In this document: piece by piece, positions 1 through 59,894 of the stretch | How positions within the stretch are numbered: position 1 is the first letter of the stretch | How the letters are laid out: the number at the start of each line of letters is the position of its first letter | Program-made: the position numbers and the translations under genes | Notes under the pieces: generated by a model | The model's input: the letters and a program-made list of their open reading frames with translations, nothing else | What the model was told of the DNA's origin: nothing | Database searches by the model: none | Origin: a virus | Virus record (IMG/VR): IMGVR_UViG_3300045988_042358 | Coordinates: 1-59,894 of that record | Length of the DNA stretch: 59,894 bases | Strand: one strand, 5' to 3'

Positions 1-55
1 GCGGTTTATGAGGATATAATGAACTATGTTAAATACCCCTCGTAGCAACGATTCC
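1..55. repeat. 55-bp terminal direct repeat, identical to 59840..59894; circular-contig assembly overlap
   Basis: Bases 1-55 (gcggtttatgagg...gcaacgattcc) recur exactly as the last 55 bases. The putative int arm sites straddle the junction. Confidence 0.9.
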
Positions 56-128
56 TAATTTCATTTTTGATTTTACCTATTCAAAAATCCATTGTTTAAG
101 GGATTTTTGCCTTTCTATTTTTGATTTA

Positions 129-149
129 TGTACCAATTCTGTACCAATT
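129..149 (+). repeat. two direct TGTACCAATT copies with 11-bp phasing; putative integrase arm-type sites (attP arm next to int)
   Basis: Copies at 129-138 and 140-149. The same 9-mer core occurs three times at 59729-59759. Confidence 0.5.
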
Positions 150-178
150 TAATTGGATATACTATATTTTTGATTATT

Positions 179-1309
179 TTATATTACTTTGAGTGCTTCT
201 GCTACTCTGTCCATTTCTAAGTTCTTTTGCTCGTCTGTCGTGTGAACGTAAAGGTTCATTGTGATACCTATGTTCGAGTGTCCTAGTATCGTCTGCAAGG
301 TTTTGGGCGTCATACCGGCTTCAATACATCTTGTTGCGAATGTGTGTCTTAATACGTGCATTGAAAATCTCGGTATCTTTGCCTTGTCACACGCTTTGTA
401 AATTCCGGTATCATATGTGCTATTTTTCACAGGTGCCCCGGTCTTGCACAAAAACACTCTGTCTCTCCATTGAATGTCAATAAATTTGAATGAAGCATTT
501 TTAGCTTTCTGCAATTTCAATAGCGATACGGCTTCATCGGTGAGTGGAATTGTCCTATATCCCGATTTACTCTTAGGTGGTCCTTCTCGCCATTCGCCTG
601 TTGAATGTCTGTACTCTAAGCTCCTGACAATTTTAATTGTTTTGGCTTTAAAGTCTACATCTTCCCATTTAAGCCCTACAAGCTCGCCTGTCCTTAGTCC
701 GGTCTGCAAGGCAAATCTGTATTGATACTCATATGATGTACCTTTGATAGCTTCGCAGAATTTTTTCTGATTTTCAATCGTCAATGCTTCTTTCTTTGAG
801 GATTCCTTACCGATGTCGGATTTCACCATGCGGTTGCACGGATTTTTGGGGATAATCTCGCTTTGATATGCATAGTCAAGCATGTTGTATAGTGCTATGC
901 GTGTCTGATATATCGTTGCCGTTCTGTAATCCTCGTCAGCCATATTAGTCATTATCTTTTGGCAGTGAAGTGTATTAACCTCTCGCAGTATCTTATTTCC
1001 GATAACAGGCTTTATGTTGCGTTTGTATCTCTCGGTGTAATTCCTTAGCGTGTTCGGTCTTACTGTGCGCTTCTTAACGCTTATCCAATACTCAAACCAT
1101 GCATCAACCAACATGTCAGACGGAAAGTCGGGGTTGCTGTGCTCATCAGTGTACTGCTCATCGGCAAGCCACTTTTTACACTCTTGTAGTTTTGCAAATA
1201 ATTTCTGCACTCGCTTTCCATTCCTCGTTGTGTATCTGCCAACATAGTACTTGTCTTTTCTCTGACTAATGCCTCTGCCTAGTTCTTTGCCTTTCAAGTC
1301 CTTTCCCAT
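179..1309 (-). CDS. int: tyrosine site-specific integrase
   Basis: 376 aa. C-terminal catalytic region HVLRHTFATRCIEAG...LGHSNIGITMNLYVH (R..HxxR..Y pattern). AAGGAG RBS upstream. Confidence 0.95.
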   Translation of the reverse strand: MGKDLKGKELGRGISQRKDKYYVGRYTTRNGKRVQKLFAKLQECKKWLADEQYTDEHSNPDFPSDMLVDAWFEYWISVKKRTVRPNTLRNYTERYKRNIKPVIGNKILREVNTLHCQKIMTNMADEDYRTATIYQTRIALYNMLDYAYQSEIIPKNPCNRMVKSDIGKESSKKEALTIENQKKFCEAIKGTSYEYQYRFALQTGLRTGELVGLKWEDVDFKAKTIKIVRSLEYRHSTGEWREGPPKSKSGYRTIPLTDEAVSLLKLQKAKNASFKFIDIQWRDRVFLCKTGAPVKNSTYDTGIYKACDKAKIPRFSMHVLRHTFATRCIEAGMTPKTLQTILGHSNIGITMNLYVHTTDEQKNLEMDRVAEALKVI

Positions 1310-1395
1310 ATTAAATTTTCGCTCCTTTCACTTATGGAAAAAGCCTTATGCAATTTATTATAATATCACATAAGGCTACATAAGTCCACATTTGA

Positions 1396-1794
1396 TTATA
1401 TCTCTATCGCCTCTGCAATATACTTTTCAAACTCTTTTCGCTTGATTAATCGTCTCTTTCCGACATACATAACAAATTGGCACCTTGGGTTGTTTGTTAT
1501 TTCTCGGAGCTTATTAACCCCGATATTACTGTATTCTGCGGCTTCATCAATCGTCAGCGTTACCTTTTCCCATATTGGCACTTTGTTAATCATCGCCTGA
1601 CTCCTTTCTATCTTTTCTTTAATGTCTGCCACTCTCCGGGAAGTGGTTGTTTTTGAGATTAATAGTCTCTGTGATACCTCTTCAAGGCTTTTATTGGCAA
1701 CTAACAACTCAAAAACTTCCGCTTCCTCATCGGTAAAATTGGCATTTTTCATAATTTCTTCAAGTTCCGGCTTAGTAAGTTTTGAAAACTTCAT
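1396..1794 (-). CDS. DNA-binding protein: sigma-70 region-4-like HTH plus excisionase-family HTH (possible Xis or regulator)
   Basis: The start at MKFSKL (ATG 1794) has an AGGAGA RBS. Motifs: SLEEVSQRLLISKTTTSRRVADIKEKI, then LTIDEAAEYSNIGVNKLREI...GKRRLIKRKEFEKYI. Confidence 0.55.
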   Translation of the reverse strand: MKFSKLTKPELEEIMKNANFTDEEAEVFELLVANKSLEEVSQRLLISKTTTSRRVADIKEKIERSQAMINKVPIWEKVTLTIDEAAEYSNIGVNKLREITNNPRCQFVMYVGKRRLIKRKEFEKYIAEAIEI

Positions 1795-1933
1795 AAGCCT
1801 ATCTCCTATTCTTCGGTTTTGTCTGCACTGTGTATACAAGTATTTGAGTATCGGCATGAACTGTTGCACGGCTTGTTGCCCTCGTATACACATTGTCTTT
1901 CAATTGGCTCTATATCACTTATAGTTCTGCTGT

Positions 1934-2221
1934 TCATCTTATCATCACTTCCTTTTTATACTGTTCTGCCATATATTGTCCGTAGCTCATGCCCTTACTT
2001 TTAGCAATCTCGCAGATTTCAGCAAGTTTGTTTTTCTTGGTGGGCTTTCTTTTAAGCCTTTTCTTTTCTCTGATTTTTCTCAATTCCGTAGCTCTCTGCT
2101 CTCTATGTGCTTCACAACACGTATTTTGGTTAGCTGCGGTCGGTGTAAATGTCTTGCTACAGACTACACATTTAATTGGTTTGTAGTGTTTCATTGCTAT
2201 CTCTCCATATTTTCTCATCAA
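1934..2221 (-). CDS. hypothetical small basic Cys-containing protein
   Basis: ORF with CVVCSKTF...CCEAH and a lysine-rich centre. An alternative start at 2194 (MKHYKP) follows a GGAGAG RBS. Confidence 0.5.
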   Translation of the reverse strand: MMRKYGEIAMKHYKPIKCVVCSKTFTPTAANQNTCCEAHREQRATELRKIREKKRLKRKPTKKNKLAEICEIAKSKGMSYGQYMAEQYKKEVMIR

Positions 2222-2831
2222 GAATATATTGCCTGATAAATCTATCTGCGTACTGCGGGTGTATCATTGACCTTGCTGTTTTCTTATTATCTGCCCCTGT
2301 TTTTGCATAATGTTCTTTTGTCATTGTTCTTATTGCGTCCTTGCATTCGATAGCGTTATAGCTAATTGGCTCAAAAATAAGATTGTTCTGTGGCTCGCAA
2401 TTCAAAAACCAATACTGTGTAGGCTTTTTAAAGTAATCTCCGCTATCTCTTCTATCTTTATCAATTACCGCTGGAGAATAGCACCAATATCGTCTTAAAA
2501 AATGCTCCTCTGAATAAGGGTTCTCCATTATCAGTTTCAATCCTTTTCTCATGCAAATAATAAACATTTTATTTACCAGGCTATACATATGTAAAACTTC
2601 TTCAAGCAAATTCATGTCAAACTCACATTTCTTTTCTAAAGACCATTTTTTCTGACTTGCCGACTGCCCTCTGAACCACAGCATTATCTGATTTTCAAAC
2701 CTTATGCAAGGGAAAAATGCAAATATCAAATCATCAGGGCCTATCTTATCAAATAGACTCGGCTCACCTTGATACCCCCCCCTCAATCTCTGCAAACAAA
2801 TCAATAATATAGTCTGTCTGGTTAAACTCAT
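2172..2831 (-). CDS. C5-cytosine DNA methyltransferase-like protein, C-terminal fragment (out of frame with the N-terminal fragment at the G8 tract)
   Basis: FPC (motif IV-like: FAFFPCIRFEN) and ENP (motif VI-like: KLIMENP). Only the part downstream of 2775 continues the upstream ORF after a 1-nt correction. Confidence 0.5.
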   Translation of the reverse strand: MSLTRQTILLICLQRLRGGYQGEPSLFDKIGPDDLIFAFFPCIRFENQIMLWFRGQSASQKKWSLEKKCEFDMNLLEEVLHMYSLVNKMFIICMRKGLKLIMENPYSEEHFLRRYWCYSPAVIDKDRRDSGDYFKKPTQYWFLNCEPQNNLIFEPISYNAIECKDAIRTMTKEHYAKTGADNKKTARSMIHPQYADRFIRQYILDEKIWRDSNETLQTN

Positions 2832-2919
2832 TCAAAATATCATAGTCATAGGCTTCAATTCCATACTTTTTGAAAGCATTCTTGAATGTGCCTGACTGCT
2901 CAAATAAACAATGTATCAT
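2764..2919 (-). CDS. DNA methyltransferase-like protein, N-terminal fragment
   Basis: MIHCLFEQSGTFKNAFKKYGIEAYDYDI... (AdoMet motif I-like LFxxSG and an acidic motif II-like residue). GGTGGA RBS. The frame stops 9 nt after the G8 tract. Confidence 0.45.
   Translation of the reverse strand: MIHCLFEQSGTFKNAFKKYGIEAYDYDILNEFNQTDYIIDLFAEIEGGVSR
2775..2782. repeat. C8 (coding-strand G8) homopolymer at the frameshift point of the methyltransferase-like gene
   Basis: gataCCCCCCCCtcaa read directly. Seven G would fuse the two ORFs into a 248-aa protein. Confidence 0.95.
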
Positions 2920-2988
2920 CGTTCTAAATCCACCAAAAGGAAACCTCGGTTTTATGTCGCGACAACCTATTCCTTTCTGATAAATTAA

Positions 2989-3144
2989 TTAATGTTTAAT
3001 ATTTTCGCTGCACCACTGCTCTTGTATATCATCATCGGTCTTATCTCGTCCACGGATGTCGTACCACGCAAACGCTGCCTCTGTCAGACCGATTATGCCG
3101 AATACTATGAGGGCAGTGTATACTACTGTTGTTATGTCGGTCAT
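2989..3144 (-). CDS. hypothetical small membrane protein (51 aa, below the ORF-track cutoff)
   Basis: ATGA start/stop overlap with the upstream gene. One hydrophobic helix: VVYTALIVFGIIGLTEAAFAW. Confidence 0.4.
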   Translation of the reverse strand: MTDITTVVYTALIVFGIIGLTEAAFAWYDIRGRDKTDDDIQEQWCSENIKH

Positions 3145-3452
3145 TCTTCATCACTCCAATCAAATTTTTGACCACAATTCATACAATGAAAGTAGAAAGT
3201 CTTATTATCAGCCGGTATTCTGTCTGTCAAAATTTCTCCACATGTCGGACAGCACAAGTACTCCTCTTCCAAATCTCCAAAATACTGCTTCATGATAGGT
3301 TTCTTTGGTATCTGTTTTTCAAGTGCTGATATTGCAAATCTAATTGCTTCTAAAACGTTGTAATCAAGGTATGGCTTCCATCTTTCTTTTAGATACTCAA
3401 AATGCATTCGCAAAAATTCAATTGCTTTTTTCGCTGTCATATTATCCCTCAC
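3141..3452 (-). CDS. hypothetical zinc-ribbon protein
   Basis: CCPTCG...HCMNCG pairs. An alternative ATG at 3440 lies just after the YopX stop. Confidence 0.55.
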   Translation of the reverse strand: MRDNMTAKKAIEFLRMHFEYLKERWKPYLDYNVLEAIRFAISALEKQIPKKPIMKQYFGDLEEEYLCCPTCGEILTDRIPADNKTFYFHCMNCGQKFDWSDEE

Positions 3453-3852
3453 TTTCTAATAACTCCGGATTGTCAAAGACGTTTCCGACAACTTCATATT
3501 CAGTATCATATTCAAGTCTGTGCTTATAATATTTTTCGTTAGGAATTGTACATATAATTTCAAAATCTCTAAATGTTATGAGCACATTCCCCTTGCTATT
3601 ATTTATTTTTACAATATCATTCTCCCAAATCAGCTTGCCGTTCTTGTCTTTCAAGCCTGTACATTGACAGATTGTCTTTGAATTTACTTCGTGAATTTGA
3701 TTTCCATGTCGAGATTCGCATGTATCAGGACAATAATAATTTTCTGCGTATTTCTCAATAATTACATTTCTTTTCCCGATAACTCCATAATAACCAATAA
3801 CCCATTTTCCATTGTCAACTCTCTTTGCTTTAAATAAGTATCTATCTTCCAT
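3442..3852 (-). CDS. YopX family protein
   Basis: YLFKAKRVDNGKWVIGYY...IHEVNSKTICQCTGLKDKNGKLIWENDIV...VGNVFDNPELLE matches the YopX pattern. Confidence 0.8.
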   Translation of the reverse strand: MEDRYLFKAKRVDNGKWVIGYYGVIGKRNVIIEKYAENYYCPDTCESRHGNQIHEVNSKTICQCTGLKDKNGKLIWENDIVKINNSKGNVLITFRDFEIICTIPNEKYYKHRLEYDTEYEVVGNVFDNPELLESEG

Positions 3853-3863
3853 ATTCTCTCCTT

Positions 3864-4031
3864 TCAGCGTTTATTTTGATTATGGATATATTTTTTTCTT
3901 ACTCTTTCTTTTTCACGCTTCTCTTTTGCTTCCGGGAAAATAAAATCCATAGCATCATTCCAACCCTTTGTATAATCATCTTCATAATCTCTTGCCGTTG
4001 GTGCGCCCTTGTATAATGGCATTTTAACCAT
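3864..4031 (-). CDS. hypothetical protein
   Basis: Start at MVKMPLYK, preceded by AGGAGAG. The longer ORF to 4076 would overlap the upstream gene. Confidence 0.45.
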   Translation of the reverse strand: MVKMPLYKGAPTARDYEDDYTKGWNDAMDFIFPEAKEKREKERVRKKYIHNQNKR

Positions 4032-4039
4032 ATTCTCTC

Positions 4040-4405
4040 CTATTCCGATTCTGATTGAAGCCAATCTAACATACATTTTTTACATGCATCTTTATCATTC
4101 GGATGGACGCACGTATCATAGTTTCCTTTTTTCCAATTAACCATATGCGGACAAAGATTGAACTCTGCTAACTCTTCATCCGACATATTCCTTATCCTGT
4201 CGGCATTAGTCTGTTTATCACTTTCCACAATTTCAAAATATTCATCAATGAACTCTAATACAATTTTTAAATTGTATGAGCTGTACCCAATGTTGTAGCC
4301 ATTCTCACCAACATTTCTGTACTGTACGCTATAATAAGGTTTACTATCTATCATTTCCATGATAATAGACAAGTCGGTTACTCTTTCTTCTTTTACTTTG
4401 CTCAT
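4040..4405 (-). CDS. hypothetical protein
   Basis: ATGA overlap with the upstream stop at 4402-4405. No recognisable motif. Confidence 0.5.
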   Translation of the reverse strand: MSKVKEERVTDLSIIMEMIDSKPYYSVQYRNVGENGYNIGYSSYNLKIVLEFIDEYFEIVESDKQTNADRIRNMSDEELAEFNLCPHMVNWKKGNYDTCVHPNDKDACKKCMLDWLQSESE

Positions 4406-4611
4406 TCCAATGCCCTCCACACATCATTAGGTTTATTTATAGTCCACACACTAGGTATTGTGTCTTTAACTAGACACAAACCCTTTTCATTTTCAATTTT
4501 CCCAAAAGGACAAGTTAGGCAGTCGTTATCCTCGCACACTGTCTTGATTATTTTCAGCGCAGTTAGAATGCTTTTTGCCTCTACCACTACTCCGTCAACT
4601 TCTTTTTTCAT
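4402..4611 (-). CDS. hypothetical protein
   Basis: ATG 4611 lies 5 nt after GAGGTGG. Contains a CLTCP motif. Confidence 0.5.
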   Translation of the reverse strand: MKKEVDGVVVEAKSILTALKIIKTVCEDNDCLTCPFGKIENEKGLCLVKDTIPSVWTINKPNDVWRALE

Positions 4612-4969
4612 TCTTTCCACCTCTCAATTCTTCAAAATAGAATTTTACATCGTCAGACACATACTTAACGATTCCAAACCGTTCCGCCACTTGATAGGGT
4701 ATGTTGTCACGCATAAGCCTTTTGTGCAATCTCGATAAGTAGTCTCTGAATCCCTCAATATCAAGTGTGGCTTTGTAATGATTGCAACTCCTACAAGCTG
4801 GCATGTAATTCGATATATCATCTACTCCGCCTATACTAAGTGGTGTTGCATGGTCTACTTGCATATCTTTGTATTCGATTTCAGCACCACAGTAGGCACA
4901 GCAACCGCCGTACTTGAAGTACACCTCTTCTCTTATGCTTTTAGGTATCGGTTTTCTTTTACTCATCAT
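4595..4969 (-). CDS. HNH endonuclease
   Basis: CCAYCGAEI...DHATPLSIGGVDDISNYMPACRSCNHYK (HNH with zinc-binding Cys pairs). Confidence 0.85.
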   Translation of the reverse strand: MMSKRKPIPKSIREEVYFKYGGCCAYCGAEIEYKDMQVDHATPLSIGGVDDISNYMPACRSCNHYKATLDIEGFRDYLSRLHKRLMRDNIPYQVAERFGIVKYVSDDVKFYFEELRGGKNEKRS

Positions 4970-5396
4970 TGCCTCTCAACTCTTTCAGTTTTGTTTCGGC
5001 TTCGGATTTGTTCAAAAATACCGACTTGCCGATTTCACTTTCTGCAAAACTTCCTGTGATACTTCCGCTCGAGTTTGTATAATAGAATACGACTTCTTTT
5101 GTTGTAACAGGTTCACAAATGTATTCTTCGCATTCACCAAATGAAAAGGCTGTTATTGTATATGCACAAGGTCTGCCGCAGTCATTATCCCATACTGTAT
5201 CTCCCACCTTGCAAGGCAATTTAATAAGTCTGCCTTGTTCCTCTAAGTCCTCATAATTGGCAAGTTTTTTAACCATATCTTCAACAATTCCGCAATCACA
5301 GTCCTTGGTAATGCATCCAATGCAATGCTTGCTATATGGAATTATTCTTCCTGTGTGAGAAATTTCTCCATAGTTTCTATTCGTTAATCTCTCCAT
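4959..5396 (-). CDS. hypothetical protein
   Basis: 145-aa ORF in the operon, Cys-rich. No family recognised. Confidence 0.5.
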   Translation of the reverse strand: MERLTNRNYGEISHTGRIIPYSKHCIGCITKDCDCGIVEDMVKKLANYEDLEEQGRLIKLPCKVGDTVWDNDCGRPCAYTITAFSFGECEEYICEPVTTKEVVFYYTNSSGSITGSFAESEIGKSVFLNKSEAETKLKELRGNDE

Positions 5397-5788
5397 TACT
5401 GCTCCTTGTCCGGAAGCTTAGCCAGTTTCCATGGTGTACACCTATCGCCACTCCACGATGTTGTTCCATCGCTCCAAGCATAAACTATCCCATTCTCATA
5501 TTTCGCAAAATATCTTTTACCCCACTCGGAAAAACTGCTATCTCTTATTAGTATTGGTGTATCAACTGCAACTTTTGACCAGTCAACAGGCGGTTCAACG
5601 TATTCGCTATTCGCCCATTTTTCTCTTACAGAGGTGCAAGAGTCGGTATTACTAAAACCAAATAAGCAATCTTTACACGTTAATTTATAGCACGCTGTTG
5701 GCTCTAATGTTGCTTTGTTAACTGCTATTTTGCTACCGCCACAAGCAATATCCAAAATCTGTTCTGCGAATTTCTCTCTATTTGTCAT
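5396..5788 (-). CDS. hypothetical protein
   Basis: Start at MTNREKF with AAGGAG 8 nt upstream. The ORF is open up to 5836. Confidence 0.5.
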   Translation of the reverse strand: MTNREKFAEQILDIACGGSKIAVNKATLEPTACYKLTCKDCLFGFSNTDSCTSVREKWANSEYVEPPVDWSKVAVDTPILIRDSSFSEWGKRYFAKYENGIVYAWSDGTTSWSGDRCTPWKLAKLPDKEQ

Positions 5789-5942
5789 AGTTTTGTACTC
5801 CTTTCCCATAATCCGGCATATGCTTAAATCTTTCATATGCCTTATTGTCTCTGTGTTTTTCCATGTAGGCTTTTTGTCTATCGTCTCTCATCTGCTTTAT
5901 GTGAGCATTTTGAGTACTGTCGTTATCCCATGCATAAGTCAT
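5787..5942 (-). CDS. hypothetical small charged protein (51 aa, below the ORF-track cutoff)
   Basis: TAATG overlap with the upstream stop. It fills an otherwise empty gap in a tightly packed operon. Confidence 0.35.
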
Positions 5943-6553
5943 TAATCAATCACCTTTATGTACCTTTCATCAACGTAATTAACTTCATCAGCAAGGCATT
6001 GTGCCACTTTCGGCAATGTCAGACCGAATTGATTAAATTTATACAACGTGTCGATTAAGTCCCTAAATTCTGCGATAAACTCTTTAATTTCCCTAACCGA
6101 CAATTTAAACATTAGTTTAAGTGCTGTACATGCTAAAACCATGTAGCTGTATGCCGTGTCATTTAAGAGCTGTCTCGTATCGTTTATTGTAAGCGGATTA
6201 TTTCTCTGATAAATTCTAATCAACTGCTGCATTGGGATTAAATTAATCTCTTTCTGCACATCAATGCCGTATCTCACTTTCAAAAGTTCAGCAAGCGTTT
6301 CAGTTTTCATTTCTTTTTCAGTCTGTGCTCTTTCAAGGTACTCATTTATGGTTCTTTCAAGCCTTACAATGCGCTTATTGCCAAATCCATGGTGTAAATA
6401 CAGTACATAGTAGCCTAAATCCATAAAGTCTGTGAAAGACCGCCCTACGAGCTTTCTGCGGTTATTGCTGTTTTTCAGCGTAGCTCTTTCTGATTTTGTC
6501 CATGTAAAATCCGGCTCTTTGTGCTTTTTCTTTGGTTTCAGTTTGTTGCTCAT
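5942..6553 (-). CDS. hypothetical protein
   Basis: 203-aa ORF. No motif recognised. Confidence 0.5.
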   Translation of the reverse strand: MSNKLKPKKKHKEPDFTWTKSERATLKNSNNRRKLVGRSFTDFMDLGYYVLYLHHGFGNKRIVRLERTINEYLERAQTEKEMKTETLAELLKVRYGIDVQKEINLIPMQQLIRIYQRNNPLTINDTRQLLNDTAYSYMVLACTALKLMFKLSVREIKEFIAEFRDLIDTLYKFNQFGLTLPKVAQCLADEVNYVDERYIKVID

Positions 6554-6755
6554 ATTTCTTCATTCTTTCTTCAAGTTCTCGTTTTGTCCTGATAAAACAG
6601 GCTTCGGTAGTTTCTTCTGTGGCTTTTACAAGCTCTTTATCACGTTGCCGGATAATTATTTTCGTTTCCTTGCCATTGGTTTTATAAAACATTCGCAAGT
6701 CATATTTCCTTTGCAGTGGTCGGTAAAAATCGTAAAAATCTTTCAAGGAATCCAT
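6462..6755 (-). CDS. hypothetical charged protein
   Basis: Start at MDSLKDF. The ORF is open to 6806. Its 3' end overlaps the next gene by 92 nt. Confidence 0.4.
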   Translation of the reverse strand: MDSLKDFYDFYRPLQRKYDLRMFYKTNGKETKIIIRQRDKELVKATEETTEACFIRTKRELEERMKKYEQQTETKEKAQRAGFYMDKIRKSYAEKQQ

Positions 6756-7354
6756 TGTGAATTCCTTTCTTTTATCTTCTGCCGTGCCAAGTTTGCCTTT
6801 TCGCAAGTTGCATTCTTAACGTTCTTCTGATAGTGCATTTCGCAGACCCTATATCCGGGCTTTACCGGATTGTCGCAGAAAAAACATAGTCCTTGTTCAT
6901 ATCTGCCGGTTCTTTCAGGCATTTTAACGTGTGCTCTTCTCATTGTTTCCCGGCAAAATGTGCAAGTGGTATGCCCTGGGTCTGCTTTTCTCTTACGACA
7001 GCGTGTGCATATGCCATTTGCCTTGTCTTTTTCGTATCGCACTTTTCGCCATGCTTTTTGTCGCTCATTGTATTTTTTTACATCGGCAGCGCGTTTCTTT
7101 GACGCAGCTTCGGCTGATTTTGCCCTACACTCAACACAGCTTTTTTCGTCACCATATAGCAAGTTTTTGCCACATCTAGGGCAAACACCAACTGCCTGTA
7201 ATTTTTTATAAAGCTCTCTGCCATATGCTGTACGCTTGCTGTTACACGCCGTACAAACCACACCTTCTCTATCAAGCGGTTTCCCACAAAGCACGCAAAG
7301 GTTACTGGCTTTTCGTTCTTCATACCTTTGTCTTGAATACTTGTCTTTTATCAT
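6743..7354 (-). CDS. hypothetical multi-zinc-ribbon protein
   Basis: Five or more CxxC...CxxC units (CVLCG..CTAC, CPRCG..CVEC, CTRC..CTFC, CFFC..). Confidence 0.55.
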   Translation of the reverse strand: MIKDKYSRQRYEERKASNLCVLCGKPLDREGVVCTACNSKRTAYGRELYKKLQAVGVCPRCGKNLLYGDEKSCVECRAKSAEAASKKRAADVKKYNERQKAWRKVRYEKDKANGICTRCRKRKADPGHTTCTFCRETMRRAHVKMPERTGRYEQGLCFFCDNPVKPGYRVCEMHYQKNVKNATCEKANLARQKIKERNSQWIP

Positions 7355-7407
7355 TTTTCGCTAGGAGTAAAGCCAGCTTTAATTGTGCGCACAAACCTCT
7401 TTACCTC

Positions 7408-8058
7408 CTATCTTTTCATCTGCTCGATACGTTCTTTAATTTCCTTTGGCATTGGAATACCTCTAATCGGCTCATTTTGGCTTTTATTATCTTCCAACGA
7501 TAATTTTATCGTCTGTTGATTTTTAGAGCTGATTTGAGCCGAATACGAGTTTCTATTGGTACTTTCAATCAATGCCTGTATATCCTTTGGCATTTTTTGA
7601 AATTCCTTTGCTCGATTAACAACTGCCCTATAAGTTCTCATAAAATTTGACTGCACTACGTTTTCAATGCTCTTGCTGTCCGTCAACGCCCAGTTCCTGA
7701 GATTATCAGGACTTCCGACAGCCTTTTGTACGAGTGGTGGTAGCTTATTAAATTCTTCAACTGCACCATAATAGCCATTTCGTAGCGCCCTGCTAACAAG
7801 CATCCACGCTTCCATTTCGTTAAGTTCCTGTGGGGATTGAACCTCATGCAGTTTGTTAATTAACTGTCCGATGCTCGGCGCAAATCCGCTTGTATCTGAA
7901 TGCACGTAAGTTTTCAATGCCATAGATATTTGACTGTAGCTGTATTCTTCCAACATCATATTCCACACATCTACTGTCTCTGATAAATTGCTCGGCTTGT
8001 AATTGGGGTAGCAATCACACATTATGCGAATGATTTTAACTGTCTCGTCTCTTGTCAT
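7408..8058 (-). CDS. replication protein, helicase-loader-like (SPP1 G39P-type N-terminal pattern)
   Basis: IIRIMCDCYPNYK...VDVWNMMLEEYSYSQISMALKTY...FAPSIGQLI. Lies directly downstream of the replisome organizer. Confidence 0.5.
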   Translation of the reverse strand: MTRDETVKIIRIMCDCYPNYKPSNLSETVDVWNMMLEEYSYSQISMALKTYVHSDTSGFAPSIGQLINKLHEVQSPQELNEMEAWMLVSRALRNGYYGAVEEFNKLPPLVQKAVGSPDNLRNWALTDSKSIENVVQSNFMRTYRAVVNRAKEFQKMPKDIQALIESTNRNSYSAQISSKNQQTIKLSLEDNKSQNEPIRGIPMPKEIKERIEQMKR

Positions 8059-8067
8059 TTCTCTACC

Positions 8068-8853
8068 TCATACATTATCCCAATCAATGGTGCCTTTGTT
8101 GGCTGAATGTGGCTCATTATCCTTTAATGCAAATAGCCCTTGCCAGCAATGGTCTACTGACTGATTAAGAATTTTAACAGCCAAATCGTTATCGCCCTTT
8201 GATAGTCTCTCGATAGTGTTCATAGCTCGGTGCAATGCCATGTCGGTGCATATCGGCTTTTTTATTTTTTTTCGCATTGTCAGATATTCCTGAAAAGCAC
8301 TCTCTAGCATTTCATCATCAGGGTAGTAGACAGTTTTCTTTTTAGATATTGATTTATCAATATCTTTTTCTTTTATATCCTTATCTTTACTATCCTTAAC
8401 TATACTATTCTTATCTATACTTACCTTACCTATACTATCCTGTGGCAGACAAGTGGCAACCACTTGGCAACCATCCGGCAACCCATTGGCAACCACACGG
8501 CAACCATCGTCAGAAAATGTGTATGCACCATTGGATTTTATCTTTAATTTTGCCAATTCCTCCTTGAAATTCGTTGGTGTATACCGGTCTTTTCTCAAAG
8601 CGTTTGCCATGCGCCAATGCTTAATTACAATCACACCATTATCAAACTGATAAATGTATCTTTTTTCCAATAATTGTTGTAAATCAGCCACACTTGCGTG
8701 AGCTTTGAACATGGAAACTGATACCTGATTGCAAAATCCGTCATCATCAGCAGACATAGATAAATGCAAATATAAGGCTTGCGCACTTGATGATAAAGCC
8801 ATGAAATTATCATCATCAGTGACTTTTTTTGTGAACATTCTACGTTCTGCCAT
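8068..8853 (-). CDS. phage replisome organizer (N-terminal domain family)
   Basis: MAERRMFTKKVTDDDNFMALSSSAQALYLHLSMSADDDGFC...VIKHWRMANALRKDRYTP is typical of this family. AGGAGA RBS. Confidence 0.75.
   Translation of the reverse strand: MAERRMFTKKVTDDDNFMALSSSAQALYLHLSMSADDDGFCNQVSVSMFKAHASVADLQQLLEKRYIYQFDNGVIVIKHWRMANALRKDRYTPTNFKEELAKLKIKSNGAYTFSDDGCRVVANGLPDGCQVVATCLPQDSIGKVSIDKNSIVKDSKDKDIKEKDIDKSISKKKTVYYPDDEMLESAFQEYLTMRKKIKKPICTDMALHRAMNTIERLSKGDNDLAVKILNQSVDHCWQGLFALKDNEPHSANKGTIDWDNV
8444..8505. repeat. six GGCA(A/G)(C/A)C iterons at exact 11-bp phasing inside the organizer gene; putative origin of replication
   Basis: GGCAGAC at 8444, then GGCAACC at 8455, 8466, 8477, 8488 and 8499. 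Preceded by an AT-rich TATAC/TATCC-repeat stretch at 8380-8440. Confidence 0.6.
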
Positions 8854-8893
8854 TTTTAATCTCCTATTTTCTTCAAGTTTCGGTTGATGTATT

Positions 8894-9118
8894 TTAATCT
8901 TTTCTCTCGTGGTTTATATTGTTATATCTTTTTCTCAATGCGTTCTGCACCCTGTTCATACCCCTGAAGCCACCGGCAATAAAAGCTATCTCTGCTCTAT
9001 TTTCCGTTGCTTTTGTTTCCGCTTCCATATCGTGTAGTCCGTACTCTGCCTGAATAATTTCATTTGCAGTAATTCTTTTTAAGACTTCTTCACATTTCTT
9101 CTTACTTAAAATCTTCAT
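8894..9118 (-). CDS. hypothetical protein
   Basis: 74-aa ORF in the operon. Confidence 0.45.
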   Translation of the reverse strand: MKILSKKKCEEVLKRITANEIIQAEYGLHDMEAETKATENRAEIAFIAGGFRGMNRVQNALRKRYNNINHERKD

Positions 9119-9420
9119 TCTGAACCACCCTTTCCATTCCTATATTCTTCTATTGCCTTGTCAACTCTATCTTTACCCCAATCCGCACTACAATACCACT
9201 CAACAGCTTTGAAAACAGGGCTTAACATTTCAAAGAGTGTTTCCACTCTTATTTTAGCTGATTTGATATATTCGACTAACCGCCTTGTATCTTTTGCCAC
9301 ATCTTCATATCCGTTTTGGTTAAGATAATCAGCCATTTCTTCCAATAATTCAATGTTGCTGTACTGCATAAGGTCATCAATGTCTTTTGAATATAAATAA
9401 TTCCAACTTCCACCGCTCAT
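9115..9420 (-). CDS. hypothetical acidic protein
   Basis: 101-aa ORF with 4-nt overlaps on both neighbours. Confidence 0.5.
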   Translation of the reverse strand: MSGGSWNYLYSKDIDDLMQYSNIELLEEMADYLNQNGYEDVAKDTRRLVEYIKSAKIRVETLFEMLSPVFKAVEWYCSADWGKDRVDKAIEEYRNGKGGSE

Positions 9421-9938
9421 TCGTTCTCACCCGCTTTCAATAAATCCATAAATTTCTCATACTGTTTCTGCGATACCTTGTTATGCTCTTTTTCTGGCTT
9501 TAAGCGGATTATAAGGTGCTTTTCAGCGATAGAAGATAATTCCCTTGCTAACACCTTTTTACCTTGTTGTATGCCTTGCATATAGCCTTTAGGTGCTTTT
9601 CTCTCACCTATTGAACCACTAGCACGATTGCCACCCTGTCCGCCAATGCTAACATTCCTAAGCTGATAACCATTATCAGCATACAGTTTGATGTAATACT
9701 TTTCCTTTTCGTCAAGCTGACTTTCGGGAAAATTCAGAAATTCAACTCGCCAACCATAAGGGTTTTTCTCTTTGTCATACAGCTTATGCTTGCGCAAGCT
9801 AAGGTCTATGTGCTGTTCATAGCCTACAAGGTGGCTTGCCAATCTGCTAAGTGTATGTACCGCCTGTCCGATATAAGCGTACTTAAATCCGTTTTCATCT
9901 TCTCGGAGCAAGAAGTATATTCCACTTTTGTCATTCAA
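9417..9938 (-). CDS. GIY-YIG nuclease domain protein
   Basis: GIYFLL...YAYIGQA...EKEKYYIKLY...GYQLRN. TTG start. Confidence 0.7.
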   Translation of the reverse strand: MNDKSGIYFLLREDENGFKYAYIGQAVHTLSRLASHLVGYEQHIDLSLRKHKLYDKEKNPYGWRVEFLNFPESQLDEKEKYYIKLYADNGYQLRNVSIGGQGGNRASGSIGERKAPKGYMQGIQQGKKVLARELSSIAEKHLIIRLKPEKEHNKVSQKQYEKFMDLLKAGENE

Positions 9939-10029
9939 CTTTGGATTTATCTTTAGAAGTCGCTTTCGATTCTTTGATTCTATGGCTTTTGCCTGTCTTA
10001 ACTTTTTGTAATCCGTCTTTAATCACTCC

Positions 10030-11242
<1,213 letters not shown>

Positions 11243-11253
11243 AATTACACCTC

Positions 11254-11685
11254 TTAATTAAATGGTAATCCATCATCAATTCCATCAGGAATATTCATAA
11301 ATCCGTCATCGTCAGTAGGTGCCGGTCTTGAACTGCTGCCATTATCGCTATTACTGTTTGAATTTTTGCTTTCGCAGAACTCGTGTCTTTCAACAACGCA
11401 ATCATTAGTGTAAACTTTCTGTCCGTCTTTGTTGGTATAGTTGCCTGTCTGCCATCTGCCCTCAACAATAATCTTAGTTCCCTGGTGCAAATACTTCTCT
11501 GCAAACTCTCCATTCTTGCCAAATGCGATGCAGTTAATAAAGTCTGCTGCCTGTTCGCCCTCTTTCTTGAAAGCTCTGTCAACAGCTAATGTGTACCTTG
11601 CTACTGCCACACTTCCATTTACTGTCTGTGAATATCTAACATCAACATCTCTAACAACTCTTCCTGAAATTATCACTTTATTCAT
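11254..11685 (-). CDS. ssb: single-stranded DNA-binding protein
   Basis: MNKVIISGRVVRDVDVRY...INCIAFGKNGEFAEKYLHQGTKIIVEGRWQTGNYT, with the acidic tail DDGLPF. Confidence 0.9.
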   Translation of the reverse strand: MNKVIISGRVVRDVDVRYSQTVNGSVAVARYTLAVDRAFKKEGEQAADFINCIAFGKNGEFAEKYLHQGTKIIVEGRWQTGNYTNKDGQKVYTNDCVVERHEFCESKNSNSNSDNGSSSRPAPTDDDGFMNIPDGIDDGLPFN

Positions 11686-12184
11686 ATTTTTTCCTCTTGC
11701 TTTCTGAAATTCGTTTTCTGGTTTCTTCACTTCTTTTTTGCCCTGTATGATGATATATTGTATGCGCCGAATTTGTCATCATACATAAATTTTCAATTCT
11801 GTTATCATTTTTTATCCCGTTCAAATGATGTATGCAGCAATTTTGCGGTACTTCTATTCCTGTGGCTTTTTCATAAACTACGATATGTTCCATAACGTAT
11901 CCACCTTTATCTGCTCTTTTATGTTCTGGCATTAATATTTGAACGTATCCTTTTCTTGTTTTCCTAACGCCGCCATTCCAATTACTAGCATTTTTACCAC
12001 TTTTGGCTTTTGACCTGTTCAAAAACTCAATTTCTTCATCTCTCTTTAAATTAAGTGAATAAGCTTTTTTATAGATTGCCAAAAATGTTTTATTAGGAAA
12101 TAAGGCGATTAATTCATCATTTGTTAAGCGAGAATATTTATCTTTTAATAAAAGGACTTCCTCCTCACTCCATTTGGGATTCAT
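11678..12184 (-). CDS. HNH homing endonuclease
   Basis: GYVMEHIVVYEKATG...CCIHHLNGIKNDNRIENLCMMTNSAHTIYHH. Start at MNPKWSEEE. Confidence 0.8.
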   Translation of the reverse strand: MNPKWSEEEVLLLKDKYSRLTNDELIALFPNKTFLAIYKKAYSLNLKRDEEIEFLNRSKAKSGKNASNWNGGVRKTRKGYVQILMPEHKRADKGGYVMEHIVVYEKATGIEVPQNCCIHHLNGIKNDNRIENLCMMTNSAHTIYHHTGQKRSEETRKRISESKRKKYE

Positions 12185-12200
12185 AGTTATTATCTCCTTT

Positions 12201-12929
12201 CTAAAAAGGGCACTCATTAGGATTAGCAAGTAACCATTCCTTGTTGCGCTCTGCAACATCTACATTCGCCCCATAAGCAACTTTTTTCATCTTCTCGATA
12301 AAACTATCTTTATCAGAATTTTCACTTGATAGATGGCACATTATGACGTTCTGCAAACTATCTGAATAATTCGCTTTAACAAAATCGCAAGCCGTGTCAA
12401 TGCTTAAGTGACCTCTAAAAACGTGATTAGCTTTGCCTGTGTTATCCCTGTCGATTAAATCCTTGTCATAATTCACACCTAAGAGAATGTGATTTATGTC
12501 TCTAAACCTCCACTTGACAACTTCGCAATCGGTTATGTAAAGCATTCGCCCCATTTCCTTGTGAGTTATCAGAAAGCCATATATTGGACAAGGTGTTCCG
12601 TCTGCATTGGTGTGTGTCCAGCTTCCGTCTATTGTTGTTAGGCCAAAGGGCTGTACTCTAAAATCTCCATTACCAATTTTCATAGGTTTTTCGCTTATGT
12701 ATGGTGCAAATACAGGTATTCCCATAGCTTCAAAATCTTTTACTGACTTGCTATGGTCAAGGTGCTTATGGGTGCATAACACACCCACAATATCTTTAAC
12801 ATTCCAATTCAAGCCTTTTTTAACTTCCTTAATCGGTATTCCGCAATCAAGGATAAGTGTTTCTCCACTGTTGGAAGTTAGCAGATAGCAATTTCCGGCT
12901 GACGATGAGCCTAAGCATTTAAGTTTCAT
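12201..12929 (-). CDS. metallo-beta-lactamase fold hydrolase/nuclease
   Basis: MKLKCLGSSSAGNCYLL...LILDCG...CTHKHLDHSKS (HxHxDH). Confidence 0.8.
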   Translation of the reverse strand: MKLKCLGSSSAGNCYLLTSNSGETLILDCGIPIKEVKKGLNWNVKDIVGVLCTHKHLDHSKSVKDFEAMGIPVFAPYISEKPMKIGNGDFRVQPFGLTTIDGSWTHTNADGTPCPIYGFLITHKEMGRMLYITDCEVVKWRFRDINHILLGVNYDKDLIDRDNTGKANHVFRGHLSIDTACDFVKANYSDSLQNVIMCHLSSENSDKDSFIEKMKKVAYGANVDVAERNKEWLLANPNECPF

Positions 12930-13264
12930 ATGCAACCTCCGCAACAACCATAAGGCACATTAGTAGTAAATACCTCGTCTATTTCGCTTGCATACTTGCG
13001 GTATTCTTCAGGTATTTCAGATACATCTATTTGCCATTCTCCTTTATAGGCTTCATAGTTTCTAATATATCCGCCGGAGTGCCAAAATATAGGATATATG
13101 CCTTTGCGCTCACTCATTCCGCTACAATACATGCTCCCGAATATTACTTTTTCTCCGTCAATTTCGAGTGTCAAATCTCCACAGCATAAATTAGGATATT
13201 TACCTGTGTAGCTTATGAATTTGACATGCTCGGTTACATTTTCTTTATTTGAATTGATTAGCAT
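12926..13264 (-). CDS. hypothetical protein
   Basis: ATG 13264 lies 5 nt after GAGGTG. No motif recognised. Confidence 0.45.
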   Translation of the reverse strand: MLINSNKENVTEHVKFISYTGKYPNLCCGDLTLEIDGEKVIFGSMYCSGMSERKGIYPIFWHSGGYIRNYEAYKGEWQIDVSEIPEEYRKYASEIDEVFTTNVPYGCCGGCI

Positions 13265-13266
13265 AC

Positions 13267-13548
13267 TCACACCTCGATTTCATCATCCTGTGGGAACTGA
13301 AAAACAATATTTCTATGGTAAATTCCATGCGTAAATTCTATGGCTTCATTTATCCATGCTTTTCTAAGCATTTCCATAGCCTTAATTGCCTTTGCTTCGG
13401 TGGAATATTCAGCTAGCATAATGTCGCTAGTCAAGTCTTCTACTCCTGATAAATTACGGTTCAAAAAATAAATAGCATTTCTGAACTCCTGAATAACTAC
13501 CATTTCATATGGAACATCTAATGTTCCGTCCTGTGAAATTACTCTCAT
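13267..13548 (-). CDS. hypothetical protein
   Basis: ATG 13548 follows a GGGGGA RBS. Confidence 0.45.
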   Translation of the reverse strand: MRVISQDGTLDVPYEMVVIQEFRNAIYFLNRNLSGVEDLTSDIMLAEYSTEAKAIKAMEMLRKAWINEAIEFTHGIYHRNIVFQFPQDDEIEV

Positions 13549-13559
13549 ACTCAATCCCC

Positions 13560-14297
13560 CTATTCTGCCTGCATGAACGGTGGCAGTTCCTCTGACTGCT
13601 TGTCGGCTGTGTCGGTCGGCTCTACATCAATTATGTTGTCCTCGTCAAAATCTACTGTGTTTGCGTTTTCTTTAATCTCATCAGCAACAACCTTTTCTGT
13701 ATCAAGTTTTACATCTGATACATTCTGAAATTCCTCTTGTGCATATAAACCTTGAAATCTATCTGGAAATGCTTCTCTTAAAGCCTGTACAACAGCTACT
13801 TTTCTAATCATTGTGGCTGGCTTTTTCGCCCATTGGCTGTTAAGCGAGCCGTCTTTTTTTCTTCCTGCGTACTCATCAAAACCTACTGACTGATACTCGT
13901 CCTCTTTTCCGTCAATAAAGATTTTCGCCCAGCCACCTACGATAGTTTCGTTAGGTAAAACCATTGTTCCCTCTCGTTCTTCAACAGCTCCGTCCTTTTT
14001 AATTACAATAATTCCTGCTTTCTTCCCCTTATATCGTGGGTCCGCATTGGCTCTCTTTGTAAAAACATCTTTTCCAGTAACTATTGTGGCTGGGTCGTTG
14101 CTTCCATACTTAATAAGGTATGCTTCTCTCAAAAACGGATTTAAGTGCTGGTATCTGCATAATGACATAAACATCATTACTTCTCCATCAGATACATTGC
14201 CACCGCCACTTACAAGGTATCTTTTTATCATTGTCGGAGAAATTTTTACCATTTCCCCATTTGATTCATACTCGACCATCTGTGTATTCTCTGCCAT
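13560..14297 (-). CDS. recT: RecT/Bet-type single-strand annealing recombinase
   Basis: LNPFLREAYLIKYG...GGWAKIF...NSQWAKKPATMIRKVAVVQALREAFPDRFQGLY. AGGAGG RBS. Confidence 0.8.
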   Translation of the reverse strand: MAENTQMVEYESNGEMVKISPTMIKRYLVSGGGNVSDGEVMMFMSLCRYQHLNPFLREAYLIKYGSNDPATIVTGKDVFTKRANADPRYKGKKAGIIVIKKDGAVEEREGTMVLPNETIVGGWAKIFIDGKEDEYQSVGFDEYAGRKKDGSLNSQWAKKPATMIRKVAVVQALREAFPDRFQGLYAQEEFQNVSDVKLDTEKVVADEIKENANTVDFDEDNIIDVEPTDTADKQSEELPPFMQAE

Positions 14298-14308
14298 AAT
14301 TAATCCTC

Positions 14309-14464
14309 CTAAATCTCATTAAAAACCTGAACCGCAAACAGTTCATTAGGTGTCTGCTTGAATAAAACTCCGTCAGATATGACTGTATACATATATCCGT
14401 CATACTTAAGCTCTACAGTATGTTTCTTACCGCCCATGTAATAGTTTCTCTTCTTAATACTCAT
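14309..14464 (-). CDS. hypothetical small protein
   Basis: Start at MSIKKRNYY after GGAGGT. The ORF is open to 14524. Confidence 0.4.
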   Translation of the reverse strand: MSIKKRNYYMGGKKHTVELKYDGYMYTVISDGVLFKQTPNELFAVQVFNEI

Positions 14465-14474
14465 GTTGAACCTC

Positions 14475-14630
14475 CTATAATCCAAGTAACTTTTTGAGCA
14501 TTTCTCTTGCTCTCTCGGCTTCATCTTTCACCTGTTCCTCACTTTTATCAGCAGGTCTAATTACCATTTCGTACTCTTCCTCCGAAAGTTCCTCTTTAAG
14601 CGCACATAAAACAGTAACTGTCTCTGCCAT
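14475..14630 (-). CDS. hypothetical small acidic protein (51 aa, below the ORF-track cutoff)
   Basis: ATG-initiated ORF that fills the gap after the ATPase gene. Weak RBS. Confidence 0.3.
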   Translation of the reverse strand: MAETVTVLCALKEELSEEEYEMVIRPADKSEEQVKDEAERAREMLKKLLGL

Positions 14631-14686
14631 AACATTGCTTCTTGTACCTCTAAATGTAACTTTTCAGTCTTCTGCTTTAATCATTT

Positions 14687-16669
14687 CTATACCTCCATAT
14701 TTTCAATCACAAGCTCTTTGTCCTGTGTATGCTTTAACAAGATTAGCTGGTTATCAATCTGTGGTATTCTCCAATCGTCAACACTCTCTGTATCATCAAT
14801 AATAATTGGGAAATTAACGTTTGCTACTTTCTGAAAAGCTCGGCATATGTCAACTTCTGTCAGCACCCTTGCACCATGATTGAGATTTCTTGCATATGCT
14901 TCGCCATTGTAAACAAAGTCGCAGCACTCCTCGGTATCACCATTTAAGAGCGGTCTGAAAAGCTTTGCTGTGGCAAAATCCAGATACTTATTAACATCAG
15001 CCTGTAAGAGTTCGTTCTTCTTACGCGTAAACTCTTTCAACAAGTCAAGTTTTCTCTCCCAATCAGCAATCTCCTGGTTGAGGTCTTTTCTCTTATCCTC
15101 AAGGTCGGCTATGCTATCGTCTATACGCTTATTATTCGCCACACCAAGCTCAATCTTTGTATCAACTGATGAAACTTGCCTTAACAGTTCGTTTCGCTCG
15201 TTTTTGAGCTTTCTGATAAGCTCCGATGTATCGTTTTCGTCTGCAAGGGCTTTCTCTTTTTCCTCGATTTCAGCTTTAAGTGCCTGATACTCACTGTTGC
15301 CTGTCATGTCAATATCAGTAGGTACCATTCCAAGCTCTTTAGCGATGTTATCACGTTCAAACTCGTCAGCAACAGTATCACGCTTTTCTGTCAGCTCCTT
15401 AAGTTCTGCTTCAAGGTCAGCTATTTCTTTCTTCTTGTCCTCAATAGCCTGTTTGAGTTCCTTGCTGTCATTTGATAATGAATTGCCCTTATCCTCAAGC
15501 TCTTTAAGCTTCTTCAATTTTTTATCACTAAAATCAGTTCTCAAACTCTCTATTGTATCTTCCGGCAATCTCTGACCACACATCGGACAATTAACACTGC
15601 TTTCATCAAAGGAAAGTGCCTTTGTTTTTTTCCAGTCAGCACGTACCTTTGCTAAGTTCTCTGTGCAAAATCTAACCGAACCTTCAAAGTTTTCAATGTC
15701 AGCCTTTTTAGTTCTTATTATTGACTCTCCTTTGCGAATTGAAGCGTTGAAATCATCAAGCTGTAACTGTAGCTCCATGCGCTTTTTCTGATTGTCGGCA
15801 TTGGCTTTTCTCTCCATGTCTGAAAGCTCAAACTTAAGGTTCATAATGTCCTCTGTAGCTTTCTGTTTGTCCTTTAAAATCTTATTGTAGTCGGACAGCT
15901 TATCTTCGATTTCATTAAGCCGTGGCTCGTAGGTTTTCTTTTGCAATTCAAGTTCCGCAAGGTCTGTATACTCATTGGTGGAATGGATTGTATCAATCCT
16001 TGTTGAGATTTCGTCTCTTTCCTTGACAAGTCCTTTTGAGCCATTCCTACCGCCTGTGCCGTTTAGCTTGCCACGACATACTTTTTTGAGCTGGTCTACA
16101 TCGCCATCATCAAACATCGGCTTGAGTTCAGCAAACTGCGGAAACATATCGCAGATTTCAGGATTTTTGTGTGTGCCAAAAAAAGTTGAGAGTGCTATTC
16201 TTTGATTCGTTGGCGATTTAAGCAACAATGTCATAGCGTTAAGACAAAATGGCAATATCTTGAGGTCTGCGATATTATCATTAATAAACTCGTTGTATTC
16301 AACCATTTTGTATGTAACATCATTGACATAGTAATCTGTGTGTCCTGAACAAACTTCGCCGTCCTTATTTCTTCCTTGTCTTGTGATTTTTTTCAGAGTC
16401 TTTGCTTTTCCGTCAATCTCAAAGGTAACAGCTCTTATAATGTCAACATCGTCAATCTCAATTCCACATTCGTCATGTGGTCTTATGCCTGTAATCTCTC
16501 TGTCATTCTCATCGTGACAATTCAGCACATCAAGAATAATCCTCTTAACTGTTGATTTGCCGACTTCATTCTGACCGGACAGCACAGTTTTCATAGAAAA
16601 ATCTGTGTCTAGTGTGTCTTTGCCGTAGAATTTACAAAAATTCTGTGCAAAAATATGTGTAATCTTCAT
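14687..16669 (-). CDS. SbcC/Rad50-like AAA ATPase with coiled coil and zinc hook
   Basis: Walker A SGQNEVGKST, a long heptad-rich centre, a CPMCGQ hook-like motif and a C-terminal IIIDD Walker B-like motif. Confidence 0.7.
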   Translation of the reverse strand: MKITHIFAQNFCKFYGKDTLDTDFSMKTVLSGQNEVGKSTVKRIILDVLNCHDENDREITGIRPHDECGIEIDDVDIIRAVTFEIDGKAKTLKKITRQGRNKDGEVCSGHTDYYVNDVTYKMVEYNEFINDNIADLKILPFCLNAMTLLLKSPTNQRIALSTFFGTHKNPEICDMFPQFAELKPMFDDGDVDQLKKVCRGKLNGTGGRNGSKGLVKERDEISTRIDTIHSTNEYTDLAELELQKKTYEPRLNEIEDKLSDYNKILKDKQKATEDIMNLKFELSDMERKANADNQKKRMELQLQLDDFNASIRKGESIIRTKKADIENFEGSVRFCTENLAKVRADWKKTKALSFDESSVNCPMCGQRLPEDTIESLRTDFSDKKLKKLKELEDKGNSLSNDSKELKQAIEDKKKEIADLEAELKELTEKRDTVADEFERDNIAKELGMVPTDIDMTGNSEYQALKAEIEEKEKALADENDTSELIRKLKNERNELLRQVSSVDTKIELGVANNKRIDDSIADLEDKRKDLNQEIADWERKLDLLKEFTRKKNELLQADVNKYLDFATAKLFRPLLNGDTEECCDFVYNGEAYARNLNHGARVLTEVDICRAFQKVANVNFPIIIDDTESVDDWRIPQIDNQLILLKHTQDKELVIENMEV

Positions 16670-16685
16670 TGCGTTTCCTCTCTTT

Positions 16686-16889
16686 CTATTTGTTTATGGT
16701 TTTCAGAATCAAATTTCCGTGTAGGCTTGATTTTTTAACAACTCTCAAATACGAGTCCGACTCCGATACAAAAAGCCACTCACTAGCCACATAATGGGCC
16801 TTGTTGAGCAATAGCTTCTGCTCTCTTGTTAATGGCTTCAATCTGTATCTCGTATCGCCTAACCTAATTCGTCTTACATTGTCGCTCAT
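16686..16889 (-). CDS. hypothetical protein
   Basis: 67-aa ORF in the operon. Confidence 0.4.
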   Translation of the reverse strand: MSDNVRRIRLGDTRYRLKPLTREQKLLLNKAHYVASEWLFVSESDSYLRVVKKSSLHGNLILKTINK

Positions 16890-17040
16890 TTAGCTTCTCC
16901 ATTTCTTTGTCCAACAGTGCTTGAAAGTCAAATGATTTATCTTTGTGCCGTTTAGCTCGATATAATTCTTGTAGGTAATCGTTAGCACTCTGACGTTTCA
17001 ATTGGCTACCAATCGCAGTAGATGTCAAGGTTTCCATTTC
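16864..17040 (-). CDS. hypothetical protein
   Basis: Start at METLTST after AAGGGAG. Confidence 0.4.
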   Translation of the reverse strand, partial: EMETLTSTAIGSQLKRQSANDYLQELYRAKRHKDKSFDFQALLDKEMEKLNERQCKTN

Positions 17041-17515
17041 CGCTCCCTTCGTCATATACAATTCCTTGTATGCCAACAGGAGTATCAACTACGGTTCCGT
17101 GCGGTAAATCATCACTCGCAATTACTGCATACTCGTTTTCATCTACAACAAGTCCATATTTGTTTAGATGTCTGCCCGGAATATTGAGCCCACCTCCAGG
17201 TAACACTCTCTGTGAGTACCACGTATATGTGTAATCACCATATCTGACTCGCCCCAGCTTCTTAAACCGGCTACAACTGTATTTCTTACGGCAAGTTGGA
17301 ACTATTGGCTCATTATAGGTCTGCTCAACTACAACCGGCTCATTCTCAACCACTGTCGGTTCAATCTTTCCTAGCATTACGCTATTTAAATAGGAAGTAA
17401 CACCGGCTGTCAGCTCAACTTTGCTATCTGCTTTCGTTGCTATTGGCTTTAAGGTCATAGTTCCAATTATTAAAGTCGATAATATCAATATCCTTTTTCT
17501 TCTCATGCGGTTCAC
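17006..17515 (-). CDS. secreted 3D-domain (MltA/RlpA-like) cell-wall-binding or hydrolase protein
   Basis: Signal peptide MRRKRILILSTLIIGTMTLKPIATKA. C-terminal region YTYTWYSQRVLPGGGLNIPGRH...VIASDDLPHGTVV...GIVYDEGSG..LDIY. Confidence 0.55.
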   Translation of the reverse strand: MNRMRRKRILILSTLIIGTMTLKPIATKADSKVELTAGVTSYLNSVMLGKIEPTVVENEPVVVEQTYNEPIVPTCRKKYSCSRFKKLGRVRYGDYTYTWYSQRVLPGGGLNIPGRHLNKYGLVVDENEYAVIASDDLPHGTVVDTPVGIQGIVYDEGSGNGNLDIYCDW

Positions 17516-17702
17516 CCTCCTCTATGAGACATATTGCAATCAGTATCAGCCAAAATACTGTTACGATTGCTCCAACGATAATACTCGCTGTCTTAATTCC
17601 GTATGCCACAGACAGTCCAAGGAAAAATACAAATGCCAATGCCCCGAAAATCGAATAGCCACAGCCGGTGTAAAACTTCTCTTTTAAAGTTCTTTTTCTC
17701 AT
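17424..17702 (-). CDS. hypothetical membrane protein
   Basis: Two hydrophobic helices. Its 3' end overlaps the next gene by 92 nt. Confidence 0.45.
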   Translation of the reverse strand: MRKRTLKEKFYTGCGYSIFGALAFVFFLGLSVAYGIKTASIIVGAIVTVFWLILIAICLIEEGEPHEKKKDIDIIDFNNWNYDLKANSNESR

Positions 17703-17714
17703 ACAATCACCTCA

Positions 17715-18431
17715 CTATGCAAAGCTCTGTTGAGCGTTTGCGTCATGAATAAGCTCATCAAGATACTTAGGTACGACATAGCAATCAATAAACTCATGCA
17801 CATCGTCTATATACTTTCTCTTGATACTCTTATAAGTAGATACACAACCATACTCACGCTTTAACTGCGTCCATATGTCAGAAAATGTCTTGTGCCTGAT
17901 ACTGTTATCCCTGTATGCTTCGCTCTGCTTGCCACCAAGGATATTTACAACTCTGCGCTTAACATGCTGTTGTATCTCATCAATATCGCAACTGTAAAGT
18001 GGTACATTTTCCTTAAGCTCGCTCACATCATCTTTGATGTCGTTTACTTTCTGCTCTAATTCTGTATAGCCCTGTGCCAAAAGTTGTATCTGACCGCCCG
18101 TTGTCTTTGGCATACCATAACTGCCTGTTTTTCTGATTGACGGAAGTACCTCTGATGTCACCCATTTACGAAACTTCTTAGCATTAGGCTTGTCGCTTCT
18201 AAGAATTACTGCATACAAACCGCTTTCTGTTATGAAATTTGTCTCTCCGGCTCGACTGCCTAGATTTAATCTAGTCAGTTCATCTTCATCTAATCTCTTT
18301 GCTACATCTGTAGCATTTTTGATTTCCAATGCCTTGCAAATATCAATCAAGCAAAACATAGGTTCATCATTTATTACTGCTGTTCGGATTTCTCCAAACT
18401 CTTCATTATTGAAAATTTGTAAATCGTTCAT
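17715..18431 (-). CDS. Bro-N domain antirepressor
   Basis: LQIFNNEEFGEIRTAVINDEPMFCLIDICKALEI...ESGLYAVILRSDKPNAKKFRKWVTSEVLPSIRKTG. Confidence 0.85.
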   Translation of the reverse strand: MNDLQIFNNEEFGEIRTAVINDEPMFCLIDICKALEIKNATDVAKRLDEDELTRLNLGSRAGETNFITESGLYAVILRSDKPNAKKFRKWVTSEVLPSIRKTGSYGMPKTTGGQIQLLAQGYTELEQKVNDIKDDVSELKENVPLYSCDIDEIQQHVKRRVVNILGGKQSEAYRDNSIRHKTFSDIWTQLKREYGCVSTYKSIKRKYIDDVHEFIDCYVVPKYLDELIHDANAQQSFA

Positions 18432-18488
18432 GTTTTCTCCTTTCTGTGGTATAATCCTCTTATTCTAAATAAGAAAAGAGGTGTAAAT

Positions 18489-18680
18489 ATGGCTACTGAA
18501 CAATGTGTGTCAGCTTATGCTACTGCTAAAATTTGTGGTTTTAACGGCTCATATAGTGATTTCAAAAAACTGTACGACCAATACTGTGATGAAATTATCA
18601 AAACATTGCCTAATGAAAAACCACAATTAGCAAAAGTCGAACCAGCTAACAATCCATTCCGTACCCTAAATTACTTCTAA
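18489..18680 (+). CDS. hypothetical protein (plus strand)
   Basis: AAGAGGTG RBS 6 nt before the ATG. Divergent from the Bro gene. Confidence 0.45.
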   Translation: MATEQCVSAYATAKICGFNGSYSDFKKLYDQYCDEIIKTLPNEKPQLAKVEPANNPFRTLNYF

Positions 18681-18903
18681 AAGCTTTAATCACTGGGGAA
18701 ATGGCGGTAAGTGCTTTAATCGACAGTTCAATGTCGGTTTCTTCCGGGTGCTTATCGCCACTTTTGATTTCTCTGTAATCATCAACAATATCCATGGCGA
18801 TATGCTGTGCAAATTCATCAATGCTGATATATCGAGAATCCTCTTTTTCAGCAATTACACTTTTTCCGTCCTTGTCTGTTATTGTGTATCTCTCTTTGCT
18901 CAT
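18646..18903 (-). CDS. hypothetical protein
   Basis: Start at MSKERYT (ATG 18903) after AGGAAG. The ORF is open to 19011. Confidence 0.45.
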   Translation of the reverse strand: MSKERYTITDKDGKSVIAEKEDSRYISIDEFAQHIAMDIVDDYREIKSGDKHPEETDIELSIKALTAISPVIKAFRSNLGYGMDC

Positions 18904-19033
18904 CCAATTCACTTCCTTTCTAAGGTATAATCTCCCTATCTGATGAAACACGAGAGCCAAAATGAGCCTCATAGCCATCTTTAAATTTGATACTCTCGAT
19001 ACCGCCCACATATTTTTGATTTAACTGTAGTGT

Positions 19034-19204
19034 TCACAAGTCTGTGGCAATATCAAACGCATTCAAGTCAATTGTTAGTACAGGAAATCCGGCTCTGTCT
19101 TGTTTCAATTCATAGCTTCTCACTCCGTCTATTTTGTGACCATCAATGCAGATTTCTGTAAAAATCTTTTCGCCCTCAACCTGTCTGATTTCGATTTTCG
19201 ACAT
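19034..19204 (-). CDS. hypothetical protein
   Basis: Start at MSKIEIRQ after AAGGAG. Confidence 0.45.
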   Translation of the reverse strand: MSKIEIRQVEGEKIFTEICIDGHKIDGVRSYELKQDRAGFPVLTIDLNAFDIATDL

Positions 19205-19220
19205 TTCTACTCCTTTCTCT

Positions 19221-19430
19221 CTACTCAATAAAATAAGAAACTTCTACGCCAAAATAATTAGCAATCTTAATTAGCTTGTCTGTTTTTGGCATTGATTTTC
19301 CTGACTTCCAATCCGAAAAAGTACTCCGTGCCATTCCAAGCTCTTCCGACAGTTTGTAAAACGAAACGTCTCTAGCTTTTATGAGCGTATCGAGTTTTTT
19401 AAAGCTCGCCTGTCGTTTTTTCTTATTCAA
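19221..19430 (-). CDS. XRE-family HTH protein, Cro-like
   Basis: FYKLSEELGMARSTFSDWKSGKSMPKTDKLIKIANYFGV. TTG start after AAGGAG. Divergent from the cI-like gene. Confidence 0.75.
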   Translation of the reverse strand: MNKKKRQASFKKLDTLIKARDVSFYKLSEELGMARSTFSDWKSGKSMPKTDKLIKIANYFGVEVSYFIE

Positions 19431-19446
19431 TTTCCCATCTCCTTTC

Positions 19447-19475
19447 TTGACAATAGTTAGGAAATCCGTTACAAT
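19447..19475 (+). promoter_or_regulatory. near-consensus sigma-70-type promoter (TTGACA-17-TACAAT) firing rightward into the switch region
   Basis: TTGACA at 19447-52, a 17-nt spacer containing the operator-like ATAGTTAGGAAATC, and TACAAT at 19470-75. Confidence 0.5.
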
Positions 19476-19801
19476 AAAAGCGCCATATTAGGCAAAATAC
19501 GCTAGGAGGTAAAAACCTTGAAAGCAATTTTGATTTTGCCTGTTCCATATTTGCGAGGTCGCATTTAAAATGTAGCAATCGGTGTAGCGCATTTTGGGCA
19601 GTAAAGCTCGATAAAAAATCATGGTTGGCATGTCCGATAATATGCCGTGCTACGCTAGATACTCCTCTCAATCCGCCAGCTAATGGCAACTAAAATGCTG
19701 AGCTTAAACTGCATAAGTGGCGGAACATTTAAAGAAGCATTGGTACTACACAGTGCGTCGAAAGACTGCAAAATGTATGTGGTGTAAAAAATAAGGCAAC
19801 G

Positions 19802-19837
19802 GCTGTTGGTGGTAGTACACTAACAGCTTTTGTTTTT
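19802..19837 (+). terminator. putative intrinsic terminator inside the switch region
   Basis: GCTGTT-14 nt loop-AACAGC, followed by TTTTGTTTTT. Confidence 0.5.
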
Positions 19838-19860
19838 AGTTCAAAAATCCTAACTATGTC

Positions 19861-19889
19861 TTGATAAAAATTAGAAAATCGTGTATACT
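19861..19889 (+). promoter_or_regulatory. putative promoter for the cI-like repressor (TTGATA-17-TATACT with upstream TG)
   Basis: Hexamers read directly. Flanked by TAGTTAGGA-type operator copies at 19849-19858 and 19945-19958. Confidence 0.5.
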
Positions 19890-20040
19890 ATGAATTGTCC
19901 AGAAACATAATATTATTTTCTCAATTTTATTTTTTATTGAGTTGAGATTTCCTAACTTCTTTTTCCATTCTACATTAGGAAGTCTTATTTGTCAACCCCA
20001 AATGTTGAGAAATCACAACTTTTTTTAAAGGAGATTTTCT

Positions 20041-20400
20041 ATGTACGAAAGATATTGTAAATTAAGAGACTCAAAAGGGTTAAATGATTCAGAAGTGGCT
20101 AAATATGGCGGTTTCCCTAAAAGTACTTTTTCAGATTGGAAAAAAGGAAAAAGCTGTCCAAAATTGTTTAAGCTGGTAAAAATCGCAGAATGTCTTGATT
20201 GTTCACTTGATTATTTAGTTACCGGAAAAGAGCACCATTCAGTTGTTGAAGAGGCAACAAAAGACTTGGCTCTGTCGAATATGGATAGTAGAATTAAAGA
20301 CTATGCGTTGAAATTATCTAAATTGTCGGATAAAGAGCAAGAAAATATTATGAATTTAATAGATATGATGTATGAAAATACTCAAAATAAATTAAATTAA
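20041..20400 (+). CDS. XRE-family HTH repressor, cI-like
   Basis: VAKYGGFPKSTFSDWKKGKSCPKLFKLVKIAECLDCSLDYLVTG. AAGGAG RBS. Plus strand, opposite the lytic genes. Confidence 0.8.
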   Translation: MYERYCKLRDSKGLNDSEVAKYGGFPKSTFSDWKKGKSCPKLFKLVKIAECLDCSLDYLVTGKEHHSVVEEATKDLALSNMDSRIKDYALKLSKLSDKEQENIMNLIDMMYENTQNKLN

Positions 20401-20422
20401 TAAGAAAGGTGGTATTTTAATC

Positions 20423-20650
20423 ATGAGTAAAACTGTTAAATGTCCTAAATGGGGTTGCGATGGTGTTGGCATACCTGTTGATACCAAGAAAAAATTCTCA
20501 TTCGGTAAAGCACTTGTTGGTAACACAGTAGGCGGTCTCTTCGGGCCTGTCGGTGCCGTTGTCGGTACTGCTACCGGAATTAAAGGCAAGAACGGCAAAA
20601 CAAAGTTTGTGTGTTCAAAGTGCGGTAATGTTTGGGAAAAGAAAATATAA
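20423..20650 (+). CDS. small zinc-ribbon protein with a glycine-zipper core, co-oriented with the repressor
   Basis: CPKWGC...CSKCG flank GKALVGNTVGGLFGPVGAVVGTATG. GGTGGT RBS. Confidence 0.6.
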   Translation: MSKTVKCPKWGCDGVGIPVDTKKKFSFGKALVGNTVGGLFGPVGAVVGTATGIKGKNGKTKFVCSKCGNVWEKKI

Positions 20651-20656
20651 CCACAA

Positions 20657-20685
20657 GGCAGAGTTTTTACTCTGCCTCTATTTTT
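20657..20685 (+). terminator. intrinsic terminator of the immunity operon
   Basis: GGCAGAGT-TTTT-ACTCTGCC, then TCTATTTTT. Confidence 0.75.
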
Positions 20686-20933
20686 CCTTTAATAAATATG
20701 TACAAGTACAATAACAGGTCTTTATCTTCCAAGCCCTCAATCATTTTAATTATTTCATCCTTATATTCCATACAACGCTACCTCCGATACATCAATTATA
20801 GAACATTTGTTCTTAAACGTCAATAAGGACGGCAGAAAAACCCACCGCCCTACCGAAACTTGAAGAGTTCTCTTGTTTGAGAACATCGTTACTGTAGCAC
20901 TTTAAAGTGTTTTATTTTGTCGAAACATGCCGA

Positions 20934-21071
20934 CTATACAACTTTTTGTGAAGTAATGTACTCATATTCCTCTTGCGATATTTTACCGCTTGCTACCCTG
21001 TCGAGCAGTTCTTCCTTGGTTACTCTGTCGCTCTCGTATAATCTTTTAAGACTTTCAACTAATATTCTCAT
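20934..21071 (-). CDS. XkdX-like small phage protein (45 aa, below the ORF-track cutoff)
   Basis: MRILVESLKRLYESDRVTKEELLDRVASGKISQEEYEYITSQKVV fits the XkdX pattern (Y..g.itkeel...V..g.It.eEY..IT). The start lies 1 nt after the upstream stop. Confidence 0.55.
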   Translation of the reverse strand: MRILVESLKRLYESDRVTKEELLDRVASGKISQEEYEYITSQKVV

Positions 21072-21072
21072 A

Positions 21073-21378
21073 TTAAAGCACCCCCTCATCCATTAACTGC
21101 CTTGTGTAGTTGTCTATTGCTTCCTCATCAGAGTGCTCGTTAATCTCTTTTGCCTGTTCCATAGCAATAAGATACTGTGAGTATTCATCCTGTGTCAGTT
21201 CACGTTCCTCGTACTCCCAATGCTTAGGCTTGTAAGTAAAATCATCCTCACTCCCTGTTGCTTCAACCGATTTAATGTTTTTTCGCTGATAAACGATATT
21301 CGGAGAAGATGTTGTGTCAATATCAAGCGGTTTGCCCGATTGCATACTTTCTACTAGCTTATATTCTGTCATATTCAA
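21073..21378 (-). CDS. hypothetical acidic protein downstream of the DGR RT (XkdW position)
   Basis: 101-aa ORF that overlaps the RT stop by 20 nt. Acidic, not Avd-like. Confidence 0.5.
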   Translation of the reverse strand: MNMTEYKLVESMQSGKPLDIDTTSSPNIVYQRKNIKSVEATGSEDDFTYKPKHWEYEERELTQDEYSQYLIAMEQAKEINEHSDEEAIDNYTRQLMDEGVL

Positions 21379-22468
21379 TACACCTTGCCTTTCTGTCTAC
21401 TGTTGAAATTTTGCGCTTTAGTTTTCCAAAATCTGCAAATGGTTTGATGTACTCCCTGTAATAATCGTACATATCGCAATTTTTAATCCACGCAAGAGCG
21501 GAAACCATTTGTTTTGAGTCAAATATTGTAACCTTTGTTTTCCGCCATATTCTAACTGCCTTAGCTCTTATTTTCTTAAGGATTGTTTTCCTTAAGGTGG
21601 TTCTATTCCTATAGAATTTATACCCCATAAAATCAAGCGGTCTACCATATGTTGCCGGCTTTTCATTCTTGCTAACATATGGATTTTGGGGCAAATAATG
21701 AAAACGAAATATCTGCCAGTTTGCTTTGACTGTCAAGCCCAATTCCGCAAGACTGTTATCAATCACGGCTTTTACCTTACGCAATTTCTTTTTGCTTGCA
21801 CAAAATATAGCCATATCGTCAACATAGCGTGCATATTTCAGCTCAATGCCGAGTGATTTGATTTCATGGTCAAACTCGCTCAAATACCAGTTTGCAAGCC
21901 ATACAGAGGTATAAAAGCCAAGTGGCAATCCATTAGGCACGCAATGTATAACATTTTCAACAATCTGCATGAATTTAAAATCTTTGATTTTAGATTTAAG
22001 CTTTTCGATTAATTTATCCTGTGGAATACTAGCGTAAAATTGCTTCACATCAAGCTTATAGCAATATTTAATATTTTTACCGCCTTGCCTTATCCATTTG
22101 CATATGTGCTTCTTGCCATACGCTCCGCCACGCTTAGGAACCGAGCCGTAACTGTGCTCATACATTCCTTTGTTAAACATGGGTTTAAGTACGTTCACTA
22201 TCATGTGATGTACTATTGACTCCATAACTGTCGGTATTACTATCTTGCGTTTCTTTCGTGATATTCCGTCATATATTTCTTTGGGCTTATGCTCAAAAGG
22301 TGTGAAGTTAATCGCATATTCTCTAATTTTGGGTATGTATGTATCAAGGTCTGCTAAAATTTTCCTAACCTTATTTCTTCTCTTTTTACCCTTAGAGAAG
22401 TTTTGAATTGCAAGTTTTATATTATCGTCTGAAATAAATTCAGCATATAGATTTCTGTATGTTATCAT
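21359..22468 (-). CDS. DGR reverse transcriptase
   Basis: Start at MITYRNLYAEFISDDNIKLAIQNFSKGKKRR (the ORF is open to 22507). Motifs: KRKIVIPTVMESIVHHM, LDVKQFYASI, GLPLGFYTSVWLANWYL, YARYVDDMAIF. Confidence 0.9.
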   Translation of the reverse strand: MITYRNLYAEFISDDNIKLAIQNFSKGKKRRNKVRKILADLDTYIPKIREYAINFTPFEHKPKEIYDGISRKKRKIVIPTVMESIVHHMIVNVLKPMFNKGMYEHSYGSVPKRGGAYGKKHICKWIRQGGKNIKYCYKLDVKQFYASIPQDKLIEKLKSKIKDFKFMQIVENVIHCVPNGLPLGFYTSVWLANWYLSEFDHEIKSLGIELKYARYVDDMAIFCASKKKLRKVKAVIDNSLAELGLTVKANWQIFRFHYLPQNPYVSKNEKPATYGRPLDFMGYKFYRNRTTLRKTILKKIRAKAVRIWRKTKVTIFDSKQMVSALAWIKNCDMYDYYREYIKPFADFGKLKRKISTVDRKARCIEYDRI

Positions 22469-22601
22469 ACGTATTCTCTTCCTATCCTCTCTACCACGTT
22501 CGACCATATCCTACTACTAGCAGTAGCTTGCATCGAGTTGATTTTTACCAAGGGGTACGGAATTTAGTCTGCATTCATTTTATCCCATGAATGATAGGTA
22601 C

Positions 22602-22709
22602 AGAAGCCCCGATGTTCCACCCCGCATTACCAGCCTCGTTGTTCAAGTTCACGTAGAACGCACCACAATGACGGCCGTCGTGCAGGGGGCCACCGAAAAG
22701 AGCAAAGGC
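22602..22709 (-). repeat. DGR template repeat (TR)
   Basis: Matches 22843..22950 at 101 of 108 positions. Every mismatch is T on the plus strand (A on the coding strand) in this copy. Confidence 0.9.
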
Positions 22710-22768
22710 GCAAACTAAATCCCTTATATAAAATTAACCACACACGTTTATAGTTACAAATTTTCTTA

Positions 22769-22806
22769 GGAGAAACGCGGTTTCTCCCTTTCTGCTTAGG
22801 CAGAAA
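22769..22806 (-). promoter_or_regulatory. two adjacent hairpins just downstream of VR and the target stop codon (DGR retrohoming-enhancing stem-loop and/or terminator)
   Basis: GGAGAAAC-GCG-GTTTCTCC (22769-87) and TTTCTGC-TTAG-GCAGAAA (22789-806). Confidence 0.5.
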
Positions 22807-22827
22807 TTCCCTCTTCCCTGTTGCAAG

Positions 22828-24096
22828 TTATTTGTAGGAAAGAGAAGCCCCGATGTGCCACCCCGCAACACCAGCCCCGTCGCTCAAGTTCACGCAGAAC
22901 GCACCACAATGACGGCCGTCGTGCAGGGGGCCACCGAAAAGAGCAAAGGCTATAATTGCAATATTAAACCAACAGCCATCAGGATAATAGGTCGATGATG
23001 AGCCTGTAATTGATGTTGGAAACATGCCTAATGCCGTGTATAACATATCTTTGATATATCCGCCACTTGTACCACTAGGAGTTGAATTAGGTATCTCGAT
23101 ATATCCTGTTCCATCAGTGTTATAGTTAGTTGCTTTGCTTCCATCCTTTGTTGATGGAGACAGCTTGATTTTCACTATGCCATTAGCAAGGATAAGTCCA
23201 ACTGTTCTTCGCCACTGATTGCCGTAATAATTCTCCATTCCAAATATTTTAACTCCGGCTTTTCCAGCATTTTCGCCCCAAAATAAGCCTTTGCCATTCA
23301 TTGTGCCGGTCTTAAGTAACAAGTTTTCATCACTGGCATTTTCGCTCATGCCTCGACCGAATACATCTTGTGTGTCGGTAGATTTTCCCATGATGATAAG
23401 TAAGATATTAATCAAGAGTCTGTCAACGTACTGCTCGATTTCGTAGCCCGTACCATTAGCTCTTGCATATGTCATTTCTTGGCTGGCTGTTTTCGATTTA
23501 ATAACTGTTTGACCGCTTATTGAGCGTAGCTTATTGTTACTGTCAAGTGAGCCATTATAAATTGGCGTGTAAAAATGAGATTTTTCATTACCATTAATAT
23601 CAATGAAATTCAGATTTTTAAAATCTTTATCAGCTTGGTAGTTGGCAACATAAAGGCTTGCACTGTTTGGATTGCCTTTGTCGGGTTCAATTTTCCACCA
23701 TATAATGTCTGTGCCATTGCCCCATTCCATCATAGCATTTCCATCGTAATCAATGCTTGCTACATCTGACGCACCGCCATCTATTTTTTTAGTCAAGTCA
23801 TTCTCGTTGAGGTAATAGTCAACCTGTCCATTCGTTTTAAGCATACATGGTTTTGGCATAAAAAAGGCATTCGCCCATGAGCCGTAGTCAAAAGTTCCGC
23901 TCGTGAAATTCATCTTTGCCGGAGTCATGCCTACCGCGTCTGCTAAGTATCTGACTCTAGTTTTTGGGTTACTATCCGCGCCATTAATGTGAACACCATA
24001 AATAACTCTTCCCTCGCTTAATTTTGTGCCAAGGGCTTTAATACTCTCAACAATCGCTTGCCCTGTTGTGTCTGATATAATGTCTATTCCGCTCAT
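22828..24096 (-). CDS. DGR target protein: tail receptor-binding protein with a C-terminal C-type-lectin-like variable region
   Basis: The C-terminus ...ALFGGPLHDGRHCGAFCVNLSDGAGVAGWHIGASLSYK is encoded by VR. The gene lies after the tail fibre genes. Confidence 0.85.
   Translation of the reverse strand: MSGIDIISDTTGQAIVESIKALGTKLSEGRVIYGVHINGADSNPKTRVRYLADAVGMTPAKMNFTSGTFDYGSWANAFFMPKPCMLKTNGQVDYYLNENDLTKKIDGGASDVASIDYDGNAMMEWGNGTDIIWWKIEPDKGNPNSASLYVANYQADKDFKNLNFIDINGNEKSHFYTPIYNGSLDSNNKLRSISGQTVIKSKTASQEMTYARANGTGYEIEQYVDRLLINILLIIMGKSTDTQDVFGRGMSENASDENLLLKTGTMNGKGLFWGENAGKAGVKIFGMENYYGNQWRRTVGLILANGIVKIKLSPSTKDGSKATNYNTDGTGYIEIPNSTPSGTSGGYIKDMLYTALGMFPTSITGSSSTYYPDGCWFNIAIIAFALFGGPLHDGRHCGAFCVNLSDGAGVAGWHIGASLSYK
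22843..22950 (-). repeat. DGR variable repeat (VR)
   Basis: Covers the last ~40 codons of the target. Differs from TR at TAC>TGC, AAC>AGC, AAC>GAC, GAG>GGG, AAT>GTT and AAC>CAC. Confidence 0.9.
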
Positions 24097-24098
24097 AT

Positions 24099-24614
24099 CT
24101 AATCCTCCTTGCTTACATTGAGTAATCCAGCACTTGTCACGGAAAAAGTAATGCCTCTTCCGTTTGCTTTCTGCTCGACTAGTCCGGCTTGCTGTTCTGC
24201 TCTTTGCGCAGCTTCATTTGCAGCCTTTGTAGCTGCGTTTGCTTGACTTACCGCCGTATCAATCTTTCCTGAAGCTTGTGCAACCTCGTCCGCTTTTTGT
24301 AAAGCAGTTTGCGCTGATTTTTGAGCCTGTGAAGCAGAATTGCTTGCCGAGTCGGCTTTTTCTGTCGCAGTTTGCGCTGATTTTTGAGCCTTTTCTACCG
24401 ATTCTGCCATGCCGTCAAGATAACTCTGAATAAGTCTTTGAATTTCAACGTTAAAATCCTCAACAGTTCCCATTCGCTTAACTATTCCCGGTGCGAAACA
24501 CATCCATATCTGCTGTTTTTTTGTGTCGGAGTCGGTCGATACCGCCCATTCTCCAGCTTTCATTTTTGAGGGGTCAAACTCCGCGTATGCCCCTCGTCTC
24601 ATTTGAATTGCCAT
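24099..24614 (-). CDS. tail fibre protein with an Mtd-N/hyaluronidase-N-like N-terminus and a coiled coil
   Basis: MAIQMRRGAYAEFDPSKMKAGEWAVSTDS resembles the IQLRRG...GE...TD fibre N-terminal motif. Repeated AQKSAQTA coiled coil. Confidence 0.55.
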   Translation of the reverse strand: MAIQMRRGAYAEFDPSKMKAGEWAVSTDSDTKKQQIWMCFAPGIVKRMGTVEDFNVEIQRLIQSYLDGMAESVEKAQKSAQTATEKADSASNSASQAQKSAQTALQKADEVAQASGKIDTAVSQANAATKAANEAAQRAEQQAGLVEQKANGRGITFSVTSAGLLNVSKED

Positions 24615-24617
24615 AAG

Positions 24618-27338
24618 CTATACCTCACTTTCATCAATGCCTAGTTTCTGACATAATCTTGAAAACTTATCTTCCAATTCGTCTATGTGTTTTTGCATTT
24701 TATCGATCTTCTGTTCATCTCCGGCAAGTCTTAAGATTAAGAATTGCTCATAATTCATGCCGTAGTACAGTGTATCATCATCCGATGTTACTTTGTTTTG
24801 AAAAATCATATTAAGATTTTCGTCGACATGTCCTTTATTTTTAAGGCTTTCGATTATATCTTGTGCCATCGCTCCAAAATATAACGGCTTGTCTGAATAT
24901 CCTTGCCTATTAAGATTGTATTGGAATAAATCAACTGAACTCACTGCATCAATATAATCTTGATTAATTGCTTTAATGTTCTTTTTTAAGCGTTTGTCTG
25001 ACGAACTCCATACCCAAGCATCATCAACTTGAAACCACAAAGCAGTATCATCCCAGTCACAATGGTATGTATGTCCTGTTGCATTGCCACACATTGCATA
25101 TCCTCTATCGGTTTCTCTAAATTTATCAGAGCCTATCTCTTGAGCATACATTGTCTGTGCACCTATAGAGCCTGTGGCTCCGTAAAGTGTAATCAAATTC
25201 TCATCATTTTTGACAATTCGCAAGACTGCGCCATTCATCCAAAGTTCATAATTGTTTCCTGAATTGTCAGTAGCCTTTAAATCAATCTTTGAATTACTTA
25301 AATTTCCGTTCAGTGCAATACTTCCACCGGACATATTAAAATTTGAAGCGGTTACTTTTCCATCGTTGTCAACTGCAAACGTTCCATTTCCAATATCAAT
25401 TGTTCCGCCAACAATATTCTTGCCGGTAATTGTTGTTCCTGTGATGTCCTCCGCGTCAACTGAACCGGCCTTAACACTAAGTGCATTTACATAGCTTGTA
25501 GTCACAGTGTCTTTTGTAATTTGCGTTGCGGTATCCGAATTGATATATCCGGCTCCATTGTTAAGCTGATTATTGTCTGTTGGTATCTGTCCTGTCGTGG
25601 CGTAGTCGCTGTCGTTTGCGAGCTGACTCGTTTTGTTTGGAATTGTCGGCTGATTAGAGATATTATTCCATGAGATATTAACTCCGTCAGCAAGCGTAAT
25701 GCCCTTGTTGTCAAGTGTAATCAGAATTTTTCCGTTTGCGTCTTTGACATACTGCTTGCCGTTTGTGTTATTCTCACCGCCTAAAGTGAGCGTGCCACCA
25801 TGCGCCCAGTCAAAATTAATGCCAATAGCAGACATAATATTGAAAATAGCGTTTCCGTCTTTATCAATTCCGGCATTCCACGTTTTACCATAGTCACTTG
25901 ATACAGCCATGCCATTAGCCGTCATTTTCCACTGTATGTTGCTCGAATTAAGGTCGGCTTTATTGTGCATGATGTAAATAATCGAGCCATCCTCTTGCTT
26001 CTGTTCAGTCTTAAAAAGCCCGAGCGATTGAGACATTAGCTGTGTCAGCAATTGCATTTGCTTGTCGTATACGCTTAGTTGTATCTGTGCAACTTTCCTA
26101 GCCTGTACGATAGCCTTTGTCTCATTACTAAATTTATCAGCACTATTCCTTGAAGCATTTTCAGCGTCACACGAAATTTTAGTGCCACTTCCAACTGTAA
26201 ATGTTCGGTTGGAAATAAAACAGCTATAGGTATTCTGCTTGCGGTCTGTCACAAGTGCCACATCTCCGCTCTCAATCAGTGGGCTTGACAAGAGCGTAGC
26301 GTCAAGAGGTCTGAACCTCATGCCACCGATTTTTTTTAAGATATAATTTGCAACTGCCTGTGCCTTGTCTGCCGAAATAAACGGATTATCAGAGATTGAG
26401 ACTACATATCCCTCTTTTCCGGCAAGAGCATTAACATCTTTTGTCTTATCCTCTTTTGAGGTTACAGTTACCTTTACCCCAGTGATAACAACATCATCGG
26501 TTGCAACATTCAAATCCTTTTGCGTGTAAATATTGTGGTAATTTCTCGCTTCTGTAAATGTTCCACCATCAACGCTATCTCCACTTGAATAGTCGGTGAA
26601 ATTTCCACCATTCAGTGTATCTCCGTCAGAATATGGTGTAGTTTTTGTGCTAAAAGTTCCACCATTGTAATTTTGGCTTTCAAACTGGCTCATATCATAC
26701 CAACCGATAAGTAATTCACCATCGTGACCGCATTTGCCCCATAATCCACTTAACTGCAAGATGTAAGCTATCACCTGTCCATATGTAAGTTTTTGATTAT
26801 CACTCGGTATCTCGTTAATCACGTAATCAGAGTTATCAAATCTCGCCATAGTAAAAGGTACATTGCACTTAATACAAGCGTCTCTGACTACCTCATATGC
26901 TGTCGTAGGGTAGCTTAAATTGCTATCGTACTCGCGATTGAAATTGTTAATATTGTCAAGGCAAGTAAGCGTTATGAGTGAGCCATCATAGCTTGTCTCG
27001 CTGACTCTATACTCACCGATTTTTAGTTTTTCGGTTGTGCCGTCAGAAAAACTTTTTGAAACATATGCTGTTACGCTTGCCTTGTCAAAATCATACTTGC
27101 TGTAATCCTCGTAAATGTTATTCAGCTTAATTTTCAGTTTTCCGGCAATCAAAGTCCCGATTGTGAAAGTGCCATTGCTTGATGTTGAGTCATTGACCTC
27201 GAAGCCATTCGCCCACAACTCACTATCACTAACAGGGATTTTTTCACCATTAGTTGTAACTATGTCGGCAAAGCAATTTACGCTTATATTATTATCGAGC
27301 ATTACTGCTCTTTGCCACTTAGCCGATACGTTAAGCAT
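24618..27338 (-). CDS. tail fibre/tail-tip protein with a C-terminal S74 intramolecular chaperone domain
   Basis: 906 aa. The C-terminal SSSDKRLKKNIKAI...LYFGAMAQDI...MNYEQFLIL matches the endosialidase-chaperone (peptidase S74) pattern. Confidence 0.8.
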   Translation of the reverse strand: MLNVSAKWQRAVMLDNNISVNCFADIVTTNGEKIPVSDSELWANGFEVNDSTSSNGTFTIGTLIAGKLKIKLNNIYEDYSKYDFDKASVTAYVSKSFSDGTTEKLKIGEYRVSETSYDGSLITLTCLDNINNFNREYDSNLSYPTTAYEVVRDACIKCNVPFTMARFDNSDYVINEIPSDNQKLTYGQVIAYILQLSGLWGKCGHDGELLIGWYDMSQFESQNYNGGTFSTKTTPYSDGDTLNGGNFTDYSSGDSVDGGTFTEARNYHNIYTQKDLNVATDDVVITGVKVTVTSKEDKTKDVNALAGKEGYVVSISDNPFISADKAQAVANYILKKIGGMRFRPLDATLLSSPLIESGDVALVTDRKQNTYSCFISNRTFTVGSGTKISCDAENASRNSADKFSNETKAIVQARKVAQIQLSVYDKQMQLLTQLMSQSLGLFKTEQKQEDGSIIYIMHNKADLNSSNIQWKMTANGMAVSSDYGKTWNAGIDKDGNAIFNIMSAIGINFDWAHGGTLTLGGENNTNGKQYVKDANGKILITLDNKGITLADGVNISWNNISNQPTIPNKTSQLANDSDYATTGQIPTDNNQLNNGAGYINSDTATQITKDTVTTSYVNALSVKAGSVDAEDITGTTITGKNIVGGTIDIGNGTFAVDNDGKVTASNFNMSGGSIALNGNLSNSKIDLKATDNSGNNYELWMNGAVLRIVKNDENLITLYGATGSIGAQTMYAQEIGSDKFRETDRGYAMCGNATGHTYHCDWDDTALWFQVDDAWVWSSSDKRLKKNIKAINQDYIDAVSSVDLFQYNLNRQGYSDKPLYFGAMAQDIIESLKNKGHVDENLNMIFQNKVTSDDDTLYYGMNYEQFLILRLAGDEQKIDKMQKHIDELEDKFSRLCQKLGIDESEV

Positions 27339-27350
27339 TTAATCACCGCC

Positions 27351-27707
27351 TTATACTTCTATGAGGTCGAAACTCAATGTCTCATACCTCTTATTGTTGA
27401 TAGTCCATATCTTGATAGGTGCGCTTCTATCGCCCACGTAGAATGTACGTGTTTCATCAGTGCCGCTCATAGCGTCAGGATATGTCACTCTGATATATTC
27501 GGGGTTTACCATTTGAAGTATCTTTGCTGTCCTAGCTGTGTCTGTACCGCTCCATGACAATTTAAGCTGTCGTTTCTGCGCTATTCTGTTTTTATGCATT
27601 TGAGCGTCCTGCGTACGTCCACTATCGCTTGCAGACACATCAATCATGCCCCATTCAAAGCTTGACGGAGTAGGTAATTCCGCTCCGTCTACTAACATCA
27701 TTGCCAT
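27351..27707 (-). CDS. small tail component (distal tail protein position)
   Basis: 118-aa ORF between the tape measure and tail-tip genes. Assigned by synteny only. Confidence 0.4.
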   Translation of the reverse strand: MAMMLVDGAELPTPSSFEWGMIDVSASDSGRTQDAQMHKNRIAQKRQLKLSWSGTDTARTAKILQMVNPEYIRVTYPDAMSGTDETRTFYVGDRSAPIKIWTINNKRYETLSFDLIEV

Positions 27708-27754
27708 ATGTACATCACCTCACATAAAAAGACACCCACGCAAGGGTGAGTGTC

Positions 27755-30289
27755 TTAGCCAAATTCATTTGCTACGATATATCGCTGTCCATGCTTTGCT
27801 TTGCCTACCTGTGTCATACGATAGAGCGTTTCACTGTCGCACTTAAACACATTTTCGATGATAGGCGCAGAGTTTCCACCGGCATTAGAGTTCATCATTA
27901 CTTGTGCCATGCCCTCCATGACAGCCTGTTTAATTCCCTCTGTAATCTGTTGATTGTTTGCAACTACATTTCTACCATTTGAGAATTTACCGACTAACTC
28001 ATTGTGATTGATGAAAGCCATGCCGTCCTCTCCCCTTGGGAAAATTCCACCACTAGCAAGCCTTGGAATATGCACTTTCGGGACTAACGATACTCCGTTC
28101 CAATTTGCACCAGCCACCTTAGCAGCCATAGAAACAACTTTGTTAAATCCTCTTAATAAAGAGTTAATTCCGCTAACAACAAAATTAACACCATTCTCTA
28201 TTTTTGAAATAACGTAGTTCATAGCCCCTGTGACACCACCTCTTATTGAACTCCACACATAATTAAACGCGTTTGTAATTCCGTTTTTCATAATATTAAA
28301 GCAGTTTGTGATAGGCGAAATAACATTGCCATTAAACCAACCCGCCACGCTTTGCCAAGTAGATATAACAAAGTTCTTTGCTGTGCTAAGTGCCGATGTT
28401 ATACCAGCTTTCAACATATTAAAAAAGTTTGAAATCGGTTGTATTACTGTACCGCTAAACCAACTTGCCGCCCCTTGCCATGTTGAAAATACAAAATCTT
28501 TTGCTGTCTGTATCGTTGTCTGTATAAACGTTTTTAAAAAATTAAACAGATTTGAAATTGGAGTGATTACATTATTATTGAACCACCCCGAAGCTACTAT
28601 CCAAATTGCTTGAATTATTATCCAAATACCTTGAAAAATCTGTTGTGCTCGTGTAGCAAAGCCTTTAAAAAAGCCAACTATCGGTTCAATTACTGTGGAA
28701 CTAAACCATTTCGAAGCTCCTTGCCACACAGTTACTATGTCTTTCCATAAGGAGCCAAAAAAGCCACTTATGGTTTTCCACATATCTTTAAAAAACGAAA
28801 CTACAGGCTTAATGACATTTCCATTGAACCATTCGCCAACTGTTGAAAATAGTTCACAAATTGCGTTCCAATTATCTTTTACCACAACAACAATCGTTGC
28901 GACTGCTGCCACTATTGCTCCAACAATTACTGCTGGCAATGCTGCCACACCGGCTAATATTGCTCCGATTGTGGCTAATGCAACACCTATTACCATTAAA
29001 ATCTCATTCACCCAGCTAAATCCGTCTTTTAGCATTTTGACAAAATTTACAATAGATAAAATTGTTCCGGCTATTGCCGAAAAAGCAGAACCAATTGTTG
29101 CTAATAGGTCTACTGCCCCTGTTCCGAATGCGGCTGTTATTGCATCACCCAAGCTTAAGCCACTAAATAATCCCTCTATGAGCAATCCAAGATTAGTTGA
29201 CAATGAGGCGAAAATCGTTTTAAATGCTTGCATTATTGCCGTTCCAATGCCAGCTCCTTCCACAAGCTCAAATCCAATTTTTGAAGCTATTGCCTGTGCT
29301 ATTGCTTTTGATAATGATTTTCCAATAAAAGCGAGTGCCACTGAACCCAATTTTAACGAAATTATCTTTTTTATCAGCAATGTGCCAACTATTATCTCAA
29401 CAGTTTTAATGTCTAAATTGCTTAAAAAGTCCGTAATTCCTTTGAGTACGTCTTTCCACGACACATTTTTAATTGCCGTGGTTAGCATGGTGTATATTCC
29501 TTGTACCCATGCGTTAATAGTTTTTGCTAATAACGCAAAATCAAAATTCTCAAAAAATCCATTAATGCCGTTAGCAATCGACAAGCCAAAATTAGTCCAG
29601 TCGAATGTTGTACCGAATGAATTAAGAAAATGTAAAGCTGTGTTCAGCGAACCGGCTATTGTTGCACCCAAATCATAAAAGAGTCTTGGACTGATTAAGC
29701 CGTTAAGGAAATCTGCAAGTCCTTTTCCGAAATTGTCAGCTTTCTGATAAATCTTCTTCCAATCAATGCTCTCCATAGCACTCGCAAGAGCGTCACCGAT
29801 GTACTTTCCGAGTGAGTAAAGGTCCTTGATTGATGATTTGTATTTTTCAAGCAATCCATCGGTCTTTTTCAGTGAGCTATTAACACCGCTGCCGGCTCCG
29901 CCACCACCTGAACCGCCACTGCCTGAACCGCCACCACTGCCACTATCACTGTTATCGTCAAGTGCGTGTATCTCGTCTATGCTAAGTAGTGTCTTTTTCA
30001 GTTTTTGCGCTTTCTTATTGGAACTATCAGCGTTATCGCCAATATCGCCTACTCCGTCAGCTATGTCCTCCATGCCGTCAGCCGTGGCGCCGCGACCGCT
30101 TATCTCGATAGTCCATCCGAAGATTGCTCCGAGTGCGTCAGCTACAGTTCTTGTGAAACTGATAACTTTGAGCATTACCTTATTTAAGGCTTGGACAAAC
30201 GGCTTTAAAGCATTGATTACTACGCTACCTATGATACTGCCCCATGCTTGGAACTCTTGCTTAAGGACTCTTACACTATTCGCCCATGT
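27755..30289 (-). CDS. tail tape measure protein, exon 2
   Basis: Begins TWANSVRVLKQEFQAWGSIIG, which continues the TP901-type core motif broken in exon 1. Gly/Ser linker, hydrophobic segment and ~40-aa W..WF..VI.P repeats. Confidence 0.8.
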   Translation of the reverse strand, partial: TWANSVRVLKQEFQAWGSIIGSVVINALKPFVQALNKVMLKVISFTRTVADALGAIFGWTIEISGRGATADGMEDIADGVGDIGDNADSSNKKAQKLKKTLLSIDEIHALDDNSDSGSGGGSGSGGSGGGGAGSGVNSSLKKTDGLLEKYKSSIKDLYSLGKYIGDALASAMESIDWKKIYQKADNFGKGLADFLNGLISPRLFYDLGATIAGSLNTALHFLNSFGTTFDWTNFGLSIANGINGFFENFDFALLAKTINAWVQGIYTMLTTAIKNVSWKDVLKGITDFLSNLDIKTVEIIVGTLLIKKIISLKLGSVALAFIGKSLSKAIAQAIASKIGFELVEGAGIGTAIMQAFKTIFASLSTNLGLLIEGLFSGLSLGDAITAAFGTGAVDLLATIGSAFSAIAGTILSIVNFVKMLKDGFSWVNEILMVIGVALATIGAILAGVAALPAVIVGAIVAAVATIVVVVKDNWNAICELFSTVGEWFNGNVIKPVVSFFKDMWKTISGFFGSLWKDIVTVWQGASKWFSSTVIEPIVGFFKGFATRAQQIFQGIWIIIQAIWIVASGWFNNNVITPISNLFNFLKTFIQTTIQTAKDFVFSTWQGAASWFSGTVIQPISNFFNMLKAGITSALSTAKNFVISTWQSVAGWFNGNVISPITNCFNIMKNGITNAFNYVWSSIRGGVTGAMNYVISKIENGVNFVVSGINSLLRGFNKVVSMAAKVAGANWNGVSLVPKVHIPRLASGGIFPRGEDGMAFINHNELVGKFSNGRNVVANNQQITEGIKQAVMEGMAQVMMNSNAGGNSAPIIENVFKCDSETLYRMTQVGKAKHGQRYIVANEFG

Positions 30290-30591
30290 CAATTTGTTAT
30301 CGTAAAGGCTTTTTATCCTCTACTTCTTATAGTTTCCTATAAGTTCAGCGTACATTTTCAACCACAAAAATAAGACGCATTTCTACGTCTTATGGTTGTC
30401 GAGCACTCTTGGGAAGATTATATTTATTCACTTCCTACGCGTTACGGTGTCAATCAGCCTTTCGCTATCTGATTGATTACCTCGGTATTGGCTTATTGAT
30501 GTTTAAATCAACTTAGTTTTTCACCGATTTTGCTCGATTTTTCATCAGCACATTACTATGCTGCGCGACACATGAAACTAACGTTTCGTTT
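30290..30591 (-). ncRNA. putative group I intron interrupting the tape measure gene
   Basis: The 5' exon ends in U and the intron ends in G. Intron nt 18-26 (CAUGU-GUCG) pair contiguously with the 3' exon start ACAUG (P10) and the 5' exon end CGAU (P1, G.U at the splice site). The junction is in frame. GAAA-tetraloop hairpin. Confidence 0.6.
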
Positions 30592-31830
30592 ATCGGCTGT
30601 CTTGGCGAAGTCTCCTTGTGCAGCTTGCGTATTTGCCGTGACATAATTGTATCTTAGCAATACCTTTTCAGCTTGCGTCATGGACTTGATATTTGCGTCA
30701 AGTCCGTTTTTCATAGCCCACTCTGAAAGTGTGGCTTGTGTTAAATCAAGTCCGTATCTCCTTAATGGTGCGATTGTTCCCGAAAAAATGGATTGTAAGC
30801 TCTTTGCAACATCAGCTTGGTCTACATCATAAAATGAAGCCATATCGCCAGCTAATCTTGTAAGATTAAGCGACATATCAGCCATACTGTCTGTAGTCTT
30901 GTATAGCGTGTTATTTTGGCTCATAAGAGCTTTATTTGCCACTGCCGTACCATTTGCCACTTGCTCTGATGAAATGCCTATAGAGGTACCTAACGCTTGG
31001 AAACGGCTTGATATTTGCTTAACTGTCAGCTCTGACATTCCGAAGTCTTGAATTGATGTTTTTGTAAAATCATCAACTTTGCTTGCCATGTCACCAAACG
31101 TGGTATCTACTACGTTTTGAACCTCGGTTAGTTGGCTTGCTAAATCAACTGCACTGCCTATTTTTCCTACAGCTCGCATAACCATCCAATAAGTTGCATA
31201 AAACTTACCGATAGTTGAAGCTAAGCCCCTGAATCCACTTCTTGTACTCTTAATTGACTTAGTTGTGTTTGAAAAGCCTGTTATGAGCGACCTACTAGCC
31301 GAACCAACTTTTGCGCCTTGCTGCGACAGATTAGCAAGTGCATTAGTCATTTGAATTATGTTATTGCTGACTCTCGGTGTGTTAGATAATGTTGTCATTA
31401 CCTCTTTCAAGGCGCTGCCAAGGTTTCTTATGTTGTCCGCAGCATAACTAGCTGATTTCGAACCGAGCTTTGAGATTGAAGCTGTTAGCTGTGTAATCTC
31501 TGCTGATTGCTTTGATATATTCGCAAAGCCCGATAATTCTGTTGCCATGCTCTTTAAAGCACTTGCTGAGCTGACAAGCCTTGCGGTATCAAGGTTGCCG
31601 AGCTTCTCCATGTTGGTTGCAATCTTGCTAAAAGTACGAGTGTCAATACTGCTCACACTTCTAAGTGATGTTGCAAGTTGCGACATTCCGCTTGCAAAAT
31701 TGCTTATGCTTGCACCATTGAGGGAATTGAGAGTATCTCCAAGACCTTGCAACTTAGCTTGTAAATTGCCTATGGCTCTAGTCGCTTGCTGTGCGTCCGA
31801 CTTGATTTGAAGCTCAATGCTCTCTGCCAT
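30592..31830 (-). CDS. tail tape measure protein, exon 1
   Basis: MAESIELQIKSDAQQATRAIGNLQ..., TP901-family core. Ends ...AAQGDFAKTAD at the proposed 5' splice site. The ORF reads 11 codons into the intron, to the stop at 30556. Confidence 0.8.
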
Positions 31831-31883
31831 TTTCTCACCTCCCTGTAATAAAAAAGAGCTACCCTAAAGTAGCTCTCATGTAT

Positions 31884-32942
31884 TTAACCTTTGAGCAAAT
31901 AGTATGTTGTAATCAATCCAACATAGCCATCTTGCTTAAGACCTCTATTCTTTTGAAATACCATGACACATTTAGTGAGATAGTCGCTCCACTCTTTGTA
32001 ACCAATATCAAGTTTGTAAAAATGATACTTGTCATGCAGAGTTTTTCTCAACCACTTAATGGCTGTCGGGCAGTAATGTTTCTGACCACTCCACAGATTG
32101 TGGTTTTTTGCGAATGCCTGCGAGTTGGCTCCAAATTTACCATCTTCTTTCAGTACATCAGCTCCTTTGAGGTCGAAGCCTACATTCATAGCGTGCTGCC
32201 ATTTTCTTACATCATCATTATCGAGGTAATATTCCTCATTGCCTTTCCAAGCGTTATTCTTTACCGGAGTTGCTGCTGGTGTCGGAGTTGCTATTGGTGC
32301 CGGATTATTCTCTATTCCATCACCCTTGTCAAGCTCAATATAGAGTAAGTTAGCGTCAGTGCTGTTATTCAGACCGCTACAAGTAAATGCGCTCGAATAC
32401 TGCCAACCATACAGTGGATGTTGTATAACAGGCTTCTTTGCGCTATTAGGCTCATCACCAATAGACATTCCCTTAGTTGATGGATAGCGTGCAATCCAAA
32501 ACGGACAATTAATCTGATTTGCGTATGGCGCAATATACTGATTGTAAAAGCTAAGCCCTGTGTATACACCAAAGTTAAGCCCGGCACTCTTGATAACACT
32601 TTGATATGTGTTGATAATATCAATAAGTGTCTGTCCGAGTCCTTGCTGGCACTTATCCTCAACATCTAACCAAACAAAGGTTTTTCTTCCGGCAAGTACC
32701 TCAATCACTCTCTGTGCGTCCGTCTTTGCCTTATCTACTGTTGTAGCGTATGAGTAGTTGTAAACACCTTGTATTGGCATTCCTACATCAGTACAGCCTT
32801 TCCAATTTTGCTCAAAGGTTTTATCCGGATTAAGGTCTTTGCGGATTATTTTAAGGATTGCAAACTGTACTCCAGCCCACTTAACCTTACTCCAATCAAC
32901 ATTTCCTTGATATGACGATACGTCAATTCCTTTATATGCCAT
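31884..32942 (-). CDS. endolysin: GH25 muramidase plus two PG_binding_1-like repeats
   Basis: KGIDVSSYQGNVDWSKVKWAGVQFAILK...FVWLDVED. C-terminal KWQHAMN...EDGKFG and FQKNRGLKQDGYVG. Confidence 0.85.
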   Translation of the reverse strand: MAYKGIDVSSYQGNVDWSKVKWAGVQFAILKIIRKDLNPDKTFEQNWKGCTDVGMPIQGVYNYSYATTVDKAKTDAQRVIEVLAGRKTFVWLDVEDKCQQGLGQTLIDIINTYQSVIKSAGLNFGVYTGLSFYNQYIAPYANQINCPFWIARYPSTKGMSIGDEPNSAKKPVIQHPLYGWQYSSAFTCSGLNNSTDANLLYIELDKGDGIENNPAPIATPTPAATPVKNNAWKGNEEYYLDNDDVRKWQHAMNVGFDLKGADVLKEDGKFGANSQAFAKNHNLWSGQKHYCPTAIKWLRKTLHDKYHFYKLDIGYKEWSDYLTKCVMVFQKNRGLKQDGYVGLITTYYLLKG

Positions 32943-32954
32943 ATTTTCACCTCA

Positions 32955-33413
32955 TTAATCAGGACTTTCAGGTAATCCCGACTGTCTTAATGCGTTAATT
33001 CGTTGCTTCATTTCATACACGGCAATTTCCTCATTAGACTCCTTGTATTTAGGCTCGTTATCTTTTGAGTATTGCTCATTTAATGATTTTTCAATGTATT
33101 TTGCCCTTGCTTTGTTGCTATTCAAAGCTCTGTCGATAGCTGTAAGAGTTGCGCTCAATCCGTATGTGCCCCACCAAGCCCACATGTTGGAGTCGGCTTC
33201 TTTTTGTGCAAGCGTATAAGCCTTTGAATAAGGCTCTAAATCAGCCGGGCAAGACATGTCTATGTCCTCAACGCTAAATCCATAGCCTTTAGTTGCTAAC
33301 AGCCAATATGGGCGGATTTCGTTGCAATATACTTCCCATGTAAGCTCTTTTACTTCTTGATTGGTTTCTTCTTGGCTGTCTGCGCCTCTCTCGCCAGCAT
33401 CTTTGATAAAAAA
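32955..33413 (-). CDS. -1 frameshift extension of the tail assembly chaperone (GT product)
   Basis: The -1 frame is open from the slip site at 33413 to the stop at 32955. The ORF-track ORF 32955..33257 is its 3' part. Confidence 0.65.
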   Translation of the reverse strand, partial: FFIKDAGERGADSQEETNQEVKELTWEVYCNEIRPYWLLATKGYGFSVEDIDMSCPADLEPYSKAYTLAQKEADSNMWAWWGTYGLSATLTAIDRALNSNKARAKYIEKSLNEQYSKDNEPKYKESNEEIAVYEMKQRINALRQSGLPESPD

Positions 33414-33754
33414 CTGTTTTTCTCCATTTCAGCTGACAAGTCGTTGTAGAGTGACATTATATCTCCACCCTCTTCATTCTCCGGGTCAAGGTAGTCGTCA
33501 AGCAAATCATACATCTTTACCAATTGCTTCTCTTTTGCTTCTTTATCGTCAAAATCAAAGCCAAATTCGTCAGCGTGAAACTTTTGCAAGCCCACGAGCA
33601 AAAACTCTGGTAAAAATCCAAGCATGTTGTCAACGGCTTCAAGTCCCTCGCCCTGTTGCCCCATCCCTACGAGCCTTGGGATAATTTTATTCTTATATAC
33701 CGGTGCATATCCGAATTTAACTGTGTATTCTTTTCCGTTTAATTTAATTTTCAT
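33350..33754 (-). CDS. tail assembly chaperone (G)
   Basis: 134-aa acidic protein between the major tail protein and the tape measure. Contains the slippery heptamer near its 3' end. Confidence 0.7.
   Translation of the reverse strand: MKIKLNGKEYTVKFGYAPVYKNKIIPRLVGMGQQGEGLEAVDNMLGFLPEFLLVGLQKFHADEFGFDFDDKEAKEKQLVKMYDLLDDYLDPENEEGGDIMSLYNDLSAEMEKNSFLSKMLAREAQTAKKKPIKK
33407..33413 (-). promoter_or_regulatory. programmed -1 ribosomal frameshift site U_UUU_UUA
   Basis: Zero-frame codons AGT TTT TTA. The heptamer T TTT TTA fits X_XXY_YYZ, and the -1 frame is open downstream. Confidence 0.65.
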
Positions 33755-33897
33755 TTTATCTTTCCCTTTCTCCCTAATTTATATAGGGAAAGAGGCAGTA
33801 TTAAAACTGCCTCAATTACCTTACTATATTGTTTCTTCAAGTTCGCTGTCAGCCGTGCTATCATCATAGCCAACCGCTACGGCTTTTTCCGATTGGC

Positions 33898-34398
33898 TCA
33901 CCCTTTTTTTGTGAGTGTGATTGCTGTTGGGTAGCCTTGGTCATCCTCTGTTACCGCAACATCGTAGTTATCCTCAATCCACTTAGGCACTGTCTGAACT
34001 GATACAGTCGCAGTTCCTGTTAAGTGGTCATCAGAAGCCTCACCTGGGGCGAATGACTCTTGTCCAATAAAAGCGCAGATACCCTCTGAACCTTTTCCAT
34101 CTGTACCATAGAGAATGATGAAATCGAGCTTCTTACCCTCGTTAGTTACCATCTCATCCTTGTACTTCTTCTCGAAAGCTCCCTCAACTTCCATAGAGCC
34201 GGCTGAACGTCTGCCCATTTCCTGTGTCTCTACTAAATCCTCAAGAGTTGAAGTATCTACCATGTTCTGTGAACCGAATGGTGAGGGAATTGATTTTGCT
34301 CTAAGTAAGAGCTTGTAAGTTCCAGCCCAGTAATCGCCACTTGTGGCGGATGCGGTTGGTGTCTTGTAAGCAATTCTACTTTTTAAACCTGTTGCCAT
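33898..34398 (-). CDS. major tail protein (TP901-1/phi13-like)
   Basis: 166 aa. DTSTLEDLVETQEMGRRSAGSMEVEG fits the 'T.l.d....y..G..d.G.l.f' pattern. Synteny supports the call. Confidence 0.65.
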   Translation of the reverse strand: MATGLKSRIAYKTPTASATSGDYWAGTYKLLLRAKSIPSPFGSQNMVDTSTLEDLVETQEMGRRSAGSMEVEGAFEKKYKDEMVTNEGKKLDFIILYGTDGKGSEGICAFIGQESFAPGEASDDHLTGTATVSVQTVPKWIEDNYDVAVTEDDQGYPTAITLTKKG

Positions 34399-34446
34399 TT
34401 GTATTACCTCCTAATTTTTCATAAAAAAATAAGAGCCAAAAGGCTC

Positions 34447-34863
34447 TTATAATCTATCGTTCCAGTCGAATGACCGCCTAGCACGTAATGTTGCTGTCCA
34501 TAATTTGCCGTTTTTTCTAGCGAATGGGGCCGGTTTCAATGCGAATGACATAGCTTTGTATTCATCAGCCACTGTCTGCGCCACATTCAAAGCTTCTGAA
34601 CGGCTTTTATTCGTTGTAACAGTTACTTGTGCCGTAAATAACACTGTATTTGTTCTTCTGCCCTCTAAATCCTCGTTCTGTTCAATAGGTTCGAGTGCTT
34701 GAACTAGCACTGTCGGGAAACTAGCCGCAGCACTGTCCGACTGTTCCTCTTGTGTAAATTTTAGCTTGGGATATTTAGTTTTCAATTTTTTCTCACATCG
34801 GGTTTTCATAATCGCATATGTAAGGTCTTCAAGGTCATAAGCCCATTGATTTTGACTCGCCAC
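34447..34863 (-). CDS. head-tail joining/tail terminator-position protein
   Basis: 138-aa ORF. Assigned by synteny only. Confidence 0.4.
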   Translation of the reverse strand: MASQNQWAYDLEDLTYAIMKTRCEKKLKTKYPKLKFTQEEQSDSAAASFPTVLVQALEPIEQNEDLEGRRTNTVLFTAQVTVTTNKSRSEALNVAQTVADEYKAMSFALKPAPFARKNGKLWTATLRARRSFDWNDRL

Positions 34864-34874
34864 TTTATCTCACC

Positions 34875-35408
34875 TCAACTAAAATTTTTCCGTGCCGTTC
34901 TCATAATGTCGTTTTCCATTTTTAAAAATGCGTGATACATCGGCATTGTAGGTGTAATGCCGTATGAATGGTGTAATTCTCCACTTTCGTCTCTCCAATA
35001 CCAGCCCTCACTATCGAATGCGTGTGTCTGCCCCGGGAAAGTTCCCTGACCGCCTCTTGTGTCATTGAAGTGCGGCTTAGCTCTCCAGCCCGAGCCGTAT
35101 TCAGCCATAAGTAAAGGCGACACATCAACTGTTTTGAGTCCGTCAGCCGTCTGCCATGTGCTTTGTATCTGCCCTGTTTCAGTGGCAAGCACAATAGCCG
35201 TACAGCCGTCTGTTGTATCTTTAATTTCGTAACTAAACGTGATATAGTGTCCGAAATTGCCTGTATTCGCTTGTGCTACGGCTATGCCATTACTAGCAAG
35301 CTCTGCGACAAACGCTATACACTTGTCTTGTAAGCGGTCTTTGTATCTTTCAAGCTTGTCTATCGCATCTTGTATAGATTTTTCTGTCAAAGAAACGTCA
35401 ATCTTCAC
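34875..35408 (-). CDS. head-tail joining protein (hypothetical)
   Basis: 177-aa ORF. Assigned by synteny only. Confidence 0.4.
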   Translation of the reverse strand: MKIDVSLTEKSIQDAIDKLERYKDRLQDKCIAFVAELASNGIAVAQANTGNFGHYITFSYEIKDTTDGCTAIVLATETGQIQSTWQTADGLKTVDVSPLLMAEYGSGWRAKPHFNDTRGGQGTFPGQTHAFDSEGWYWRDESGELHHSYGITPTMPMYHAFLKMENDIMRTARKNFS

Positions 35409-35410
35409 AA

Positions 35411-35836
35411 TTACACCTCTTTCACAACTGCTTTCAACATGTATTTAACTGAATAGAGAGAGGGCTTGACTCCCACTATTGTAAAATCTGCGGAAGTTGA
35501 ATCAACTAATCCGTTTTCGTTCTTTGTAGGCTCGCTATCGAGCCAAATAACGTCTCCCTTTTTAAAGGGGTACATTCCCTTGTCTGTCAGCAAAACAGCG
35601 TCAAAATCAGCCGTATTAAAGCCATATTCCTTGTTCTGCGCTTCTCCTCCGTCAAATGATATATTCGCCCGAAAATCAACCGGCTCTGAAAAGCCTGTTT
35701 CCTCGTGGGTGTAGTATATCTTCTCTCCGTCCTCCGTCTCATAAAACTTTAGATTTCCGTCCTCGTCTTTTTCGTAGGCTGTGATTGTTTGACCTTGAAG
35801 CGCGTATTTCATGGCCTGTTTATTAATGTCAAGCAT
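35411..35836 (-). CDS. head-tail joining protein (hypothetical)
   Basis: 141-aa ORF. Assigned by synteny only. Confidence 0.4.
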   Translation of the reverse strand: MLDINKQAMKYALQGQTITAYEKDEDGNLKFYETEDGEKIYYTHEETGFSEPVDFRANISFDGGEAQNKEYGFNTADFDAVLLTDKGMYPFKKGDVIWLDSEPTKNENGLVDSTSADFTIVGVKPSLYSVKYMLKAVVKEV

Positions 35837-36098
35837 TTTTCTTTATCTGCTTGTAAATCTGATTAACACCGGTACTTGCCATGCCCGACACAATGCCAAC
35901 TGCTATTGCATCAAGAATGTTGTCTGCCGGATAACCGGGAATTACAAACATTCCAACAACACCGAGTATTCCACCGGCTACACCTACGATAATAGGAATA
36001 ACATTATCTTTAACCTGTGGTATCTGCTTTGAAGCATATCCGATTAAATAAGTAATCACCATAATAGCAACTACTGTAGGTACTTGTGTAAAGTCCAT
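35829..36098 (-). CDS. phage holin (holin_4_1 / TcdE-like family)
   Basis: 89 aa with three hydrophobic helices. KDNVIPIIVGVAGGILG...AIAVGIVSGMASTGVNQIYKQIKK matches the family pattern. Confidence 0.75.
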   Translation of the reverse strand: MDFTQVPTVVAIMVITYLIGYASKQIPQVKDNVIPIIVGVAGGILGVVGMFVIPGYPADNILDAIAVGIVSGMASTGVNQIYKQIKKNA

Positions 36099-36101
36099 GT
36101 C

Positions 36102-36425
36102 TTAGTCCTCCTTATCATTGTTAATTCTTGCTTCAAGCCCATCTATTCTGTGATGAGCCGACTTAACGCTCTCCTCAACCTTAACAATTCGGTTATCGTG
36201 AGAGTTGATTTCTTTTCTCATTTCCAATACCTCGTTTTTTATCTCGGTTGTGTTGCTTGATATAGTGTCAAGCTTTATGTTTATCTTTGTGTTCTCCCGA
36301 ACACGTTCCGTAAGCTCTGAATTATCGGACTTTTTGTTATTCTTTAGGTTAAAAGCTAAAGTAAACAGCCCAAAAAAGACGGAAAAAGCAACTGATACGA
36401 TGCTTATAATTACTGCTATTGGCAT
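36102..36425 (-). CDS. membrane-anchored coiled-coil protein (XhlA-like lysis accessory candidate)
   Basis: N-terminal TM segment MPIAVIISIVSVAFSVFFGLFTLAF, then a coiled coil. Lies directly upstream of the holin. Confidence 0.4.
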   Translation of the reverse strand: MPIAVIISIVSVAFSVFFGLFTLAFNLKNNKKSDNSELTERVRENTKINIKLDTISSNTTEIKNEVLEMRKEINSHDNRIVKVEESVKSAHHRIDGLEARINNDKED

Positions 36426-36538
36426 TGATATACCGCCTTTCGTATAATTTTGGCACACCGCCCACCACCACTTAATGTGTACCGCCTGCTACCACTTTAC
36501 CGACATCAGTAAAATGGTAACGCACAATCTTCTTTTGC

Positions 36539-36916
36539 TTATAGCACTTTGACAAAAGGAAAAACTCCGACAAACAGCTTATCTCTGTCTTTCCATGTAC
36601 GGCTCACTCCGCCCTCACTTAATGCGCTCATGTAGTTCTCACCGGCTTGTGAATGGTCGTAGACAGCAAGATTGATAATAACGTTCTCAAACTGCTTTAA
36701 ATCGGCAGTTACATCATCATCAGTGAAAGTGTCCGGATAGCACCTTTTTGCTTTCACATCTTCCGTAGCTTGCTTAATGAGTTGTTCAATGAGTGGGTTA
36801 TCTTCCTTTTTATCGAATACAACCACATCAGATGTTGTTTCATCATCATTCGTGACTGTATCAATATGAAATTGTTTAAGTCTGATTTTGACTTGCTCCA
36901 ATGTGGTGTATTCCAT
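36539..36916 (-). CDS. head-tail connector protein (gp6-like)
   Basis: Start at MEYTTLEQVKIRLKQFHID... after AAGGAG. Shows the typical LEQVK..L.ID pattern. Confidence 0.55.
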   Translation of the reverse strand: MEYTTLEQVKIRLKQFHIDTVTNDDETTSDVVVFDKKEDNPLIEQLIKQATEDVKAKRCYPDTFTDDDVTADLKQFENVIINLAVYDHSQAGENYMSALSEGGVSRTWKDRDKLFVGVFPFVKVL

Positions 36917-36926
36917 GCCAAGCTCC

Positions 36927-37178
36927 TTATAATCCAAACTTTTCAATTAACATTTTCTTCAAGTCGCTGCCATTTATTTCTGTGGCATTTTCAATACCAT
37001 TTTCGCTCGCAAGCTTCTTTAGGTCGGCTGTTGACATTCTGTTAATTTCTGTCTTTGTGTATGGTGTTTCAGGTGGGTTCATAAAATCAGAAGGTACCGA
37101 ATTGCTATTGCTTTCCGGTACCTCGTCTCCGACTTTATACCACACTCCATCATGCTTTATAGAGTGCGTTGCTATCAT
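36927..37178 (-). CDS. hypothetical protein with a C-terminal HeH/SAP-like motif
   Basis: MSTADLKKLASENGIENATEINGSDLKKMLIEKFGL. Confidence 0.4.
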   Translation of the reverse strand: MIATHSIKHDGVWYKVGDEVPESNSNSVPSDFMNPPETPYTKTEINRMSTADLKKLASENGIENATEINGSDLKKMLIEKFGL

Positions 37179-37183
37179 AAGCC

Positions 37184-38275
37184 TTAATCCTCCTTAACTT
37201 TGAGAACCATAACGCTATCCATACCCTCGAATGTAGGTAATCCAATCATAGATACGATACAGTGAGTATTGATAGGATGATTTGTAGCGTATGTGTATAC
37301 AGATACACCTGTCTCAACAAGTGAGAGGTTTCCGTCTGTGATACTTCCGCTTCTTTCCTCTGGAGTCTTACCAAACGTGTAATCGCCAAGGAATACTCCG
37401 GCAGACTGCGCAGATACAATGCCTGTTGGTACAAAGTACTGTGTCTGTCCTGCCTCATCAACATAGAGCTTATCGTATACCTCAATCTCGATACCATATC
37501 CTCTAAGGTATTCAGTAACCTGTCCTTGCTGTAATCTGATACCGCCGTTGTAAGCAGTGATACCGAGTACCTGCTTCTTTGTGTCCTCTGCCTTAAGCAC
37601 CATTTCCCAAGTCTCTGTATTCATGGTGAAACGAGTAAGTGAGTAGCCTGTAGCCTTTGCAAAGTCTCTACGAGCTGTGATAAGGTCATCAAGTGGTGCA
37701 CATGTGGTAGGCTTATCCCATGCGCTTGTGCCGGTAATTGACTTAAAGTGCTTTTCCTTATGCTCTGCGCCATTGTCGGCTGTGTAATCAACGACGTAGT
37801 TCTTATCGCCAAGTACAACCTTTACCTTTGGCACGCCATCTGTAGGTGCAAGTAACTGCCAAATCTGTCTCTCCGGTACAACTAATGCACCCTCAATTAA
37901 CATCATTGGTTTCTTTGAAATTTCACGTAATACGTTATTGGCAAGACTTGAGTTTTCAGAAGTTCTGTAATTGTCGTACTCCTGTTCCTCTTTCTCTGTT
38001 ACCATATATCCCTCACGATAAAATGGCATTGAGTTCTGAATGTCAGAGAAACCTCCAACATCTCTTAACTCTGCCTGTGCGTCAAAGTTTGAAGCTTTGA
38101 GTGATACCGGCAGTCCGTTCTTACCCTTGATAAATCTAAGGTCGAGTGAGTCCTGTTTACGTGTTCCGAATTTTTGTCTGCCAAGATAAGGGGCAGTTCC
38201 TAATGTCTTTTTGTAGTTATCCCACATTACACCGAGGCTTCTCGCTGTAAATGCTTCTGCTAATGGTAATGCCAT
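37184..38275 (-). CDS. major capsid protein (lambda gpE-like family)
   Basis: 363 aa after the scaffold and decoration-position genes. The N-terminal FTARSLGVMWDNYKK...YLGRQKFGTRK pattern is consistent with Phage_cap_E. Confidence 0.75.
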   Translation of the reverse strand: MALPLAEAFTARSLGVMWDNYKKTLGTAPYLGRQKFGTRKQDSLDLRFIKGKNGLPVSLKASNFDAQAELRDVGGFSDIQNSMPFYREGYMVTEKEEQEYDNYRTSENSSLANNVLREISKKPMMLIEGALVVPERQIWQLLAPTDGVPKVKVVLGDKNYVVDYTADNGAEHKEKHFKSITGTSAWDKPTTCAPLDDLITARRDFAKATGYSLTRFTMNTETWEMVLKAEDTKKQVLGITAYNGGIRLQQGQVTEYLRGYGIEIEVYDKLYVDEAGQTQYFVPTGIVSAQSAGVFLGDYTFGKTPEERSGSITDGNLSLVETGVSVYTYATNHPINTHCIVSMIGLPTFEGMDSVMVLKVKED

Positions 38276-38291
38276 GTTCTTCTACCTCCTT

Positions 38292-38642
38292 TTAAACCTG
38301 ACTTGCTACAATCTTTGGCGCACCATAGAAAGTAACTCTAGGTGTTGCAGTTCTAGCTGCGTCTGCGATTGAAAGTGACTTAACTTTATCCCAATCAATA
38401 GTTCCTTGATATACATATGTTCCAGGCGCGTCACCCATTGTTACATCTACATCGTGTAACAGATAGCCCTTGCACTCTGCATCATTGCTTGGGAATGGTG
38501 TACCGGCCGGTACAATCTTCATTCCGTTTTCGTCTGCACTTGTTTTCATTGTCTGTGGTACAAGGCACGCTGCACCCTCATAAGGGAAAAATTTTAAAAT
38601 TCCTTTACCCTGTGTAAAGTCTCTTACGATTGGCTTTCCCAT
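38292..38642 (-). CDS. putative head decoration protein
   Basis: 116-aa ORF between the scaffold and capsid genes. Assigned by synteny only. Confidence 0.4.
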   Translation of the reverse strand: MGKPIVRDFTQGKGILKFFPYEGAACLVPQTMKTSADENGMKIVPAGTPFPSNDAECKGYLLHDVDVTMGDAPGTYVYQGTIDWDKVKSLSIADAARTATPRVTFYGAPKIVASQV

Positions 38643-38658
38643 CGTTCTACCTCCTGTT

Positions 38659-39213
38659 TTAAATTACATAGCTGTTTTGACTTTCAGCACTTGCAACTGT
38701 ACCGAATGAGATTTGTTCTGCATTGGCTACATCTGCCGGCTTTGAGTCGGGTTCATTATTGTTACCGCCATTGCTTGGATTAGGAGTATTGTTAAGTGCA
38801 TTTTTCTCATACTCCGCTATTACATTGGCTTTCATGTCGGAAATAATCTTGCCAAGTGATGTTGTGTCAAAAGAGCCATCCTCTTTTACTACTGTCTTTA
38901 CCTGTTCTGCTGTAATTCCAAAATCTGACATAGCCTTCTCACGCAAGTCTCTGACAGCGTTATCTTTCTGTAGCTTGGCAATCTGCTGATTGGCTGTCTC
39001 TAAGGCTTTATTTGCCTTCTCAAGCTCCGTCATGTTGCCAGCCTGTAGCTCGTCAAGCTGTGTCTGTAGCTCGTCGGCTTTGTCGGCTTTAGCCTTGTAC
39101 TGATTGGCTTTCTCTTTCTCTCTTGCCATTTCCTCGCCGCTCTTGTTAAGCAAATTTGTTATCTGCTCGTCCGTTGCATCGGGAAAAAGTTTCAAAACAT
39201 CATTTCTTGTCAT
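38659..39213 (-). CDS. capsid scaffolding protein
   Basis: Start at MTRNDVLKLFPDATDEQITNLLNK after GGAGGT. Long charged coiled coil. Confidence 0.7.
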   Translation of the reverse strand: MTRNDVLKLFPDATDEQITNLLNKSGEEMAREKEKANQYKAKADKADELQTQLDELQAGNMTELEKANKALETANQQIAKLQKDNAVRDLREKAMSDFGITAEQVKTVVKEDGSFDTTSLGKIISDMKANVIAEYEKNALNNTPNPSNGGNNNEPDSKPADVANAEQISFGTVASAESQNSYVI

Positions 39214-39302
39214 TTCATTACCTCCGTAACTCACGCTTTTGTTATCGCTGGTCGCACCAGCCGAGTTTTTCTGTTGTTTAACGCACAACTGCAAATTTTT
39301 GT

Positions 39303-39342
39303 ATAATAAAAAGCAACCTATAAGTATTCCTTACAAGTTGCT
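39303..39342 (-). terminator. putative intrinsic terminator between the minor head and scaffold genes
   Basis: On the minus strand: AGCAAC...GTTGCT stem followed by TTTTTATTAT. Confidence 0.45.
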
Positions 39343-39344
39343 CA

Positions 39345-39971
39345 TTATTTGTAATATTTAACACTGCACCGGCAGTTAGAAATCTCTTTTACCTCTGCGC
39401 CTAGCGAATGGTCTTTTGGAAACATCATCAGTGAATTTCCAACTTCAAATGGCTCAAAAATATCAATTCTCTTTCTGTCAACTTCTGCATGTGTAGGTCT
39501 GACATGTGAATCTTCTTTTGAGCGCCACTCTTTTGTTTTGTAACCTTGTTTCACCATTTCAGTTTGTAATCTGTAATTGCCGACTGCATTAGCTTCATTT
39601 GCAGCTACATTTTTTGCTCGTTTTTGTGAAGTAAAATACTCCACTTCAATATTTTGTTCAGTAGCGTCAACCACCTCATTCACAATATACCGGGCATAAT
39701 CCGTAATATATGAGGGTGTTTTCTTTGCCTTACAATACTGCGTGGCAATGCTCTCATATCTGATGATAAATTCTTTAGTGATAGTGGTTATCTCTGTTTC
39801 TTCCTTGCCGGATAGCAAAGCAAATAGCATAACAAAGATTTTTTCAAACTTTTCAGCAAGTTTTTTTCTATCTTCCTTTTCCTCGTCAGATAAATCCATC
39901 TCACCAAAATATGTATCATAATCTATGTCTTGTATTTCATTTTTGTTAAGTGCGTGGATTTCATCTGCCAT
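39345..39971 (-). CDS. minor head protein (Mu F / SPP1 gp7 family)
   Basis: WRSKEDSHVRPTHAEVDRKRIDIFEPF...SNCRCSVKY. Confidence 0.8.
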   Translation of the reverse strand: MADEIHALNKNEIQDIDYDTYFGEMDLSDEEKEDRKKLAEKFEKIFVMLFALLSGKEETEITTITKEFIIRYESIATQYCKAKKTPSYITDYARYIVNEVVDATEQNIEVEYFTSQKRAKNVAANEANAVGNYRLQTEMVKQGYKTKEWRSKEDSHVRPTHAEVDRKRIDIFEPFEVGNSLMMFPKDHSLGAEVKEISNCRCSVKYYK

Positions 39972-40000
39972 ATCAAGCTCCAAAATAAATCGACAGCCAA

Positions 40001-41452
40001 TTATTCATCGGCTGTCTTTCCATTGTTCTTATCATTGTTATTATTGTTAGGTGTAGCTGTTGTCGGCTGTTCTTCCGGGAATAACATTTCCATGCGCTTA
40101 GCACTTTCAAGAGTGACTTGTTCAGGGTCACTAAACATGTCAATCGTTTTGACAGCTCTTTTGTAATTGATACCGCACCTAAGTAATATTTCAAGCACCT
40201 CTGCTTTAACAAGCATGTTATCTAGCTTATTATGATTAATGTGTATCTCAACATCGCTAGGCATAAGCGTAAAGCCCTTATTAATTCTCAGCCTGTTAAG
40301 AATAAGCCTAAGTGCCATTCTCTCTGATTTCTTGAGGATAGGCTCATTAATAGCCGTCCTAAGTCCGGCATCATAATGTCCGTTTCGCAGTTCTACAGCC
40401 GAGCCGGTATCACCGCCTGTGTTGCCCTGACGATTTGCAAGGCCTTGAATACTTAAAAATCTTTCAAAAAGGTCAGTAAATACCACCTGTCCCTCTGTCT
40501 GATTAAGTTCGCTCGTCATTACATCAACATCAGCCTTGTTGTCTGAACCATTGTTAGATTTAACTACCAGTGCTCCCTCTTGTCGCATTTTTCTGAATGT
40601 ATCTATGTCAATCTCGCAATTAACGAATTTCACCCATGCAGACACAAACTGCTCGACACCATTAATTCTGTCCGATGTAAGCACGTTGATAGCGTCTGTG
40701 ATTGCAATAGTCATTTCAATATCAGATAATCGTCTTGCATTGTTTGGATATTCAATCACCGGAATTGCTCTATTGCCGTTTGTTCCGCTTGCATAAATCT
40801 TGTCGTTGCGAATATCAAACCACTCATTGTCGGTGAACACATAATAAATATTTGCTCCGTTCTCATCCTCTCCGATTTGACAAGAGAATGCCGGACGTCC
40901 GTTTGAGTAGTATGCTACAAAGGTATACATTGGATTTTCAGACGATAAATAAAAATCACTTTCATCAAGCAACTGTCCTTGTCCATCATCGTTACCGATG
41001 AATCTGTAGCCGGTACCGCATATGCTTCTCCAACGATGTATGTCTATGTCACACTCCTGTTTGCTTTCTGAATCCATTGTAATGTTAAGCTGTGTGATTT
41101 CTTCCGACTTATGGTTATCAGTGCCACGTAGCACGTATTGGATTGGCTCGGCGCACATCTCTGCGGTCTTACGCTCAACAAGCTCATATGCAAGATTTAC
41201 GGCAATCTTGTTATTGATTTCCGGGCGGTTCACTTTCTGCCGGTACAAAATCGGTTGGTCACCACGATAGTATCTGTCAAGATACTCAATCTCAATAGCA
41301 TTTTGCTCGTGAATTACAAGTGCTTTATTCAGTTCTTCGATTATGTTGTTTTTTGTGATTTGCCTTTTACGTGTGAAAATAACTTGTCTGCCGTAATTAT
41401 TTTGGCAAACAGCCGAAAAAGGTCTTACGTTTTTATGAGCATATCTATACAT
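40001..41452 (-). CDS. portal protein (SPP1 gp6-like)
   Basis: Start at MYRYAHK with an ATGA overlap on the upstream stop. EIEYLDRYYRGDQPILYRQK...NNKIAVNLAYELV. Confidence 0.8.
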   Translation of the reverse strand: MYRYAHKNVRPFSAVCQNNYGRQVIFTRKRQITKNNIIEELNKALVIHEQNAIEIEYLDRYYRGDQPILYRQKVNRPEINNKIAVNLAYELVERKTAEMCAEPIQYVLRGTDNHKSEEITQLNITMDSESKQECDIDIHRWRSICGTGYRFIGNDDGQGQLLDESDFYLSSENPMYTFVAYYSNGRPAFSCQIGEDENGANIYYVFTDNEWFDIRNDKIYASGTNGNRAIPVIEYPNNARRLSDIEMTIAITDAINVLTSDRINGVEQFVSAWVKFVNCEIDIDTFRKMRQEGALVVKSNNGSDNKADVDVMTSELNQTEGQVVFTDLFERFLSIQGLANRQGNTGGDTGSAVELRNGHYDAGLRTAINEPILKKSERMALRLILNRLRINKGFTLMPSDVEIHINHNKLDNMLVKAEVLEILLRCGINYKRAVKTIDMFSDPEQVTLESAKRMEMLFPEEQPTTATPNNNNNDKNNGKTADE

Positions 41453-41667
41453 CAATAAAACCTCATGCCACTTGCAGAAGTTCTCTGTGGAACCTCTTTT
41501 ATCTGAAATTCTTGTGTGCCAGCCCAAAACCATATCCATTTACGGCAGTGCGTACACATTACTTTGTGGTGCTTCTTATCATTTTTATTTACCCACGTTA
41601 ATAGCTTTCCGCAACGAGGGCACATTACACTTCGTTTTCCTGTTGGTACAATATTCTGATTATTCAT
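41452..41667 (-). CDS. hypothetical zinc-ribbon protein
   Basis: CPRCG...CTHC. Coupled to the portal start. Confidence 0.5.
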   Translation of the reverse strand: MNNQNIVPTGKRSVMCPRCGKLLTWVNKNDKKHHKVMCTHCRKWIWFWAGTQEFQIKEVPQRTSASGMRFY

Positions 41668-41683
41668 GTTGTCCTCGTTTCAC

Positions 41684-41712
41684 AAAAAATAGCACCCACA
41701 ATCTGTGAGTGC
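41684..41712 (-). terminator. putative intrinsic terminator inside the packaging/morphogenesis operon
   Basis: On the minus strand: GCACUCAC-AGAUU-GUGGGUGC (one G.U pair) followed by UAUUUUUUG. Confidence 0.5.
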
Positions 41713-41800
41713 CGTTTCTTAAAGAGATTTTCGCAATGAACGAATTACATTTTTTTCATCTTACACATTATCACATTCTAAGCGAACCGAACGAACAAAC

Positions 41801-42235
41801 TTACATTTTCTTAAAAAATCTTTCAAACTCCATTCTTACGCTATCTGCTGTGGCTTTACCGCCAAGCGCATATGCCGTCTGTAACCATGATTTATTTTCC
41901 AAAAATCTAAAATTAATTATTCTTCTCATTCTGCTATCATCAAGGCTTGCTATAAATTCCTCTACATCGTTTGTCTTTTCAAGCAAATCATCTTGTAAAA
42001 GCTGTAATGTAGTCATTCTTGAGTACAATAACGTGCGCTTGCGTCCGTATTCAGGGTATGGCACGCCCTCGATTTTGAAGTGCTGTGTGCCACCCATGCC
42101 TCCTGACACAGTGTCAATCACGCTTTCTCCGCTTTCTATCTTTTCAAGGTCATCTCGCAATTTAGCAATTTTCTTTCTAACCTCTTTGATTTCCTCTTGT
42201 AAGTCTGAATACTGTGATAAAACTTCCTTTGTCAT
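41801..42235 (-). CDS. hypothetical coiled-coil protein with a C-terminal HTH-like region
   Basis: 144-aa ORF whose start abuts the TerL stop at 42235. RMRRIINFRFLENKSWLQTAYALG resembles a sigma-r4/ArpU-like HTH (weak). Confidence 0.45.
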   Translation of the reverse strand: MTKEVLSQYSDLQEEIKEVRKKIAKLRDDLEKIESGESVIDTVSGGMGGTQHFKIEGVPYPEYGRKRTLLYSRMTTLQLLQDDLLEKTNDVEEFIASLDDSRMRRIINFRFLENKSWLQTAYALGGKATADSVRMEFERFFKKM

Positions 42236-44004
42236 TAATAAAGCCCTCCTCTGAACGGATTGTGTACTGCTTCAACCTTTGCTATCCGCTTTTCCCTAAA
42301 AATCATATCGCACAACTGCGCTGTAGAATCCACACCATCATCATGTTTCATTTTTCCCTCATATGTGCAAGAAAGAACGTTTTGAAAATATTTCTTGTAT
42401 TCCTTAGTTTGTCTTTCAAGTTTTATGAAATGCAGTTTTCTTATATCCGGCGCATGATTTTTAATTCTGTCCATTTTTGCAGTTTTGTTATCTGCCGGGT
42501 CATGGCTTGTCAATATCGGGTAGCAATCTTTCTTCCATACTTTCTCGCACTCCAAACGATAGGCAGATGTTGTTTTTGTTTCCTCAAAATGTACCTCTGC
42601 TGTTTTATTTGGGAATTTATCTAAGTGGCTTTCCATCCTACTTGTTACTTCGGGAATTGTTATATCCTTATCGCCATCGTTATACACAACATCCACGATA
42701 TAGTATTCCTTTTCAATCTCATAGCAAATCGGCATTGATACAAAGTCTCCACCGCCATATGCCGGGTCGTTTGCTGAAAAAATTCTATCAGGTCTTATCC
42801 CCTCAATCTCTGCCGGGTCAAAAAAGTTCATGTTATCAATATTGAACATCTGACCTTTTCTTTCTATCGGCTCTTGCTGATATTGGGCGAACCATGAAGC
42901 CATATCGTCATTATCTTCAAATGAAGCCATTCTGCGCTTATAATCTAATGTGGAATATCCCAATTTGTAGGGATAATCAAAATTGCTCTCATTGTTTTCG
43001 TTGAGTGCCGGAATTATAACCTCTCTATGACGTATGTTTTTATATTCAGGATTATTTGCAAGCAATTCAAGCCTGCGCCCTTGTACATCTCTTGGTGCCC
43101 ATCTCGTGCCTATTCCTAACAGCTTTGCTTTGCCGGGCTTAATTCTCGGCATAAAGTTATTATCAAACTTTCCCCAAACTGTAGCCTGTCTGTCCTCGCT
43201 TAATGCTTCATCAATACCACTAAATAAATCGTCATATACTCCCAAGCCGTCACAGTCACACGCTCCGTTCAGTGTTCCGTATATAGAACGCATGGTAAAT
43301 GTCGGGTATGTTTTTTTACGCAAGAAGTCTATTGTAAGGTCTTTTCCGTCTGTAATAGCTTTTTTCTCTACAATTTTAGGGTAAATATCTTTGTAGGTGT
43401 ACGTTGGGTCATTTACCATTTCTAACGTACCATCGTAAAATCCTCCGGTTATTTTGTCAGAATATGCCGAATATAGATTTGACCTCTCGGGTCTGTTTGA
43501 GCCAAACCACAAATTACCCATTTTAACGATTTGAGTCTTTCCGATACGTCCGGGGCAAAACACCATGCCCTCATCAAGTTTGTCATCGTACAAATCTTGA
43601 ATGAGTTGTGCGACTTCGCTTAACGGATTTCTTCTCGGCAAATAAAATCTTTCCCATGGTGGACGATTTTTTTCCATGTAAATCATAAAGCTCTCAAACT
43701 TATAGTGAGCTTCTATCAGAAATAAATCAAAATAGTAATTAACTAAGTTATATGGTGTGGTCTCATGTTTGAAATGGTAATAATCCAATTCCCAAATCGT
43801 ACCACCTGTTTTTGCCATGCAAAAATCCTCTATAAGTTTTTTTACTCTCTTAGTAAGCTGTAGTCCATATTCAATGTCTTTCTCACCATTTACGGCTACG
43901 TTACAAGCGTTTACATAAGCATTGATGAACGGAATATCAATTTCATTTCTCTCTATGTAATTTTCATAACTATCAACTGTGGAAATAAGGCTCTGACTAG
44001 CCAT
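42235..44004 (-). CDS. terL: terminase large subunit
   Basis: Start at MASQSL after GGAGGTG. Walker A-like CPGRIGKTQ. Size and position upstream of the portal fit TerL. Confidence 0.8.
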   Translation of the reverse strand: MASQSLISTVDSYENYIERNEIDIPFINAYVNACNVAVNGEKDIEYGLQLTKRVKKLIEDFCMAKTGGTIWELDYYHFKHETTPYNLVNYYFDLFLIEAHYKFESFMIYMEKNRPPWERFYLPRRNPLSEVAQLIQDLYDDKLDEGMVFCPGRIGKTQIVKMGNLWFGSNRPERSNLYSAYSDKITGGFYDGTLEMVNDPTYTYKDIYPKIVEKKAITDGKDLTIDFLRKKTYPTFTMRSIYGTLNGACDCDGLGVYDDLFSGIDEALSEDRQATVWGKFDNNFMPRIKPGKAKLLGIGTRWAPRDVQGRRLELLANNPEYKNIRHREVIIPALNENNESNFDYPYKLGYSTLDYKRRMASFEDNDDMASWFAQYQQEPIERKGQMFNIDNMNFFDPAEIEGIRPDRIFSANDPAYGGGDFVSMPICYEIEKEYYIVDVVYNDGDKDITIPEVTSRMESHLDKFPNKTAEVHFEETKTTSAYRLECEKVWKKDCYPILTSHDPADNKTAKMDRIKNHAPDIRKLHFIKLERQTKEYKKYFQNVLSCTYEGKMKHDDGVDSTAQLCDMIFREKRIAKVEAVHNPFRGGLY

Positions 44005-44108
44005 AAGAAAAGCACCTCCACTTTTAAAAAGCAAAGGTGCTTATAGACCTCTGCCTATAACTGTTTTAGGGTAGCGACTACAATCAATCTGTAGCCGGTA
44101 ATGCATGT

Positions 44109-44576
44109 TTACAAAATATTCATTTTATTGAACGTAGAAAAGATTTTCGGGGCTTGAATTGCAAGCCAGTCAACCATTTCCTCATTCACCGCCCATGCGT
44201 CCGAAGCGTTTGAATTTTCCGCAAGTCCGCTCTCAAATAAAAATGCATGAATTACTTCATGTCGCATAATAGCTTTTTTATGCTCTTCAAGGTTTTTCTT
44301 CATTCCTTTTTCGTTAATTATGCTTTTCATATCATCAACAACTATTGTCTTAGTTGATGTATCTGTATAGCCATCGACATCCGCAAGCTCCGGAAACGTT
44401 GTTTGAGAGCCTTGTACTACTTTATATTCTGTTCCAAGAATATCTATTTTCATCGTATCATCGCAAATAAGTAACCCGTTCTGTGATGCTTTTATTCCTG
44501 ACTTGGCTTCGTCTAATTCTTTTCGAAGTCTTGTTATTCCTTTTTCCATTTCCTTAATTGTGCCTTGGTACTCCAT
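44109..44576 (-). CDS. putative zinc metallopeptidase (HExxH)
   Basis: AIMRHEVIHAFLFESGL. Confidence 0.45.
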   Translation of the reverse strand: MEYQGTIKEMEKGITRLRKELDEAKSGIKASQNGLLICDDTMKIDILGTEYKVVQGSQTTFPELADVDGYTDTSTKTIVVDDMKSIINEKGMKKNLEEHKKAIMRHEVIHAFLFESGLAENSNASDAWAVNEEMVDWLAIQAPKIFSTFNKMNIL

Positions 44577-44638
44577 GTATTCACTCCTTAAAGTAAAGTA
44601 ATGTAATGACTAACTATTTGTTGGCCGGTAAAATTTTG

Positions 44639-45028
44639 TTAGATTGCTGGCATTGCTTCATTGCAAACAGACATGTGTAATTTATTACAAAGTGAATTAT
44701 AGTCATTAATTACATACTGCGCCGGAATATGATAGTTTTTAATTCCATATCTTGAAGCAACATCATTTTCAATGTAACATCCATTCCAATCCCAAGCATC
44801 GTTTATTCCAATGAATACATCAGCCTGTGCCAGCTTCTTAAGGCTTTCACCTAAATACCATACAGCTTCTTTGCTATCTTTAGGTGGGTTATCCTCAATG
44901 TAGCTGTCGATAAGCTCTAATTCCTCGCCCTCGTATATTTCAGCAATCTTTTTCATCTTCTGAATACTAGCTTTGATTTCTTCCTCTGTTCTGCCTTTCA
45001 TCGGCACACTTACAAATAACTTCTTCAT
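44639..45028 (-). CDS. hypothetical protein (nucleoside 2-deoxyribosyltransferase-like/DUF4406-like pattern, weak)
   Basis: MKKLFVSVPMKGRT...LAQADVFIGINDAWDWNGCYIENDVA. Confidence 0.35.
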   Translation of the reverse strand: MKKLFVSVPMKGRTEEEIKASIQKMKKIAEIYEGEELELIDSYIEDNPPKDSKEAVWYLGESLKKLAQADVFIGINDAWDWNGCYIENDVASRYGIKNYHIPAQYVINDYNSLCNKLHMSVCNEAMPAI

Positions 45029-45112
45029 GCTCTCCGTCTCCTTTTCTGTGTTTTATCAACCTTTATCTTTCTAAGGTCAGCAACTACAATTAGTCCGTAG
45101 TCGGTAAAATTT

Positions 45113-45505
45113 TTATTTGCCAATTCCTACAGTTCCTAGGTATTCAACACTGTCTTTTGAAGTATAGACAATGACTTTATCGCTGTGAACTATATTAGGT
45201 CTTTCTGTGACTTTGATTTTGTTGTCATTTTCTACAAAAATAAATTCAACGCTTCCCTCGTAGGTTATCAGTTGTCCATTTATGCAAACTGTAATTATCT
45301 CATAGTTGTAAGCGGGAGTAGATGAAGCTGTACTTTGGTATCTAGCATAAATCCCACTTTGTATCTCTTCTATTTCACATTCGTATTTTTCGGTTTTATT
45401 AGCCCAATTTAAAAATAATATCAGTGCAACAACAATAACAATAATGGGAATAATGGTTTTAAAAAATTTTTTCATAAAATCTCTTTTCTGCTGATAATCA
45501 GCCAT
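45113..45505 (-). CDS. hypothetical membrane-anchored protein
   Basis: N-terminal TM segment FFKTIIPIIVIVVALILFL. Confidence 0.5.
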   Translation of the reverse strand: MADYQQKRDFMKKFFKTIIPIIVIVVALILFLNWANKTEKYECEIEEIQSGIYARYQSTASSTPAYNYEIITVCINGQLITYEGSVEFIFVENDNKIKVTERPNIVHSDKVIVYTSKDSVEYLGTVGIGK

Positions 45506-45727
45506 TTAATTCCACTGCCATTCCATTTCCTCTTCGCTAAGATATTTATGTCTCACTCTATACCTGTCAATATCTTCTTCTGCGAATGTAATTATACTGT
45601 TTGCAAGCCTTACATAAACTTCGTATTCGTATTTTCCGTCTGATTTTTCCCACGTTTTACAGATAACTCCTATGTCCGACTTGTTTACAACAACAATATC
45701 TCCAAAAAGAAATCTAGGTTTATTCAT
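45506..45727 (-). CDS. hypothetical protein
   Basis: Start at MNKPRF after GAGGAGGG. Confidence 0.45.
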   Translation of the reverse strand: MNKPRFLFGDIVVVNKSDIGVICKTWEKSDGKYEYEVYVRLANSIITFAEEDIDRYRVRHKYLSEEEMEWQWN

Positions 45728-45754
45728 CTTTGCCCTCCTCAACAGCTCCATCAA

Positions 45755-46126
45755 TTATCGTTCTAATTCATCAATCCTACTTTCAAGTACATTTATGTAC
45801 TCTCTCATTTTTTGTCCGTCCTTTTCCGAAAGACATTCAGCACTAACAGTACCTATTTTCCACGATATGTACTTTAAGTATTGGATTGCATTTTCAACTT
45901 TGGTATCGTCACGATTAAGCTCTTCGCATAAGCGCTTAGCAATATCTTTAAAAGGCTGTGGATTGTCTAGCCTTGAATTAGCTTCTGCTATAGAACAATG
46001 CTTATATTGTATTATCGTATCCATTGCCCAGTCTCTTGTTAGGTTTACGCCTAAAAATCGGTCTGTAGCTGTATTCCATATGGCATATAAGTTATCTATA
46101 TCATCTTGTAATGCGACTATTAACAT
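45755..46126 (-). CDS. hypothetical protein
   Basis: Start at MLIVALQ after GGAGGA. The ORF is open to 46150. Confidence 0.45.
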   Translation of the reverse strand: MLIVALQDDIDNLYAIWNTATDRFLGVNLTRDWAMDTIIQYKHCSIAEANSRLDNPQPFKDIAKRLCEELNRDDTKVENAIQYLKYISWKIGTVSAECLSEKDGQKMREYINVLESRIDELER

Positions 46127-46424
46127 TTTCATCCTCCACAATTCCATCAATTATTGCTCTTTCAAGAAATTCTTCGATATTTTCTCTTCCTCCGCCAATA
46201 GGCATTTTATTATACAATTCAATGAATTGTTGCTTTGTTAATGGTTTCCAATGAGGATTGTCTCTCTTGCATTTAAAATTCATAGCTCCCGGACCGCATA
46301 CATATTGTTCATTTCCATTCGTATCAACAAAGGGACCGGTACAAAGGTCGCAGTTCATTATATGCTCACAAGGTTTTAGTTCGTGGCTGTATCCACTACA
46401 AAGCATTGTGCTTAGATACTCCAT
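46101..46424 (-). CDS. hypothetical Cys-rich protein
   Basis: 107-aa ORF in the operon. Confidence 0.45.
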   Translation of the reverse strand: MEYLSTMLCSGYSHELKPCEHIMNCDLCTGPFVDTNGNEQYVCGPGAMNFKCKRDNPHWKPLTKQQFIELYNKMPIGGGRENIEEFLERAIIDGIVEDENVNSRITR

Positions 46425-46428
46425 AATC

Positions 46429-46620
46429 TCACTCCCTGTTTAGCTTATTTACATATCTTGTCATTTCAATTCGTGTTCCGTTTTCATCATTTGTGTATAC
46501 ATTTACACATCTTGCAGAACTGCTTGTCGCATCTCCAAGCGTTATTTCCGTTTTATCATCATCAAACTTGTAACATTTACGCATTTCTTCAATGCAGTTG
46601 TTCATTTCAGTTATTTTCAT
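46429..46620 (-). CDS. hypothetical protein
   Basis: 63-aa ORF in the operon. Confidence 0.4.
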   Translation of the reverse strand: MKITEMNNCIEEMRKCYKFDDDKTEITLGDATSSSARCVNVYTNDENGTRIEMTRYVNKLNRE

Positions 46621-46631
46621 AACCTTGCCCC

Positions 46632-46874
46632 CTAAATTCTTGCAACTATGTGTTCTTTTGCAAAATCTTTTTTAGCTTCATCGTAAATAACTGAGCCATT
46701 TTTATCAGTTTTCAGTCTATCAAATTCGCAAGTAACCTTTATACCGTCTTGGCTACTGCATTCTGCATGATAATCAATGACACATACTTTCTTCCGCCAT
46801 TTCCCATTGGCATAAATCTTTGTGTAACCGCCAGCTCTTGTTTTAATGATTATTTTACTTCTTGTTTTCTTCAT
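46632..46874 (-). CDS. hypothetical protein
   Basis: 80-aa ORF in the operon. Confidence 0.4.
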   Translation of the reverse strand: MKKTRSKIIIKTRAGGYTKIYANGKWRKKVCVIDYHAECSSQDGIKVTCEFDRLKTDKNGSVIYDEAKKDFAKEHIVARI

Positions 46875-47103
46875 TTATGCACAACACCCTTTCTGACACT
46901 TCGACACATTCTTCTCTTTTTTCTTGATTGGTACATTTACCATCTGCATTGTATCGGCAAGAAGCTAGATTGCATGTTTTATTTGTATAAGCATTATTCA
47001 CATTATCAATCCATTCACGAAACGGAATATTGTTGATTGTAACATTGTCTAATGCTTCATCAGCTATCTCCTGTACCATTTTTCTGTACTGAAATTCCAT
47101 CAA
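46855..47103 (-). CDS. hypothetical protein
   Basis: 82-aa ORF in the operon. Confidence 0.4.
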   Translation of the reverse strand: MMEFQYRKMVQEIADEALDNVTINNIPFREWIDNVNNAYTNKTCNLASCRYNADGKCTNQEKREECVEVSERVLCINEENKK

Positions 47104-47409
47104 TTATCGCCCCTTAAAGCAATCTCTCAATTTCTTTTCGACATTTTTTCTAAGCCATTCTGGAATTGAATCATCTTTGCTTATACATGGTGTCTTTGTT
47201 AAATAGCCACCGGATATGTCACCGCAAAATTTCTGTGATAGTGCTACTCTCAATGCTTGTCTGTCTGCCTCGTTATCTGCCTCAATAACAGGTTCATCTT
47301 CTAAAGTGGAACAATCTATAGACTCACCATTTCTACCGCCTATTTCGCGCGATTGTGCTTCTCTAAACGTTTCACGCTCTATTGATTTAATTACTTCTGC
47401 CATGCTCAT
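47104..47409 (-). CDS. hypothetical protein
   Basis: Start at MSMAEV after AAGGTG. Confidence 0.4.
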   Translation of the reverse strand: MSMAEVIKSIERETFREAQSREIGGRNGESIDCSTLEDEPVIEADNEADRQALRVALSQKFCGDISGGYLTKTPCISKDDSIPEWLRKNVEKKLRDCFKGR

Positions 47410-47620
47410 TGTAATACACCTTAAATCCTTTCGTTGCATAATCAGAAACAGCCTTTTTCAGCTCCTCATTAGTGGAATAGGTCTCCTTCAAAAGAATAGC
47501 CATGCCTTTTTTGCTGACCGCATAAATCCCAAATGGAACCTGTTTACTTGCAACATATAAAACAGCTTTTAATTGTTCTGCCTTCATTTCATATACGCTA
47601 TTTCCGACTATCAGTTTCAT
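47387..47620 (-). CDS. hypothetical protein
   Basis: 77-aa ORF in the operon. Confidence 0.4.
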   Translation of the reverse strand: MKLIVGNSVYEMKAEQLKAVLYVASKQVPFGIYAVSKKGMAILLKETYSTNEELKKAVSDYATKGFKVYYNEHGRSN

Positions 47621-47777
47621 TTCTCATAAACTCCTCAAATTCTTCCATGCACTCATTACATAAGTCGTATGTTATATTTAATATGCCGTTTCTCGTGATT
47701 GAGTTTGTAGCCAACAGCCCTACTTTTATCTCTTTTCCGCATCTATCACAAGTGCACCATTTTCTTTCATGCTCCAT
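47598..47777 (-). CDS. zinc-ribbon protein, paralog of 47767..48009 (59 aa, below the ORF-track cutoff)
   Basis: MEHERKWCTCDRCGKEI...YDLCNECMEEFEEFM aligns with KEWHTCDRCGKEI...YDLCPKCRKEFKRFM of the upstream gene. AAGAGG RBS. Confidence 0.5.
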   Translation of the reverse strand: MEHERKWCTCDRCGKEIKVGLLATNSITRNGILNITYDLCNECMEEFEEFMRNETDSRK

Positions 47778-48009
47778 TTTTCATAAACCTCTTGAACTCT
47801 TTCCTACACTTAGGACATAAATCGTATTGCATATCATCTCTCCATATAGCCATTGGAAACACTTCCTTTGCTAAATCTTCGGCTGTACATATGCTTTTTT
47901 CGTAAAGAGGTTTTATCTCTCTCGTTTTGATATATGCATATTTTTCATCGTATCGTATTATTTCTTTTCCGCACCTGTCGCAAGTGTGCCATTCTTTTTG
48001 ATGTTTCAT
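47767..48009 (-). CDS. zinc-ribbon protein
   Basis: Start at MKHQKEW after GGTGGAAG. CDRCG...CPKC. Confidence 0.5.
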   Translation of the reverse strand: MKHQKEWHTCDRCGKEIIRYDEKYAYIKTREIKPLYEKSICTAEDLAKEVFPMAIWRDDMQYDLCPKCRKEFKRFMKNGA

Positions 48010-48023
48010 TCTTCCACCGCCTT

Positions 48024-48371
48024 TTAAACCAACCCTAGCATACATAAAATATCAAGCCCCGATATTCTCTCCGCACCCTCTCTTGTGTGCATAAGAATTT
48101 CTTTAAGTCTTTCATTTTCTGCATTGCTATATTTATTTCTATCACACATTCTCGAAAAACAATAATATTTGCAATATCCATAGCCTACACCAAGCATGTT
48201 CCCATGAATACTCTTTCCGACAATATCGTAATATTTTGGCACTATTAAAATATTGTGTTTTTCATCTAGGGTACATTCCCTTTGCTCTGCTTTTAGCTTT
48301 GATTGAAGATATTTCAGAAAGCTTCGTATATCCTGTTCTGATTTTGAAATATATAAAATAGTTTCTTTCAT
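48024..48371 (-). CDS. hypothetical protein
   Basis: 115-aa ORF in the operon. Confidence 0.45.
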   Translation of the reverse strand: MKETILYISKSEQDIRSFLKYLQSKLKAEQRECTLDEKHNILIVPKYYDIVGKSIHGNMLGVGYGYCKYYCFSRMCDRNKYSNAENERLKEILMHTREGAERISGLDILCMLGLV

Positions 48372-48595
48372 TCTTCCACCAACTTTCTACCGCAGATAGG
48401 GCAAAATTTTATATCTTCGATTTCAATTCCAGCCATAAAGGGGTCGCTACATCCTACGAATAAATGAAATGCATTTTCAAATTCAACAATTTGTGTTTCA
48501 TTTTTTTCGGGATAATATCCGCCTTTAAAAGCTCCTTGCTTGATTTTTTCCAATTTTCCTATTTTGCAACAAAATTCACACATATTACACCTCAA
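48368..48595 (-). CDS. hypothetical zinc-ribbon protein
   Basis: CNMCEFC...CPICG. Confidence 0.45.
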   Translation of the reverse strand: MRCNMCEFCCKIGKLEKIKQGAFKGGYYPEKNETQIVEFENAFHLFVGCSDPFMAGIEIEDIKFCPICGRKLVEE

Positions 48596-48860
48596 TCAGA
48601 GTAAATTTTCGTTTTTTAACAATTTTGTCTCCATGAAGCATTCCGTCTATGTCTCTGCCACACCCCATATTGATTGTGTCTACATCATATTTGCCTAAAT
48701 ACACTTGATATTCTTTTCCGGCAATAGAAATAGTTCCAAGTGGATTTTTGTTTTCAAAACTTGCATTAAAGCCACTGTAGTCATAAGGTGTACCGCAATA
48801 AGGGCATTTATTAAGTTTTCTGTTAATGGGTGCGCCACAATTTACACAATTTGTGTTCAT
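48585..48860 (-). CDS. hypothetical zinc-ribbon protein
   Basis: CVNCG...CPYCG. Confidence 0.45.
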   Translation of the reverse strand: MNTNCVNCGAPINRKLNKCPYCGTPYDYSGFNASFENKNPLGTISIAGKEYQVYLGKYDVDTINMGCGRDIDGMLHGDKIVKKRKFTLIEV

Positions 48861-48863
48861 TGG

Positions 48864-49058
48864 TTATTCTTCCTTTGCCTTAAACAGTGTGTCAGGAAAT
48901 GGAATACCTAAAAAATGCATATTTGCGTACTTTCTAAATGTCGGTCTGCTCATGCCAGCCATTTTTGCAGCTTTCGATTGCGAACATCTGCCGCATGCGT
49001 ATTCTGTCAATGCCTCTTGGAATGAATCAATATTTCGTGTCTTAACTCCTTTTGCCAT
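48864..49058 (-). CDS. small HTH DNA-binding protein
   Basis: CSQSKAAKMAGMSRPTFRKYANM. Confidence 0.5.
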   Translation of the reverse strand: MAKGVKTRNIDSFQEALTEYACGRCSQSKAAKMAGMSRPTFRKYANMHFLGIPFPDTLFKAKEE

Positions 49059-49072
49059 ATTTATACCTCCGT

Positions 49073-50125
49073 TTAATATTCAATAATGCCTTGCGCCAAC
49101 TGTAGCAGATAGTCACTTTTAGCAAAATGTGTTATCGAGTAATTAGTCTCTTTCCTATGTGTTCGTCTGAAATGCTCGTTAACCATTCTATCAAGCCCTG
49201 TAAGCCCTGTTTCGTCTGTTAGGTAAACATCTGTCCACTCAAAGTGATTATGTTCTGTATCGGTCACATTAGAAAGCGACAGGCATACATTAGTCAGAGT
49301 CTTATCGGTCAAGATTGGGTGAACCTTGCAAAAACCTGTCTCATACATACTCATGTATTTGCGAAATGTTCTTTTGACAGCTACCCTAATTGTCTTGTTC
49401 TCGATATTATCATCGCAGATTGCAAAAAACCTACAGACCATATCATCTTTCTTTGCTTGCATATCCTGTCGGGTGACTCTTGCCGTCTGTTCTTCGGGAA
49501 CAGATGTATGTACCTCTCCATCAATGTTAGTTGATGTATGTACCTTATCAGTAATCCCTGTTTCGTAATTATTGTTAAAGTAATCATTGTTAGTAATCCC
49601 TGTTAAAAGAGTTGCATCTTGTGGCATTCCCGAATTACACTTTGTGTTATTCCCTTGGGAATTACATTTTGTGTCATTCCCGTCTGCCTGTTTATGTAAC
49701 TCCTGTCCTTTATCTTCTGCTATAACCTCTTGTCTGATATTTTCTTCCCATTTTTTAACTTCTGCGTTGATAACATCATAATTAGGTCGTATATGTATAG
49801 TCGGCATTGAGTTAAATTTGTATTTTGCTGTAATTACAAATTTCTTTTTCACCAACGATTTAATTGCTTTATCATACTGTCTTTCAGTAATCCGTATTTC
49901 TTCCCACCAGTCTTTTCTTTGCTTTGCAATCCAATATTCGCCGTCCTTGTATATCTTAACTTTGCTCTTATTGTCTTTATTTGGCGCAAACCAATATAAA
50001 ATCCTTGATAAAAGTGTTCCCTCTATCAAGTCACCTGTTATGTCAATGTATTTATGGAATGTGTGATTGCACCTTGCTGATGATAAGAAATTAACTTTTG
50101 TTTGGATTTCGCTTTCTGATAGCAT
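49073..50125 (-). CDS. putative winged-helix DNA-binding/replication-initiator-like protein with internal DNA repeats
   Basis: Start at MLSESEI. GTLLSRILYWFAPNK...YWIAKQRKDWWEEIRITERQYDKAIKSLVKKKFV. Direct repeats lie within the gene. Confidence 0.35.
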   Translation of the reverse strand: MLSESEIQTKVNFLSSARCNHTFHKYIDITGDLIEGTLLSRILYWFAPNKDNKSKVKIYKDGEYWIAKQRKDWWEEIRITERQYDKAIKSLVKKKFVITAKYKFNSMPTIHIRPNYDVINAEVKKWEENIRQEVIAEDKGQELHKQADGNDTKCNSQGNNTKCNSGMPQDATLLTGITNNDYFNNNYETGITDKVHTSTNIDGEVHTSVPEEQTARVTRQDMQAKKDDMVCRFFAICDDNIENKTIRVAVKRTFRKYMSMYETGFCKVHPILTDKTLTNVCLSLSNVTDTEHNHFEWTDVYLTDETGLTGLDRMVNEHFRRTHRKETNYSITHFAKSDYLLQLAQGIIEY

Positions 50126-50429
50126 ATTTATTACCTGCCTTTCCGATAATAGCCTTATTAACAAAACAACAAACAGGCACTAAGGCTTGTGCTTTTCGGT
50201 AGCTAACCTAGTTTGTTGTAATTGATGTGGTGTGGATTTGAACCACACATGAAATTCCGTTAGTTAGTCTGCACCTACGAATAGGGAAAAATGGATTTTT
50301 ATTTTCTAACGGATTTATTGGTGTAATTGCTTACAGCTTTTTACCATACTTGTTAATAGCAATTCTTATCGCACACCGTTTTCTTAACCATTGATTAACG
50401 TTTACCCATTCCGTCACACATCAACAATC

Positions 50430-50499
50430 GGCAAGGTTGGGAATCGAACCCACGACAAATCAGCTAATAGCTGACTGCTCTACCACTGAGCTACATGCC
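50430..50499 (-). tRNA. tRNA-like element or degenerate tRNA (Asn-like body, AUU at the anticodon position)
   Basis: Canonical D arm GCUCAGUGGUAGAGC and T loop GGGUUCGAUUCCC. Against a functional tRNA: two mismatches in the acceptor stem, one in the T stem, and a palindromic anticodon arm. Confidence 0.4.
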
Positions 50500-50850
50500 A
50501 ATAATGAGGGTGAAGTCTAAGGAGTGGCAACACCCTCCGGAGATATAAATTTGTATGTGCTGTAGGAAGAAAAGAACTAACGAAACCTACAGCAAAGGAC
50601 ATGTGAGGGATTGCACCTCACCTAAGACTCATATGATTTGAGTTGCCCTAGTTTAACAATTAAAGGGGGTATATATGTCTACACTGCCTGTTACAGATGT
50701 CTTTACGACAGGTTGGTTTTCACGCTCGTGCATTGTGGGATTAGACACGATTAAACCCTCACGAGCCTTGTGACGGCTCTTAACAGCTTTCCACTATGAG
50801 GTCGAAAGGAACTACTAAGTCCAATGTCGGGGAACCAAGTAAACCCCGAA
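50500..50850 (-). ncRNA. ORF-free, highly structured spacer between the two tRNA-type elements (candidate large ncRNA)
   Basis: Multiple 6-8-bp helices: UCGGGG/CCCCGA, CUCGUG/CACGAG, GUGAGG/CCUCAC, CUGUAGG/CCUACAG, GAGGGUG/CACCCUC. No minus-strand ORF with an RBS. Confidence 0.4.
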
Positions 50851-50922
50851 CAGGGCATGCTGGATTTGAACCAACGAATGCGGGAATCAAAATCCCGTGC
50901 CTTACCGCTTGGCGAATGCCCT
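50851..50922 (-). tRNA. tRNA-Gln (anticodon UUG)
   Basis: A 72-nt cloverleaf folded by hand: acceptor AGGGCAU/AUGCCCU, D arm GCCAAGCGGUAAGGC, anticodon arm CGGGA-UUUUGAU-UCCCG, T arm GUUGG-UUCAAAU-CCAGC, discriminator G. Confidence 0.9.
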
Positions 50923-50924
50923 AT

Positions 50925-51083
50925 TTATTGCCACATAAAAGCTATGGCAAGTATCTGACTGAGCATTACCGCAATGCCAAGAAATCTTGTACTGACTGTC
51001 ACTTTTTCGTTTAATGTGGCATTTACCATTCCAAAAGCAATTAATGCCAGCCATACTGTTGTTGCAATTTTTAATACAAACAT
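50925..51083 (-). CDS. hypothetical small two-helix membrane protein (52 aa, below the ORF-track cutoff)
   Basis: ATG 51083 follows GAGGTG. MFVLKIATTVWLALIAFGMV...FLGIAVMLSQILAIAFMWQ. The stop lies 3 nt before tRNA-Gln. Confidence 0.45.
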   Translation of the reverse strand: MFVLKIATTVWLALIAFGMVNATLNEKVTVSTRFLGIAVMLSQILAIAFMWQ

Positions 51084-51100
51084 GATTTACACCTCAAAAT

Positions 51101-51550
51101 CTAATTATCCTTAAAGCCCTCTATCAGCGACTCGGTTATGGTAGCCAAGACTAGAAACACTACCGAGATAAGCAATCCGTGTTCGTCAGATAAGAGTACC
51201 GCACGAATTGTGCAAAGCATCATCAGCCACAGGAAAACATTTTTAATCAACACTGGAAGTTCCTTGTCCACGAATTTTCCAAACACTTTCCATCTGCGCC
51301 TAGATTTAAGCTCGTGAGCCTTAACTGTGTACCATATAGCTTTGTGCATATCCTCAACTGCAGGTCCTTTATGCCCGGCACGATACTTATACTTGTATGC
51401 AGTAATCTCACACCATTTAGCCACATCTTTAAGTCCGTAGATGTCAATCATCTCATCAATGCACTCTTTACGATTAGGCAAATTATAGTGGCTAGGGTGA
51501 TTTACCATTTCGGAATTAATTTTGCTAGACTCAAATCCTGTTAATTTCAT
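51101..51550 (-). CDS. DUF3310-family phage protein with a C-terminal membrane segment
   Basis: VNHPSHYN...ECIDEMIDIYG...ITAYKYKYRAGHKG..EDMHKAIWY, then hydrophobic helices. Confidence 0.65.
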   Translation of the reverse strand: MKLTGFESSKINSEMVNHPSHYNLPNRKECIDEMIDIYGLKDVAKWCEITAYKYKYRAGHKGPAVEDMHKAIWYTVKAHELKSRRRWKVFGKFVDKELPVLIKNVFLWLMMLCTIRAVLLSDEHGLLISVVFLVLATITESLIEGFKDN

Positions 51551-51820
51551 CTCTGTTAGCTCCTTTACTGTTATATATAATATATAACTAATATTTAATC
51601 ATAGTTGTATGTATATATATTATTATTGTGTATGTTGTTTAATTAATATATAACTTATGTTATAATAATAAATACTGCTTGGTGCGGTTAAGGTATGGGT
51701 AAAGGCCTTTTTGTTTTGGCGGATATTTTGGGGGCTAAGTGGGGCGGTTTGTCGCTTTTCATATACACCCCCAGGGCACCCAATATGTGCATTGCTCGGC
51801 TCTCAAACATCAAGCATTTT

Positions 51821-51847
51821 AAATTGTATCTATTGCATGTACAATTT
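51821..51847. promoter_or_regulatory. 27-bp palindromic element, copy 1 (AAATTGTA-N11-TACAATTT)
   Basis: Read directly. A near-identical copy lies at 51941..51965. Confidence 0.5.
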
Positions 51848-51940
51848 AATTCTATGCTTTCAACTCTTCGCTAAACAACTGTTTTGTGCATAGTTGCAAT
51901 AATTTGATAGTCCTCAAAGCCTTGTAACTCAAGGGTTCAG

Positions 51941-51965
51941 AATTGTATCAATTGCACATACAATT
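51941..51965. promoter_or_regulatory. palindromic element, copy 2 (AATTGTAT-N9-ATACAATT)
   Basis: Read directly. Overlaps the stop codon of the TerS-like gene. Confidence 0.5.
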
Positions 51966-52626
51966 ACTTGGCATTATCAACCATGTTATTGCCTGATAGT
52001 GCTTTAATATTCTGACTATTTACATCGCCCAATTGTGGCAGTTCATTGGCTGTTAGCGCTCGTGCTTGTGTAGCCTCGTAGCCAATTCCCGGCTGATTCA
52101 TACCAAATTCATTGTTGCCAACGAACATAGCACCGACAGGGGATTTATTGTCGTATGCTCTATCCTTGATACAATCTTTACGGATTCCTTGCAATTTTTG
52201 CCAAATCTCATAACTTTTAGGGCTTGACTCTTTGTTTAATCTCCAATTATCTATTACACCACAATCTATATTACACCAATTACTAAATGCTACAGTACTA
52301 CATAGTTTATTATATTTATCACTAATATATATATATTCATCACATATATTATTTAATATATTATAATTATATCTGTTATAGTTAGTTAACATACATGTAT
52401 TGTCATATAACTGTTTATCCTTTAAAATACTATTGTCATTGAATATAATTTCACCGACTCTTTTACAAACAGCCTTCCAAGGCCTTTGGCCTTCGCTTTT
52501 CAAATCGTCAATTTGTAATTCCTGACAAGCCTGAACTATAGCCCTCTCGAAATCCTCTCGATAGAGCTGAAAAGTGCCAAAATCGGCAATTAAATGTTTA
52601 GTTATATTTCCTTTAATTTTTTCCAT
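51964..52626 (-). CDS. putative terminase small subunit-like protein
   Basis: 220 aa. The C-terminal KSPVGAMFVGNNEFGMNQPG resembles the TerS 'g.iF.lKN.fG' tail. An HTH-like mid region is suspected. Weak assignment; the gene lies 8 kb upstream of terL. Confidence 0.4.
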   Translation of the reverse strand: MEKIKGNITKHLIADFGTFQLYREDFERAIVQACQELQIDDLKSEGQRPWKAVCKRVGEIIFNDNSILKDKQLYDNTCMLTNYNRYNYNILNNICDEYIYISDKYNKLCSTVAFSNWCNIDCGVIDNWRLNKESSPKSYEIWQKLQGIRKDCIKDRAYDNKSPVGAMFVGNNEFGMNQPGIGYEATQARALTANELPQLGDVNSQNIKALSGNNMVDNAK

Positions 52627-52728
52627 TTTAGCACCTCAAAATCATAAAATAAAAAAGCCCGCACCGCTTGGAGTAATTCCAAACGATACAGGCAACCGGC
52701 ATCCGCTTATTGATTTAATTAAAATAAT

Positions 52729-52757
52729 AATAATCAAATATACTTATTTTGTCAATA
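52729..52757 (-). promoter_or_regulatory. putative promoter (TTGACA-17-TATTAT) upstream of the TerS-like gene
   Basis: Hexamers read on the minus strand, within an extremely AT-rich spacer. Confidence 0.4.
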
Positions 52758-53006
52758 TACTGATTATTGGATATATAATAACAACTGTATTGATTAATAT
52801 ATACCACATCACACACATATATTATATTATATAAAAATAAAAAGCCAGCCATAAAAACCGACTTAAAAAGCACTTGCTATTGTGCCAAACTGTAGTAAAA
52901 TAAAAATGTCTTTACAGGCGGATGGGCTTGTAAAAGGCGCTGTTTACCAATTCCGAACAGCCACGGATTGAAAAAATAATATTTTAAATAATGCTTTTCG
53001 AGCATT

Positions 53007-53032
53007 AAAAAAGAGGGGCTTTAATCCCCTCT
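53007..53032 (-). terminator. intrinsic (bidirectional-type) terminator
   Basis: AGAGGGG-7 nt-CCCCTCT, flanked by an A-run and a T-run. A second hairpin AATGCT-CGAAA-AGCATT is adjacent. Confidence 0.75.
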
Positions 53033-53320
53033 TTTGTCGTTTTTACCGGCTCCATAGCATTTATAAAATGCTTCCGTTAAAGCTCCCAATTGTTCCGGTG
53101 TTAGCTCCTCTTTAAGCTCGTCCGGTATCCACTCATAAGAGTTGTTGAAGCTGTCGGTACAAGTACCAATTGTACAAGCCTCTTTAACTTTTTGCAACTT
53201 GTACATTTCTCCGAGTTCTTCCGTTGTGATTTCTCCATCTCTTACTGCTTTGCGTCCTTCTCTCGTTAAAATTTCCATAGCTTTTTCTTTGCTGATTATT
53301 CCGATTCCTTTAATCCTCAT
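53021..53320 (-). CDS. hypothetical protein
   Basis: 99-aa ORF. Confidence 0.45.
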   Translation of the reverse strand: MRIKGIGIISKEKAMEILTREGRKAVRDGEITTEELGEMYKLQKVKEACTIGTCTDSFNNSYEWIPDELKEELTPEQLGALTEAFYKCYGAGKNDKRGD

Positions 53321-53332
53321 ATTTGCACCCCC

Positions 53333-53518
53333 TTATAATACTTTGATGTGGCATTTTTCCGGAACCTCTAAAACATCCACGTATTCACAGCCGAATAGCT
53401 TTTTTGCGGTCTCTTTGTCATATGCCGGGAAATTATTGCTCTGAACCATTCCGAGGATTTCAAATCCGGTCAGTTTGCCACATTTATATGTTTTCTTAGT
53501 AATTAAAAAGTTTCTCAT
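53333..53518 (-). CDS. hypothetical protein
   Basis: 61-aa ORF with a GGAGGT RBS. Confidence 0.45.
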   Translation of the reverse strand: MRNFLITKKTYKCGKLTGFEILGMVQSNNFPAYDKETAKKLFGCEYVDVLEVPEKCHIKVL

Positions 53519-53609
53519 GTTTATACCTCCAATAAAATAAACTATTTATTTGCTACGACATAACTATAGCATTTTGCACTCTATATGTCAACACTAATTT
53601 TAGTGTTAT

Positions 53610-53837
53610 TTAAAAATATTTTATCTTTTCGTCGTCTGTTGGTACTATCTCTATTATATCGCTTGGCTGACATCTTAAAATAATACATAATGTATTTAAT
53701 GTCTTTGTATTAATATCGCTTTTATTCCTCAAATTCTGCATCGTGCTTTCACTCAATATCTTCTCTTTTCTCATTCTATTTGCGGTGTAGCCACGCTGTG
53801 CCAGCTCTTTTAATACATCTATTTTATATGTAAGCAT
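53610..53837 (-). CDS. XRE-family HTH regulator
   Basis: Start at MLTYKIDVLKELAQRGYTANRMRKEKILSESTMQNLRNKSDINTKTLNTLCIILRCQPSDII. Divergent from the plus-strand island. Confidence 0.7.
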   Translation of the reverse strand: MLTYKIDVLKELAQRGYTANRMRKEKILSESTMQNLRNKSDINTKTLNTLCIILRCQPSDIIEIVPTDDEKIKYF

Positions 53838-53935
53838 TTCGCAAGCTCCTTTCTGTTTTGTTTTTTCTATTATATATAAAATATTGCTTTTTTGCAACAC
53901 TTAAAAACAAAATCAAAAAAACATCTTAAAAGGTG

Positions 53936-53964
53936 TTGACACACACCATATAAGATGTTATTAT
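53936..53964 (+). promoter_or_regulatory. near-consensus promoter (TTGACA-17-TATTAT) for the plus-strand island
   Basis: Hexamers read directly, about 100 nt upstream of 54068. Confidence 0.5.
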
Positions 53965-54067
53965 TAAGCTACAAAATAAATAAGGCGGTTGACATCCTAC
54001 CAAGACAAGCAACCGCCACCAATCAAAAAAAAGAAAGGTAGCTATATTATAGCACAGGTAAAAAGAA

Positions 54068-54484
54068 ATGAGAAGAACAAACAGTAAAGAAACAATGGAA
54101 GCAATTAAGAAAGCAATTATTGAGAGCTACGAAGCAGCTGAAGAGTATTACACATATGACGGCAAGGAAGCAAAAACAGATTATAACGATATTTGCAAGG
54201 ACATTTTGACAGCTTTTGAAAATGAAAAGGTTAAAAACGATTGTCAATATAGAGCCGGAAGAATTAGCAAATATTCTTTATTTTGCGACTGGATGGCAGG
54301 ACTTCCTACAGCTTTTCCTATTTCTGATGATATTTTCCTTGGCTCTGCTGTTGATTGGCTTGCTGATATTTTAAACGAGACAGAAGAGGAAAAAGGCAGA
54401 TATACAGAGGATAAGGCAGAAGCAACAGCGTGTAATCTGCTTTATAGAGAACTTACAAAACACGCTGAAAAAGCAAATAATTAA
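54068..54484 (+). CDS. hypothetical protein (moron island)
   Basis: 138-aa plus-strand ORF after the promoter. No motif recognised. Confidence 0.5.
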   Translation: MRRTNSKETMEAIKKAIIESYEAAEEYYTYDGKEAKTDYNDICKDILTAFENEKVKNDCQYRAGRISKYSLFCDWMAGLPTAFPISDDIFLGSAVDWLADILNETEEEKGRYTEDKAEATACNLLYRELTKHAEKANN

Positions 54485-54489
54485 AAATT

Positions 54490-54535
54490 AGCAAGGTCGG
54501 CGCTTCCGGGGTTCGATTCCCCGGCTTGCTTTTAC
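54490..54535 (+). terminator. tRNA acceptor/T-arm-like minihelix followed by a U-run (terminator mimic 1)
   Basis: AGCAAG-10 nt-CCGGGG-TTCGATT-CCCCGG-CTTGCT-TTTTA. Confidence 0.55.
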
Positions 54536-54573
54536 CTCATAAGAGGATAATAAAATTGAAAGGTGGTATTTAT

Positions 54574-54939
54574 ATGAAAAAAATACAGTTATCAGACGAA
54601 AGTAAAAGCGTTTTGCACATTTTAACAAGGGAAGAATGGGAAAGAATACCGAACGATTACAAAACAAATTATATCATTGATTACACCAAAAAGGAAATAA
54701 TAGACAAAACAATCAAAAGTGCTTTCTTGCCTGGATATGGCACAACATTATTTTTTGAAAATAGACATTTTCTTATAGTTGACGACACGAAACCATTGAA
54801 AAAGTATGCTATATGGAGGAATCACGAGGTAATAGGATATTGCGAAATCGACAAGGCTACAGCGGACAAGGCAAACAGAGCAAGCAATGCATATTTTTAT
54901 TTTGGTTTTGACAAAGTAATAAGCCCAGAAAAATATTAA
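54574..54939 (+). CDS. hypothetical protein (moron island)
   Basis: Start at MKKIQLSDE after AAAGGTGG. Confidence 0.5.
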   Translation: MKKIQLSDESKSVLHILTREEWERIPNDYKTNYIIDYTKKEIIDKTIKSAFLPGYGTTLFFENRHFLIVDDTKPLKKYAIWRNHEVIGYCEIDKATADKANRASNAYFYFGFDKVISPEKY

Positions 54940-54945
54940 TTCTTT

Positions 54946-54996
54946 CCGTCATCCGTTTAGACGGTCGGCAGGGTTCAACGCCCTGCGGCGGTTTTT
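54946..54996 (+). terminator. tRNA acceptor/T-arm-like minihelix followed by a U-run (terminator mimic 2)
   Basis: CCGTC...GCAGGG-TTCAACG-CCCTGC-GGCGG-TTTTT. The outer stem closes with one G.U pair. Confidence 0.5.
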
Positions 54997-55015
54997 CCTG
55001 TAAAGGATATTACAA

Positions 55016-55074
55016 GCTAATAGCAATACAAATTAACAAGGGTATTTTAGCCGGTTCAATTCCGGCTATTAGCT
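55016..55074 (+). ncRNA. D-arm-less tRNA-like element
   Basis: Acceptor GCTAATA/TATTAGC (7 bp), T arm GCCGG-TTCAATT-CCGGC, and a central AATAC/GTATT hairpin. Only 27 nt between the acceptor and the T arm. Confidence 0.4.
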
Positions 55075-55392
55075 TTATATATAAGGCTTTTCAGGCTTTA
55101 TATTATCAATTTAATTATTTTATTTATAGGTGCTTTTATACGGCTTTACAACTGTATATATTGCACTCCGTCCGCGCGTCCGGTAAATAATCGCGCCAAG
55201 AGGTCTTATAAATGCCTTTATATTTATATCAGGCTCAAGAGGTGCAACACCTGAACAAATAATTGTGCGCCCTTTATAGGTGATTTGCGTTATTTTACAC
55301 CTAATAAAAACAGATTAACGCACGTATGAACCGCGAAAAGGTCAAAAAGCAACCTATAAACCACGCGCTAAAACAGAAAAGAGGGTTAATGA

Positions 55393-55662
55393 ATGGACAA
55401 CGAGTTAAAAAGTCTTGACGCTGTAGAAATGGAAATAAAAGCGCGCTACAACGGCAAATACAAGAGCGCGCCGGAATATCAGGCAAGCGAGCGCGCCACA
55501 CGCAAAGCGATAACAGATATTTTTAGAGCTGTCGCAGAGTCGGGCACGTGTGACGATATTACCGCGCTTATAAGTGGCAAGGAATACCGGCGGACGGCCT
55601 TTGCTAACTATCTACAGCACAAAAACTATATAAGCCCAATAATTAAGGCTTGTTATAGTTAG
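55393..55662 (+). CDS. hypothetical protein (moron island)
   Basis: 89-aa ORF in a locally CG-rich segment. Confidence 0.45.
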   Translation: MDNELKSLDAVEMEIKARYNGKYKSAPEYQASERATRKAITDIFRAVAESGTCDDITALISGKEYRRTAFANYLQHKNYISPIIKACYS

Positions 55663-55673
55663 GGGGGTGTATT

Positions 55674-55928
55674 ATGTCTAATTATGAGTATTTGGGGAAA
55701 AAGGAAATATATAAGCGTGTTCAGGCGCTGGGCTATGAAATGTCAAAAATAAGTGATTTTAGCTATATCAAATACGACTGCATGGAATGGATGGAGTCAC
55801 ACGAGCTTAAAATTACAGTTCAAAGGTGCGGTGAATGGTTGCAAGTTGTTGAAAAACGCGCGCACGTTCACCCGGTCACATTATTTTGTGACTATCAAGC
55901 TGGAAAATATATTACTTGTTATCATTAG
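55674..55928 (+). CDS. hypothetical protein (moron island)
   Basis: 84-aa ORF with a GGGGGG RBS. Confidence 0.45.
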   Translation: MSNYEYLGKKEIYKRVQALGYEMSKISDFSYIKYDCMEWMESHELKITVQRCGEWLQVVEKRAHVHPVTLFCDYQAGKYITCYH

Positions 55929-55950
55929 GGATATTTTTATATCCCTTTTT
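55928..55950 (+). terminator. intrinsic terminator of the plus-strand island
   Basis: GGGATAT-TTTT-ATATCCC-TTTTT. Confidence 0.75.
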
Positions 55951-56395
55951 GGCGTGCTGTCGAGCTGTCGCAAGTTGTCCGGCTATAAGTCCGGGTGCTG
56001 TAGTACATTGACAAATTAACAAAAATATTCTATGATTTTATGATATACACATTTGAAGCCGTGTATTTGACGTTTTAAGGGCTTTTAAACGTGCTAACAT
56101 GGATTTTATTAAGCGCACTAAAATAAGCCACAAAACAAGCCGTTTACAATGTCTAAAAATATAATTATAGCATTGCAAGCCGTCAAGCCGTGGCAAGTTG
56201 TGCCGGGTGCAATATCTAACAAGTCGGGCGCACCAACTCATGGAAAATGTTTGAATTTTCAGAAAACTTTACTCAATTAAAGTGCGGTGCGAGTTCTTTG
56301 CAAGTTCTCGACAAGTTTTTGTAAAATTTTGCGAACGGATTTTTGAAATCGAAAAACCCAAAAGGTAGGGGGGCACTTTTTTCATCCTAAAATTT

Positions 56396-56536
56396 TTAGG
56401 AATTTGAATTTTGAACTGCCAAAAAATAAATGCTCTTGGCACTGTAGTCACTCTCCCCTAGTTTCTCAATCAATTTCTGTCGTGTCATTTCCGGATTAGT
56501 CCGGTGTATGTATTCTAATAGTCTGTCTATTTTATC
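56396..56536 (-). CDS. hypothetical small protein
   Basis: Start at MDKIDRLLEY, overlapping the upstream stop. Confidence 0.35.
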   Translation of the reverse strand, partial: DKIDRLLEYIHRTNPEMTRQKLIEKLGESDYSAKSIYFLAVQNSNS

Positions 56537-56855
56537 CATATTTTTGCTCCAATAAATTAAATATTTTGTCGGCTGTGTATACAATATTCCGTCCGTACAA
56601 GCTCATAAAGTCTGCGATTATTTCCTCTGTCTCTATGTCAATGTCACAGCCGTATGAGAACGAGTACACATGCACTAGCTCGTGGCATAGTATCTTGTCG
56701 GCCATGTAATCAGACACATTATCAGCTATCGTCACTGTCTTGGTTGTGTTGTCGGTCACTCCTAAACTTATAGTGCCGTCTGACCGCTTTAATTCGCTTG
56801 ATGTGGGCTTTTTAAATTGTATGTGCCACAATATATCATTAACTCTTATATCCAT
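56532..56855 (-). CDS. putative zinc metallopeptidase (ImmA/IrrE- or SprT-like HExxH)
   Basis: ADKILCHELVHVYSFSYG. Confidence 0.5.
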   Translation of the reverse strand: MDIRVNDILWHIQFKKPTSSELKRSDGTISLGVTDNTTKTVTIADNVSDYMADKILCHELVHVYSFSYGCDIDIETEEIIADFMSLYGRNIVYTADKIFNLLEQKYG

Positions 56856-56907
56856 GCTTATACCCTCTAAAAATGGCTATGAGCATTACTACCCATAGCC
56901 TTAATAA

Positions 56908-57429
56908 TTACAGTTTTGACGCAAGATTGCTCATTTTGGTGCGTAAAAGGTTGCGTTCATCGGGTGTCATGTCATTTAAAAGCTCCGATATATCTCCGCT
57001 CAATTCACGGATATACATGTCAAGGGCTTTCATTTTATGCTCTTTATCCTCCGTAGAAGCTCCTTTGTGCATTTCTTTTGTCTCGGTATAATGTCTCTTT
57101 GCTCTGTCATAATTGCTTTCACTCACATGTGGTGCAATCGGTTCAGAGTAGTACATCTTACCTTGGCTCTTATCCATGTCACGCATATACTCCATGTCGT
57201 TGTAGTTTACTGGCATATGATACAGTGGCTCGGTGTACCTCCTGTAATCGTCTTTTGAATTTTCCATAGCTTCAACAATCAGATAGTCCTTGTCAAATTC
57301 TACGATATTCTTAACAATCTCGGTAAAATCCTTTAAATCGTCAAGGTTTTGCCCCTCAAAATTGTCAATTCCAATTCCGTCAACTTTAGCCTTGACGCAT
57401 TCCATTATCTGTTTAGCCCATTTATGCAT
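56908..57429 (-). CDS. hypothetical acidic protein
   Basis: 173-aa ORF. Confidence 0.45.
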   Translation of the reverse strand: MHKWAKQIMECVKAKVDGIGIDNFEGQNLDDLKDFTEIVKNIVEFDKDYLIVEAMENSKDDYRRYTEPLYHMPVNYNDMEYMRDMDKSQGKMYYSEPIAPHVSESNYDRAKRHYTETKEMHKGASTEDKEHKMKALDMYIRELSGDISELLNDMTPDERNLLRTKMSNLASKL

Positions 57430-57433
57430 ATCA

Positions 57434-57853
57434 TCAAGCCTCCCTTACTGCGATTAAGTTACTATTCTGTACTTCGATAGCCTGTGTCGATGTATTCTGC
57501 ACCGCTACAGTACTGCAACAGCCACAAGGTACATCAACGTATGCCTGAGCCGAAACGTTAAATAAATTTTGTACTGCTGCCGGAGTAACTATCATTCGTG
57601 TTGACTGTAAAGGCTCTCCGTCTACTGCAATGGCAAGCGAAATAGCTCCAACTGTACCGCCTGTAGGTATCTGAATGTTTCCACTATAAGATACTAAAAA
57701 TCTAGCTTTGCACTGATTAGTAATACCTCTTAACTTAATAATTCCGCTTCCCTGTCTGTGGACTATACATTTAGTTCCGCATACCGGTGTTTCTGTAAAT
57801 GCAACATCCTCTCCGGCGGCAACTGTTTGTAATGCAATTCCTGTTATTTCCAT
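57434..57853 (-). CDS. BclA C-terminal-domain-like (C1q/TNF-like jelly-roll) protein
   Basis: Start at MEITGIALQ. VAFTE...YSGNIQIPTGGTVGAISLAIAVDGEPLQSTRMIVTPAAVQNLFNVSAQAYVDVPCGCCSTVAVQNTS...VQNSNLIAVR fits the exosporium BclA-CTD pattern. Confidence 0.5.
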   Translation of the reverse strand: MEITGIALQTVAAGEDVAFTETPVCGTKCIVHRQGSGIIKLRGITNQCKARFLVSYSGNIQIPTGGTVGAISLAIAVDGEPLQSTRMIVTPAAVQNLFNVSAQAYVDVPCGCCSTVAVQNTSTQAIEVQNSNLIAVREA

Positions 57854-58039
57854 TATCTTTACCTCTCTTTCACAAAATAAGGGCAAACATTATAGTCTGC
57901 CCTTGGGTTATAAGTAATACTGCTTAGCAGACATAATCTCGACTAACTCTCGACTAAACTTGGACTAAGTCTCGACTAAAAATGGTTTTTAATCGGTTTA
58001 GATTGAGTTAACTCAATTAAGATACTCAATTATTCAGTT

Positions 58040-58813
58040 TTAGCATCCGCAACCTGTATTGCATCCGCATCCGTTATAAGCATATCCATAAAGGTTGCTT
58101 GCTGGGAATGATGGAACCGGTGTAGGTCTTACTGCATCAATAATCTGATTTGTCTGCGCTGCCATTGTAGTAGTCAGAAGCGCGTTCTGTCTATCCTGTG
58201 AAGCTGCTCTGCGTAAATCGTTGTTCTCTGCCTGTAAGGTTGCAATCTTGTCATTTGTCAGGAAGTCAAGAATAGCCCTCGTTCCCGCCTGTTGGCTGTC
58301 AATAATATCTCTTGTATTATTGTTCATTGTGTTCTGTAAAGCACAAGTGTTAGTAGCCATGTTGTAGTTTACACCTTGGATGGCTTCTCTTGTCTCGCAG
58401 CAGCAGTTAGCAAGCTGTGACTGTAAAGCGTTGGTATTCTGCATATTAGCAACTGTATCAGCGTTTACTGCCTGTTGTATGCCGTAGCCTGTCTGCATGA
58501 TATTTGTGTTAATACCATTAAAGCCTGTGAGCATACTGTTGTTCATAGCATAAAAGCCGTCACATAAGCCGTTTGATAATCCGTCAAGTTTTGAGATAAC
58601 TGCCTGATTGTCAAATCCTCTCTGAATTTCGCTTCCGACACCACCATTAGTGCCACCACCGAAGCCACCGAAGCCATTGCCCCAGCCTCCGAATATCGCA
58701 AATACTACGATAAGGAACCAAAGCCAAGAGCCGTCATTCCAGTTATTTCCGTTGTTGTTTCCGTCCAAATTTGCCACAATAGGTACGCTTGGACAATTTC
58801 CTGTGTTGAACAT
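58040..58813 (-). CDS. membrane-anchored Gly/Asn/Gln-rich protein with CCCE and a C-terminal NGCGCNTGCGC motif
   Basis: Start at MFNTGN after GGAGGT. TM segment WLWFLIVVFAIFGGW, followed by GNGFGGFGGG. Confidence 0.5.
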   Translation of the reverse strand: MFNTGNCPSVPIVANLDGNNNGNNWNDGSWLWFLIVVFAIFGGWGNGFGGFGGGTNGGVGSEIQRGFDNQAVISKLDGLSNGLCDGFYAMNNSMLTGFNGINTNIMQTGYGIQQAVNADTVANMQNTNALQSQLANCCCETREAIQGVNYNMATNTCALQNTMNNNTRDIIDSQQAGTRAILDFLTNDKIATLQAENNDLRRAASQDRQNALLTTTMAAQTNQIIDAVRPTPVPSFPASNLYGYAYNGCGCNTGCGC

Positions 58814-58869
58814 CTGTTTTACCTCCAAAATTTATTTCATAAAGAGCCGTGCGCACGTTCTCTAATATG

Positions 58870-59067
58870 CTATATCCCAAAATTACCTCTAATCTGCTTC
58901 ATTACATCATCAGGATTAATGCCTTTTTCTTTGCATAGGTTCCTTGCCATTTGCTCAATTCCCTTGCTGTTTCCGCTTTGAGCCATGCTCATTGCATTCT
59001 GAATCATTGGATTTCCCATTACGCGATTATTGCTCATTATCTGTTGCATTATTCCCATTACATTCAT
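58870..59067 (-). CDS. hypothetical Met/Asn/Gln-rich small protein
   Basis: 65-aa ORF with a 4-nt overlap on the upstream gene. Confidence 0.45.
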   Translation of the reverse strand: MNVMGIMQQIMSNNRVMGNPMIQNAMSMAQSGNSKGIEQMARNLCKEKGINPDDVMKQIRGNFGI

Positions 59068-59516
59068 GCTTTTTCACCCTCCTTTTGTGTTCGTGGAGTT
59101 TTTCTTTGTGCCCCTAAAGATAATTGCTCAATTTTCTCTGATAGTTCGTTGAGCTTTGCCATAATACCCTCTGTGGCTTTCTCTGATAGGTCAAATTCAA
59201 GCTTTTCCGTGCCACCTGATAAAATGTCTGTCTTATCATTCAAAACCGGCTTAAAAGTCAATGTGCGGATTGTTCCGTCAGTATTCCAACTCTTGGCATA
59301 TATCTCTGTTAAATCCTGTTTTGGGAAAAATGCTACACTGCCATCCATTGGCACCTCGTTGGGATTGATAGTCTCAACTGCCTGCACTACTCTGCCACTT
59401 ATGCCTTGTGTCGGTTCAGGCTGTTGGTATCTCTGATAGTTTGCCATTGGGTTGTACTGATACGCTCCATAGTTAGGTGTATAATTCATCATCGGTTGCT
59501 GATACGGCATGTTCAT
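59064..59516 (-). CDS. hypothetical protein with a Q/N/Y/P-rich N-terminus
   Basis: MNMPYQQPMMNYTPNYGAYQYNPMANYQRYQQP..., then a globular part. GGAGGA RBS. Confidence 0.5.
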   Translation of the reverse strand: MNMPYQQPMMNYTPNYGAYQYNPMANYQRYQQPEPTQGISGRVVQAVETINPNEVPMDGSVAFFPKQDLTEIYAKSWNTDGTIRTLTFKPVLNDKTDILSGGTEKLEFDLSEKATEGIMAKLNELSEKIEQLSLGAQRKTPRTQKEGEKA

Positions 59517-59634
59517 CTTTATTTTCCTCCAAAACTTCCTCTATCGCTTTAATGACAAGGGATAATGTCATTAGGTCGATTTTTTGTAACTCACTTTTTG
59601 CAAATATTTGTTCTCTTACTTCATCGTCAAACAT
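59473..59634 (-). CDS. hypothetical small acidic protein (53 aa, below the ORF-track cutoff)
   Basis: ATG 59634 lies 8 nt after AAGGAG. First gene after the terminator at 59667..59700. Confidence 0.35.
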   Translation of the reverse strand: MFDDEVREQIFAKSELQKIDLMTLSLVIKAIEEVLEENKDEHAVSATDDELYT

Positions 59635-59666
59635 AACATCATCTCCTTATGCCTAAATTGTGACAT

Positions 59667-59700
59667 AAAAAAAGAGAAGAGCATTTCCATGTTCTTCTCT
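59667..59700 (-). terminator. intrinsic terminator downstream of int (read across the circular junction)
   Basis: On the minus strand: AGAGAAGA-loop-TCTTCTCT followed by TTTTTTT. Confidence 0.65.
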
Positions 59701-59728
59701 AATTATTGTCATGCATAAGGTTTTTCCG

Positions 59729-59759
59729 TGTACCATTCATGTACCAATAGTGTACCATT
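59729..59759 (+). repeat. three direct TGTACCAWT copies with 11-bp phasing; putative integrase arm-type sites (distal attP arm)
   Basis: Copies at 59729, 59740 and 59751. Same orientation and core as 129..149. Confidence 0.5.
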
Positions 59760-59839
59760 TTTTATTTATTTATGTGAATATATAACGAATTATATAAAAT
59801 TAAGATTTCATGCGAAACATCGTAAAATTAAGGTATGTT

Positions 59840-59894
59840 GCGGTTTATGAGGATATAATGAACTATGTTAAATACCCCTCGTAGCAACGATTCC
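59840..59894. repeat. 55-bp terminal direct repeat, identical to 1..55
   Basis: Exact duplicate of the first 55 bases. Confidence 0.9.

Follow-up and report, generated by a model that had tools for sequence, protein, structure and literature searches.

The accessory protein Avd of diversity-generating retroelements (DGRs) is a basic four-helix bundle of about 128 aa (PF05635). DGRs that do without it form a described class: the accessory-less Architecture A accounted for 75 of 372 DGRs, and Lineage 3 is without avd (Wu et al. 2018, PMC5758913). Avd-less DGRs were also already noted in phages of gut Firmicutes, among them that of Faecalibacterium phage FP_Epona, in which no Avd was found and whose target, gp58, was placed in the FGE/Mtd superfamily (Cornuault et al. 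2018, PMC5883640). With regard to the RNA, only RT-10 among the RT-n motifs has been assigned to a DGR, the others having been the subject of speculation (Weinberg et al. 2017, PMC5737381), and the consensus of the hairpin/cruciform that follows VR is a 7-10 bp GC-rich stem with a GRNA loop, separated from VR by 4-34 bp (Guo et al. 2011).

The window analysed here is the whole 59,894-nt stretch of a viral record. It carries, with a probability of roughly 0.92, an active DGR of the accessory-less type that rewrites the tip of a presumed tail receptor-binding protein of a gut phage. The element is called active because TR/VR mismatches are adenine-specific across 43 related contigs and because VRs copy the non-adenine alleles of their own TR; its activity thus appears from differences between samples rather than from the reads of a single sample. 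The DGR acts on the last tail gene of what is likely a temperate tailed phage or prophage of an Agathobacter host. A sequence-only reading had proposed a compact, Avd-less DGR with a non-canonical RT motif on a tail receptor-binding gene, and all three parts of that proposal hold, strengthened by the population data.

Cassette anatomy

The cassette runs in the order target-VR, TR, RT on one strand, and its features, together with the two flanking genes, are as follows.

24099..24614, minus strand: coiled-coil fibre protein of 171 aa, upstream of the target, with a sub-threshold Mtd-N-like N-terminus
22828..24096, minus strand: DGR target, a 422-aa tail protein encoded by the last gene of the tail module, likely a receptor-binding protein
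22843..22950, minus strand: VR, encoding target residues 383-418 (of 422), with 40 distinct VRs among 43 related loci
22769..22806, minus strand: tandem hairpins, lying 36 nt downstream of where VR/TR homology ends, a candidate target-recognition hairpin/cruciform
22710..22723, minus strand: GGGAUUUAGUUUGC, immediately upstream of TR, the 5' strand of the helix that encloses TR
22602..22709, minus strand: the non-coding TR, whose 16 adenines fall exclusively on first or second codon positions when read in the VR frame
22469..22601, minus strand: spacer (Sp) of 133 nt from TR to the RT start codon, the cis-acting part of the DGR RNA
22572..22593, minus strand: short hairpin of the spacer, placed between TR and the helix strand, with a 7-bp stem and a loop of 8 nt
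22559..22572, minus strand: GCAGACUAAAUUCC, at spacer nt 30-43, the 3' strand of the helix that encloses TR
22478..22557, minus strand: RT-18 RNA motif (Rfam RF03021), comprising the P1 hairpin, an invariant AAAAU and the P3 helix, and ending at the RT ribosome-binding site
21359..22468, minus strand: DGR RT of 369 aa, pI 9.9, with LGFYTSV and YVDD, its ORF open back to 22507
21073..21378, minus strand: small acidic ORF of about 99-101 aa that overlaps the RT 3' end and matches phrog_20201

The 108-nt direct repeat reported from the letters alone was found where it had been placed. TR and VR differ at 7 of 108 positions, and at all seven TR has an adenine and VR a G, T or C, an outcome with a chance of about 4e-7 given 16 adenines in 108 nt. 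The codon changes listed in the earlier reading were exactly reproduced from the comparison; the 422-aa ORF has VR in frame at its 3' end, with the changes in residues 401-414. Homology between the two copies stops abruptly after GGGGCTTCT, beyond which the flanks diverge, and they are separated by 133 nt without an ORF. This boundary is a candidate site for IMH and IMH*, the elements that in DGRs set the homing direction from the 3' ends of VR and TR, respectively. No third copy of the repeat is present in the window.

The target matches phrog_5302 ('tail protein', E = 8e-94) and, by hhalign, the Epona DGR target gp58 (probability 99.4%, E = 2e-21); the corresponding alignment with Mtd was not significant, and no Pfam or PDB sequence match was obtained. 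Its AF2 model is poor (pLDDT 51, and below 50 in the C-terminus), and the fold search returned no matches. For display of the variable region on a C-type-lectin (or Ig) fold, of which the earlier reading saw a C-type-lectin-like signature, the support is indirect and comes from the homology to gp58 with its FGE/Mtd assignment (Cornuault et al. 2018, PMC5883640). Similarity of the upstream 171-aa protein to Mtd stays below threshold for Pfam Mtd_N (E = 0.068) and has a BLASTP E of 0.47, while the same protein matches Alanine_zipper (E = 7.5e-7) and, weakly, tail-fibre PHROGs.

Variation among related phages

TR and VR were compared in 43 related phage contigs. Of 533 mismatches, 519 (97%) are at TR adenines, comprising 212 A>G, 160 A>C and 147 A>T changes, so that the ordinary-duplication alternative raised by the earlier reading does not survive this check; VR departs from TR at 61% of the TR adenines, as against 0.37% of other bases. 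The loci hold 40 distinct VR and 21 distinct TR sequences, with VR variation confined to TR-adenine columns. The cognate VR repeats the minor non-adenine alleles of its TR in 103 of 104 instances, and this comparison between samples is indirect evidence of a one-way transfer of information from TR to VR. The TR adenines are placed at codon position 1 (10) or 2 (11) and never at position 3, and the consensus TR contains eight AAC codons. The locus whose TR is identical to that of the window (L023) and the one whose RT DNA is identical (L009) each have a different VR, differing at adenine sites only. Adenine-biased TR/VR pairs were also found in 16 divergent relatives with RT identities of 33-90%, including phages Arawn and Epona, and the avd-less layout is kept in different phages down to 33% RT identity.

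The copy in the window is less rich in adenines than its relatives. Its TR has 16, where the consensus of the clade has 21 and relatives reach as many as 23, and only 7 of the 16 differ in VR. Five to six clade-consensus adenines have been lost by A-to-C/G changes, which would therefore reduce the diversification potential of this copy.

Reverse transcriptase, RNA elements and accessory genes

The RT ORF is intact and reads YVDD and LGFYTSV, as the sequence-only reading stated; it probably starts with the ATG at 22468, leaving a spacer of 133 nt. It matches RVT_1 (E = 7e-22) and phrog_1423 (E = 7e-89), and its closest solved structure is Bordetella bRT (8ub7, E = 7e-14). In the BLASTP alignment with Brt (23% identity, E = 4e-20), the residues opposite R74, I181 and Q187 are R, L and V, respectively. 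The signature [I/V/L]GxxxSQ is thus unmatched at its final Q, which is a V here. Among 120 RT homologs the last two residues of the motif are SQ in 89, SV in 21, SH in 3 and SL in 1, and LGFYTSV/YVDD is a clade-wide variant, the more distant relatives retaining TSQ/YMDD. The bRT mutant Q187P has an unchanged frequency of adenine misincorporation (Handa et al., PMC7826257); because of this, and because the SV clade is adenine-mutagenic in nature, the final Q is not a defining residue. On sequence grounds the RT is of the DGR type and not of the group II intron or retron type: among annotated RTs, the nearest relatives come from phages with adenine-biased TR/VR pairs at their loci, and the NCBIfam group II, retron and Drt models all score far under their cut-offs (TIGR04416, 112 bits vs 300; Drt3a, 96 vs 200; retron St85, 67 vs 235). 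No intron or retron RNA was detected in the window at Rfam gathering thresholds.

The earlier description of a structured 133-nt spacer was right as to length; the structure is borne out by the covariance-model match and by covariation, but not by free energy (z = 0.2). The RT-18 score in the window is marginal (42.4 bits, with a gathering score of 41.3), the motif also lies between TR and RT in seven divergent relatives (41.8-57.6 bits), and 9 of its 11 predicted pairs show compensatory changes. The BPP-1 spacer, used as a control, matches the Phage_DGR RNA. The two strands of the TR-enclosing helix form 14 of 14 pairs. Across eight loci, several of which are mutually related, cognate strands form 12-14 of 14 pairs vs 10.0 +/- 2.1 for non-cognate partners in a register first chosen by eye, and alternative Watson-Crick pairs occur at nine positions. 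The short spacer hairpin seems to be kept in the close clade and in one further locus (L054) and is ambiguous in the most divergent loci. Under the minimal-DGR reading set out below, the TR-enclosing 'stop' helix, the short hairpin and the unpaired adenines would make up a BPP-1-like RNA core lying within or beside RT-18.

The two hairpins pointed out downstream of VR fold far beyond shuffled sequences (z = -4.28, 0/200; DNA fold -12.9 kcal/mol). Tandem hairpins of differing sequence occupy the same site in 12 of 12 divergent relatives, and in RT-less relatives they are gone along with TR and RT. The stems have a GC content of 43-50%, and CTAA and CGC loops stand in place of GRNA; no T-run terminator was called on this strand. 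The cis elements as a whole are nearly invariant across 37 distinct relatives.

The Avd-less claim was upheld by the absence of any Avd (PF05635) match in the 39 ORFs of the window, and the Pfam annotation precomputed for related loci, of up to 17 kb, likewise contains none. A cassette-encoded Avd, as in the canonical avd-TR-RT order (Architecture B), is thus missing from the window, and the cassette neighbours contain no HRDC or MutS-like domain. The distance from the end of TR to the helix strand is 22-29 nt, vs 58 nt in BPP-1, and is too short to accommodate an Avd-binding stem-loop of 31 nt like that of BPP-1. Having a TR-RT core next to its target and lacking avd, HRDC, MSL and CH1 (the last compared by description), the cassette belongs to Architecture A1. 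A protein cofactor of the RT that is unlike Avd may nevertheless exist. The novelty implied by the earlier reading was too strong, given that avd-less DGRs are a described class and that bRT Q187P retains normal misincorporation; the element is a well-documented case of the known Avd-less class, and neither point is new in kind. The new details are the RT-18 RNA in the TR-RT spacer, the covarying TR-enclosing helix and an acidic ORF that persists without a complete RT.

That ORF (21073-21378) is acidic as had been claimed (pI 4.36). Examined as a possible cryptic Avd, it was modelled by AF2 as three strands and two helices (pLDDT 79), unlike Avd; neither Avd nor any PDB entry was matched in fold, and a profile comparison with the BPP-1 Avd gave nothing. 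Nine of 11 divergent loci have a homologous small ORF after the RT. Among 80 loci that carry the ORF, 27 have it intact without a complete RT, the RT being absent from 16 and reduced to about 29 codons in 11; at least five independent deletion junctions account for these losses, and the ORF remains 91-99% identical in close relatives. A target homolog lies upstream wherever upstream sequence suffices. Since the ORF is intact in these loci and accompanied by the target homolog, it tracks the tail gene and not the RT, and it is probably a tail-module gene rather than a part of the DGR. It directly precedes an XkdX gene, in what we take to be the place of XkdW in the fibre-XkdW-XkdX order of PBSX-like phages.

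Alternative readings and closest known systems

The following course may be proposed. The cassette anatomy, the adenine-specific and TR-directed variation in nature, the covariation of the RNA elements and the absence of an Avd homolog are observed here, while priming in cis, the stop at the helix, the part of the hairpins in homing, an RT working on its own and receptor binding by the target are drawn by analogy with BPP-1. The transcript would comprise TR (108 nt) and the spacer (133 nt) together with some 14 nt of the 5' flank; this flank would pair with spacer nt 30-43 and loop out TR, with RT-18 just downstream. The spacer would prime synthesis in cis, the basic 369-aa RT (LGFYTSV/YVDD) would copy TR into cDNA, misincorporating opposite adenines, and the helix would act as the cDNA stop. 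The cDNA would then take the place of VR in the 3'-terminal part of the last tail gene, probably helped in homing by the tandem hairpins beyond VR. Up to 11 codons could be recoded in this way (16 adenines, ~4e9 DNA variants) at the tip of a presumed receptor-binding protein, which would bind a host receptor. At a little short of even odds, we place the more specific proposal that this is a minimal two-component DGR, consisting of the RT and its own RNA, which has lost the Avd-binding stem-loop, keeps a BPP-1-like RNA core and makes self-primed, adenine-mutagenic cDNA without a protein partner. Such a system would define the function of Rfam RT-18 and offer a smaller chassis for engineered targeted mutagenesis.

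The acidic ORF could instead be a functional replacement for Avd, an unrecognised DGR accessory perhaps akin to CH1. Its homologs (87-180 aa, pI 4.2-4.7) overlap or directly follow the RT in those nine divergent loci, an arrangement whose overlap points to translational coupling, and the ORF is kept in Epona and Arawn, whose tail architectures differ. This explanation is nonetheless unlikely, as the ORF survives RT loss in a third of its loci (27/80) and follows the tail gene, sits in what would be an XkdW-like position just before the XkdX gene, and has a model without an Avd or PDB fold match as well as no match to the BPP-1 Avd profile. CH1 proteins are likewise small, acidic and found only in avd-less DGRs (Wu et al. 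2018, PMC5758913), but at 160-169 aa they are longer, and they were set beside the ORF by description. A canonical, Avd-dependent DGR served in trans by an avd on the host chromosome or in another prophage would agree with the inactivity of bRT without Avd (bioRxiv 10.1101/2023.10.23.563531), with the ability of DGR components to act in trans (Wu et al. 2018, PMC5758913) and with the scope of the Avd search, namely the 60-kb window and flanking loci. It is considered quite improbable in view of the missing Avd in the 39 window ORFs and related loci, the lack of space for the stem-loop between TR and helix, the recurrence of the same layout down to 33% RT identity and a whole-genome profile search in which no remote avd was found for avd-less cassettes (Wu et al. 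2018, PMC5758913).

The decay or freezing of this copy within a once active lineage, such that the element no longer diversifies, would be compatible with its adenine-poor TR (16 vs 21 in the consensus), with change at 7 of 16 adenines and with the frequent loss of the cassette by relatives (27/80 loci). The intact RT ORF with catalytic YVDD, the full and near-invariant set of cis elements, and the adenine-only VR differences of L009 and L023, which share the RT DNA and the TR of the window, respectively, make it very improbable. As for an ordinary duplication beside a group II intron, retron or defence RT, sub-threshold NCBIfam matches to such RTs do occur, as they would for any RT of the superfamily. 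These scores are far under cut-off, however, the corresponding RNAs are lacking at Rfam gathering thresholds, 97% of mismatches are at TR adenines and VR follows its own TR; the chance of such an origin is negligible, and this candidate was rejected as refuted by model scores, Rfam, adenine specificity and VR-TR tracking. The preferred reading thus remains that of an active, accessory-less DGR.

Among known systems, the element resembles in layout the Architecture A1/Lineage 3 DGRs (Wu et al. 2018, PMC5758913), which have target-VR, TR and RT on one strand, VR at the target 3' end, adenine-specific TR/VR differences and no detectable accessory gene; it differs in that its clade has TSV/YVDD in place of the signature TSQ/YMDD. 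The spacer resembles Rfam RF03021 RT-18 (Weinberg et al. 2017, PMC5737381) in reaching the gathering score and in covariation that fits the family structure. Beyond that description, RT-18 is found here between TR and RT of adenine-mutagenic DGRs, consistently at eight loci; a literature search of incomplete coverage found no paper that makes this link.

The RTs of Faecalibacterium phage FP_Epona and Butyrivibrio phages Arawn/Idris are homologous to that of the window (36% and 39% identity). Epona and Arawn share the layout of target, VR, TR, RT, small acidic ORF and XkdX, with adenine-biased TR/VR pairs, and the window target is homologous to Epona gp58 (probability 99.4%). Unlike the window RT, those of Epona and Arawn retain the canonical SQ/YMDD, and the Epona spacer matches RT-4 rather than RT-18. 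Epona is a P2-like myovirus, whereas the portal of the window phage is of the SPP1 type and its tail module is a different one.

With respect to BPP-1 (mtd-avd-TR-brt), the window differs in having no avd, in a spacer of the RT-18 rather than the Phage_DGR family, and in a helix strand that starts at spacer nt 23-30 instead of nt 59, without space for the Avd-binding stem-loop. Its hairpins are tandem, less GC-rich and without GRNA loops, its target has no significant Mtd match, and Q187 is replaced by V in the RT. The two systems share adenine mutagenesis, directed from TR to the C-terminal VR of a tail protein, an RT homologous to Brt with the R74 and I181 equivalents conserved, a structured spacer RNA between TR and RT, and inverted repeats downstream of VR. 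As in the BPP-1 'cPRT Stop', the window helix forms between the 5' flank of TR and the spacer and is followed by a short hairpin and unpaired adenines.

Repeat pair, target gene and phage context

The element is a real and active diversity-generating retroelement (DGR) of the known accessory-less class, carried by a temperate tailed phage with an integrase, excisionase, RecT, SSB, SPP1-type portal and E-type capsid protein. Repeat comparison returned a 108-nt direct repeat in two copies (22602-22709 and 22843-22950) and no third copy in the window, with all of the relevant genes on the minus strand. The template repeat (TR) and the variable repeat (VR) differ at seven positions, and in 7/7 of these the RT-proximal copy (TR) carries A and VR carries G, T or C, a pattern expected by chance with a probability of about 4e-7 for a 108-nt repeat with 16 A's. 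A 422-aa ORF carries VR in frame at its 3' end, and its residues 401-414 are altered. The repeat coordinates and the A-only mismatches of the earlier sequence-only reading were thereby reproduced, its list of codon changes matched exactly, and its description of the element is accurate.

Features of the DGR locus, with an int-alpA RNA and tRNA genes elsewhere in the window (coordinates, strand, feature)
21073-21378, minus: small acidic ORF, pI 4.36, overlapping the 3' end of RT
21359-22468, minus: reverse transcriptase (RT), 369 aa, intact ORF with YVDD and LGFYTSV
22478-22557, minus: RT-18 RNA (RF03021), score 42.4 bits (gathering threshold 41.3), marginal
22710-22723 with 22559-22572, minus: TR-enclosing helix, predicted; 14 nt immediately 5' of TR, paired with spacer nt 30-43
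22602-22709, minus: TR, RT-proximal repeat copy, 16 A's
22769-22806, minus: two adjacent hairpins, z = -4.3 against shuffled sequence
22843-22950, minus: VR, 3' end of target ORF
22828-24096, minus: DGR target, 422 aa, last gene of the tail module
50153-50218, 50430-50499 and 50851-50922, minus: int-alpA RNA and two tRNA genes

Profile searches of the target gave no Pfam or PDB match and a non-significant match to Mtd, the target protein of the prototype DGR of Bordetella phage BPP-1. The AF2 model of the target was too poor for fold search (pLDDT 51), so that the empty Foldseek result obtained with it is meaningless. The C-type-lectin fold proposed earlier was not confirmed by these searches, and support for it is indirect only, by way of homology to gp58 of Faecalibacterium phage Epona. 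Genes upstream of the target encode a tail protein (906 aa, S74 chaperone domain) and a coiled-coil protein (171 aa); the latter had been described as Mtd-N-like, a similarity that was not confirmed, its Mtd-N matches being below threshold. The 171-aa fibre gene contains a 41-nt direct repeat (24288-24328 and 24351-24391, 88% identical, 63-nt period) encoding the reiterated coiled-coil segment AQKSAQTA.

Homologs on contigs of more than 300 kb carry the source annotation Agathobacter rectalis or Agathobacter sp., and no GenBank phage similar at the DNA level was found. The sole match in species-representative genomes (L008/L004, CAVKBM010000179.1) is in a MAG bin labelled 'Bacteroidaceae bacterium'; because this label clashes with the Agathobacter names of close relatives, the prophage contig was probably mis-binned. 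A FuFi-1 RNA (RF02986; 19672-19832, plus strand, 122 bits) is located just upstream of a cI-like repressor gene (20041-20400, plus strand). The int-alpA RNA (RF02996) begins within the last 12 nt of a 363-aa ORF (49073-50164) that has no Pfam match and runs just past it, with the two tRNA genes nearby; a separate integrase and Tn916-type excisionase pair is found at 179-1893. The replication/recombination module contains, dispersed beside SSB and RecT, two genes for HNH endonucleases and one weak match to GIY-YIG (4595-4969, 9417-9938 and 11678-12259, minus strand), all of which may be homing endonucleases. A glycoside hydrolase family 25 (muramidase) gene (31884-32942, minus strand) adjoins the tail genes, and, unlike Epona and Butyrivibrio phage Arawn, the window has no holin/endolysin pair after XkdX.

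Mutagenesis in related phages and the RT motif

A viral-contig collection contained 44 loci with an RT at least 89% identical, and 43 TR/VR pairs were obtained from these loci, the window and one ENA contig. TR/VR mismatches were at TR adenines in 519/533 cases (A>G 212, A>C 160, A>T 147), and 61% of TR adenines were changed in the cognate VR versus 0.37% of other bases. Forty distinct VR sequences were present versus 21 distinct TR sequences, and TR adenines were confined to codon positions 1 and 2, the consensus TR having eight AAC codons. Where strains differ in TR outside the adenines, mostly at synonymous sites, the TR allele was matched by the VR of that genome in 103/104 cases; VR is thus continually overwritten from its own TR. 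In related loci L023, with an identical TR, and L009, with identical RT DNA, the VRs were quite different, and only at adenine sites. A-biased TR/VR pairs were also present in 16 more distant relatives (RT identity 33-90%), including Arawn, Epona and the metagenomic record MT835666.

The TR itself varies between strains: 13/21 adenine columns were polymorphic versus 15/87 other columns (odds ratio 7.8, p = 1e-4), and the window TR has 16 adenines versus 21 in the consensus, with 5-6 lost (repeat columns 21, 22, 27, 30, 48 and 87). This excess of adenine polymorphism, together with the loss of adenines, suggests that VR-to-TR conversion, or homing into TR, occasionally erodes the template.

The RT start was assigned to the ATG at 22468 by alignment to the Bordetella RT (bRT), which gives a 369-aa protein and a 133-nt spacer, in agreement with the spacer length read earlier. 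Among solved structures, the RT was matched best by the Bordetella DGR RT (8ub7). A group II intron or retron RT had been named as the rival identity; NCBIfam group II intron, retron and Drt models scored far below their cut-offs on this protein, and no intron or retron RNA family was found in the window at Rfam gathering thresholds. The RT motif previously flagged as non-canonical is real and clade-wide: LGFYTSV aligns to bRT I181-Q187 (IGSLTSQ), so the final Q of the signature is replaced by V. The combination of TSV and YVDD is a trait of homologs with approximately 57-97% identity (one with TSL), and TSQ with YMDD is found in homologs with 53% identity or less; among 120 homologs the motif ended in SQ (89), SV (21), SH (3) or SL (1). 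L006, a related prophage contig with a TSQ-type DGR, also carries a RAGATH-18 RNA (15771-15831, minus strand) beside an IS605 OrfB/TnpB-like gene.

In the alignment to bRT, the equivalent of R74 is R and that of I181 is L, which is permitted by the motif; in bRT, both residues have been shown to promote mutagenesis at adenines (PMC7826257). Residue Q187 of bRT touches the incoming dNTP in the cryo-EM structure (bioRxiv 10.1101/2023.10.23.563531), and the Q187P substitution left the misincorporation frequency unchanged (Handa et al., PMC7826257). The substitution spectra of TSV and TSQ relatives were not significantly different (chi-square p = 0.17). The TSV clade is cleanly adenine-mutagenic in the natural data, in agreement with the Q187P result, and the Q to V variant is real but mechanistically unsurprising; it is evidence from nature that the signature motif can do without its terminal Q.

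Absence of Avd and the small acidic ORF

The claim that the element lacks the accessory protein Avd was correct: PF05635 had no match in the Pfam scan of 39 ORFs across the window or among the precomputed Pfam domains of related contigs (up to 17 kb), and the 133-nt gap between VR and TR contains no ORF. A cryptic Avd was rejected, as Pfam (39 ORFs), hhalign of the small ORF to BPP-1 Avd, and AF2 with Foldseek (PDB, BFVD) were all negative. The Avd-less state is not new in kind. In the survey of Wu et al. 2018 (PMC5758913), avd was present in only 74% of 372 DGRs, 75/372 had the accessory-less 'Architecture A' with no remote avd in their genomes, and 'Lineage 3' was without avd, suggesting Avd-independent homing. 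Avd is also absent from Epona and several other Faecalibacterium phages (Cornuault et al. 2018, PMC5883640), and the Epona DGR is homologous to that of the window (RT 36% identity; target hhalign probability 99.4%).

The small acidic ORF was a candidate Avd substitute because of its conservation after RT: a homolog follows RT in 9/11 divergent loci, Epona and Arawn among them, and is kept beside RTs down to 33% RT identity. However, among 80 loci encoding the small acidic protein (L068-L147), the upstream RT was full-length or nearly so in 53, reduced to its last ~29 codons in 11 and absent in 16, and the small ORF was intact, directly after the target-gene homolog, in 27/27 loci whose RT is missing or truncated. 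The presence of the ORF thus follows the tail gene rather than the RT, and the ORF was set aside as a DGR accessory factor; it is most likely a tail-module gene, and an additional role in the DGR is improbable. Instead of a four-helix bundle, AF2 predicted three strands and two helices for its product (pLDDT 79), and this model matched nothing in PDB and only uncharacterised phage proteins in BFVD; its profile had no similarity to BPP-1 Avd in hhalign. The ORF lies directly before an XkdX gene, as XkdW does in PBSX-like phages; position alone fits an XkdW identity, for which Pfam, NCBIfam and PDB gave no support.

The small acidic family corresponds to phrog_20201, with an N-terminal motif of about P.EID..SSP..VY.RKNI (window, L001-L066 and L068-L147). 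Its members are always located after homologs of the target tail gene and before XkdX. The predicted beta-plus-alpha fold has no PDB match, and the protein may act as a chaperone of the receptor-binding protein or as a factor in its assembly.

Repeated loss of the cassette was seen inside one phage population, with at least five different deletion junctions among the RT-deficient loci (left edge ~22814-22821 and right edge 21396-21448 in window coordinates; one locus two-step). The DGR is thus present in some and absent in other members of that population (L068-L147; relatives of 21073-24096). The RT-deficient loci (16 without RT, 11 with ~29 codons) all retain the small ORF together with a 'frozen' VR that had been diversified before, and in L043/L070 a further partial deletion has removed TR and the RT 5' end.

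RNA structures and comparison with known DGRs

The two hairpins noted earlier just 3' of VR fold far better than shuffled sequence. Tandem hairpins of unrelated sequence occupy the same place in 12/12 divergent relatives and are deleted along with TR and RT in RT-less phages; no T-run terminator was called at them on the coding strand, nor was any promoter or terminator call around TR on that strand above shuffled expectation. They fit a candidate target-recognition hairpin of the type described by Guo et al. 2011 (consensus: 7-10 bp GC-rich stems, GRNA loops, 4-34 bp from VR), although stem, loop and distance from VR depart from that consensus.

The spacer has no thermodynamic sign of structure relative to shuffled sequence (z = 0.2). 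RT-18 fills its 3' part, stopping at the RT ribosome-binding site, and seven divergent relatives likewise have it in their TR-RT spacer (41.8-57.6 bits); in Epona its place is taken by RT-4, and BPP-1, used as a control, has a 'Phage_DGR' RNA in the spacer. In the consensus fold of ten divergent RT-18 copies, 9/11 pairs were maintained by changes on both sides. Only RT-10 had been tied to a DGR, the other RT motifs being speculated upon (Weinberg et al., PMC5737381); by the present data, RT-18 belongs to an avd-less DGR clade. For the TR-enclosing helix, compared in a fixed register in eight loci, each strand formed 12-14 of 14 pairs with its own partner versus 10.0 +/- 2.1 with the partners of other loci; nine positions had alternative Watson-Crick pairs and two terminal G-C pairs were invariant. 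The region between TR and the helix strand was also considered for a conserved primer:template hairpin, which was rejected, as it is clear only in close relatives and in locus L054.

DGRs are among the commonest gut-phage functions: the MGV catalogue contains tens of thousands of them (PMC8241571), and a further example is by itself not news. What adds something is the link of RT-18 to an avd-less DGR clade, which with the covarying TR-enclosing helix makes up a concrete model of the RNA in avd-less DGRs, and also the recurring loss of the cassette among members of one phage population. The many genomes of one phage also constitute a natural experiment, in which clean adenine-specific mutagenesis takes place without Avd or the terminal motif Q. 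To our knowledge, there is no biochemical study of the avd-less class. The bRT-Avd pair is in current use for engineered mutagenesis systems, and an RT that works alone, if this is true, would be a compact alternative to it.

In the window the helix encloses TR; next come a short hairpin (RT-18 P1) and then AAAAU, which is invariant, and Epona has an equivalent 13-bp helix. The order is like that of the BPP-1 'cPRT Stop', in which an avd:Sp duplex is followed by a short stem-loop and unpaired adenosines making A-minor contacts (bioRxiv 10.1101/2023.10.23.563531), a structure suggested to be conserved in distant DGRs (Handa et al., same preprint). The helix strand begins at spacer nt 23-30 here versus nt 59 in BPP-1, a difference of approximately the size of the 31-nt Avd-binding stem-loop (bioRxiv 10.1101/2023.10.23.563531), and this spacing suggests that the covarying TR-enclosing helix is formed without room for an Avd-binding element.

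Follow-up and report, generated by a model that had tools for sequence, protein, structure and literature searches.

[quoted passage not shown] The locus lies in a stretch of 59,894 nt (IMG/VR virus record IMGVR_UViG_3300045988_042358), called the window below; all coordinates refer to it, and the gene and its insert are read on the minus strand. The upstream ORF (31830..30556, 424 aa) runs through ..AAQGDFAKTAD and continues into the intron-encoded residues KRNVSFMCRAA*, and the downstream ORF (30292..27755, 845 aa) starts with L-TWANSVRVLKQEFQ. Excision of the 302 nt from 30591 to 30290 gave an in-frame TMP of 1257 aa whose sole stop codon is terminal, with exon 1 at 30592..31830 (413 codons, ending ..GDFAKTAD) and exon 2 at 27755..30289 (844 codons plus stop, starting TWANSVRVL..). 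Both ORF ends at the proposed break, 30592/30289, and the in-frame joining were thereby confirmed. The junction after excision reads GCCGAU-ACAUGG in RNA and GACAGCCGAU|ACAUGGGCGAAU in DNA, and the peptide spanning it is ..FAKTADTWANSVR... The insert (30290..30591), assigned as a group I intron from the ORF listing, the fold and the pair counts, has stops throughout all three frames and, as had been claimed, no ORF. The last nucleotide of exon 1 is U30592 and that of the insert is G30290, the two boundary hallmarks named in the annotation. Because nucleotide 1 of the intron and nucleotide 1 of exon 2 are both A, a +1 shift of both boundaries yields an identical ligated product; only the boundaries used here give U at position -1 together with a terminal G. 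In unspliced RNA the frame is closed by a stop codon that lies 11 codons into the intron, where translation ends.

The protein evidence for a single gene came from profiles and from uninterrupted homologues. The profile PHROG 1535 (tail length tape measure protein) matched strongly and collinearly across both ORFs, exon 1 covering profile positions 4-356 and exon 2 positions 358-1132. The joined junction, ..GDFAKTAD|TWANSVRVL.., matched uninterrupted homologues residue for residue, and in 12 homologues, retrieved with the region around it as query, the sequence continues through it with no indel. Joining the exons restores the protein exactly as it stands in intron-less relatives. The homologue P0001, which is 92% identical and intron-less at the junction, reads ..QQDFSKTANTWANSIRVLKQEFQ.., and P0016, also continuous, reads ..QGDFARTADTWANQTRILK... 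A 20-base junction pattern, ACNGCNGAYACATGGGCNAA, was found uninterrupted at 211 places among the matches listed (viral and metagenome contigs). In L339 the uninterrupted junction DNA, AAGACAGCCGATACATGGGC, encodes ..GDFAKTADTWANSVRTLKQEFQAWGSII, and the intron-less site reads AAGACAGCCGAT|ACATGGGCG. The earlier claim that joining restores a TP901-type core motif held in part: a TIGR01760 match to the spliced protein does span the junction, and the motif itself is weakly supported, at 17 bits (E 0.0024) under a cut-off of 28.8. A Pfam search of the spliced TMP protein gave no match. The two ORFs are one tape measure gene.

The sequence that would select the splice sites was found as the annotation had read it, as a contiguous internal guide, CAUGU-GUCG, at intron nucleotides 18-26. 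Its GUCG half (intron nt 23-26, 30566..30569) pairs with the exon strand CGAU (30592..30595) in P1, where U30592 is the splice-site U of a U.G pair, and its CAUGU half (nt 18-22, 30570..30574) pairs with ACAUG at the start of exon 2 (30285..30289) in P10. Covariation in P1, P10 and P2 was assessed with seven distinct introns at the same TMP site. P1 is paired in all seven, the U.G pair of U30592 with intron G23 is invariant, and one A-U pair is replaced by G-C where exon CGAU and guide GUCG become exon CGGU and guide GCCG. P10 is likewise paired throughout (100%, n = 7) and shows one compensatory change, from C-G to U-A, in L063, where ACAUG/CAUGU has become ACAUA/UAUGU. The guide thus co-varies with both exons. 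A short P1, with a core of 4 bp, counts against the group I reading. P2 (30546..30563) is a hairpin, CAGCAUA-GUAA-UGUGCUG, with a GNRA loop, 100% paired and with compensatory changes in 6 of 7 pairs; a further hairpin in L1, GAAAC-GUUA-GUUUC (30574..30587), is confined to the lineage of the window intron, L016 and L025. At the other end, the terminal G at 30290 (omega-G) closes a conserved tail, GAUAACAAAUUG, and the same-site relatives all end in ..AAAUG or ..AUUG.

Folding of the insert located the full core from P3 to P9. The 5' strand of P3, UCGAGCA (30531..30537), is followed by AAA in J3/4 (30528-30530) and pairs with UGCUCGA (30399..30405); this helix is 97% paired, with compensatory changes in 7/7 pairs. 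P4, 97.5% paired, is formed by UCGGUG (30522..30527) and UACCGA (30482..30487), and between its strands lies the P5 hairpin (30492..30516), flanked by A-rich J4/5 and J5/4, whose loop is the location of a GIY-YIG gene in relatives. In most members P5 folds into a hairpin whose 3-bp base co-varies; the length of P5 varies and it stands outside the pair count. P6/P6a (30446..30481), GGU-AA-UCAAUCAG...CUGAUUGA-C-ACC, is paired in 88% of cells, and 10 of its 11 pairs are compensatory. The 5' strand of P7, A(C)GCGUA with the C bulged (30436..30442), pairs with UACGCU (30347..30352), just before which J8/7 reads AAAAUG; P7 is 100% paired, its G-C pair is invariant and two of its pairs co-vary. P7.1, a hairpin of the form GGAAG-UGAAUAAAUAUAAU-CUUCC (30412..30435; 99% paired, 4/5 pairs compensatory), lies between P7 and P3'. 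P8 (30359..30398), CAACCA..UAAGACG-UAGAAAU-CGUCUUA..UGGUUG, has a base helix that is 89% paired with 5/6 pairs compensatory, and P9 (30326..30343), CUUAUAG-GAAA-CUAUAAG, is 96-100% paired; these two are the strong hairpins that had been named in the annotation, CUUAUAG-GAAA-CUAUAAG being P9 and the stack of UAAGACG/CGUCUUA on CAACCA/UGGUUG being P8. P9.1 (30302..30323), GUAGAGG-AUAAAAAG-CCUUUAC, is 99% paired, and 5 of its 7 pairs show compensatory changes.

The core pairs were counted in an alignment (A2) of 20 distinct family sequences, with P7 entered as a pseudoknot. Pairing was found in 95.3% of the cells, compared with 34-42% when the 3' partners were slid by 1-3 columns, and compensatory changes occurred in 42 of the 55 core pairs, the P3/P7 pseudoknot included; none of 500 shuffles reached any of five core measures. 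In one row of this alignment (L027) the 5' 60 nt are the end of an endonuclease gene and not P3/P4, so these counts can only be lowered by it. The window copy keeps every core helix intact and all 56 family-invariant nucleotides. The insert as a whole has a minimum free energy of -89.5 kcal/mol against -62.2 +/- 5.2 for shuffled sequences (z = -5.27; 0/100 shuffles as stable). At the guanosine site, the layout of A150, bulged C151 and G152-C244 (intron numbering) is invariant in 20/20 sequences, and by this layout the G-C pair beside the bulged C in P7 is the putative guanosine-binding site. The core from P3 to P9, with the P3/P7 pseudoknot, has strong support from covariation. Subgroup IA introns carry P7.1 and P7.2 between P7 and P3'. 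The window copy has no P7.2; in relatives the loop of P7.1 holds a further, nested hairpin. A reading of the hairpin between P7 and P3' as non-canonical was dropped, as the T4 td sequence, in which we read the order P7 GACUAU, P7.1, P7.2, P3' GAUAGA, P8, P7', places P7.1/P7.2 exactly there. A subgroup IA architecture for the window intron, either IA1 or IA2, is supported by this arrangement.

The intron belongs to a widespread sequence family. By blastn the 302 nt matched 164 records of GenBank phages, 63 of them Streptococcus phages. One match is in Lactobacillus delbrueckii phage JCL1032, in a terminase gene whose annotation is a join; some adjoin HNH endonuclease genes in staphylococcal phages, and three lie inside TMP genes, those of Staphylococcus phage 6ec, Arcanobacterium phage TPWB06 and Clostridium perfringens phage phiCP13O. 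With the whole 4076-nt gene as query only the intron matched GenBank phages at the DNA level, with identities of 82-97% to phages of Staphylococcus, Arcanobacterium and Clostridioides, which is the signature of an element moving independently of its host gene. The conserved 3' motif was found at no fewer than 120 further loci from IMG/VR. The terL intron of JCL1032 was matched by nhmmer at E 2.9e-16 and the TMP intron of the same phage matched the family HMM at E 1.4e-16; the family HMM gave no match in the lysin region of phage 2972, where a link to the S. thermophilus lysin intron was sought. Segments 70-80% identical to the intron core were observed in crAss-like phages, among them NC_055894 cr6_1, NC_055902 cr131_1 and NC_055872 cr118_1, and in the cyanophage PP438436 (Leptolyngbya phage Lbo-JY46), where they adjoin endonuclease genes; with these segments the family spans phages of very distant hosts.

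The first-pass annotation had named the absence of a covariance-model hit among the findings that would speak against its reading, and no such hit was obtained: RF00028 (Intron_gpI) gave no match at the gathering threshold over the whole window or at E <= 10 over 30150-30750, and no other Rfam family matched in 30150-30750. RF00028, with a gathering threshold of 50 bits, is a detection model and not a defining feature, and its behaviour was examined on controls. Of the Twort introns, three that have no ORF were found at 64-101 bits, and the JCL1032 TMP intron was detected with 59.4 bits (E 1.5e-14). The model missed the annotated JCL1032 terL intron and the ORF-containing T4 td intron; since these two are missed as well, the result for the window copy is not decisive. 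The JCL1032 TMP intron matches both the family HMM and RF00028 and so links the intron family to RF00028, and in its alignment to RF00028 the elements stand in the same order as was assigned to the window intron. The model treats the P7 strands as unpaired consensus (..AGACUA.. / ..GAUAUAGUCu..). The window and terL introns have GCGUA/UACGC and GCAUA/UAUGC in P7, compared with GACUA/UAGUC in the relatives that RF00028 detects. The P3/P7 pseudoknot is beyond what a covariance model can represent, and score is therefore likely to be lost when P7 changes by compensatory substitution; we infer that such a change costs RF00028 score on both strands. The miss of the window copy is likely due to its P7, which is scored as plain sequence and has changed on both strands. 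In this comparison, which took in L001, L130, L342 and L352, matches and misses among ORF-less introns tracked the sequence of the P7 strands.

Three states were found at the TMP site of the window. The site is empty in L005 and L339. An intron with a GIY-YIG gene occupies it in L016, L035, L049, L068, L126 and L009; in the first five, which are near-identical phages, the intron is 1204 nt long and has an insert of 902 nt in the P5 loop, encoding a protein of 290 aa with GIY-YIG and NUMOD1 domains, and in L009 a gene for a GIY-YIG protein with NUMOD1 also lies in the P5 loop. The third state, an ORF-less intron of identical 302 nt with intact exons, is that of the window and of L346-L350 (at least five other assemblies), and the exact 424-aa exon-1 ORF is present on 18 contigs. 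No homing endonuclease gene was found in the window copy, the insert having no ORF, and against the endonuclease-carrying form only the contents of the L5 loop are gone, the flanks of the deletion being about 98-99% identical. The comparison identifies the window intron as the ORF-less form of the 1204-nt intron, its homing-endonuclease gene having evidently been lost. With its empty, endonuclease-carrying and ORF-less states, this one site shows the homing cycle in each of its three stages. Samples in which this phage is present at the DNA level include SRR32390182, SRR31508484 and ERZ28662228. The closest intron-less relative at the site (the source of P0001) is L005 (Logan contig SRR32915747_9394, 1-3200). 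Its TMP frame is broken elsewhere, into ORFs 192-1100 and 1097-2311, a gap of 275 nt and ORF 2586-3125; the family HMM found no intron in the gap region, and a frameshift, an assembly error or another element is possible there.

The loss of the endonuclease gene, together with the failure of RF00028 to recognise the window copy, could also be explained by a decayed, splicing-dead remnant that has left the TMP as a pseudogene of a defective prophage. We consider this improbable, as a dead remnant does not account for core helices that are all intact with 56/56 invariant nucleotides kept, for exons that stay open over 413 and 844 codons, for an identical 302-nt intron with intact exons in at least five independent assemblies and the 424-aa exon-1 ORF on 18 contigs, or for a deletion confined to the contents of L5 between flanks about 98-99% identical to the endonuclease form. 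Less probable still is that the TMP is made as two polypeptides from separate genes with the 302 nt as a structured intergenic spacer. GenBank lists two CDS in the homologous cases of 6ec, TPWB06 and phiCP13O, as such an arrangement would have it; however, the conserved motif that the break interrupts runs on unbroken in intron-less homologues, the downstream ORF has neither an ATG or GTG start nor a Shine-Dalgarno sequence, its sole 'start' being a TTG formed by the final three bases of the intron, and the supposed spacer shows group I covariation with a guide that co-varies with both exons. Another kind of insertion, for which the lack of any Rfam match in the region could be cited, is very improbable, since a group II intron would be far larger than 302 nt, the insert is too long for translational bypass by ribosomal hopping, no terminal inverted repeats or target-site duplication point to a MITE or IS remnant, and architecture and homology are those of a group I intron rather than of another ribozyme class.

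Restoration of the protein, covariation in P1/P10 and the core, and homology to the JCL1032 introns all bear out the group I interpretation. The insert is very probably a group I intron of subgroup IA, belonging to a known phage family and lying in a known kind of host gene; with equally high confidence it is placed as a Twort/td-like intron with a single P7.1 hairpin that splits the TMP gene of a temperate siphophage after the codons for ..TAD and before those for TWAN. Catalysis and splicing of the window copy in vivo, which we infer, would proceed by the standard group I pathway. In P1 the internal guide GUCG would pair with CGAU of exon 1 and set a U.G pair at the point of cleavage, and exogenous guanosine, bound at the G-C pair beside the bulged C in P7, would attack after U30592. 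The neighbouring guide CAUGU would hold exon 2 through P10, the terminal G30290 would take the place of the cofactor in P7, and the free 3'-OH of exon 1 would attack after G30290. Ligation to GCCGAU-ACAUGG would then allow one TMP of 1257 aa to be translated.

An intron in a tape measure gene had been called unusual in the annotation, which is wrong because such introns were already published (PMC2504315, PMC6669764, PMC10448857), for JCL1032 in 2004, for Bacillus cereus prophages in 2008 and for ICP1 in 2023. The terminase and TMP introns of JCL1032 were reported to be self-splicing (Riipinen & Alatossava 2004, cited in PMC6669764), and both genes, terL and TMP, are annotated as joins in RefSeq NC_019456. 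Table 3 of PMC2504315 has the JCL1032 TMP intron among BLAST matches. The JCL1032 introns are of the same sequence family as the window intron (nhmmer E about 1e-16) and share with it the helix order P3-P4-P5-P6-P7-P7.1-P3'-P8-P7'-P9-P9.1 and the tail GGAUAAA(A/G)AGCC..GAUAAC..G; one of the two lies in the TMP gene, as in the window. The JCL1032 TMP intron differs in its site, ..LANRG|..GTRAGTGLR, and in its td-like P7, GACUA/UAGUC, with which it is detected by RF00028, whereas the window intron has P7 GCGUA/UACGC and a P2 hairpin and is missed.

In Bacillus cereus-group prophages, introns of types IA1 and IA2 occupy three TMP sites (Tourasse & Kolsto 2008, PMC2504315). The B. cereus introns (IVS1-3) share the class of host gene with the window intron and belong to structural classes IA1/IA2, their related cores are fitted to different TMP sites through changes in P1, as here, and some copies are without an endonuclease gene, like the window copy; the hosts differ. 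No publication of an intron at the GDF..T..|TWAN site was found, the IVS1-3 positions of the B. cereus prophages standing outside this comparison. In Vibrio phage ICP1 splicing of the TMP transcript was shown by RNA-seq and RT-PCR (Barth et al. 2023, PMC10448857), and the TMP is termed there a 'frequently interrupted' gene. The ICP1 gene is likewise interrupted by an intron with or without an endonuclease gene (PMC10448857), but phage and host are unrelated to those of the window, and the likeness noted here is that of the interrupted gene.

Subgroup IA2 includes the introns of Staphylococcus phage Twort orf142 and of T4 td, and the relationship to td is one of architecture and of short shared motifs judged by eye. 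These introns have the IA layout seen in the window, with peripheral helices between P7 and P3'. Elements of sequence are shared with the window intron as well, namely GUAAC-G at J6/7-P7, CUGAAC ahead of a GAAA-looped P9, and ..AACAUAAUUG in the 3' tail. The Twort introns showed weak nhmmer similarity to the window intron (E 6e-4), and the family HMM gave no sequence-level match to T4 td. The window intron differs from Twort and td in having one P7.1 hairpin without P7.2 and a P7 changed at two pairs, and td carries its ORF in P6, whereas the family of the window intron carries it in L5. For the Twort ribozyme a crystal structure exists.

Overall, the window resembles a temperate siphophage or prophage, with a tyrosine integrase (179-1309, minus strand), a major capsid gene (37184-38275) and a portal gene (40001-41539). 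A FuFi-1 RNA (19672-19832, plus strand, 122 bits), an int-alpA RNA (50153-50218, minus strand) and two tRNA genes (50430-50499 and 50851-50922, minus strand) were also located. Directly upstream of the TMP gene, where tail assembly chaperones are usual, there is a GH25 muramidase/endolysin-like ORF (31884-32942, minus strand; PHROG 291, Pfam Glyco_hydro_25), and the relative L006 has an Amidase_3 gene at this position. The window also contains a diversity-generating retroelement (21359-24096, minus strand) with a reverse transcriptase ORF (21359-22507, minus strand; RVT_1, E 7e-22), an Rfam RT-18 RNA within the retroelement region (22478-22557, minus strand), a template repeat (22602-22709) and a variable repeat (22843-22950), the latter inside ORF 22828-24096, in its 3' end. 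Between the repeats, each of 108 nt, 7 positions differ, and at all 7 the template has A. Two scans of representative genomes, the first using the exon-1 protein and the second a 27-nt pattern from the intron, gave no match.

For the annotation of the window, both ORFs should become one tape measure gene. The same joining of CDS is due in the GenBank records of Staphylococcus phage 6ec (NC_024355, L003), Arcanobacterium phage TPWB06 (PQ358086, L002) and Clostridium phage phiCP13O (NC_019506, L004), in which intron-split TMPs are annotated as two CDS. The intron insertion sites in these three phages differ from that of the window; in 6ec an HNH ORF lies inside the TMP intron, and in phiCP13O the split TMP has about 1 kb of extra unannotated sequence. 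The window intron is, on the sequence evidence, genuine but ordinary, its family being already known in phage TMP and terminase genes, and it leaves existing knowledge of group I introns unchanged. It does point to a likely practical blind spot, a branch of phage group I introns with a changed P7 that the covariance model misses. It is possible, though at somewhat less than an even chance, that these form one large sub-clade within the IA introns, marked by a re-paired P7 (GCGUA/UACGC, GCAUA/UAUGC), that is systematically missed and stands unannotated in many phages. Such a clade may occupy several sites in TMP, terminase and other genes of crAss-like, staphylococcal, clostridial and cyanobacterial phages, and appears to have been retargeted by swapping of the P1/P10 guide. 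As a natural case the locus itself illustrates the homing cycle neatly: the site occurs empty, with an endonuclease-carrying intron and with an intron that has none. The ORF-less form at this TMP site may shield the target from the GIY-YIG endonuclease of its co-circulating relatives, and hence persist, and it may be mobilised in trans.

Follow-up and report, generated by a model that had tools for sequence, protein, structure and literature searches.

A block beside a phage replication-initiator gene reads as a cassette of exchangeable RNA genes with two apparently undescribed structured RNAs

Gene content and features of the locus

The window, by which we mean the whole stretch of 59,894 nucleotides analysed (IMG/VR record IMGVR_UViG_3300045988_042358), carries genes for an integrase, RecT, a portal, a capsid, a terminase and a GH25 lysin, which identify it as a phage. 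Its nearest terminase is that of Clostridium innocuum phage Maintenon (35% identity). The source is a temperate gut phage, and the host is probably a Firmicutes bacterium that uses Shine-Dalgarno sequences. We focused on a block of RNA features, all on the minus strand, lying between a 52-aa ORF and a replication-initiator-like gene (rep; phrog_428, E = 1.2e-7; ATG at 50125). The G+C content of the block (0.40–0.47) is raised relative to its flanks (0.31–0.39). A sequence-only reading of this DNA had described the block as free of credible ORFs, and indeed the sole minus-strand ORF of at least 40 aa in 50165..50924 is 40 aa long (50602..50480) and runs into a tRNA. The modules of the block, in cassette order, are:

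50850..50923, minus strand: canonical tRNA-Gln(UUG) (ARAGORN; Rfam tRNA RF00005, 59.6 bits)
50501..50849, minus strand: X RNA, a conserved structured spacer of 349 nt, type A (homologues, fold, covariance model)
50428..50500, minus strand: tRNA with anticodon AUU (A34) (ARAGORN; Rfam RF00005, 43.2 bits against a gathering threshold of 29)
50222..50423, minus strand: tRNA-Leu-like framed RNA, 201 nt plus discriminator A (frame copies in relatives)
50153..50218, minus strand: int-alpA motif RF02996, followed by a U-tract (53.8 bits against a gathering threshold of 35.8)

Successive modules are spaced by 1–5 nt. The tRNA-Gln, which starts 1 nt past the stop codon of the 52-aa ORF, had been recognised from the sequence and is called by ARAGORN at 50923..50850; in relatives, 187 of 200 tRNA-Gln(UUG) calls are followed by an X-type spacer. 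What had been taken for a degenerate tRNA-like element is a tRNA to both ARAGORN (50500..50428, AUU) and Rfam. Its body is conserved and slightly irregular, one acceptor pair being non-standard and the T stem carrying one inserted base, and ARAGORN reads it in relatives as AUU (75 copies), AAU (13) or AGU (1). UUA and UCA suppressor tRNAs occur in the same cassette of relatives; the window has none.

Relatives exchange the modules of the block independently

A mosaic minus-strand cassette was found in about 300 related contigs (the phage family was scanned twice, with at least 120 contigs in each scan). Among these relatives, tRNA-Asn, Ser, Tyr, Leu, Cys and suppressor tRNAs, cargos (the domains inserted in the framed RNA) and spacer types are all swapped, even between phages that are otherwise 92–100% identical, and the length of the cassette between the same flanks varies by hundreds of bases. 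Such independent gain, loss and exchange of modules is at odds with a single folded RNA.

The sequence-only reading had proposed one large ornate RNA, possibly of the GOLLD or ROOL class. Its non-coding character and its dense, conserved RNA structure among phage tRNA genes stand; its unity does not. All 4227 families of Rfam 15 were scanned, with gathering thresholds over the whole window and at E<=10 over 49800..51300, and neither the GOLLD nor the ROOL model gave a match; at E<=10 this region yielded the two tRNAs, int-alpA and chance-level noise. Nor does the block reduce to ordinary tRNAs and unstructured spacers, as comparative alignment reveals conservation and covariation both in the 349-nt spacer RNA X and in the 201-nt tRNA-like element. 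From these comparisons of related sequences, we consider it quite probable that the block is a cassette of separate RNA genes, each individually conserved and exchanged between related phages.

X and the framed RNA are apparently undescribed. Neither has a match in Rfam 15, in the INPHARED phages or in the literature searched; blastn against INPHARED returned only tRNA matches and none for X type C or for the framed RNA with int-alpA, and a literature search on tRNA-framed phage RNAs found nothing relevant.

X RNA, a structured spacer with a covarying core

Homologues of X comprise 187 spacers (137 distinct, 204–448 nt), each of which starts immediately 3' of tRNA-Gln and runs up to the following tRNA. 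They fall into at least three sequence types (A, B and C) with a core common to all three, and the window carries type A. The tRNA downstream varies (Asn, Ser, Tyr or suppressor) while the core of X is conserved. X has no Rfam match at E<=10. A covariance model built from type C alone finds type B (E from 6e-4), and its best match in 4 kb of the window is the X region (E = 0.027). That the spacer is structured had been proposed from its helices, and 50849..50501 does fold better than shuffled sequences (z = -2.63; 1 of 100 shuffles as good). Its elements are:

50829..50847, minus strand: P0 hairpin, GGGG..CCCC, directly after tRNA-Gln; in types A and B, absent from C
50809..50822, minus strand: P1 hairpin (GGACU/AGUUC in the window), constant in place, type-specific in sequence
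50804..50811, minus strand: conserved pyrimidine linker UUCCUUUC (CCUCCUUUC in types B and C)
50757..50801, minus strand: covarying core of P2 (CCUCA 50801..50797 with UGAGG 50761..50757), which encloses the GUUAAG junction and P3 (GAGCC..GGCUC, 50779..50763)
50712..50752, minus strand: variable P4 hairpin (50752..50725), then conserved GUGAAAACCAAC (50723..50712)
50506..50672, minus strand: type-specific 3' domain (RNAalifold, 71 type A sequences), with C-rich AUACCCCCUUU (50672..50662) and hairpins at 50643..50627, 50621..50603, 50593..50559 and 50538..50506

Covariation supports P1, P2 and P3. P2 occurs as CCUCA/UGAGG, CUUUC/GAAAG, CCUCU/AGAGG and CUCUC/GAGAG, P3 in five sequence versions, and P1 as GGACUUA/UAAGUCC, GAACUUA/UAAGUUC, GACUACC/GGUAGUC, CUGUUC/GAACAG and GUCUAUCUU/AAGAUGGAC; in type A, including the window, P1 is short and its register uncertain. 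In a hand-made, N-padded structural alignment in which the 5' strand of P2 was placed by complementarity, 98.9% of P2 and P3 cells are paired, compared with 79.5% in shuffles (0 of 500 as good) and 39–50% in slid controls, and 9 of 12 pairs have changed on both sides. A model-fitted alignment agrees: 14 of 19 pairs across P1, P2 and P3 have changed on both sides, five of the seven in P1 among them, in 14 rows that include a presumed chance match (54890..55042, plus strand; E = 0.24 in 261 kb), which overlies a plus-strand ORF. All homologues come from one phage clade, and the covariation rests on few sequence types. P2 and P3 were misplaced when MAFFT was used to align the three types, and we discarded those alignments.

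Between P1 and P2, TCCTTTC is invariant in 40 of 40 distinct core sequences. The form found in types B and C, CCUCCUUUC, matches the 3' end of 16S rRNA, making the linker anti-Shine-Dalgarno-like. Its predicted probability of being unpaired is 0.85 in type B, 0.62 in type C and 0.47 in type A, the last no higher than the mean of the whole RNA and attached to a degenerate form of the motif (UUCCUUUC). A pairing of CCUUUC with GGAAAG, GAGAG or GGAG, as a hairpin or pseudoknot, was considered by eye; it is broken in type B variants and its register depends on type, and we rejected it.

Beyond the core, the motif GUGRAAWYCAAC is common to types A and C and absent from type B. Within type A, one pair of P4 appears as U:A, C:G and U:G. 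UUUCAY may pair with GUGAAA and close a three-way junction, all changes there being wobbles. The 3' domain differs completely between types. In type A its predicted stems, among them the hairpin GGAGGGUG...CACCCUC at 50538..50506, vary mostly from G:C to G:U or from A:U to G:U (RNAalifold). Every type has a C-rich loop, predicted to be unpaired in types B and C (0.94–1.0). When the type A sequence is folded singly, UGAGGG pairs with the 3' end rather than forming P2. An 11-bp complementarity between an X hairpin (50585..50562) and the cargo of the framed RNA (50278..50255) was at chance level by a rough count.

Six matches to X were obtained in a search of genome contigs, none of them confirmed by the model. 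A 3.2-kb contig from a Bacteroidaceae MAG bin looks related; the default filter of the model missed it, as it missed the window's own type A. The other five (from a cyanobacterium, Desulfobacterales and others) look like chance, and these matches did not identify a host.

A tRNA-Leu-like frame carrying interchangeable cargos

The third T-arm noted from the sequence is part of a complete frame. GUGUGG-UUCAAAU-CCACAC lies at 50248..50230, and the adjoining CACAUCA (50229..50223) pairs, as had been suggested, with UGAUGUG at 50423..50417. A cargo of 147 nt stands where the anticodon and variable arms would be:

50423..50417, minus strand: acceptor stem, 5' strand
50415..50397, minus strand: D arm
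50251..50396, minus strand: cargo domain (RNAalifold, 14 distinct sequences)
50248..50230, minus strand: T arm
50229..50223, minus strand: acceptor stem, 3' strand
50222, minus strand: discriminator A73

Copies of the frame number 163 in about 296 loci and hold eight unrelated cargo families of 60–147 nt, for a total framed length of 113–201 nt. Both the T stem (GUGUGG/CCACAC or GCGAGG/CCUCGC) and the D stem (GGCG/CGCU or GACG/CGUU) occur in compensatory versions. A73 follows CACAUCA directly in 18 of 18 frame variants, and the U before the T stem is also invariant. The tertiary-core bases U8, A14 and G18G19 are present and invariant across the eight cargos, a constancy that in the 5' half is partly by construction, as this half was retrieved with a near-exact pattern. 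Unconstrained minimum-free-energy folds contain the acceptor stem and T arm in every variant and the D arm in most. The D-arm region is identical to that of E. coli tRNA-Leu(CAG), whose annotation we verified, at 17 of 20 positions, compared with 10–13 of 20 for other tRNAs. Bacterial LeuRS does not require the anticodon. The whole 201-nt element received no call from ARAGORN, intron mode included, or from the Rfam tRNA model. Many relatives (L019, for example) are missing the framed RNA, which is therefore not essential.

In the window's cargo family, a closing stem GA(A/G)A / U(U/C)UC surrounds two hairpin domains. The second of these holds the 8-bp helix reported earlier, UCCGUUAG (50313..50306) with CUAACGGA (50263..50256), a genuine helix that none of the 14 distinct aligned relatives of that type has lost. 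RNAalifold predicts 56 pairs for these sequences, three with compensatory changes. Further compensatory hairpins are found in a 128-nt cargo family, and a 154-nt cargo contains a second T-arm-like hairpin (a tRNA-like fragment of 24 bits) that could be recombination debris.

An int-alpA motif between the framed RNA and rep

The int-alpA match at 50218..50153 had been overlooked in the sequence-only reading. It begins 4 nt past the framed RNA, forms a three-way junction closed by CAACAAAC/GUUUGUUG with the conserved bases CUAG, CGAAAAGC and CCUG present, and leads into the U-tract, whose end lies some 35 nt upstream of the rep start codon (ATG at 50125). The motif occupies the same place, just upstream of rep, in 15 of 15 relatives scanned (38–59 bits), including the distant L078. 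It exists in two versions that differ by compensatory changes in the closing stem and the second hairpin. The family owes its name to a location close to integrase or alpA genes; here, it lies between the tRNA array and the replication-initiator gene, with the integrase at the far end of the window.

Proposed processing and functions

We infer how the cassette might be expressed. Because no convincing internal promoter was found (none above chance in the cassette), the whole cassette would be transcribed as one precursor. Host enzymes would then cut it at the three tRNA-shaped modules, RNase P at their 5' ends and RNase Z or exonucleases at their 3' ends, and this tRNA-type cutting would also fix where X begins and ends and where the int-alpA RNA begins. 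Both X and the framed RNA are expected to be stable once released. The int-alpA junction and U-tract would stop most transcripts, and read-through would yield rep mRNA.

In the framed RNA, the tRNA body with its intact acceptor, D and T arms would be a handle for processing and stability, and may also serve the CCA-adding enzyme, LeuRS or EF-Tu, while the frame presents an interchangeable structured domain. The work itself would fall to the cargo, for which the likeliest role is that of a decoy or binder in phage–host conflict; we regard this role as speculative. X would expose pyrimidine-rich single strands (the CCUCCUUUC-like linker and the CCCC loop) and act in trans, its target being either sequences that are purine-rich and Shine-Dalgarno-like or a protein recognising such sequences; this role is equally speculative.

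Taken together, the locus might be a modular non-coding RNA cassette of temperate gut phages in which a natural "tRNA scaffold" (CCA-added, possibly leucylated and EF-Tu-bound) expresses and protects swappable cargos as decoys or inhibitors, for instance against tRNA-targeting defences, and X is a second, new class of tRNA-flanked phage RNA exposing a strand like the 3' end of 16S rRNA. We offer this combined reading tentatively, as a possibility with clearly less than an even chance of being right.

Alternative explanations

The most serious alternative concerns X, which could work in cis only, serving the tRNA precursor or rep expression as a platform for processing, an attenuator or a stabiliser. 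X is always joined to tRNA-Gln and has no promoter or strong terminator of its own, and in type A UGAGGG can pair either with CCUCA or with the 3' CACCCUCA. However, we saw no such alternative pairing in types B and C by eye, the core is kept whichever tRNA follows, and the 3' domain is wholly type-specific. We judge a cis-only role unlikely.

Decay is a less probable explanation. X and the tRNA-like frame would then be functionless remnants, that is, spacers and a tRNA-Leu gene broken by insertion or recombination. The array is a recombination hot spot, one cargo contains the 24-bit tRNA-like fragment, the second tRNA is irregular and the frame is absent from many relatives. Yet P1–P3 of X, the T and D stems of the frame and the helices of the cargo have all been kept through compensatory changes, A73 and the tertiary-core bases are invariant over the eight cargos, and X persists in all of the 187 arrays examined despite three very different sequences. 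We therefore consider this reading improbable.

We hold it very improbable that all of the roughly 760 nt form a single RNA of the GOLLD/ROOL type enclosing tRNA-like modules. The block is ORF-free with raised G+C, single-sequence folds show many helices and some long-range complementarity, and GOLLD and ROOL are known to adjoin tRNAs in prophages. Against this, no large-RNA family of any kind matched at E<=10, whole modules are inserted, deleted and swapped between the same flanks, all conserved pairings are local to modules, and RNase P and RNase Z would be expected from tRNA biology to cut the tRNA-shaped modules.

An intron-interrupted tRNA gene, spliced to a working tRNA-Leu, is a scarcely credible account of the 201-nt element: it has intact, tRNA-Leu-like acceptor, D and T arms, and group I introns do occur in anticodon loops of bacterial and phage tRNA genes, but the conserved flanks break off past the D stem and start again immediately ahead of the T stem, leaving no anticodon stem-loop outside the insert, the inserts have no evident 7-nt anticodon loop and are shorter than known self-splicing introns, ARAGORN's intron mode finds no gene, and no group I or group II intron matched at E<=10. 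Just as hard to credit is a block acting as DNA, as a replication origin or attachment site with incidental helices, for although it lies directly upstream of the replication-initiator-like gene and tRNA 3' halves are classic phage attachment sites, it contains no iteron-like repeat family, pairing is kept through G:U pairs that are possible on one strand only, both halves of the tRNA-like element flank a short insert, and the sole integrase gene found (179..1309) is at the opposite end of the window.

Significance

If X and the framed RNA are real RNAs, an abundant family of gut phages of about 55–60 kb carries a swappable non-coding RNA cassette beside its replication gene. The framed RNA would, to our knowledge, be the first natural "tRNA scaffold" design, and an arms-race tool would be expected to show just such a pattern, with one invariant frame bearing eight unrelated cargos. 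X, with its tRNA flanks and its motif like the 3' end of 16S rRNA, would join the few phage RNAs whose function is unknown. For both RNAs the functions are ones that we infer, and both are small, well delimited and directly testable. More generally, before an ORF-free block next to phage tRNAs is labelled a giant RNA, comparison should be used to divide it into modules.

Comparison with known systems

GOLLD and ROOL are large structured RNAs of phages and prophages (Weinberg et al. 2017, PMC5737381; cryo-EM structures, PMC12286853). The block resembles them in its phage or prophage setting, its adjacency to tRNA genes and its structured non-coding RNA of unknown function. They are, however, single RNAs of about 600–800 nt (about 580 nt for ROOL), whereas X measures 204–448 nt and the block consists of several independent modules, the largest conserved one being 349 nt.

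Arrays of phage tRNAs with suppressor tRNAs have been surveyed in connection with stop-codon recoding (10.1101/2021.08.26.457843); the cassettes of relatives share this feature, unlike that of the window.

In RsaE/RoxS-type C-rich sRNAs of Firmicutes, exposed C/U-rich motifs could pair with G-rich Shine-Dalgarno regions. The likeness of X to these is in mechanism only: X far exceeds them in size, its core of several helices is conserved, it has no known targets, and its release, if it occurs, would depend on tRNA processing.

YrlA and other tRNA mimics are, like the framed RNA, non-coding RNAs organised around elements that resemble the acceptor, T and D parts of a tRNA, and Y-like RNAs also occur in phages. 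The acceptor-like stem of YrlA is closed, and its termini belong to the Ro-binding stem; the framed RNA has the reverse topology, its termini forming the acceptor stem, and no Rfam match at E<=10.

The framed RNA is also like tmRNA, in which an acceptor stem made from the two ends stacks on a T arm and a large structured insert replaces the anticodon arm. By analogy with tmRNA, it could be charged without an anticodon. It differs in its third acceptor pair (A:U, where tmRNA has G3:U70), in its full D arm and in having no evident tag reading frame or pseudoknot ring; ARAGORN finds no tmRNA in the window.

The last parallel is the engineered "tRNA scaffold" of E. coli, again a tRNA body whose anticodon arm is replaced by a structured RNA, in that case an arbitrary one. 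In the approach of Ponchon and Dardel, this design borrows cellular tRNA processing and stability for recombinant RNA (PMC3753655). That scaffold is a laboratory construct; the framed RNA would be its natural counterpart, an evolving family that has at least eight cargos.

A modular block upstream of a replication gene

The window is a temperate tailed-phage genome with a tyrosine integrase (179..1309), a large terminase (42235..44034), RecT, a Bro-N/ORF6C protein, a tail fibre with a Peptidase_S74 domain, a GH25 lysin, capsid E and an SPP1-type portal. Its genes have strong Shine-Dalgarno sites, judged by terminase, Clostridium innocuum phage Maintenon (35% identity) is the closest phage described, and a Firmicutes host is likely. 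The genome also matches FuFi-1 RNA (19672..19832, plus strand; 122.3 bits against a gathering score of 59.6), a motif of unknown function reported from Fusobacteria and Firmicutes (PMC5737381), and RT-18 RNA (22478..22557, minus strand; 42.4 bits against 41.3). The RT-18 match lies at the 5' end of an RVT_1 reverse transcriptase gene (382 aa; 21359..22507, minus strand) with tail-fibre-like genes adjoining, a locus that may be a diversity-generating retroelement.

A sequence-only reading had proposed 50165..50924 as a candidate large ornate RNA, perhaps GOLLD, ROOL or a different one. All features of this block lie on the minus strand.

Features of the block and its flanks
ends 50925, minus: 52-aa ORF
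50923..50850, minus: tRNA-Gln(UUG) (ARAGORN; Rfam 59.6 bits)
50849..50501, minus: 349-nt spacer RNA, here called X
50500..50428, minus: second tRNA, anticodon AUU (ARAGORN; Rfam 43.2 bits, gathering score 29)
50423..50417, minus: UGAUGUG, acceptor 5' strand of a tRNA-Leu-like framed RNA
50313..50306 with 50263..50256, minus: 8-bp helix UCCGUUAG/CUAACGGA
50248..50230, minus: T arm GUGUGG-UUCAAAU-CCACAC
50229..50223, minus: CACAUCA, directly after the T arm
50218..50153, minus: int-alpA RNA (Rfam 53.8 bits, gathering score 35.8)
ATG at 50125, minus: replication-initiator-like gene (rep)

The positions read by eye agree with ours to within two bases, and the local observations held: the tRNA-Gln, the tRNA-like element near 50430..50499, the third T arm with its CACAUCA/UGAUGUG pairing (50248..50223 and 50423..50417) and the 8-bp helix are all present, no minus-strand ORF in the block reaches 40 aa apart from one 40-aa frame that overlaps a tRNA, and the spacer folds better than its own shuffles (z = -2.63). 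The int-alpA match was absent from that reading. In the second tRNA, one acceptor pair is non-standard and the T stem contains one inserted base. The block is richer in G+C (0.40-0.47) than its flanks (0.31-0.39).

Relatives were collected through the rep protein (171 related viral contigs recovered, 80 of them retrieved) and through two DNA-pattern scans (at least 120 contigs each); nearly all are of about 55-60 kb. BLAST against these contigs shows the block to be a mosaic, in which long stretches of 92-100% identity are interrupted by replaced, inserted or missing segments. The tRNA array upstream of rep, as called by ARAGORN, varies: its first member is always tRNA-Gln(UUG), followed by mixes of Asn(GUU), an A34 tRNA (AUU/AAU/AGU), Ser(GCU), Ser(UGA), Tyr and Cys. 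The array closes with a tRNA frame that can be an ochre or opal suppressor, Gln, or enlarged. That modules are exchanged independently is the chief argument against a single GOLLD- or ROOL-like RNA, for which Rfam gave no support either. With all 4227 Rfam 15 families, a whole-window search at gathering thresholds found only two tRNAs and int-alpA in the block, and a permissive search of 49800..51300 (E ≤ 10) returned the same three and no GOLLD or ROOL, leftover matches having E of 0.3 or more and scores far below their gathering scores. We conclude that the block very probably consists of five modules, three of them in known families (two tRNAs and int-alpA). The intuition of unusual structured RNA was sound for the other two: by sequence comparison, X and the framed RNA are conserved and covarying, and neither matched anything in Rfam 15, INPHARED or the searched literature.

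Homologues of the second tRNA share one body with anticodon AUU (75 copies), AAU (13) or AGU (1), position 34 being A in every copy; A34 is unusual in bacteria apart from tRNA-Arg(ACG). In one relative (L027), a type II hammerhead ribozyme match (29..97, minus strand; 61 bits against a gathering score of 37) lies about 3 kb upstream of the cassette.

int-alpA precedes rep in all relatives scanned

By score and structure, the window element is a member of RF02996. It scored above the gathering threshold in 15 of 15 relatives scanned, including the most distant (L078; rep 52% identical), and its place in every case is after the last module that is a tRNA or resembles one, just upstream of the rep ATG; in the window it is 4 nt from the framed RNA and about 35 nt from that ATG. 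The element exists in two versions, distinguished by compensatory changes in the closing stem (CAACAAAC/GUUUGUUG versus CAGUUG/CAACUG) and second hairpin (GCAC/GUGC versus GCGG/CCGC), while CUAG, CGAAAAGC, CCUG and a U-tract are kept in both. In L014 halves of the two versions are joined and the closing stem is broken, reflecting recombination within the module or an assembly chimera. The family name implies a neighbourhood of int or alpA, whereas here the element precedes a replication gene, where it might act as a small terminated RNA or as a terminator/attenuator gating read-through into rep. A simple terminator scan did not detect it because its stem is A/U-rich.

X is a covarying RNA of several types

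X starts at the 3' end of tRNA-Gln and extends to the next tRNA (187 arrays, 137 distinct sequences). By sequence, three or more types can be told apart, which are hardly alignable with one another: A, which includes the window (344-354 nt), B (355-448 nt) and C (204-258 nt). They share one plan: a P1 hairpin of type-dependent sequence; a strand of pyrimidines, which reads UUCCUUUC in type A and CCUCCUUUC in the other two; the 5' strand of P2 and a junction ending in GUUAAR; a P3 hairpin, then G and the 3' strand of P2; a variable P4 hairpin; GUGAAAAYCAAC, in types A and C only; and a type-specific 3' domain with a C-rich loop in every type. P2 occurs as CCUCA/UGAGG, CUUUC/GAAAG, CCUCU/AGAGG and CUCUC/GAGAG, and P3 as GAGCC/GGCUC, GGACU/AGUCC, GAGUGGU/ACCACUC, AAGCGGU/ACCGCUU and GGGUAGU/ACUAUCC.

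Since MAFFT could not align the types, we built a structural alignment by hand (A4), padded with N and left unchanged by the aligner. In A4, where the P2 5' strand was placed by complementarity within a short interval and always falls directly before UAG or UUGG, 98.9% of 442 P2 and P3 cells form standard pairs, compared with 79.5% after shuffling (0 of 500 shuffles), both sides having changed in 9 of 12 pairs; sliding the partner by 1-3 columns left 39-50% paired. As an independent check, a covariance model (R1) was made from type C sequences alone (alignment A3). It matches type B copies at E from 6e-4 and, with filters off over 4 kb of the window, its best match is 50846..50702 (minus strand, E = 0.027), with P2 and the outer P3 pairs aligned as in the hand alignment. 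In the model-fitted alignment, which is biased towards structure and has one probably spurious row, both sides changed in 14 of 19 P1-P3 pairs, and the share of paired cells is 95.9%, versus 77.3% after shuffling. Within type A, the predicted 3' hairpins vary mostly by replacement of G:C or A:U with G:U, while P4 has one pair that is fully compensatory; in a single-sequence fold of the window X, UGAGGG prefers partners other than P2.

No match to X was found by blastn in 50,697 phage records, nor in Rfam with the window's sequence or the other types, and no iteron-like repeats were found. Across 185,579 species-representative genomes the only plausible match is L201 (CAVKBM010000278.1, 3231 nt), binned with a Bacteroidaceae MAG; binning is unreliable for a 3.2-kb contig, and this assignment is at odds with the Firmicutes-like lysin and ribosome-binding sites. 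The X of L117 is a hybrid of two type C subtypes, one supplying its 5' half and the other its 3' half, a recombination within the module. The most distant relatives (L078 and L079, rep 52% identical) have after tRNA-Gln a 404-nt stretch without the X core; a small ORF that has a ribosome-binding site of its own apparently lies in this stretch.

The CCUCCUUUC strand, which we take to equal the 3' end of 16S rRNA, is predicted to be unpaired at 0.85 in type B and 0.62 in type C, and the C-rich loop at 0.94-1.0 in both, against means of 0.41-0.47. This exposure suggests, with low confidence, that X may act in trans, pairing with purine-rich, Shine-Dalgarno-like sequences or presenting a protein with a mimic of the 16S 3' end. 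Type A weakens the idea, as the motif there is degenerate and its exposure not above average; X might instead act in cis, in processing or read-through.

A tRNA-Leu-like frame with exchangeable inserts

The third T arm and the long-range pairing are parts of one element, found 163 times in about 296 loci. Its frame is nearly invariant: a 5' part, UGAUGUG-U-GGCGGAAUGGGUAAACGCU, and a 3' part, U followed by GUGUGG-UUCAAAU-CCACAC-CACAUCA-A. Between them, eight unrelated inserts of 60-147 nt replace the anticodon arm and variable region, and relatives otherwise 92-100% identical to the window bear different inserts. The frame varies by compensation in the T stem (GCGAGG/CCUCGC, 37 copies, a few with one more single-base change) and D stem (GACG/CGUU, the window's version), and by U:A to U:G in the acceptor stem. 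Unconstrained folds recover the acceptor stem, T arm and a structured cargo in every variant and the D arm in most. The window's cargo has two hairpin domains, one holding the 8-bp helix, and in its family the closing stem GA(G/A)A/U(C/U)UC shows a compensatory change; in the two subtypes of a 128-nt cargo, several such changes preserve the hairpins. The framed RNA might instead be recombination debris, as its absence from many relatives and a tRNA-like fragment (24 bits) in one cargo would allow, but the compensatory changes it has kept count against this. An intron-containing tRNA gene is unlikely, since no anticodon stem lies outside the insert; ARAGORN called no gene there, intron mode included, and Rfam (E ≤ 10) gave no tRNA, intron, tmRNA or YrlA match.

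The D-arm region is identical, ungapped, at 17 of 20 positions to E. coli tRNA-Leu(CAG), a reference confirmed as annotated tRNA-Leu in 5426 genomes; other tRNAs reach 10-13 of 20. All variants have A as discriminator, and an invariant U precedes the T stem. With U8, A14, A15 and G18G19, these features suggest descent from a Leu-like tRNA of type II with an intact tertiary core.

A second instance of a fixed tRNA body with a variable anticodon domain is the last tRNA before int-alpA in L019, L040, L042 and others (about 3835-3906 in locus coordinates; lacking in the window), with a constant frame GGAUAGUAGUUCAGUUGGGAGUAAC...GUCACAGGUUCAAGUCCUGUCUAUCC and a changing anticodon arm. Its anticodon is UUA (ochre suppressor, 54 copies), UCA (opal suppressor) or UUG (Gln), and ARAGORN calls an enlarged 81-83-nt form Leu(caa), Leu(taa), Pro(cgg) or unknown gcgg. 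Between the framed RNA and int-alpA, L006 (3682..3906) and similarly L001, L013, L020 and L021 carry about 225 nt of additional, ORF-poor sequence (AUCAUACGUCGGUUUAGUGCGAGCUGUUAUAUCUUGAAUAGCGGUUGCGUAA...), and in other relatives the same place is taken by different fillers. Such segments might be additional RNA modules.

Proposed roles and known systems

We are much less confident of functions for X and the framed RNA than of the architecture. That many unrelated cargos share a single invariant frame suggests that the active part would be the cargo, under diversifying pressure, as decoys or inhibitors used in phage-host conflict are expected to be. Since the anticodon is not read by bacterial LeuRS, the framed RNA could conceivably be leucylated. 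Through the tRNA body, an arbitrary structured RNA would be processed by RNase P and RNase Z, receive CCA and gain a stability like that of tRNA.

It is possible, though less likely than not, that the framed RNA exemplifies a natural strategy not seen before. Both RNAs are variants of familiar types, X being a tRNA-adjacent phage RNA and the framed RNA a tRNA-like RNA bearing an insert, and the role proposed for the latter follows the principle of the laboratory "tRNA scaffold" (PMC3753655).
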